Of a stretch of 20,000 bases of DNA, positions 1-20,000 are shown one piece after another. The stretch spans positions 51,819 through 71,818 of IMG/VR virus record IMGVR_UViG_3300034105_002081; one strand, given 5' to 3'. Made by a program: the position numbers and the translations under genes. Below the pieces are notes generated by a model, which was not told the DNA's origin, made no database searches, and saw only the letters and a list, made by a program, of their open reading frames with translations. Position 1 is the stretch's first letter. Each line of letters opens with the position of its first letter. This stretch comes from an uncultured virus (IMG/VR IMGVR_UViG_3300034105_002081). Its lineage: Duplodnaviria > Heunggongvirae > Uroviricota > Caudoviricetes.

Positions 1-1
1 T

Positions 2-1039
2 ATAAGCAAACCATATGATTCATCAAGCACATTCTCTTCATTTGTTAACTTAAATGGATCAACAGTCAACACGCTCCAGGTAGTAGATGTAGTAACTGAT
101 TCTACTAAACAAATTAGTAAAATACCGGAACAAACAGCTTCTGCAGTCATAAATATAAACGCAGAAAATCCAACACAAAAAGTATATTCAGGAGTACCAG
201 TTTACAGATTGGCACAAATGCCAAAGTATGATAATCCGTATAACTCGTACATACTTGAGGGTATAAACACGGTTCAAGGAAATTATGTTACTCGAATAAA
301 TAATATAGCAAACGAGTCTACTGGTCTGACTACGTGGACTAGTTTAATAAATAAAACAGATAATACTAGACAAGTCTATTCTTTAGCACCTTATCAGATG
401 AACGCAGATTCTATTTCTTTTTCAGGACCAAACCTAAGTAATGTCAGCATGCTTTTGAATTTTAATATTTTTTGTGCAAATGATATTATAGTAAAACAAA
501 GATTTGTTAAAAATGATGAAGTATCAGAAAAGTGGAATATTGGTTTGTATATAAATAATAATGTATATTCAATTCCATCAAATCAAAAGTATGAAACGAT
601 TGAATGGAGACTGCAAAAAGGGGTAAACAAAATTCGCATAGCTATAGATTCTAGCGATAGTGCCTATGGTTCTATTTCTTTAATGGATCAAGAAAGCATC
701 ATGAGATATGGAATCATATACAGCCAATACTATTCATATGTGGACCCTTTGGAGCTAAGATACAATAGAAGTCAAATGGACAATGTATTTACTATAGATA
801 GTGTTTTCGGCAATAAGGAAATTCTAAGCAAGAAGAATATTAAGTCTAATTCTAGAATATTCTATTTTAGCAATAATCCAAACCCTATCACAAAGATAAG
901 GTTTAGGGCAGATTTATTTAGAGGCGTAAGTCCTTTAATGACTCCAGTTTTAAATTCTTATAAAATTAAGTTTAAAAACTCTCAGTCATTTGCTGATATT
1001 TCCGATTCTTTAATAGCTGATAATTCAGCTACCGAATAA
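2..1039 (+). CDS. Putative virion structural protein, 5'-truncated by window edge
   Basis: The frame of ORF 209..1039 is open back to position 2 (ata agc aaa cca...). Ser/Thr/Asn-rich and beta-strand-like. C-terminal 'KIRFRADL...TPVLNSYKIKF' resembles the C-terminus of 1508..2767. Confidence 0.6.
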   Translation: MSKPYDSSSTFSSFVNLNGSTVNTLQVVDVVTDSTKQISKIPEQTASAVININAENPTQKVYSGVPVYRLAQMPKYDNPYNSYILEGINTVQGNYVTRINNIANESTGLTTWTSLINKTDNTRQVYSLAPYQMNADSISFSGPNLSNVSMLLNFNIFCANDIIVKQRFVKNDEVSEKWNIGLYINNNVYSIPSNQKYETIEWRLQKGVNKIRIAIDSSDSAYGSISLMDQESIMRYGIIYSQYYSYVDPLELRYNRSQMDNVFTIDSVFGNKEILSKKNIKSNSRIFYFSNNPNPITKIRFRADLFRGVSPLMTPVLNSYKIKFKNSQSFADISDSLIADNSATE

Positions 1040-1044
1040 CATAG

Positions 1045-1051
1045 TTACTAT
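1045..1051 (+). promoter_or_regulatory. Candidate late-promoter motif TTACTAT
   Basis: Intergenic, starting 36 nt before ATG 1081. The same heptamer is intergenic at 2792-2798, 41 nt before ATG 2833. It also occurs inside CDSs, so chance is not excluded. Confidence 0.35.
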
Positions 1052-1080
1052 TTAAAGCAAGCACAAGTGGAGTCAAATTA

Positions 1081-1498
1081 ATGTCAACAACTTACAAGGA
1101 TCCTAATAAATCGCAACAGATTAGAGAACCCCTTTTTAGAAGGTTCAGGTCTTACTATAGGGGTCCTAGGAGCAGTAAAAGAGAGAATCTAGCTGCGGAC
1201 CAAATATATATAGATATCCAAAGATTATATTTAGAATTAGAATCTATAAATATAAATGTTCTTAATAAAATTAAATTAATTTTAGATAAAGAAAAAGACG
1301 ATAACTTTACAAAATTGGAAGATGATCGGATCAAGAAAATTTTACATTAATTCCGGGTTGGAAGATAGTCTAGAATTTTATGTCAAATGGAAAGATGCAA
1401 CGTCCTACAGTACGGTAACAAGTGCCCATACTATGGACCATTTATCGTCTCGTTTGGCAAATTTAAGATTTAAGATAAACAGATTAGAAAGACAATAG
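1081..1498 (+). CDS. Putative virion protein, apparently split by a +1 frameshift near 1327 (frame 0 1081..1350; +1 frame open 1286..1498)
   Basis: GGAG RBS upstream. The N-terminal motif YRGPRSS..NL...Q.Y.D...LY is shared with the next gene. The +1 frame continues GSRKFYINSGLEDSLEFYVKWKDATSYSTVTSAHTMDHLSSRLANLRFKINRLERQ* and fills the gap to 1508. Confidence 0.55.
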
Positions 1499-1507
1499 GA
1501 AAATTAT

Positions 1508-2767
1508 ATGACAGAGTTTATAAATACAGAAAGAAAAACTTCACAGTATAATGGTCCAGTTAATAGTTCTGACTTTAATTTAAAAATAGAACAAAATTAT
1601 CAAGATTTAGTGCAGCTTTATAACAGGTCTGGGATAATAGACCAAAAATTAAATGAAGCTTTTGAACGAGTTTTAAAAGATCACCTATTTTTGTCCCAAG
1701 CTGTATCTGACATGGAAGATAGAATCGGTGCAATAGAAAACTCCTCTCTTTCACAAAAGCAGCTCTCTATATACAACTACTCACAGCTTGACCCAGTCAG
1801 CTTACTGAATACCTCATACGCAGTATCCAGTGCAGAGATGCTAAGCTTTGACTATATCAATAATATATTAACCCTTCCTAAGATAGACGGATCTTCACAC
1901 TCTAAATTAAAGTTCTTTAATAATTTTACAGGACAAATAGTTCCAGATTTTTTTGAATCAAAAATAGAAAACTCTTTTGTCAGCGTAGATACTCCAGGTG
2001 CTTTGGTAGACACTACACCTATCTATCACGCAGTTTTGGACAATTCAGAAAAATTTTGGAAGAGAAACATTATCACTGAATCCGCATCAGGACTTAACGC
2101 ACAAACATACGTCTACATAAAAATACCAACAGCGTATGGAGGAAGCGATAAGAGCAACTTTGTTAGCATGACCCCTTATCCTATATTTGGTGTTGATATC
2201 CTATCTATTGAATATACATCCAACTCAAACCCTACATTAACCCAGACAGACGGTTGGACGCCTCTTAACTTTAATAGATATTATGACGGAGTAGCTGAAG
2301 CAGTTGGAAAGGTCCCGCCTGGTGGATGGTCAGTTGCAGGAACCGATGTAATTTTAAACTCAGGACCAATAGGTTTCTATATGCCGCCAACAACAGTCAC
2401 GGCAATAAGAATTAACATGAGACAAAGAAATTACATTAAAGAAAATGGCAAATACGTATATACGTATGGACTGTCAGACCTCGATATTAGAGCAGACAAA
2501 TTCATGCCAAATGGAAGAACTATAGTACGCTTTAACGCCCCTCAAGATACCCTTATCTATGAAGTGACTGATGTTATACCCAAGATATATAACGTTCCAC
2601 CAGAGCTTATGGCTACAGCCTTTAGCTACAGGGTTCTATATAAAGACTCTGGCGTCTATAGCGAGGATCCTATAGCTTCAAGTACAGTATGGGTTGAGGT
2701 AACTTTAAATCAATTAGGAGACGGAACATCTCCTGTTTTATCAGATTTAATAATTAAATACAATTAA
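1508..2767 (+). CDS. Putative virion structural protein (N-terminal coiled coil, beta-rich body)
   Basis: 419-aa ORF with AGGA RBS, N-terminal YNGP..S motif and helical heptads, and C-terminal 'SPVLSDLIIKY'. Confidence 0.6.
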   Translation: MTEFINTERKTSQYNGPVNSSDFNLKIEQNYQDLVQLYNRSGIIDQKLNEAFERVLKDHLFLSQAVSDMEDRIGAIENSSLSQKQLSIYNYSQLDPVSLLNTSYAVSSAEMLSFDYINNILTLPKIDGSSHSKLKFFNNFTGQIVPDFFESKIENSFVSVDTPGALVDTTPIYHAVLDNSEKFWKRNIITESASGLNAQTYVYIKIPTAYGGSDKSNFVSMTPYPIFGVDILSIEYTSNSNPTLTQTDGWTPLNFNRYYDGVAEAVGKVPPGGWSVAGTDVILNSGPIGFYMPPTTVTAIRINMRQRNYIKENGKYVYTYGLSDLDIRADKFMPNGRTIVRFNAPQDTLIYEVTDVIPKIYNVPPELMATAFSYRVLYKDSGVYSEDPIASSTVWVEVTLNQLGDGTSPVLSDLIIKYN

Positions 2768-2791
2768 AGATTAAAAAAGTAAGATTCCATT

Positions 2792-2798
2792 TTACTAT
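2792..2798 (+). promoter_or_regulatory. Candidate late-promoter motif TTACTAT (TATAAT follows at 2804-2809)
   Basis: Intergenic repeat of the 1045 motif, upstream of a strong AAGGAG RBS. Confidence 0.35.
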
Positions 2799-2832
2799 AT
2801 CACTATAATTATATCGCAATAAGGAGAGCTAA

Positions 2833-3462
2833 ATGACTACATTTTACGTAGGACCAAGACCAGTTTTAAAGGGTCAAAATACCAAAGAGATGGTAAACCC
2901 ATACACATCAATGACTGGTAAAGTAAAAGGTGCTGGAACATATTCGTACTACCCCCTTTATAGTACTAGCCACGTTCTTGATGGCTCTCCAGATAACCAC
3001 CACGTACCAGGTACTGGGTACTTCCCTGGTGATGTATTTATGTCCCAACTTTTCACAGGAATTGGTGGTACACTATACATCCATCCATTAGCTGGAACAT
3101 TCCAGGATGGTGCTAACTACGATGGTTCAAGATTCCGTCCAATGGAATACAAGGGTATTACAGGAGCTAAAGCTTTCCCTACAGCCTTTGGACACGAAGA
3201 AAGAGAAAATGACTACAAGCTTAGACAGTACCGTTTCAAGGGCGTTACTTCAGCAGAAGCATTTGCAAGCACAGGTCATGGCCAAAGAACAGAAGCACAA
3301 GGAGCACCATCATCTTTTGGATATTTTATTCCAGAAGAGCACAAGGGCGTTACTAGCTCTGTAGTTTTTACATCAGGATTTGGTCAATCAAATGAAGTTG
3401 GAGATTATGGTAGAAAGAAAGTCCAAGAATGGAAAGGCGTTGCATCTGCAAAAGCTTTGTGA
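2833..3462 (+). CDS. Gly-rich repeat protein, probable abundant virion component
   Basis: Strong AAGGAG RBS, frequent TAC/TTC/CAC/GGT codons suggesting high expression, and four internal KG[IV][TA] repeats. Confidence 0.55.
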   Translation: MTTFYVGPRPVLKGQNTKEMVNPYTSMTGKVKGAGTYSYYPLYSTSHVLDGSPDNHHVPGTGYFPGDVFMSQLFTGIGGTLYIHPLAGTFQDGANYDGSRFRPMEYKGITGAKAFPTAFGHEERENDYKLRQYRFKGVTSAEAFASTGHGQRTEAQGAPSSFGYFIPEEHKGVTSSVVFTSGFGQSNEVGDYGRKKVQEWKGVASAKAL

Positions 3463-3721
3463 TTATTACTCTAATCCAATTATTTTAGAGAAAGATCATA
3501 GAAAATCTGGTTTAGCGGCTTGGGCAATTCTACTGGGCGGAATTATTGCATATGATACCTATGCAATAAGAAGTCAAAAGATAGAAACTTTAACAAGAGC
3601 ATTCTGGAGACTAACAGAAGAGCCAATAAAGAAAATCATTCCGATAACAATGTGGGTTGGGCTAACTGCACATTTGTTAGTTGAAAAAGAAGTAAGAAAA
3701 AAAAAGTTTAATAACAGTTAA
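3407..3721 (+). CDS. Small two-TM membrane protein
   Basis: GGAG before ATG 3407 (start uncertain; overlaps the upstream gene). Hydrophobic segments LAAWAILLGGIIAY and IIPITMWVGLTAHLL, plus a basic C-terminus. The pattern recalls small actinophage membrane proteins. Confidence 0.65.
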   Translation: MVERKSKNGKALHLQKLCDYYSNPIILEKDHRKSGLAAWAILLGGIIAYDTYAIRSQKIETLTRAFWRLTEEPIKKIIPITMWVGLTAHLLVEKEVRKKKFNNS

Positions 3722-3746
3722 CCCGACAAGCAAATTAAGTAGCCTA

Positions 3747-3755
3747 TGATATACT
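3747..3755 (+). promoter_or_regulatory. Candidate extended -10 promoter TGaTATACT
   Basis: TGn + TATACT in the intergenic gap; no convincing -35. Confidence 0.4.
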
Positions 3756-3776
3756 CTATAGGTGTCAACATTGAAC

Positions 3777-3812
3777 TCCCGTCCTATTTATATAGGACGG
3801 GATTCGATTTTT
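3777..3812 (+). terminator. Rho-independent terminator-like hairpin
   Basis: Perfect 11-bp stem TCCCGTCCTAT-ttat-ATAGGACGGGA followed by TTCGATTTTT, at the boundary between structural and metabolic genes. Confidence 0.7.
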
Positions 3813-3857
3813 ATACAGCAGTTTTACATCTTTTTACAAAGATAAAGAGGATTGAAT

Positions 3858-4559
3858 ATGTCTTTACAGGAGTTGACAAACGTGATTGAAGAGGGAACTC
3901 TATCAGTTGATACAGCTCAAAAATATTTAAACGTTTACATAGGTGATAGTGATTGGGCTAAGCATATTAATCAGCTATGGTTAAACTTGGAGAACAAAAA
4001 TAGAAATCAAGAAATTTCAAAAGAAGAAATAAAGAAGATAATATCTTGTACACTATTACTTCCAACTTACGAAAAGACTACAATACCAGATCCAGTTCAC
4101 CCTATACTTTTTTGGTGCACCACATGGGGGCAGCTAAAGGAAAGAGATTGGTTCTCTTTACTTAAAGACGTGATTAAAAAAGATATCTTAATTCAAAATA
4201 ATAGGAAGAATTTATTAGGTTTAGGGGTTATAGATCCGATAGACTATTCCCCATTAACCAGACAAGCTTACAATTGGTTATACTCTGAAGCTCAAAATGC
4301 AGGTATAATTAATGAAGGTAATAAAAAAGAAATATCAATAAAGCTACAGAATCTAGTAAGAATTTATGGTGGAGCAGTAATATCAAATATTTTCAGCAAT
4401 CATAAAAGCTCTTTAAATAAGATCCTCAATTGGAGAAGTGGTTATTTTTTTGAAAGAGAAATATACAACGTTTATTCTTATGATCAAATTCATAAAATAA
4501 AGCAGTTAGAACTACAGAAACTAAACCCAAAATTTATTAAAACAATCAATACAAAATAA
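3858..4559 (+). CDS. Hypothetical protein (helical, Trp-rich)
   Basis: AGAGG RBS 7 nt before ATG 3858; no motif recognised. Confidence 0.75.
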   Translation: MSLQELTNVIEEGTLSVDTAQKYLNVYIGDSDWAKHINQLWLNLENKNRNQEISKEEIKKIISCTLLLPTYEKTTIPDPVHPILFWCTTWGQLKERDWFSLLKDVIKKDILIQNNRKNLLGLGVIDPIDYSPLTRQAYNWLYSEAQNAGIINEGNKKEISIKLQNLVRIYGGAVISNIFSNHKSSLNKILNWRSGYFFEREIYNVYSYDQIHKIKQLELQKLNPKFIKTINTK

Positions 4560-4571
4560 CCAGGAGAAGAA

Positions 4572-6683
4572 ATGGAAAACCAAACACTACCACAAGAAAA
4601 CATCGTACCAACAACAACCACGAGTAATAAAACTCCATCTATTTTTTCTTTTAGAATTAGCGATGACTTTTTAGAAGGTTACAGAAGCAAGAAACCTCCT
4701 TTTGGCTACAAGGACGCTGCTGGAAACTCTGTTGGTGAGATCACATTCTTGAGAACATATTCACGTCTGAAAGAAGATGGGACTAAAGAAACTTGGGTAG
4801 ATGTTTGCGAACGCGTAATTAACGGTATGTATTCTCTTCAAAAAGATCACTGTAAATCTAGTAGACTACCTTGGAACGATGCTAAGGCTCAAGCTAGCGC
4901 AAAGGATGCGTTTGATCGTTTGTTCAACTTAAAGTGGACTCCACCAGGACGTGGATTATGGATGATGGGAACTCAGATTGTAAACGTACATAAAAACTCA
5001 GCAGCACTGCAAAACTGTGCTTTTGTAAGTACGTCTGAAATGTCAAAGTTTAATCCAGCAAAACCATTCAACTTCTTAATGGAAGCATCAATGCTTGGTG
5101 TTGGTGTCGGGTTTGATGACAAAGGTGCTGATAAAGATTTTACTATTCATCAACCAAAAGAAACAATTTCAGTTGATATAATCACTGATGATAGAGAAAG
5201 CTGGGCAAGAGCTACTGGTGATCTTATAAATTCTTACCTTAAGCCAGATCAGCAAACGATTGAGTTTGACTATTCTTTGATTAGACCATTAGGAGCTCCA
5301 ATTAAAACATTTGGCGGAACCGCTTCTGGCCCAGCTCCTTTGATTAAGCTACACAATGCCATTAGGAATATATTCAACGGACGTGGAGGGGAAAAGCTAA
5401 CACGTAAAGACATAGCTGATATAGGTAACCTCATTGGCGTATGCGTTGTATCTGGAAACGTTAGACGTTCAGCTGAACTTCTAATTGGAAGAATAGACGA
5501 CCAAGATTTTCTTAACTTAAAAAATGCAGAGGTATTTCCTGAGCGTAATTCATATGATCCAAATTCACCAGGTTGGGGATGGATGTCTAATAACTCAGTA
5601 GAGGTTTCTGTTGGACAAGATCTATCTCCAATCGTAGATGGAATTTCCAGAAATGGTGAACCAGGTGTTATCTGGATGGACATGGCACGTAAATATGGAA
5701 GACTTGCCGACGCACCAAATAACAAAGACCACAGAGTTGCAGGATTCAACCCATGTGCAGAACAATCTCTTGAGTCATACGAATGCTGTACTTTGGTAGA
5801 GACTTATCTTGGCAGACATGATTCATTAGAGGACTTCAAGCGTACTCTTAAGTTTGCATATCTTTATGCTAAGACTGTGACACTTCTACCGACACACTGG
5901 GAAGAAACAAATGCTATTATGCAGAGAAATCGCCGTATCGGTGCTTCAATGTCTGGTGTTGCTGACTTTGCTGACATCAACGGTATGCCAGTTCTTCGTG
6001 AATGGATGGATCAAGGTTATAAAACTGTTACAAGATATGACAATATTTACTCTGAATGGTTGGGCGTACGTGAGTCCATTAAGATGACTACTGTTAAACC
6101 ATCAGGTACGGTCTCAATCCTCGCAGGAGAGTCTCCTGGGGTTCACTGGACGCCAGGTGGTAAGTACTTCAATAGAACCATTAGATTTTCTAATGATGAC
6201 CCAATGTTACCACTATTCAAGATGGCTAACTATAAAGTAGAACCAGCAGCGGAATCACCGGATACTACATCTGTTGTTTACTTCCCAATTAAGTCAAATG
6301 CAAAAAGATCTGAAAAAGATGTAACAATTTTTGAAAAGATAGCTCTTGCGGCAGCTGCTCAAAGATACTGGTCGGATAACTCAGTATCAGTAACTGTTTC
6401 ATTCAATGCTGAAACGGAAAAAGAACATGTTGGCACAGTATTGCATATGTATGATGGTCAGTTGAAAACGGTATCATTCTTGGCAACAGGAAATGACACG
6501 TATCTGCAGATGCCATACACCCAAATTACGGAAGATGAGTACAATCAAGAGGGAACCATGAAGTTATTCCCAATTGATTTCTCAGGCGTGTATGCAGGAA
6601 TGGCAGCAGATGCTATAGGAGAGTCTTACTGTACTACTGACTCATGTGAAATTAAATTGATAAAAGAAAACAACAAACAATAG
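4572..6683 (+). CDS. nrdJ: Class II adenosylcobalamin-dependent ribonucleotide reductase (monomeric RTPR type)
   Basis: Motifs FLRTYSR, PPGRGLW, LQNCAF, GNVRRSA, NPCAEQ, CTLVE, VKPSGTVS and a C-terminal redox pair CTTDSC; AGGAG RBS. Confidence 0.95.
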   Translation: MENQTLPQENIVPTTTTSNKTPSIFSFRISDDFLEGYRSKKPPFGYKDAAGNSVGEITFLRTYSRLKEDGTKETWVDVCERVINGMYSLQKDHCKSSRLPWNDAKAQASAKDAFDRLFNLKWTPPGRGLWMMGTQIVNVHKNSAALQNCAFVSTSEMSKFNPAKPFNFLMEASMLGVGVGFDDKGADKDFTIHQPKETISVDIITDDRESWARATGDLINSYLKPDQQTIEFDYSLIRPLGAPIKTFGGTASGPAPLIKLHNAIRNIFNGRGGEKLTRKDIADIGNLIGVCVVSGNVRRSAELLIGRIDDQDFLNLKNAEVFPERNSYDPNSPGWGWMSNNSVEVSVGQDLSPIVDGISRNGEPGVIWMDMARKYGRLADAPNNKDHRVAGFNPCAEQSLESYECCTLVETYLGRHDSLEDFKRTLKFAYLYAKTVTLLPTHWEETNAIMQRNRRIGASMSGVADFADINGMPVLREWMDQGYKTVTRYDNIYSEWLGVRESIKMTTVKPSGTVSILAGESPGVHWTPGGKYFNRTIRFSNDDPMLPLFKMANYKVEPAAESPDTTSVVYFPIKSNAKRSEKDVTIFEKIALAAAAQRYWSDNSVSVTVSFNAETEKEHVGTVLHMYDGQLKTVSFLATGNDTYLQMPYTQITEDEYNQEGTMKLFPIDFSGVYAGMAADAIGESYCTTDSCEIKLIKENNKQ

Positions 6684-6692
6684 AGGTTTAAG

Positions 6693-7061
6693 TTGACAAA
6701 CAGAAGTGAAGAAGATGATTTTGATAAAAAATTTTCTGAAATAATGGAATTGTCAAATATCGAAGATCTTGATACTTTTATAAAAACAGAAGCATTTCAA
6801 TCAATTAAAGAAAACATATTATTATTAAATGCATTAAACGAATTAAGTCAAGAAATTAATTCTATTATAATGTGTATAATTAATGAATCACCAATTAATT
6901 TGACTGAAGATATGCAAGATACATTATCTACAATTTATAAATTATCAATTGATTTCGTTGATGATATGATAGAATTGAATAGTATAGGATTAGAATTAGA
7001 GTTTGATTCAGACATAGAATTTGACTCTTATGACGATGAGGAAGAAGAAGATGAAGACTGA
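6693..7061 (+). CDS. Highly acidic hypothetical protein
   Basis: GAGG RBS and TTG start; acidic tail EFDSDIEFDSYDDEEEEDED. Confidence 0.7.
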   Translation: MTNRSEEDDFDKKFSEIMELSNIEDLDTFIKTEAFQSIKENILLLNALNELSQEINSIIMCIINESPINLTEDMQDTLSTIYKLSIDFVDDMIELNSIGLELEFDSDIEFDSYDDEEEEDED

Positions 7062-7785
7062 ACTTGTTTCTGAATTAGATCAGAACGAAAACTTTATACC
7101 AGTTTTAGATAACGGGTATGTAAGATTAATTGACCATATGGGTACAGACTTATCGATTGTAAATGCAGCAAGAGCTTCTTTTGCTAAAGAAAAAAAAGAA
7201 TTGAGCCCAGCAGACGGTAAGCTCATAGATTTCTTGGCTAGAGAAAATCATATGTCTCCTTTCAGACATGCATTTTTAACCTTTGAGTTTAAAGCTCCTT
7301 TGATGGTAGCTAGACAGCACTGGAAGTACGTAGTCGGTTCTGACCACACTATGGACTCATGGAATGAATCTTCTAGAAGATACATAACTATGGATCCAGA
7401 GTTCTATCTGCCAAAAGCAGAAGAGTGGCGTTTAGCTCCTGACGATAAAAAGCAGGGTTCTGGTGGACCAGCCGATTTCTTCATGGGATCTCTTCTGTAT
7501 AAAGAGCTAGAAGAATACTGCATGAAGGGTGAAGCGCTCTATAATATGGCTATGGAAAATGGCATTGCACCAGAACAAGCTAGATTATTCTTACCTGCTT
7601 ACGGTATGTATGTAACATATAGATGGTCTTGCAGTCTGCAATCTGTTGCGCTTTTCTTAAATCAAAGATTAGCTGAAGATTCACAGGTCGAGATACAAAA
7701 ATATGCAAGAGCAGTATATCTTTTGTCTCAACCTAAATATCCAGTATCCATGTCTAGATTAGTTGGCGCTTACAGTGGTCATTAA
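7051..7785 (+). CDS. thyX: Flavin-dependent thymidylate synthase (variant signature)
   Basis: Motifs IVNAARAS, HMSPFRH, APLMVARQ, WNESSRRY, GIAPEQAR.FLP and QVEIQKYA. ATG 7051 is the likely start. Confidence 0.9.
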   Translation: MKTELVSELDQNENFIPVLDNGYVRLIDHMGTDLSIVNAARASFAKEKKELSPADGKLIDFLARENHMSPFRHAFLTFEFKAPLMVARQHWKYVVGSDHTMDSWNESSRRYITMDPEFYLPKAEEWRLAPDDKKQGSGGPADFFMGSLLYKELEEYCMKGEALYNMAMENGIAPEQARLFLPAYGMYVTYRWSCSLQSVALFLNQRLAEDSQVEIQKYARAVYLLSQPKYPVSMSRLVGAYSGH

Positions 7786-7939
7786 TATATTAATAGCTTT
7801 ACTCTTCACCCTATGTGTCAATTGGTCAGTTACTTTAAACCTAGCTATACAGCGTTCTGAAGATGGTAGACAAAGAGCTATACTAATAGCAATTACTGTT
7901 TTAATATTATTTATTACTGGTTTTCTCATAGCTATTTAA
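7775..7939 (+). CDS. 54-aa two-TM membrane protein (not in ORF track)
   Basis: GTG start; MVINILIALLFTLCVNWSVTLNLAIQRSEDGRQRAILIAITVLILFITGFLIAI*; fills the gap between thyX and the deaminase. Confidence 0.65.
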   Translation: MVINILIALLFTLCVNWSVTLNLAIQRSEDGRQRAILIAITVLILFITGFLIAI

Positions 7940-7944
7940 AACTT

Positions 7945-8391
7945 ATGACAAATAAAAATAAACAATACATTCAGCTGTGTAGTTCAGCTAGCTCTATCTT
8001 TTCTACATGTGGTAAAAAACAATATGCTGCTGTATTAGTCGACAAGTATGATCATATAGTTGGCATGGGATACAACGGTGGTCCTAGGGGCTTTCCTCAC
8101 TGTAAAGATGGTGGGTGTCCTAGACTAGAGCAGATGTCTATCAATGGATCTAATTACGACAATTGCATAGCAGTCCATGCAGAAGCAAATGCGTTGTTAC
8201 ATTCAAATTATAGTTCTGAGCCTAAAAAAATATATGTAAATGGTCCTCCTTGTTTTTCTTGCGCAAAATTAATAGCTAATAGTACGATAGAAGAAGTTTA
8301 TTACATAGCGGACAAGTGCTATAATAATTGGGAAGACATTAAGACCTTTCTTAACAAAGCTAAGGTATCAACATTTGAGATGGAAATATAA
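7945..8391 (+). CDS. dCMP deaminase (ComEB-like)
   Basis: Motifs STC, GYNGGP, HAEANA and PCFSC (zinc site). Confidence 0.92.
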   Translation: MTNKNKQYIQLCSSASSIFSTCGKKQYAAVLVDKYDHIVGMGYNGGPRGFPHCKDGGCPRLEQMSINGSNYDNCIAVHAEANALLHSNYSSEPKKIYVNGPPCFSCAKLIANSTIEEVYYIADKCYNNWEDIKTFLNKAKVSTFEMEI

Positions 8392-8627
8392 TGGCAGCTT
8401 CAAAGCTAAATTACTTGGTTATTTATAAAAATCATAGTCAAGTTTATGGTTGTTCTTCAAAGAAGATAGCAATAGAAAGTCCTCCCCCAGAAGGTTATAC
8501 GGAAGAAGACAAAAATATATTGTTTGTTACTTTTGAACCAGACACTGACAACCTATGTGTTTACAAGGTAGACAAAGAAGAAGAAATAATAACAACGAGT
8601 AAAAGAAAGAAAAAGACAGATGACTAA
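8391..8627 (+). CDS. Hypothetical protein
   Basis: TAATG coupling to the upstream gene; 78 aa. Confidence 0.7.
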   Translation: MAASKLNYLVIYKNHSQVYGCSSKKIAIESPPPEGYTEEDKNILFVTFEPDTDNLCVYKVDKEEEIITTSKRKKKTDD

Positions 8628-8862
8628 GAAACAGTCACAGAAAAAGAAAATAAGTGTAAAACTAAATCCAGGAGAAGCGGTTTTTACTGCCGATATAGAG
8701 GTTATGAACCATATCATGGGGGTATATCATGAAATGTCACTTTCTTGCAAGAACCCGACTGAGGCTCAGTCTTGGATGGACGTTGTTAATAATATAAAAA
8801 AATGTTGTGAGGAAACTTACTACTCAAATAAATCAGGAGATATATATGAAGAAGAGTGGTGA
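8620..8862 (+). CDS. Hypothetical protein
   Basis: 80-aa ORF overlapping both neighbours in operon fashion. Confidence 0.7.
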   Translation: MTKKQSQKKKISVKLNPGEAVFTADIEVMNHIMGVYHEMSLSCKNPTEAQSWMDVVNNIKKCCEETYYSNKSGDIYEEEW

Positions 8863-9100
8863 TTTTTTAATCTATTCTGCTTTGGCGATTGGTACTTGCA
8901 TCTTAATTTCAATACTAAGAAAAAGTTTTGATCCTAGATCTATCCAAGACGCAGATTCAATACAATTAGGAAATAGATTAATAGAGTTTTTTGAGAAGGA
9001 TCAAATGGAAGAAATATATCAAAGATATTACGAATACGTAGATATGGGATTAACACCAAACGACGCTTTTGAATTGTTAGTAGGTGGCTTAAATGATTGA
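8846..9100 (+). CDS. Hypothetical protein with N-terminal membrane anchor
   Basis: AGGAG RBS before ATG 8846; hydrophobic FLIYSALAIGTCILISIL followed by RK. Confidence 0.65.
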   Translation: MKKSGDFLIYSALAIGTCILISILRKSFDPRSIQDADSIQLGNRLIEFFEKDQMEEIYQRYYEYVDMGLTPNDAFELLVGGLND

Positions 9101-9908
9101 TCTATGTGTAGTAAATCACAATACTAGAACACTGTTGCAAAGATTTTTGGACAATTTGCATTCAGATCTTAATAGTCCAAATGGTGCGCTCGTAAAAAAC
9201 TGGAATTTATACATAACCGATAATGATTCAACTGATGATTTTGTCCCTTGGATTAGGGAAAATGAAGATCGATATTTAATCAATAGGTTATTTTTAAGAA
9301 AAAATATAGGATACTCTGCTGCTGTAAATATGATGGCAGAAAAATCTTCTGGAGATATAATTGGTATTTTAAATGGTGATGTATGGATGACCTCTGAGGA
9401 TTGCATTAAAATAGAAAATATTTTTAATCAAAATCCAGAAATCCATATTCTTGGCCCTAAGCAGAGAGACGAAAATGGTTTCATAACTCATGCTGGTATA
9501 ATTGGTACAAATATTTCACCTAAGCATAGAGGATGGAAAGAACATGACCCTAATGATGTTTTATATAAAGACAGAGTTAATTGTGTAACAGTTTCTGGTT
9601 CAGCTTATTTTGTTAGAAGAGAAGTATGGAATGCTATGACTAACAACGAACAGTATAGGCAAATCCACCCGGAAGCAACAGGGGCATTTTTGCCAACGCC
9701 ACATTATTATGAAGAGACATGGTGTTCGTATTTTGCAAGACACTTGGGCTATAATGTAGTCTATGACGGATCAGTATCAATAGGCCATAGTTGGCACGCT
9801 AGTAGCCCAAAGCCAGGAGAGGGCATTAGCGAAGTTGATAAGTACTTTCCCATAAGTAGAGATATATTTCGTAGAGCTTGCGATTTCATAGGAATAGAAA
9901 GAGACTAA
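9093..9908 (+). CDS. GT2-family glycosyltransferase (WbbL/rhamnosyltransferase-like)
   Basis: Motifs VVNHN, DNDSTD, NIGYSAAVN, LNGD, VSGSAYFVRREVW, YYEE and a late His. Confidence 0.88.
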   Translation: MIDLCVVNHNTRTLLQRFLDNLHSDLNSPNGALVKNWNLYITDNDSTDDFVPWIRENEDRYLINRLFLRKNIGYSAAVNMMAEKSSGDIIGILNGDVWMTSEDCIKIENIFNQNPEIHILGPKQRDENGFITHAGIIGTNISPKHRGWKEHDPNDVLYKDRVNCVTVSGSAYFVRREVWNAMTNNEQYRQIHPEATGAFLPTPHYYEETWCSYFARHLGYNVVYDGSVSIGHSWHASSPKPGEGISEVDKYFPISRDIFRRACDFIGIERD

Positions 9909-9910
9909 TA

Positions 9911-11005
9911 GTGTCAATATCAACTTATGGTTCCCTATTTGCTGGGGTGGGCGGAATAGATCTAGGATTAGACCAAACTGGGATGGAATGTAAGTTTCAA
10001 GTAGAGATAGATCAAAATTGTCAACAGACACTTTCTTATCATTGGCCAGACGTTCCAAAGTTTGGTGATATTAAAAGCGTAAGTGGATACGATCTTCCTT
10101 TTGTCGATGTAATTACCTTTGGATCACCATGCCAAGATCTTTCCGTAGCTGGCAAGAGAGCTGGACTTGAAGGAGAAAAATCAGGTCTATTTCACGAAGC
10201 AGTAAGAATAATCAAAGAAATGAGAGAAAAATCAAATGGACAATATCCTAAATGGTCAATCTGGGAGAACGTCACAGGGGCCTTATCTTCCAACGGAGGT
10301 GCCGACTTCGGGCAAGTCCTCAACGAAATGGATGAAGCAGGGGCGTGTTTCAGCGAGTGGTCCGTGTTGGATGCACAACACTTTGGAGTCCCCCAAAGAC
10401 GAAGAAGAATATACTTGCTCTCTGTCTTTGATCCTACAATCGCCTCAAGATGTCCCGACAAAGTACTCCCTGTCAATGAGAGCAGCGCAGGGAATTCTAA
10501 GAAGAGTATCAAGCAAGGGCAAGAGCCTTCCAGAGAAGTTGCAAGTTGCCTTGGAGGAAGTGGCGAAGGAGCAGTACCTTCCAGTAGAGGACAGAACTTA
10601 GCCATACAAATGCTCGATGCTCAAAGAGTTGGTGACGTAAGACTTTACGAAGAACCAGTACAAACACTACCAGCTAGAATGGGCACTGGTGGAAACAATG
10701 TTCCACTAGTAGTAGATAATAGAACAACTTCCAATATAGTTGGTACGTTGAGTGCAAGAGATTTTAAAGGCGTTGGAAATCAATATGTTCAAGAACATAA
10801 ATTAGTTGTAGAATCTTCTAATCCAATTTACGTTAGACGTCTTACGCCAACAGAATGTGAAAGACTTATGGGTTGGCCAGATAATCACACTTTACACAGA
10901 GCTGATGGAAAGGTTAATTCTGATTCAACAAGATATAAGATGTGTGGAAACGGAGTAGCTAGTCCTGTGATAAAATGGGTAATTGAAAAAATTAAAAATA
11001 TATAG
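9911..11005 (+). CDS. DNA cytosine-C5 methyltransferase
   Basis: Motif I SLFAGVGG, IV GSPCQDLS, VI ENV, VIII PQRRRR, IX RRLTPTECERLMGWP and X YKMCGNGV. GTG 9911 is the likely start. Confidence 0.95.
   Translation: MSISTYGSLFAGVGGIDLGLDQTGMECKFQVEIDQNCQQTLSYHWPDVPKFGDIKSVSGYDLPFVDVITFGSPCQDLSVAGKRAGLEGEKSGLFHEAVRIIKEMREKSNGQYPKWSIWENVTGALSSNGGADFGQVLNEMDEAGACFSEWSVLDAQHFGVPQRRRRIYLLSVFDPTIASRCPDKVLPVNESSAGNSKKSIKQGQEPSREVASCLGGSGEGAVPSSRGQNLAIQMLDAQRVGDVRLYEEPVQTLPARMGTGGNNVPLVVDNRTTSNIVGTLSARDFKGVGNQYVQEHKLVVESSNPIYVRRLTPTECERLMGWPDNHTLHRADGKVNSDSTRYKMCGNGVASPVIKWVIEKIKNI
10236..10601 (+). CDS. Overprinted +1-frame protein inside the methyltransferase gene, M.EcoHK31I beta-subunit-like
   Basis: 121-aa ORF with GAGAG upstream of the ATG. 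KW..QG.....CWMHNTLESP..EE...SLSLILQ...P.KY.LS..AAQGILRR...KGK.LP..L..ALE matches the remembered beta-polypeptide pattern. GC is about 51% by hand count over 10261-10560. Confidence 0.75.
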   Translation: MDNILNGQSGRTSQGPYLPTEVPTSGKSSTKWMKQGRVSASGPCWMHNTLESPKDEEEYTCSLSLILQSPQDVPTKYSLSMRAAQGILRRVSSKGKSLPEKLQVALEEVAKEQYLPVEDRT

Positions 11006-11017
11006 AAAGAGATTATA

Positions 11018-11416
11018 ATGTCAGAAAAACTAAACCCATGGATCTATAATGCAGAAGTTAAAAAGATAGTTGATGGCGATACATTTGATATTCTTATTGA
11101 CCTAGGATTTGATACTTTTAGAAAAGGTAGAGTAAGACTATATGGCGTAAATACCCCAGAGAGTCGCACTACAAATCTTGAGGAAAAGAAGATGGGCCTT
11201 GCCGCTAAAGAGTTTACTGATCAGTGGATCACTGCTGCCGGTCACAAGATTAAAATAGAAACAATTCTTGATAAAAATGAAAAATATGGAAGAATACTTG
11301 CTAGAGTATGGAACGAAGCAGGAGCTTGTCTTAATGCAGACATAGTTACTGCAGGATTAGCCAGAGAATACTTTGGCGTAGGCGACAAGACATTTCAGGA
11401 ATTCAAGAAAGCATAA
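11018..11416 (+). CDS. Thermonuclease (SNase-like)
   Basis: Motifs VDGDT, RLYGVNTPE, KYGRILA and LN..IV.AGLA; no signal peptide. Confidence 0.93.
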   Translation: MSEKLNPWIYNAEVKKIVDGDTFDILIDLGFDTFRKGRVRLYGVNTPESRTTNLEEKKMGLAAKEFTDQWITAAGHKIKIETILDKNEKYGRILARVWNEAGACLNADIVTAGLAREYFGVGDKTFQEFKKA

Positions 11417-11418
11417 CA

Positions 11419-11823
11419 GTGCAAACATTTTTACCATATCCAGATTTAGTAAAATCAGTTAAAGTATTAGATTATCGTCGGTTAGGAAAACAACGTGTTG
11501 AAACATTTCAAGTTCTTAATATATTACTCGAAAGAACGCCTACAAAAGGTTGGCGCAACCACCCTGTCACTCGTATGTGGACTGGTTACGAAGAAGCATT
11601 AAAGTTATATCAAAACTATACTATCCTTGAATGGATAGACAGAGGGTATAACAATAATATGAAGTTTGAAAATATAGACCATTCAAATATAGTCTACCCA
11701 ACTTGGTTTGGACAAGATGAGTTTCATAGATCACATAGATCTAATCTCCTAAGAAAAGATTACGAATATTATTCTGAATACTTTGACGAACCAGTAGATT
11801 TAGAGTATCATTGGCCAGTATGA
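11419..11823 (+). CDS. Pyrimidine-dimer DNA glycosylase/endonuclease V-family protein (MSMEG_6728-like)
   Basis: Motifs MQTFLPY, LDYRRLGKQRVE, WRNHP...MW, EWI.RGY, HRSHRSNLLRKD and Y.WP. Confidence 0.88.
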   Translation: MQTFLPYPDLVKSVKVLDYRRLGKQRVETFQVLNILLERTPTKGWRNHPVTRMWTGYEEALKLYQNYTILEWIDRGYNNNMKFENIDHSNIVYPTWFGQDEFHRSHRSNLLRKDYEYYSEYFDEPVDLEYHWPV

Positions 11824-12224
11824 GTATTACAGTTTATTTAGCAGGGGCCATGGACTATGTTGGCGATTATGCAAAGGGATGGCGACAAGAAGCAACTTTT
11901 ATGTTAACTCAAAGAGGCTATAGCGTTTTAGACCCAACTTCTATACCAGAAGAATCTGCTATGTCACCTGACGAAATAGTCCATAAAAATACTTTTATGC
12001 AAAAAAGATCCGACATCCTACTTGTTGAATACATGCTAGAAGATAGAGCATATATAGGGACAGACTATGAGATGGCTTGGGCAAAAAATAACGATCAACC
12101 AACGGTTGTAATGTGCTCTAATCAAAATAAAGATCGCCCGTACATGCGTTATATGTCTACTAAGATAGTAGATAACATAGAAGATGCTGTAGAATATATA
12201 GCTGTACATTACCCAATCAATTAA
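11820..12224 (+). CDS. Nucleoside 2-deoxyribosyltransferase / nucleotide N-glycosidase family protein
   Basis: Motifs VYLAGAM, W(R), LDP, SDILLV and GTDYE...A; ATGA coupling at 11820. Confidence 0.8.
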   Translation: MSITVYLAGAMDYVGDYAKGWRQEATFMLTQRGYSVLDPTSIPEESAMSPDEIVHKNTFMQKRSDILLVEYMLEDRAYIGTDYEMAWAKNNDQPTVVMCSNQNKDRPYMRYMSTKIVDNIEDAVEYIAVHYPIN

Positions 12225-12235
12225 AAGGAAGAAAA

Positions 12236-13246
12236 ATGAAAAAAAGAGTATTACTCACAGGTGCTGGTGGCTTTGTAGGTCATCATACATTAGAGCATAT
12301 TTTCAAAACAACAGATTGGGATGTAGTTATCACTGACTCTTTCCGTCATCGTGGAGTGACAGACAGAATTACTTCCATTAATTCTTGGGAAGCGAACAGA
12401 CACCGTGTTCAGCTTGTCACGCACGATCTTACTGTACCTTTCTCTGACGTAATGATAAAAGATATTGGACACATTGATTATATTATTTCTATGGCTTCAG
12501 ATTCACACGTAGATAGATCAATTACAGACCCAGCTCCATTTATCATGAACAACGTAGCACTCGTTGTTAACATGCTAGAGCTTGCACGTAAAATTAAACC
12601 AGAAGCATTCTTACACGTCTCAACAGATGAAGTGTATGGACCCGCTCCAAAGGGTTATGCTCACAAGGAATGGGACACCATCCTTCCATCTAATCCATAC
12701 TCTGGATCAAAAGCCGCACAAGAAGCAGCGTGTATATCTTACTGGCGTACCTTTGGCGTTCCAGTAATCATTACTAACACCATGAATATTATTGGTGAGC
12801 GTCAGGATCCTGAAAAGTTTATTCCAAAGATTATGTATTGTCTTGAGAAGGATATCCCAATGACAATTCATGGCACTCCTGAGAATGTTGGATCAAGATT
12901 CTACTTGCACGCAAGAAACCAAGCAGATGCTTTAGTCTTTATCTTAAATAATCTTCCTGCAATAGATTATCCAAATTCAGATCGACCAGACAAATATCAT
13001 ATTGTTGGCGAAAGAGAAATCGATAATCTCGAGATGGCGGAACTTGTAGCAGAGTATTGGGGTAAAGAACTCAAGTTTAAGTTTGAAGACTTTCATACAA
13101 CAAGACCAGGACACGATCTTCGCTATGCATTAGATGGAACAAAGCTAGCAAATGCCGGATGGGTTCCCCCAATGCCATTAGAAAAGTCTTTAGAGCTAAC
13201 AATAGAGTGGACTAAACAAAATCCACAGTGGCTTTGGAGAGATTGA
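12236..13246 (+). CDS. rmlB: dTDP-glucose 4,6-dehydratase-like NAD-dependent SDR (RmlB/RfbB-like)
   Basis: Motifs TGAGGFVG, SHVDRSI, STDEVYG, PSNPYSGSK, Q.PEKFIP and RPGHDLRY. Confidence 0.88.
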   Translation: MKKRVLLTGAGGFVGHHTLEHIFKTTDWDVVITDSFRHRGVTDRITSINSWEANRHRVQLVTHDLTVPFSDVMIKDIGHIDYIISMASDSHVDRSITDPAPFIMNNVALVVNMLELARKIKPEAFLHVSTDEVYGPAPKGYAHKEWDTILPSNPYSGSKAAQEAACISYWRTFGVPVIITNTMNIIGERQDPEKFIPKIMYCLEKDIPMTIHGTPENVGSRFYLHARNQADALVFILNNLPAIDYPNSDRPDKYHIVGEREIDNLEMAELVAEYWGKELKFKFEDFHTTRPGHDLRYALDGTKLANAGWVPPMPLEKSLELTIEWTKQNPQWLWRD

Positions 13247-13266
13247 TTAAAAAGTTTTCCTACAAG

Positions 13267-13295
13267 TTGATTCAATCGACTCATACTGATATAAT
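13267..13295 (+). promoter_or_regulatory. Near-consensus housekeeping-sigma promoter
   Basis: TTGATT (13267-72), a 17-nt spacer ending TGa, then TATAAT (13290-95); intergenic. Confidence 0.8.
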
Positions 13296-13344
13296 TAAAC
13301 CGTCATATTAATTGGCTTAACAGTCACAAACAAAAGGAAAATAA

Positions 13345-13527
13345 ATGTCAGATAATAAGTTCAAGTATTTTGAGGTTACTACAACTGCTCTTGTAAAGGC
13401 TAGCTCAAAAGCTGATGCAGAAAAGTTGGCCATGGGCCGTCGTGGCATCACTGGCGAAGTTCTCTCTAAGCACACAGAGATTGATCGTATTTCGGCTATC
13501 GATGCTCGTGAGATGCTAGAAGCCTAA
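13345..13527 (+). CDS. 60-aa hypothetical protein, monocistronic
   Basis: AAAGGA RBS; GCT/CGT/AAG-rich codons; own promoter and terminator. Confidence 0.8.
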   Translation: MSDNKFKYFEVTTTALVKASSKADAEKLAMGRRGITGEVLSKHTEIDRISAIDAREMLEA

Positions 13528-13542
13528 TCCAATGTTTGCTGG

Positions 13543-13576
13543 AAAAGTAGGGGGAATATCCCCCTACTTTTTCTTT
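13543..13576 (+). terminator. Rho-independent terminator, potentially bidirectional
   Basis: AAAAGTAGGGGGA-ata-TCCCCCTACTTTT followed by TCTTT. Confidence 0.88.
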
Positions 13577-13590
13577 ACTAAAGAGGTTAT

Positions 13591-14283
13591 ATGATAATTG
13601 CACAAATAGTTGGAAGAAATGAATCCAACAGATATTTAGAAGAAGTTTTAGAAAGATTATCTACTCAAGTAGATAAAATAGTTTTTACAGACGACTGCTC
13701 AACCGATAACACACCCCAGATTGCCTCGAAGTACTGTGAAGTATTTCAGACTGAATCTCCTTTATTTACAGAACACGAAGGAAAGTTAAGAGCTTTTGCT
13801 TGGGGTAATCTGGAGAATGTTGCGTCTTTAGGTGATTGGGTTTTAGCAATAGATTGTGACGAGCTGCTCTATCATTCATCCGAAGCAGATCTAAGAGATG
13901 TAGTAAAAGTTTCTCCTTATGATGTCATAAATATAAAGTTTTATCATATGTGGAATGAAACTCAATATAGAATAGATAAGGCTTGGGCTCCTACTAATAG
14001 CTCTAGACTATTCAGATATCAGTCTGGTGGTGGTTTTATAAACAGAAAACTGGCTTGTGGTTCTGAACCAAATTATGTAGTTGATTGGGTCAGACAAAGA
14101 AATTATTGGGCAGACTCTGGATTAATGATGAAGCATCTTGGTTATGTAAAAGACGAAGACAAGCAGGCTAAGTACGAAAGATACTCTACTTTAGACGGTG
14201 GTGAGTTTCATAACATCAATCATATCAATTCAATAATAGATACAAATCCAGCACTTATAAATTGGGGAAATTTCGGTATATAA
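13591..14283 (+). CDS. GT2-family glycosyltransferase
   Basis: Motifs RNE..YL, DDCSTDNT, W.LAIDCDE (DxD) and HLGY...K..RY; AGAGG RBS. Confidence 0.88.
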   Translation: MIIAQIVGRNESNRYLEEVLERLSTQVDKIVFTDDCSTDNTPQIASKYCEVFQTESPLFTEHEGKLRAFAWGNLENVASLGDWVLAIDCDELLYHSSEADLRDVVKVSPYDVINIKFYHMWNETQYRIDKAWAPTNSSRLFRYQSGGGFINRKLACGSEPNYVVDWVRQRNYWADSGLMMKHLGYVKDEDKQAKYERYSTLDGGEFHNINHINSIIDTNPALINWGNFGI

Positions 14284-14284
14284 A

Positions 14285-14971
14285 ATGATTATATTAAATA
14301 ACGCAAAAACAATTACAACATTAACAGAAAAGATGAATAGCAAAGAAAAATTTGCTCTTATCAACTTCCCTAGATCTTCTCTCATGGCTATGGGTAACTC
14401 TATAAATGGAGACAAGAGACCTAACAAGTCTTTTACTAGATCTATACAAAATTCATTCAATATTGTCGATAAAAACTACATGAAAGGCTTGCCACCAGCT
14501 TTTATCTATTCTGGAGAAGAAGATAATTTATCAAATTTTTCTCAAGTATTAAAAGATGAGACATACTATGATTCAACTACCCTAGAACAATATTATAGTT
14601 CTGATGAATCAATCTTTAACTCATTTACTAATCATTACATCAGAGATAGTTCTTTTATAGTTGTAAGCTTTCATGATAAAAAAATAATAAACAAGATGCT
14701 TGGCAATCCTGTTGATGTTATTAATGTTCCTTATAATGACTTCTATGATAAAGTTGACTCGATCTTCTCTTCAATAGAAAAATTTGATGGTAAGGTTGAT
14801 TATTGTTTATTCGATTGTCCTCTTCTTTCATCTGCTCTTCCAGCTAAAATATGGAACGAGCTTAACATGTCAATGATAGATCTAGGCAAAGTATTCTCTT
14901 TTGCAAGAACTAATTATCTTAATAAAATGAGAGAAAAAGAAAATGAAAAGAAAGATAGATACAGAAATTGA
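14285..14971 (+). CDS. GT-D-fold-like (DUF1792-like) protein with degenerate motifs
   Basis: Layout K.KFAL.NF..., INVP..DFY..VD.I...I, LF.C..LS..L and IDLG parallels GT-D, but the usual R[FY]GDGE reads NFPRSS. Confidence 0.5.
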   Translation: MIILNNAKTITTLTEKMNSKEKFALINFPRSSLMAMGNSINGDKRPNKSFTRSIQNSFNIVDKNYMKGLPPAFIYSGEEDNLSNFSQVLKDETYYDSTTLEQYYSSDESIFNSFTNHYIRDSSFIVVSFHDKKIINKMLGNPVDVINVPYNDFYDKVDSIFSSIEKFDGKVDYCLFDCPLLSSALPAKIWNELNMSMIDLGKVFSFARTNYLNKMREKENEKKDRYRN

Positions 14972-15587
14972 TGATGATCTTTTTCTTATAGATCTTCTTT
15001 TAGATTCTAATTTATCTTTGCCTGAAATAGCCAAAGAACTTGATGTTTCAATTAAAGATTTAAATAAAAAAATAAATCATTTAGGTCTTAATTGGATTAA
15101 ACAACAAAAGAAAAAAACATCAAGAGGTCAGGCAGCTTTGACTTCTGTAATGAAAAAACTTCTTCCTAATGAAAAGATTATTAACGAATATCATTTAGGG
15201 GATAGATTAAGACTAGACGTTTATTGTCCTAGTTATAAACTGGCTGCAGAGTTTCACGGTAGACAACATTTTTATTATACCGAAAGATTCTTTGATTCTA
15301 AATATGATTTTGAAGAAGCTCAAAAAAGAGATGTTATCAAAATGCAAATGTGTAAAGATCAAGGTATAGCTCTTGTTGTATTTCGCTACAATGATCTTTT
15401 GACAGAGGAGTCTGTATACTCTAGAATATTAACCGCAATTAGAGATAGTCAATGGAAAGAAAAAGAGCCTAATCCATTAAAGAAGAAAGTAACTGATAGT
15501 GAATTTTATCAGGAGCAAAAAAGAAAAAAAAGCGAACAGAATAAAAAGCTCTACAGAGAAATGAAGCAGAGAAAGAAAAACCAATGA
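14943..15587 (+). CDS. HTH plus Vsr/DUF559-like endonuclease-domain protein
   Basis: HTH SLPEIAKELDVSIKDLNKKI; SRGQ, LRLDVY, AEFHGRQH and RD..K...C...GI.LV.FRY; basic tail. Confidence 0.75.
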   Translation: MKRKIDTEIDDDLFLIDLLLDSNLSLPEIAKELDVSIKDLNKKINHLGLNWIKQQKKKTSRGQAALTSVMKKLLPNEKIINEYHLGDRLRLDVYCPSYKLAAEFHGRQHFYYTERFFDSKYDFEEAQKRDVIKMQMCKDQGIALVVFRYNDLLTEESVYSRILTAIRDSQWKEKEPNPLKKKVTDSEFYQEQKRKKSEQNKKLYREMKQRKKNQ

Positions 15588-17035
15588 CAGACCAAGATAC
15601 TGATATACAAGAATATCCTATTGAATATCAATTATTTGCTCTTTCATTTAAGGATCCAGGAGCTATTGAATTTTTTAAAGAACATATAGATCCAAGCGAA
15701 GTTGGTTTTATACATAATCAAAAGGGTATTGGTGAATTCTACGAAGCTATTTTATCTTTCCATGATTTAACAAAATTGGACCTAGTTGATCCAGTAGCTT
15801 TTAAGACCTGGTTAGAATCAGAAACCAATATACACACTGCACTTGGTGGATCAGCTGGTGTCGACTCAATGATGGATACTTTGGTCAAGCTAGAACTATC
15901 AAATAAAGAATCAGTATCTAAGATAATAAACCACAAAGCATCGAAAAGAAAACAGTTAGATTACTTAGAGGAACTTAAACATCTTGTTTTAAATAAGGGG
16001 ATAAAAAGTGATCAAGAGATTGAAAGAATCAATAGCCTAGCTTCTTCAATACGTGACTTAGAGAATACGACTGAGTACAATCCACTAGATACTGTCACCA
16101 CTGCTACTCAGATGGTAAATAGGGTAGATGACCTACTTAACGTACCAGACTTCATGCCTACGCAATTTAAGGCCCTTAATAGGGCTATGGGGTACACTGA
16201 TGAGGGAGGCTTCTTCAAAGGGGCCGTACACGCTATCATAGCACCCTCTGGCAAGGGTAAGAGTACGTTTGCCAAGTGCCTAGTTAACCACTGGGTCAGT
16301 ACAGGCTATAGGGCTTTGTATGTCAATTTCGAGGAAGCACAATCCCACTGGGAGAGAGTATTGATGACCCAAGTGATTGGGCAGAACGTGTACGCCAATG
16401 CTGACAGATGGTCAGTTGAGGAGAAGCTAAAATACTCAAACCTTTTCAAGTCTAGATTATTAGAATGGGGAGACAGATTAATGGTTAAACATGATCCCGA
16501 TACTCCTTACTTCGAAGATCTAGAAAAATGGCTTAGAGATATCTTGGGCCATGGTAAAGATATACCAGATGTAATAGTTATAGATACGATTCAGTCTATG
16601 TTTACCAAAGGAAAAGGTAAAGCTCGTTGGGGTGAATTCGAAGAGATGATGGTTCGACTTGAAAAGTTGGCTAGAGATATGAATTGCGTTCTTATCATTA
16701 CTGCTCAAGAGAATTCAAATAGAATGAAAGAAAAACGAGAAGTTGTGCAGCAATCTGATACCGGTGGATCTTTAGCTATTCAACAAAAATGTGCAGTAAC
16801 AATATTTATTACAGAAAAAAGATTAGTTAGTGGCGATGAAACTGAAGACGACACAGTCATGCAATTGCAAATCCCCAAAAACAGAATTACTGGATCTACT
16901 TTCGTTTACGATCCTCCTCTAGTTAGATATGTTGATTCTAGAAAATCATATGAAGACTACGAAATAGTTACTGAAGAATCCTATGAGTCTAATTCTATAC
17001 TAGATGATTTATTAAATGGAGGTATGTTAAGCTAA
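15584..17035 (+). CDS. DnaB-like (SF4) replicative helicase
   Basis: Walker A APSGKGKST, NFEE, Walker B IVIDTIQ, ITAQ.N and KNR arginine finger. Confidence 0.92.
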   Translation: MTDQDTDIQEYPIEYQLFALSFKDPGAIEFFKEHIDPSEVGFIHNQKGIGEFYEAILSFHDLTKLDLVDPVAFKTWLESETNIHTALGGSAGVDSMMDTLVKLELSNKESVSKIINHKASKRKQLDYLEELKHLVLNKGIKSDQEIERINSLASSIRDLENTTEYNPLDTVTTATQMVNRVDDLLNVPDFMPTQFKALNRAMGYTDEGGFFKGAVHAIIAPSGKGKSTFAKCLVNHWVSTGYRALYVNFEEAQSHWERVLMTQVIGQNVYANADRWSVEEKLKYSNLFKSRLLEWGDRLMVKHDPDTPYFEDLEKWLRDILGHGKDIPDVIVIDTIQSMFTKGKGKARWGEFEEMMVRLEKLARDMNCVLIITAQENSNRMKEKREVVQQSDTGGSLAIQQKCAVTIFITEKRLVSGDETEDDTVMQLQIPKNRITGSTFVYDPPLVRYVDSRKSYEDYEIVTEESYESNSILDDLLNGGMLS

Positions 17036-17826
17036 TGAAATTAGTAACACCAAATTCAATCAAAGATTTTAAAACTTGTTCTTTACTATTTAACTATAGA
17101 CATGAACAACAACTGCCAGAGACAATAGGTGGTCGTGATTTATTAAGTGAAAGATTTGAAAATACAATAAAAGATATTGTATATTTTTTCTTTTACAAAA
17201 AACAAGGAGGGTATACGCCCTCTTATGCCTCCCTCTTAAATAGATGGGAAAAGCTATGGTTTTCAAAAGATATATCAGCTTACGATATTATGACAGAACA
17301 GCACGAAAGCGCCTATGGTAATAACGCCAGTTTAACCAGTAAAGCTGCTAATATACTTCTTTCTTTTCATGAACATTTTTCCGATTCATCCTTTATACCC
17401 ATAGCTATTAACGAAGAATTCGTTTTCCCTATAAGTAAAGATGTAAAGATAAAAGACAAATTTGATATTATATTATATAAAGATAATAATTATTATGTAA
17501 TTAAGTTAATGTTTAACTATAAAAATAATCATCAGCATATGAATCAAATTGATTTTACAACTATTTATTCAGCGTTTTCTCACAAAAACCCTACAAGAAT
17601 TTCTAGACTTAAAGTTGGCTATTGTGACTTAGCCAGCCAAAGTGCACAGTTTAATGAATATGAAATTCTAGAAGATGACGTTAATTCATTAAAGTTTTGG
17701 TGCGATGAGATATTCAACACCGAAAAATTTATTCCAAGAAGAGGATTAACTTGGTATTGTAAAAAATGCCCATTCGATACCCCTTGCTCAAAATGGAAAC
17801 CTGAGAAAAAAATTAATAATGGATGA
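17035..17826 (+). CDS. Cas4/AddB-like PD-(D/E)XK-fold protein with four-Cys site and degenerate catalytic motif
   Basis: N-terminal SIKDFKTC, E.F, KFDII and C-terminal CKKCPF..PC; the expected [IV]DYKT reads VIKLMF. Confidence 0.75.
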   Translation: MKLVTPNSIKDFKTCSLLFNYRHEQQLPETIGGRDLLSERFENTIKDIVYFFFYKKQGGYTPSYASLLNRWEKLWFSKDISAYDIMTEQHESAYGNNASLTSKAANILLSFHEHFSDSSFIPIAINEEFVFPISKDVKIKDKFDIILYKDNNYYVIKLMFNYKNNHQHMNQIDFTTIYSAFSHKNPTRISRLKVGYCDLASQSAQFNEYEILEDDVNSLKFWCDEIFNTEKFIPRRGLTWYCKKCPFDTPCSKWKPEKKINNG

Positions 17827-17992
17827 AGATTTTCAACTAGGTTTTATATTAAACTTAGAAAGAACTGAAAAGATAATTGAAATATCACATGTGTTTGATA
17901 AATCTCCAGAACAGTTTATCAATGATATAATAGATTCAACCTATAAGAAAATAGAAGCACTAACACTAGAATGGGATCAAGATGACGAGTAA
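17819..17992 (+). CDS. 57-aa acidic hypothetical protein (not in ORF track)
   Basis: MDEDFQLGFILNLERTEKIIEISHVFDKSPEQFINDIIDSTYKKIEALTLEWDQDDE*; overlaps both neighbours. Confidence 0.65.
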   Translation: MDEDFQLGFILNLERTEKIIEISHVFDKSPEQFINDIIDSTYKKIEALTLEWDQDDE

Positions 17993-18677
17993 AAATAAAT
18001 CAATATTAGATGATCTATTAAGTGACGAACCCATATTCAATTCAAATGAAGAAGAAGATAAGGTACTTAAACCACTTTTAGATGAAATAAACATGATAGA
18101 TAATTTAAATATAAAATTATTTACTAGATCTGTTCTTCTGCAAGCTAAAATGTTCTGGGTTATACCCTCTAGTTTTTCTGGCAAGTATCATCCACCAGAC
18201 GAGCATAATGGTGGCGGAAACGTTTTGCACACAAAGAGAGTCGTTAGGGCAGCTAAAGTCATATCTGATTCATATTCCTTAACGTCTTCAGAGAGAGATC
18301 TTGTTTTTTCTGCTTGCTTACTACATGATGTGACTAAAGGTGTTGGAGACGAATCCTGTTCTGACCCAACAAGTTTTACATACGACCCACTGCATCCGTA
18401 TACTGTTGGTAATTTTGTAAAGAAATGCCAAGAAAACGATAGAAAGTATACCTCAGAAGCTAATTCATCAACCCTTTATATAGATGAAGAGACAGTGCAA
18501 TCAATTCTTAGACTAGTACGATGCCATATGGGCCCATGGTCTCCTGTCCCTGAAACTGTTCCAGTTACTTATCTGGACATGATTGTTCATTTGGCGGATA
18601 ATATGGCTTCAAAACTTCACTATATAGTTGACGGAGATAACGTATTAAAGGAAAGATGGATTTTAGAAAGCCAATAA
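17982..18677 (+). CDS. HD-domain phosphohydrolase (YhaM-like HD subtype)
   Basis: Motifs PSS..GKYHP, GGNVLHT, LLHD..KG, HP, HMG and VHLADNMAS. Confidence 0.88.
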   Translation: MTSKNKSILDDLLSDEPIFNSNEEEDKVLKPLLDEINMIDNLNIKLFTRSVLLQAKMFWVIPSSFSGKYHPPDEHNGGGNVLHTKRVVRAAKVISDSYSLTSSERDLVFSACLLHDVTKGVGDESCSDPTSFTYDPLHPYTVGNFVKKCQENDRKYTSEANSSTLYIDEETVQSILRLVRCHMGPWSPVPETVPVTYLDMIVHLADNMASKLHYIVDGDNVLKERWILESQ

Positions 18678-18678
18678 T

Positions 18679-18846
18679 ATGAATAGTGATGAAATTATTT
18701 CAGCTAGAATGATTGCTATAGAAAATATGGAGTTTTATATTAAAGAATCTATTTATTATAGATCCTATAGTGAACACATGAACAGCGAAAACAAACTCAT
18801 AGTTTGGAATATAAAAGAAGATTTGGGAAAAACGCAAATAAAATGA
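18679..18846 (+). CDS. 55-aa hypothetical protein (not in ORF track)
   Basis: MNSDEIISARMIAIENMEFYIKESIYYRSYSEHMNSENKLIVWNIKEDLGKTQIK*; ATGA overlap with the primase start. Confidence 0.6.
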   Translation: MNSDEIISARMIAIENMEFYIKESIYYRSYSEHMNSENKLIVWNIKEDLGKTQIK

Positions 18847-20000
18847 AAATCTCATCAAAAAATGAATTTTATTCTCAATGGAAATATGTTGAACTAGCAA
18901 GATATGTAACATCCCTTAAGAGAGTTATCAGAGAAAAAGACAAAGACGGAACCATGCTGTACGAGTACCGTAGGGTTAATTCTTACGCACAAAAATATAA
19001 CAATACGGGAATATATACATCCATATGGAGATTTAACTCAGAAGACTTAACATCTGCTGTTAGATTTGGTTCTTTGTATTTTGATATAGATAATGAAGAT
19101 ATGCAGATTTCTTATAGCGAAGTAAAAAAGTTATATTCTTATTTAAATCAGTTCATACCAGAACAATCTATAATTGTTTACTTTACTGGGAAAAAGGGTT
19201 TCCACATAGAGTGTGAAGTTATTGCCTTGGGGATTAACCCGGGAAATAATCTTCCTATTATATTTAGACACATCGCTAATGATGTTAAGAATAAACTTGA
19301 TCTATCTTCTTTAGATTTTAGCGTTTATGACCCTAGAAGAATGTGGAGACTTGAAGGTTCTAAGCACCAAGATACTGGTTTGTACAAGAATATAATTAGT
19401 AAAGAAATGCTATTCAGCGACATAGATGAAATTACATCTTATTGTAAAGATTATCATGAACCATTTGTAAATGATCAAGAATTTTCTCACTCAGCGAATG
19501 AATGGTACGCCGATTATGTAAGACAGGTTGATTCTGAAAAGAACAAGCCAAAGGATATATTTTCTCACTTTAATCAGTACGGTTCTTCTGGCAATAAAAC
19601 TTTTAGCGAATCAGAAAAAGTATTTGAAAAAGAAAAACTACTTACTCAATGCAGCGCAATTAAAAAGTTAGAGCAACAAGCTAAAGAAAAACATTACTTA
19701 GAGCATGAGGCTAGATTATTTTTATGTTCTATATTGACTTATTCAGAAGAATCAGTCGAATATTTTCATGAAATCCTAAGCAATTGCGAAGACTATAATA
19801 TATCTAAATCTTCAGCCCATATTAACGATTGGATAAAAAGAAGAGATATGGGCATTGGAGGAAGACCATATACTTGCGAAAGAGCAAACTCTGTTGGAGT
19901 TGGATGTGGTGAATGTTCTTTAGAGCAAAAGAATAAATGGGTAAAAGTAAATGGAAAATTTATTGAAACGAATGAAAAGTCGTCACCATCACCAGTACGT
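18843..20000 (+). CDS. Archaeo-eukaryotic primase (AEP) fused to a PriL-CTD-like Cys domain, 3'-truncated (not in ORF track)
   Basis: Open for 386 codons to the window end: LYFDID, YFTGKKGFH, D.SVYD.RRMWRL.GS.H..TGLYK, then QCSAI...HYLEHEARLFL...DY...RPYTC.......GCGEC...SP. Confidence 0.9.
   Translation, partial: MKISSKNEFYSQWKYVELARYVTSLKRVIREKDKDGTMLYEYRRVNSYAQKYNNTGIYTSIWRFNSEDLTSAVRFGSLYFDIDNEDMQISYSEVKKLYSYLNQFIPEQSIIVYFTGKKGFHIECEVIALGINPGNNLPIIFRHIANDVKNKLDLSSLDFSVYDPRRMWRLEGSKHQDTGLYKNIISKEMLFSDIDEITSYCKDYHEPFVNDQEFSHSANEWYADYVRQVDSEKNKPKDIFSHFNQYGSSGNKTFSESEKVFEKEKLLTQCSAIKKLEQQAKEKHYLEHEARLFLCSILTYSEESVEYFHEILSNCEDYNISKSSAHINDWIKRRDMGIGGRPYTCERANSVGVGCGECSLEQKNKWVKVNGKFIETNEKSSPSPVR

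Follow-up and report, generated by a model that had tools for sequence, protein, structure and literature searches.

The window analysed here, a 20,000-nucleotide stretch of an uncultured Caudoviricetes virus (IMG/VR IMGVR_UViG_3300034105_002081), carries a gene for a C5 cytosine DNA methyltransferase (MTase), within which a first-pass annotation had pointed to a second open reading frame (ORF) in another frame. Does this locus encode one protein or two, and in the latter case, what is the role of the second protein? An alpha/beta C5 methyltransferase, M.EcoHK31I, was reportedly described by Lee, Kam and Shaw in 1995. In M.EcoHK31I (E. coli, YGGCCR), the beta chain is encoded inside alpha in another frame, according to excerpts of PMC2836561 and PMC3404938. 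As described in the former excerpts, beta has its own translation start or starts, and methylation requires beta together with alpha (PMC2836561).

Layout of the locus

The main frame is open from TTG 9878, and GTG 9911 is its likely start. Motifs I, IV, VI, VIII, IX and X are all contained in one chain with an M.HhaI-type layout, and the MTase profile matched M.HhaI with an E of 1e-42 across motifs I–VIII and IX–X. The location of both motif IX and motif X in the main frame, as stated by the first-pass annotation, is therefore correct (Table 1). Since (10236 − 9878) mod 3 = 1, the overlapping ORF lies in the +1 frame of the MTase. Its ATG precedes the ENV codons of motif VI by 29 nt, in line with the earlier description of a 121-aa ORF starting just before this motif, and its end lies 230 nt before motif IX. 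The GC content reaches 51.3% at 10261–10560 and 50.0% over the ORF; the window as a whole has 35.2%, and what remains of the MTase gene has 37.3%. This agrees with the rise to about 51% that had been counted by hand.

Table 1. Coordinates of the features at the MTase locus, numbered from the first letter of the window.
Feature	Position	Strand	Basis or remark
C5 cytosine DNA methyltransferase ('alpha')	9878..11005	+	PF00145, E 5.2e-59, residues 18-373
Antisense ORF, 137 aa	10192..10605	-	ORF list; no Pfam match
+1-frame stop (TGA), 4 codons ahead of the ATG	10221..10223	+	read from the sequence
Weak SD-like GAGAGA, 8 nt before ATG 10236	10222..10227	+	from the main-frame codons of M-R-E
+1-frame overlapping gene ('short beta'), 121 aa, ATG start	10236..10601	+	ORF list; inside the MTase ORF
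First 59 codons of the +1 gene	10236..10412	+	overlap with MTase motifs VI and VIII
Motif VI (ENV), MTase frame	10265-10273	+	overlapped by the N-terminal part of the +1 gene
Motif VIII (QRRRR), MTase frame	10394-10408	+	overlapped by the N-terminal part of the +1 gene
Conserved helical tail, residues 60-112 of the +1 product	10413..10571	+	invariant and near-invariant columns cluster there
Motif IX (VRRLTPTECERLMGWPDNHT), MTase frame	10832..10891	+	aligns to M.HhaI 267-319 and to E. coli beta
Motif X (GNGVASPV), MTase frame	10946..10969	+	alignment to the E. coli locus and M.HhaI

The possibility that the ORF on the opposite strand is a third gene was dismissed: antisense frames extend over at least 100 codons in only 18–33 of 100 homologues, and the ORF has no Pfam match. 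It is a by-product of the GC-rich dual-coded stretch and stands outside the system. No endonuclease gene adjoining the window MTase was found at the locus. When phage records were searched by blastn with the MTase gene, only 11–18% coverage at 67–74% identity was obtained, indicating that there is no close DNA relative of this gene among them.

Homologues were gathered with the window's main-frame protein. A complete alpha combined with a short beta was the layout at 91 of 109 loci, a share that is biased because of this way of collecting the set. A sequencing error or a compensated frameshift in the assembly was rejected as the origin of the layout, given how common it is; an error is also unlikely because five contigs encode an identical MTase protein.

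Start signals and selection on the +1 frame

The first-pass annotation had named a purine-rich candidate RBS upstream of the ORF. It is present, and while the GAGAGA of the window amounts to a weak SD, most relatives carry the stronger GAGGGAG or AAGGAG at this position. Among 100 homologous CDSs, the upstream +1 stop is TGA in 86 and the first start is ATG in 92, mostly behind an SD-like site. This start is found 4 codons past the upstream stop in 66 CDSs and 1 codon past it in 23 (together 89 of 100).

Avoidance of +1 stops and constraint at synonymous sites among homologues had been proposed as tests of the second gene, and both were observed. In homologous CDSs of at least 280 aa (n = 100), the +1 frame is open for 104–163 codons in every case, whereas the +2 frame reaches at least 100 codons in 3; these homologues are interrelated and do not amount to 100 independent events. 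When codons were shuffled synonymously in the CDS identical to the window's copy (L005), 2 of 300 shuffles reached 125 open codons. Across the 100 CDSs, 28 gave at most 3 such shuffles in 300 and 6 gave none, with a mean of 45–75 open +1 codons in the shuffles. The length of the ORF by itself is only modestly unusual, and its conservation is much stronger evidence.

This conservation was measured as the diversity at each codon position of the MTase frame in 32 CDSs that share at least 44% identity with that of the window. Values at positions 1/2/3 were.30/.21/.60 upstream of the overlap,.28/.20/.40 in the part containing motifs VI–VIII,.54/.34/.32 in the tail and.39/.29/.63 downstream. Position 3 is thus less diverse within both parts of the overlap (.40 and.32) than outside it (.61; Mann-Whitney p 1.5e-15 and 1.6e-13, respectively), and in the tail the maximum falls on the wobble position of the +1 frame. 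Furthermore, in 38 of 48 tail columns position 1 varies more than position 3, versus 12 of 104 and 14 of 95 columns in the flanks (Wilcoxon p = 1.8e-5). Over the tail, the +1 frame has an amino-acid identity of 55%, the main frame one of 35% and the +2 frame one of 32%. The +1 ORF is conserved and under purifying selection of its own, and its product is very probably that of a real gene.

Relation to M.EcoHK31I beta

For comparison with the experimentally characterised enzyme, an E. coli locus (L165) was used as a stand-in for M.EcoHK31I, as 10 of the 11 published primer parts occur in it without mismatch; for a 31-nt primer part, no match was found in the plasmid collection. An alignment of the ORF to M.EcoHK31I beta had been suggested at the outset. 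In the beta frame of this locus, blastp returned 35% identity over 85 aa, and the window ORF corresponds to the N-terminal ~110 residues of beta, without the motif IX of the latter. That motif aligns instead to the main frame of the window, with 52% identity over 31 aa.

The first-pass annotation had recognised beta by the pattern W..NTLE.P..EE. This pattern results when the main-frame codons of motif VIII (VLDAQ.FGVPQRRRR) are read in the +1 frame, so that this part of the resemblance is forced by MTase homology. The homology of the tail (..SLSLILQ..VPTKYSLS.RAAQGILRR...GKSLPEKLQVALEE..) stands on its own: a tail-only profile built without the window scored the E. coli beta frame with 17.4 bits and the window itself with 88 bits, while none of 200 shuffled tails exceeded 8.8 bits. 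These comparisons indicate that the homology of the +1 ORF to EcoHK31I beta goes further than what the relatedness of the alpha chains would impose. Together with the ORF's own selection and the layout described above, they bear out the earlier view of a beta-like second chain overprinted in an MTase that retains motifs IX and X.

In both systems, the +1 ORF begins before motif VI and spans motifs VI–VIII with the same offset, and the second chain carries the same conserved module after motif VIII. Several differences were also noted. While EcoHK31I beta comprises 176 aa including motif IX, which is absent from its alpha, the +1 product of the window has 121 aa and ends after the tail, and the window alpha keeps both motif IX and motif X. 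M.EcoHK31I belongs to a restriction-modification pair with an adjoining NotI-family endonuclease, in contrast to the window MTase with no adjacent endonuclease gene. Independent translation and a two-chain enzyme were demonstrated by experiment for M.EcoHK31I (PMC2836561, excerpts). According to the same excerpts, silent removal of the beta start codons abolished activity, which was restored by beta in trans; beta was also rescued by internal ATGs. In the window, the +1 frame has internal Met codons at residues 33 and 46. N-terminal deletions of beta of up to ~67 residues were tolerated with falling association, and activity dropped at 70 (PMC2836561). This limit of ~67–70 residues, as given in the excerpts, coincides with the start of the conserved tail.

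Short and long forms of the second chain

A profile of the ORF matched 5,614 representative protein clusters at E ≤ 1e-3. They are divided into short forms, similar to that of the window, and long forms that continue into a target-recognition region (TRD), motif IX and motif X. Among the best 150 of these clusters, 83 end at most 30 residues past the module and 50 run on for more than 90, and 17 of 20 scanned clusters carry the C-terminal part of PF00145.

Two close relatives, P0029 and P0036, represent long-beta two-frame phage C5 methyltransferases in which the tail, TRD, motif IX and motif X occur in one chain. Their start, overlap and tail are all as in the window, and the C-terminal half of P0029 closely resembles the C-terminal half of the window's main-frame protein. 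The difference lies in the frame: P0029 and P0036 have TRD, IX and X downstream of the tail within the +1 chain, while the window has them in the alpha frame, preceded by a linker whose codons overlap those of the tail.

The dmt gene of phage P1 (bifunctional Dam / C5 methyltransferase) provides a further case, as its annotated CDS contains an unannotated +1 ORF of 162 aa with an ATG start, predicted at nt 2309 of locus L004, and the same tail. The P1 enzyme departs from that of the window in two respects: an N6-adenine methyltransferase domain is attached to it, and extra sequence is inserted between its motifs VI and VIII. Another natural two-chain C5 MTase, M.AquI, is broken within the variable region (PMC3404938, excerpts). 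Its division into I–VIII and IX–X does not apply to the window, whose alpha has the full set of motifs and whose second gene lies within alpha in a different frame.

Structural models of the MTase and of a homologue of the +1 product

The AF2 model of the window MTase is confident for residues 1–190 and 305–364, while residues 192–302 fall below pLDDT 50. The first-pass annotation had described the MTase frame over the second half of the ORF as linker-like; the identity of 35% agrees with this, but the low pLDDT also spans the whole variable region and is not specific for this stretch. P0029, as modelled by AF2, has a tail block with pLDDT 81–96 and helices at residues 80–93 and 99–111, and it is through this homologue that the ordered helices previously read from the second half of the ORF find support. 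P0029 residues 1–59, equivalent to the N-terminal part of the window's +1 product, have a pLDDT below 50, and the first ~59 residues of the latter are probably disordered as judged by this model.

Among the structural matches listed for P0029, 45 of 46 are C5 MTases, with alignments that begin at the tail and map just past motif VIII (Z ≤ 4.2). The long-beta model aligned with M.HhaI from about residue 185–187 with Z of 2.1–2.3, and with DNMT3A with Z up to 4.2; the Pfam alignment of P0081 begins at HMM position 185. At the sequence level, the beta profile gave no match among PDB sequences at E ≤ 10, and none of the 75 members matched PF00145 at E ≤ 10, with only scattered single hits to unrelated families. 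The tail may be the equivalent of the canonical segment after motif VIII that opens the small domain of single-chain C5 MTases, which we offer only as a hypothesis based on weak structural alignments and the one Pfam alignment.

Proposed role of the +1 product and alternatives

We propose that the stretch 10236–10601 is dual-coding, whereby the main frame encodes a C5 MTase with all motifs and the +1 frame would yield a separate 121-residue protein from its own ATG. The first ~59 residues of this protein overlap the constrained codons of motifs VI–VIII, and the functional part would reside in the last ~55 residues, a putative compact helical module that overlies a stretch where the MTase frame appears to be a poorly conserved linker. 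The small (beta) subunit of M.EcoHK31I opens with the same module, and in long-form relatives the target-recognition region and motifs IX–X come directly after it in one chain. Because of this placement in both, the short product may dock on the MTase as a small subunit, supplying the module in trans. We hold this explanation as a whole, a dual-coding gene together with a small MTase subunit that supplies the module, with moderate confidence, and the +1 product is probably, if by no means certainly, a methyltransferase subunit. We infer that it would be translated in this phage and bind to the MTase, and it may be required for activity. Since the main-frame enzyme has every canonical motif, it may also be active alone.

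The possession of all motifs by the main frame equally suits the idea that the +1 product is real without being a structural subunit, and instead regulates the expression or activity of the MTase or serves as a DNA-binding or counter-defence factor sharing the locus. The tail is basic (RR..KGK), is predicted to form two helices and lacks sequence similarity to known MTase segments, all of which would fit such a role. However, the long forms and M.EcoHK31I have the module covalently in chain with the TRD and/or motif IX, and EcoHK31I deletions reaching the module weaken the association with alpha (PMC2836561, excerpts), which makes a role apart from the enzyme unlikely. Programmed +1 ribosomal frameshifting after motif VIII, giving a product of motifs I–VIII and the tail, is a considerably poorer prospect. 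One +1 shift past motif VIII would lead to a canonical full-length enzyme in long-form relatives, and a run of Arg codons is present in the shift region, but in the window the shifted product would be without TRD, IX and X. The conserved ATG, upstream stop and SD-like site moreover point to an independent start, and the loss of EcoHK31I activity when the start codons of beta were removed by silent changes, with rescue in trans (PMC2836561, excerpts), also argues against frameshifting.

It could further be supposed that an ancestral long beta had its C-terminal half re-fused to the alpha frame, leaving a functionless and decaying tail ORF. The frame that carries TRD-IX-X indeed differs among close relatives, and the tail is degenerate in a few lineages (L019, L077). 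Nevertheless, the switch in codon-position variability and the higher +1 identity over the tail were measured within the short-beta clade itself, where the start signals are kept as well, and we regard a relic as very improbable. Hardly any weight is given to the last alternative, in which the ORF would be non-coding and would follow from the conserved MTase sequence and the local GC content. The codons of motifs VI–VIII are indeed mirrored by about half of the ORF, shuffled sequences still have a considerable open +1 length on average, and the antisense ORF is also open across the stretch. Against this, the MTase frame over the tail is no better conserved than the non-coding frame whereas the +1 frame is conserved, the +1 frame is open in all 100 homologues, the start signals are conserved, and EcoHK31I beta is an experimentally proven homologue (PMC2836561, excerpts).

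A bolder version of the subunit explanation can be advanced tentatively, and we lean slightly against it. Here, the enzyme would depend throughout the clade on the tail module as a separately produced component, and annotated single-chain enzymes such as that of the window and the C5 half of P1 Dmt would be inactive or mis-specific alone. The C-terminal half would have moved between frames repeatedly, with the tail always in the +1 frame.

Wider occurrence and significance

Standard annotation yields one protein at this locus. If the second chain is needed, the annotated gene expressed alone could mislead on activity and specificity, with consequences for studies of phage methylomes and of restriction evasion and for enzyme mining. 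M.EcoHK31I would then be no one-off curiosity but the investigated representative of a very large family, as judged from the thousands of representative clusters matching the module and from the model phage P1 among the carriers. The family is also a clear example from nature of extended dual coding on one strand, where selection visibly passes between frames within one gene. In a search of the freely accessible literature, no description beyond M.EcoHK31I itself was found, and the excerpted text of the GeneTack frame-transition survey (PMC3711429) makes no mention of C5 methyltransferases.

The ESM Atlas yielded only unnamed viral 'hypothetical protein' clusters, with a score of 0.95. Residues 9–85 of the +1 product are matched by phrog_16143 ('DNA methyltransferase', 139 positions) with an E of 6e-8; this is an automatic family whose name is inherited from the neighbourhood, and it does not cover the whole tail. 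The match indicates that the +1 frame is sometimes called as a gene in phage records.

The nested ORF and its host gene

A phage nucleotide-metabolism and replication module occupies the window, encoded throughout on the + strand; no restriction enzyme gene adjoins its C5 cytosine methyltransferase (MTase) gene. The MTase likely starts at GTG 9911, giving a protein of 364 aa. The ORF listing bears out the coordinates, ATG and frame of the nested +1 ORF reported by the first-pass annotation. Its ATG lies 29 nt 5' of the motif VI ENV codons, and an antisense ORF of 137 aa spans the same interval.

Coordinates of the MTase genes, the nested +1 ORF and other genes of the window
Feature	Sequence	Position	Strand	Remarks
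C5 cytosine methyltransferase	window	9878..11005	+	PF00145, E 5.2e-59
+1 ORF	window	10236..10601	+	121 aa, ATG start, +1 frame of MTase
class II ribonucleotide reductase, ThyX, dCMP deaminase	window		+
two family-2 glycosyltransferases, SNase-like nuclease, DenV-like glycosylase, DnaB-like helicase, others	window		+
cluster-J-type C5 MTase	L001 (Mycobacterium phage Omega)	882-2186		two adjacent annotated genes
cluster-J-type C5 MTase	L002 (phage Dallas)	879-1998		two adjacent annotated genes

The GC rise to about 51% counted by hand over 10261-10560 was measured at 51.3%; the +1 ORF stands at 50.0%, the MTase gene outside it at 37.3% and the window at 35.2%. Among the homologues, the overlap has about 51% GC irrespective of background (median.508, against.482 elsewhere in the gene; the overlap is the richer in 72/100 loci) and is therefore conspicuous in an AT-rich genome. 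We ascribe the rise to dual-coding constraint on the overlap.

The first +1 start codon is ATG in 92 of 100 homologous CDSs. Of the 100 CDSs, 66 have the first start 4 codons past the upstream stop and 23 have it 1 codon past, this stop being TGA in 86. Most CDSs carry GAGGGAG or AAGGAG 7-8 nt before the start, an SD-like site formed by main-frame K-E-M-R-E-K codons; that of the window, GAGAGA, is weaker.

Several features of the surroundings were also recorded. The family-2 glycosyltransferase gene 5' of the MTase (9093-9911 region) ends at 9908, with GTG 9911 two bases on; a start at TTG 9878 would give a 31-nt overlap with it. Amid the DNA-metabolism genes, at 12236-14280, lie a gene for an NAD-dependent epimerase/dehydratase and another family-2 glycosyltransferase gene; their presence could hint that DNA or a surface structure is modified with sugar. 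GC rises a second time, to 46-47%, at 16051-16500 within the DnaB-like helicase gene (15584..17035), where no alternative ORF of at least 90 aa appears in the ORF listing.

Openness and selection in the +1 frame

Loci encoding MTase relatives were collected (80 viral and 80 metagenomic, plus four phage records); 152 of 165 sequences contained the motif VI-VIII pattern, yielding 108 distinct proteins, and openness was counted in 100 CDSs of at least 280 aa. In all 100, 104-163 codons of the +1 frame stay open over motif VIII and the next stretch, compared with at least 100 open codons in 3/100 CDSs for the +2 frame and 18-33/100 for the three antisense frames. When synonymous codons were permuted within each CDS (300 times per CDS), the +1 frame retained on average some 45-75 open codons. 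The 125 open codons of the window copy were attained in 2/300 shuffles; the observed length was attained in at most 3/300 shuffles for 28 of the 100 CDSs and in none for 6. The length of the +1 ORF is by itself weak evidence, and the comparative evidence is much stronger.

The +1 product ends in a conserved helical tail (residues 60-112). Its strict pattern, G[IVL]L.R, is matched by 96 distinct proteins out of 108; the remaining 12 comprise three truncated at locus ends, seven with near variants (GIIRR, GVVRR or RILRR) and two (L019 and L077) with divergent tails. The L019 tail diverges past KYYLS. Some relatives, on the viral contigs L015-L019 and L021-L023, have MTases that are much shorter (290-301 aa, with a minimal variable region) and still keep a full-length +1 ORF, of 121 aa in L015 and L018.

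Nucleotide diversity per MTase codon position and mean pairwise amino acid identity per frame were calculated from a codon alignment of 32 CDSs, whose proteins are at least 44% identical to that of the window over at least 250 residues.

Diversity and identity along the MTase gene
Region	Diversity, position 1/2/3	Identity, main/+1/+2
5' non-overlap	.30/.21/.60	66%/31%/31%
overlap, motifs VI-VIII	.28/.20/.40	68%/51%/47%
overlap, tail	.54/.34/.32	35%/55%/32%
3' non-overlap	.39/.29/.63	59%/29%/27%

At about codon 177 the diversity maximum moves to MTase position 1, the wobble position of the +1 frame, and it returns directly past the +1 stop. Position 1 exceeds position 3 in 38/48 tail columns, compared with 12/104 and 14/95 in the flanks (Wilcoxon p for position 1 vs 3 of 1.8e-5 in the tail, 1.5e-15 and 2.2e-12 in the flanks). 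Since MTase position 1 is the most variable and identity over the tail is 55% in the +1 frame vs 35% in the main frame, the constraint there is carried by the +1 frame, and conservation of the MTase frame does not exceed that of a non-coding frame. Position 3 diversity falls below the non-overlap level in both overlap parts (Mann-Whitney p 1.5e-15 and 1.6e-13); this, with the +1 frame open in every CDS, bears out the pattern that the first-pass annotation had proposed to look for among homologues. Over motifs VI-VIII the sequence is restricted by both frames, and +1 conservation largely mirrors the MTase codons: NTLE.P..EE is a shifted reading of main-frame DAQ.FGVPQRRRR. That part of the W..G....W..NTLE.P..EE pattern, in which a likeness to M.EcoHK31I beta had been noted, thus follows from MTase homology; the tail profile indicates homology to beta beyond it.

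Relation to M.EcoHK31I

In M.EcoHK31I the alpha gene also codes, in another frame, for the beta chain; methylation was lost when the beta start codons were silently removed and came back with beta supplied in trans (PMC2836561). Primers for truncating beta are printed in the supplement of that paper. Among 5,426 E. coli genomes, 80 carry a match to one 31-nt primer part, in a gene called 'DNA cytosine methyltransferase'. One such E. coli locus, L165 (CDS of 309 aa, adjoining a NotI-family endonuclease), contains 10 of 11 primer parts exactly and the eleventh at 14/16 bases, and was therefore taken to be M.EcoHK31I itself or an allele nearly identical to it. Motifs I-VIII and X, but not motif IX, are present in its alpha frame. 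The +1 frame of L165 holds a 176-aa ORF with an ATG start, composed of the VI-VIII overlap, the tail (..LSQVLET...LINRAKERGQMLPEPLLQAYQ..) and a linker with motif IX (VRRMLPSEYERLQGFPENWT).

The alignment to beta suggested by the first-pass annotation, run via L165, places the +1 product of the window on the N-terminal ~110 residues of beta, with 85 aa aligned at 35% identity, and the beta motif IX aligns with the window main frame (52% over 31 aa). A tail-only profile built without the window sequence scored 17.4 bits for the L165 +1 frame and 88 bits for that of the window, compared with a best of 8.8 bits for 200 shuffled tails; in both genes, all five remaining frames scored no higher than the shuffles. 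Together, these results show that the window ORF is a beta homologue without motif IX, in agreement with the earlier proposal of a beta-like second chain with motif IX kept in the main frame. In contrast to M.EcoHK31I, whose beta supplies motif IX, the window has a complete alpha and a beta cut down to the shared module. M.EcoHK31I is the one enzyme that represents this kind so far, and the window carries a variant that departs from its textbook feature, a beta chain supplying motif IX. A literature search, with key subscription papers outside its reach, found no paper on a conserved beta family beyond M.EcoHK31I.

Distribution and short and long forms

Besides being under selection and having homologues, the +1 product is widespread. 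A profile of 75 +1 products (alignment A1), run against 1.84 billion representatives, matched 5,614 representative clusters at E ≤ 1e-3, 4,032 of them at ≤ 1e-10. The product also matches the small PHROGs family phrog_16143 (E 6e-8); no Pfam family was found for it. Phage P1 dmt holds a similar unannotated +1 ORF (162 aa), and so do the MTase genes of Mycobacterium phages Omega and Dallas, which are annotated in two pieces; their +1 ORFs, of 157-159 aa, both include the conserved tail. In these two phages an HNH endonuclease gene lies directly 3' of the MTase; motif IX is a separate +1-frame ORF in Dallas and lies in frame 0 behind a stop in Omega.

Among the top 150 matches, the module begins by residue 25 in 127. 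It is followed by at most 30 residues in 83 (the short form, as in the window), by 31-90 in 17 and by more than 90 in 50. The C-terminal part of PF00145 (HMM ~240-324, motifs IX-X) follows the module in 17 of 20 scanned proteins, mostly long. P0029 and P0036, both close relatives, carry the tail, TRD and motifs IX and X on a single +1 chain. The C-terminal half of P0029 closely resembles the main-frame C-terminal half of the window, which indicates that this half switches frame between close relatives. All loci examined have the tail in +1 with respect to motifs I-VIII; the window arrangement, with motif IX contiguous in the alpha frame, recurs in 91/109 loci of a sample biased by its query. 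The long-form protein P0087 (342 aa) has two tandem copies of motif IX (AVRRLTPLECLRLQGFPD...) spaced by about 40 residues, suggesting internal duplication or insertion within motif IX.

Predicted structure and proposed mechanism

The AF2 model of the homologue P0029 (40-sequence alignment, mean pLDDT 58) has block pLDDT values of 81-96 over the tail, with a short helix (62-65) and helices 80-93 and 99-111; residues 1-59 fall below 50 and motifs IX-X lie at 65-90. The ordered helices read from the +1 tail are thus predicted in a relative, not in the window product itself. In a VIA-align recheck of Foldseek matches, C5 MTases made up 45 of the 46 entries listed. The alignments start at the tail and map just past motif VIII (M.HhaI ~185-187, Dnmt2 ~187-192, DNMT3A ~806), with Z ≤4.2, weak per the tool notes. 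In the window MTase model (22-row alignment), residues 1-190 and 305-364 are predicted with confidence and pLDDT drops below 50 over 192-302. The part under the tail helices is low in confidence, in line with the linker-like character once assigned to it, but so is the whole variable region.

We infer that the +1 ORF is translated in the window phage and that its product binds the MTase, with a possible requirement for activity. Two proteins would arise from one DNA stretch, with a separate ATG initiating the +1 product. The first ~59 residues of this product are probably disordered and may be a tolerated consequence of the sites available for a start, and the C-terminal helical module would be the functional part. 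The short product is proposed to dock on the methyltransferase and supply this module in trans, because the module occurs within M.EcoHK31I beta and long-beta chains and deletions into it weaken alpha-beta association. In M.EcoHK31I, N-terminal deletions of beta lowered association stepwise, with activity kept to about delta-67 and down at delta-70 (PMC2836561); the primers, mapped on L165, place delta-65 to delta-70 at the exact onset of the conserved tail. The proximal variable region is where C5 MTases best withstand being split (PMC3404938), and the natural break in the window falls there.
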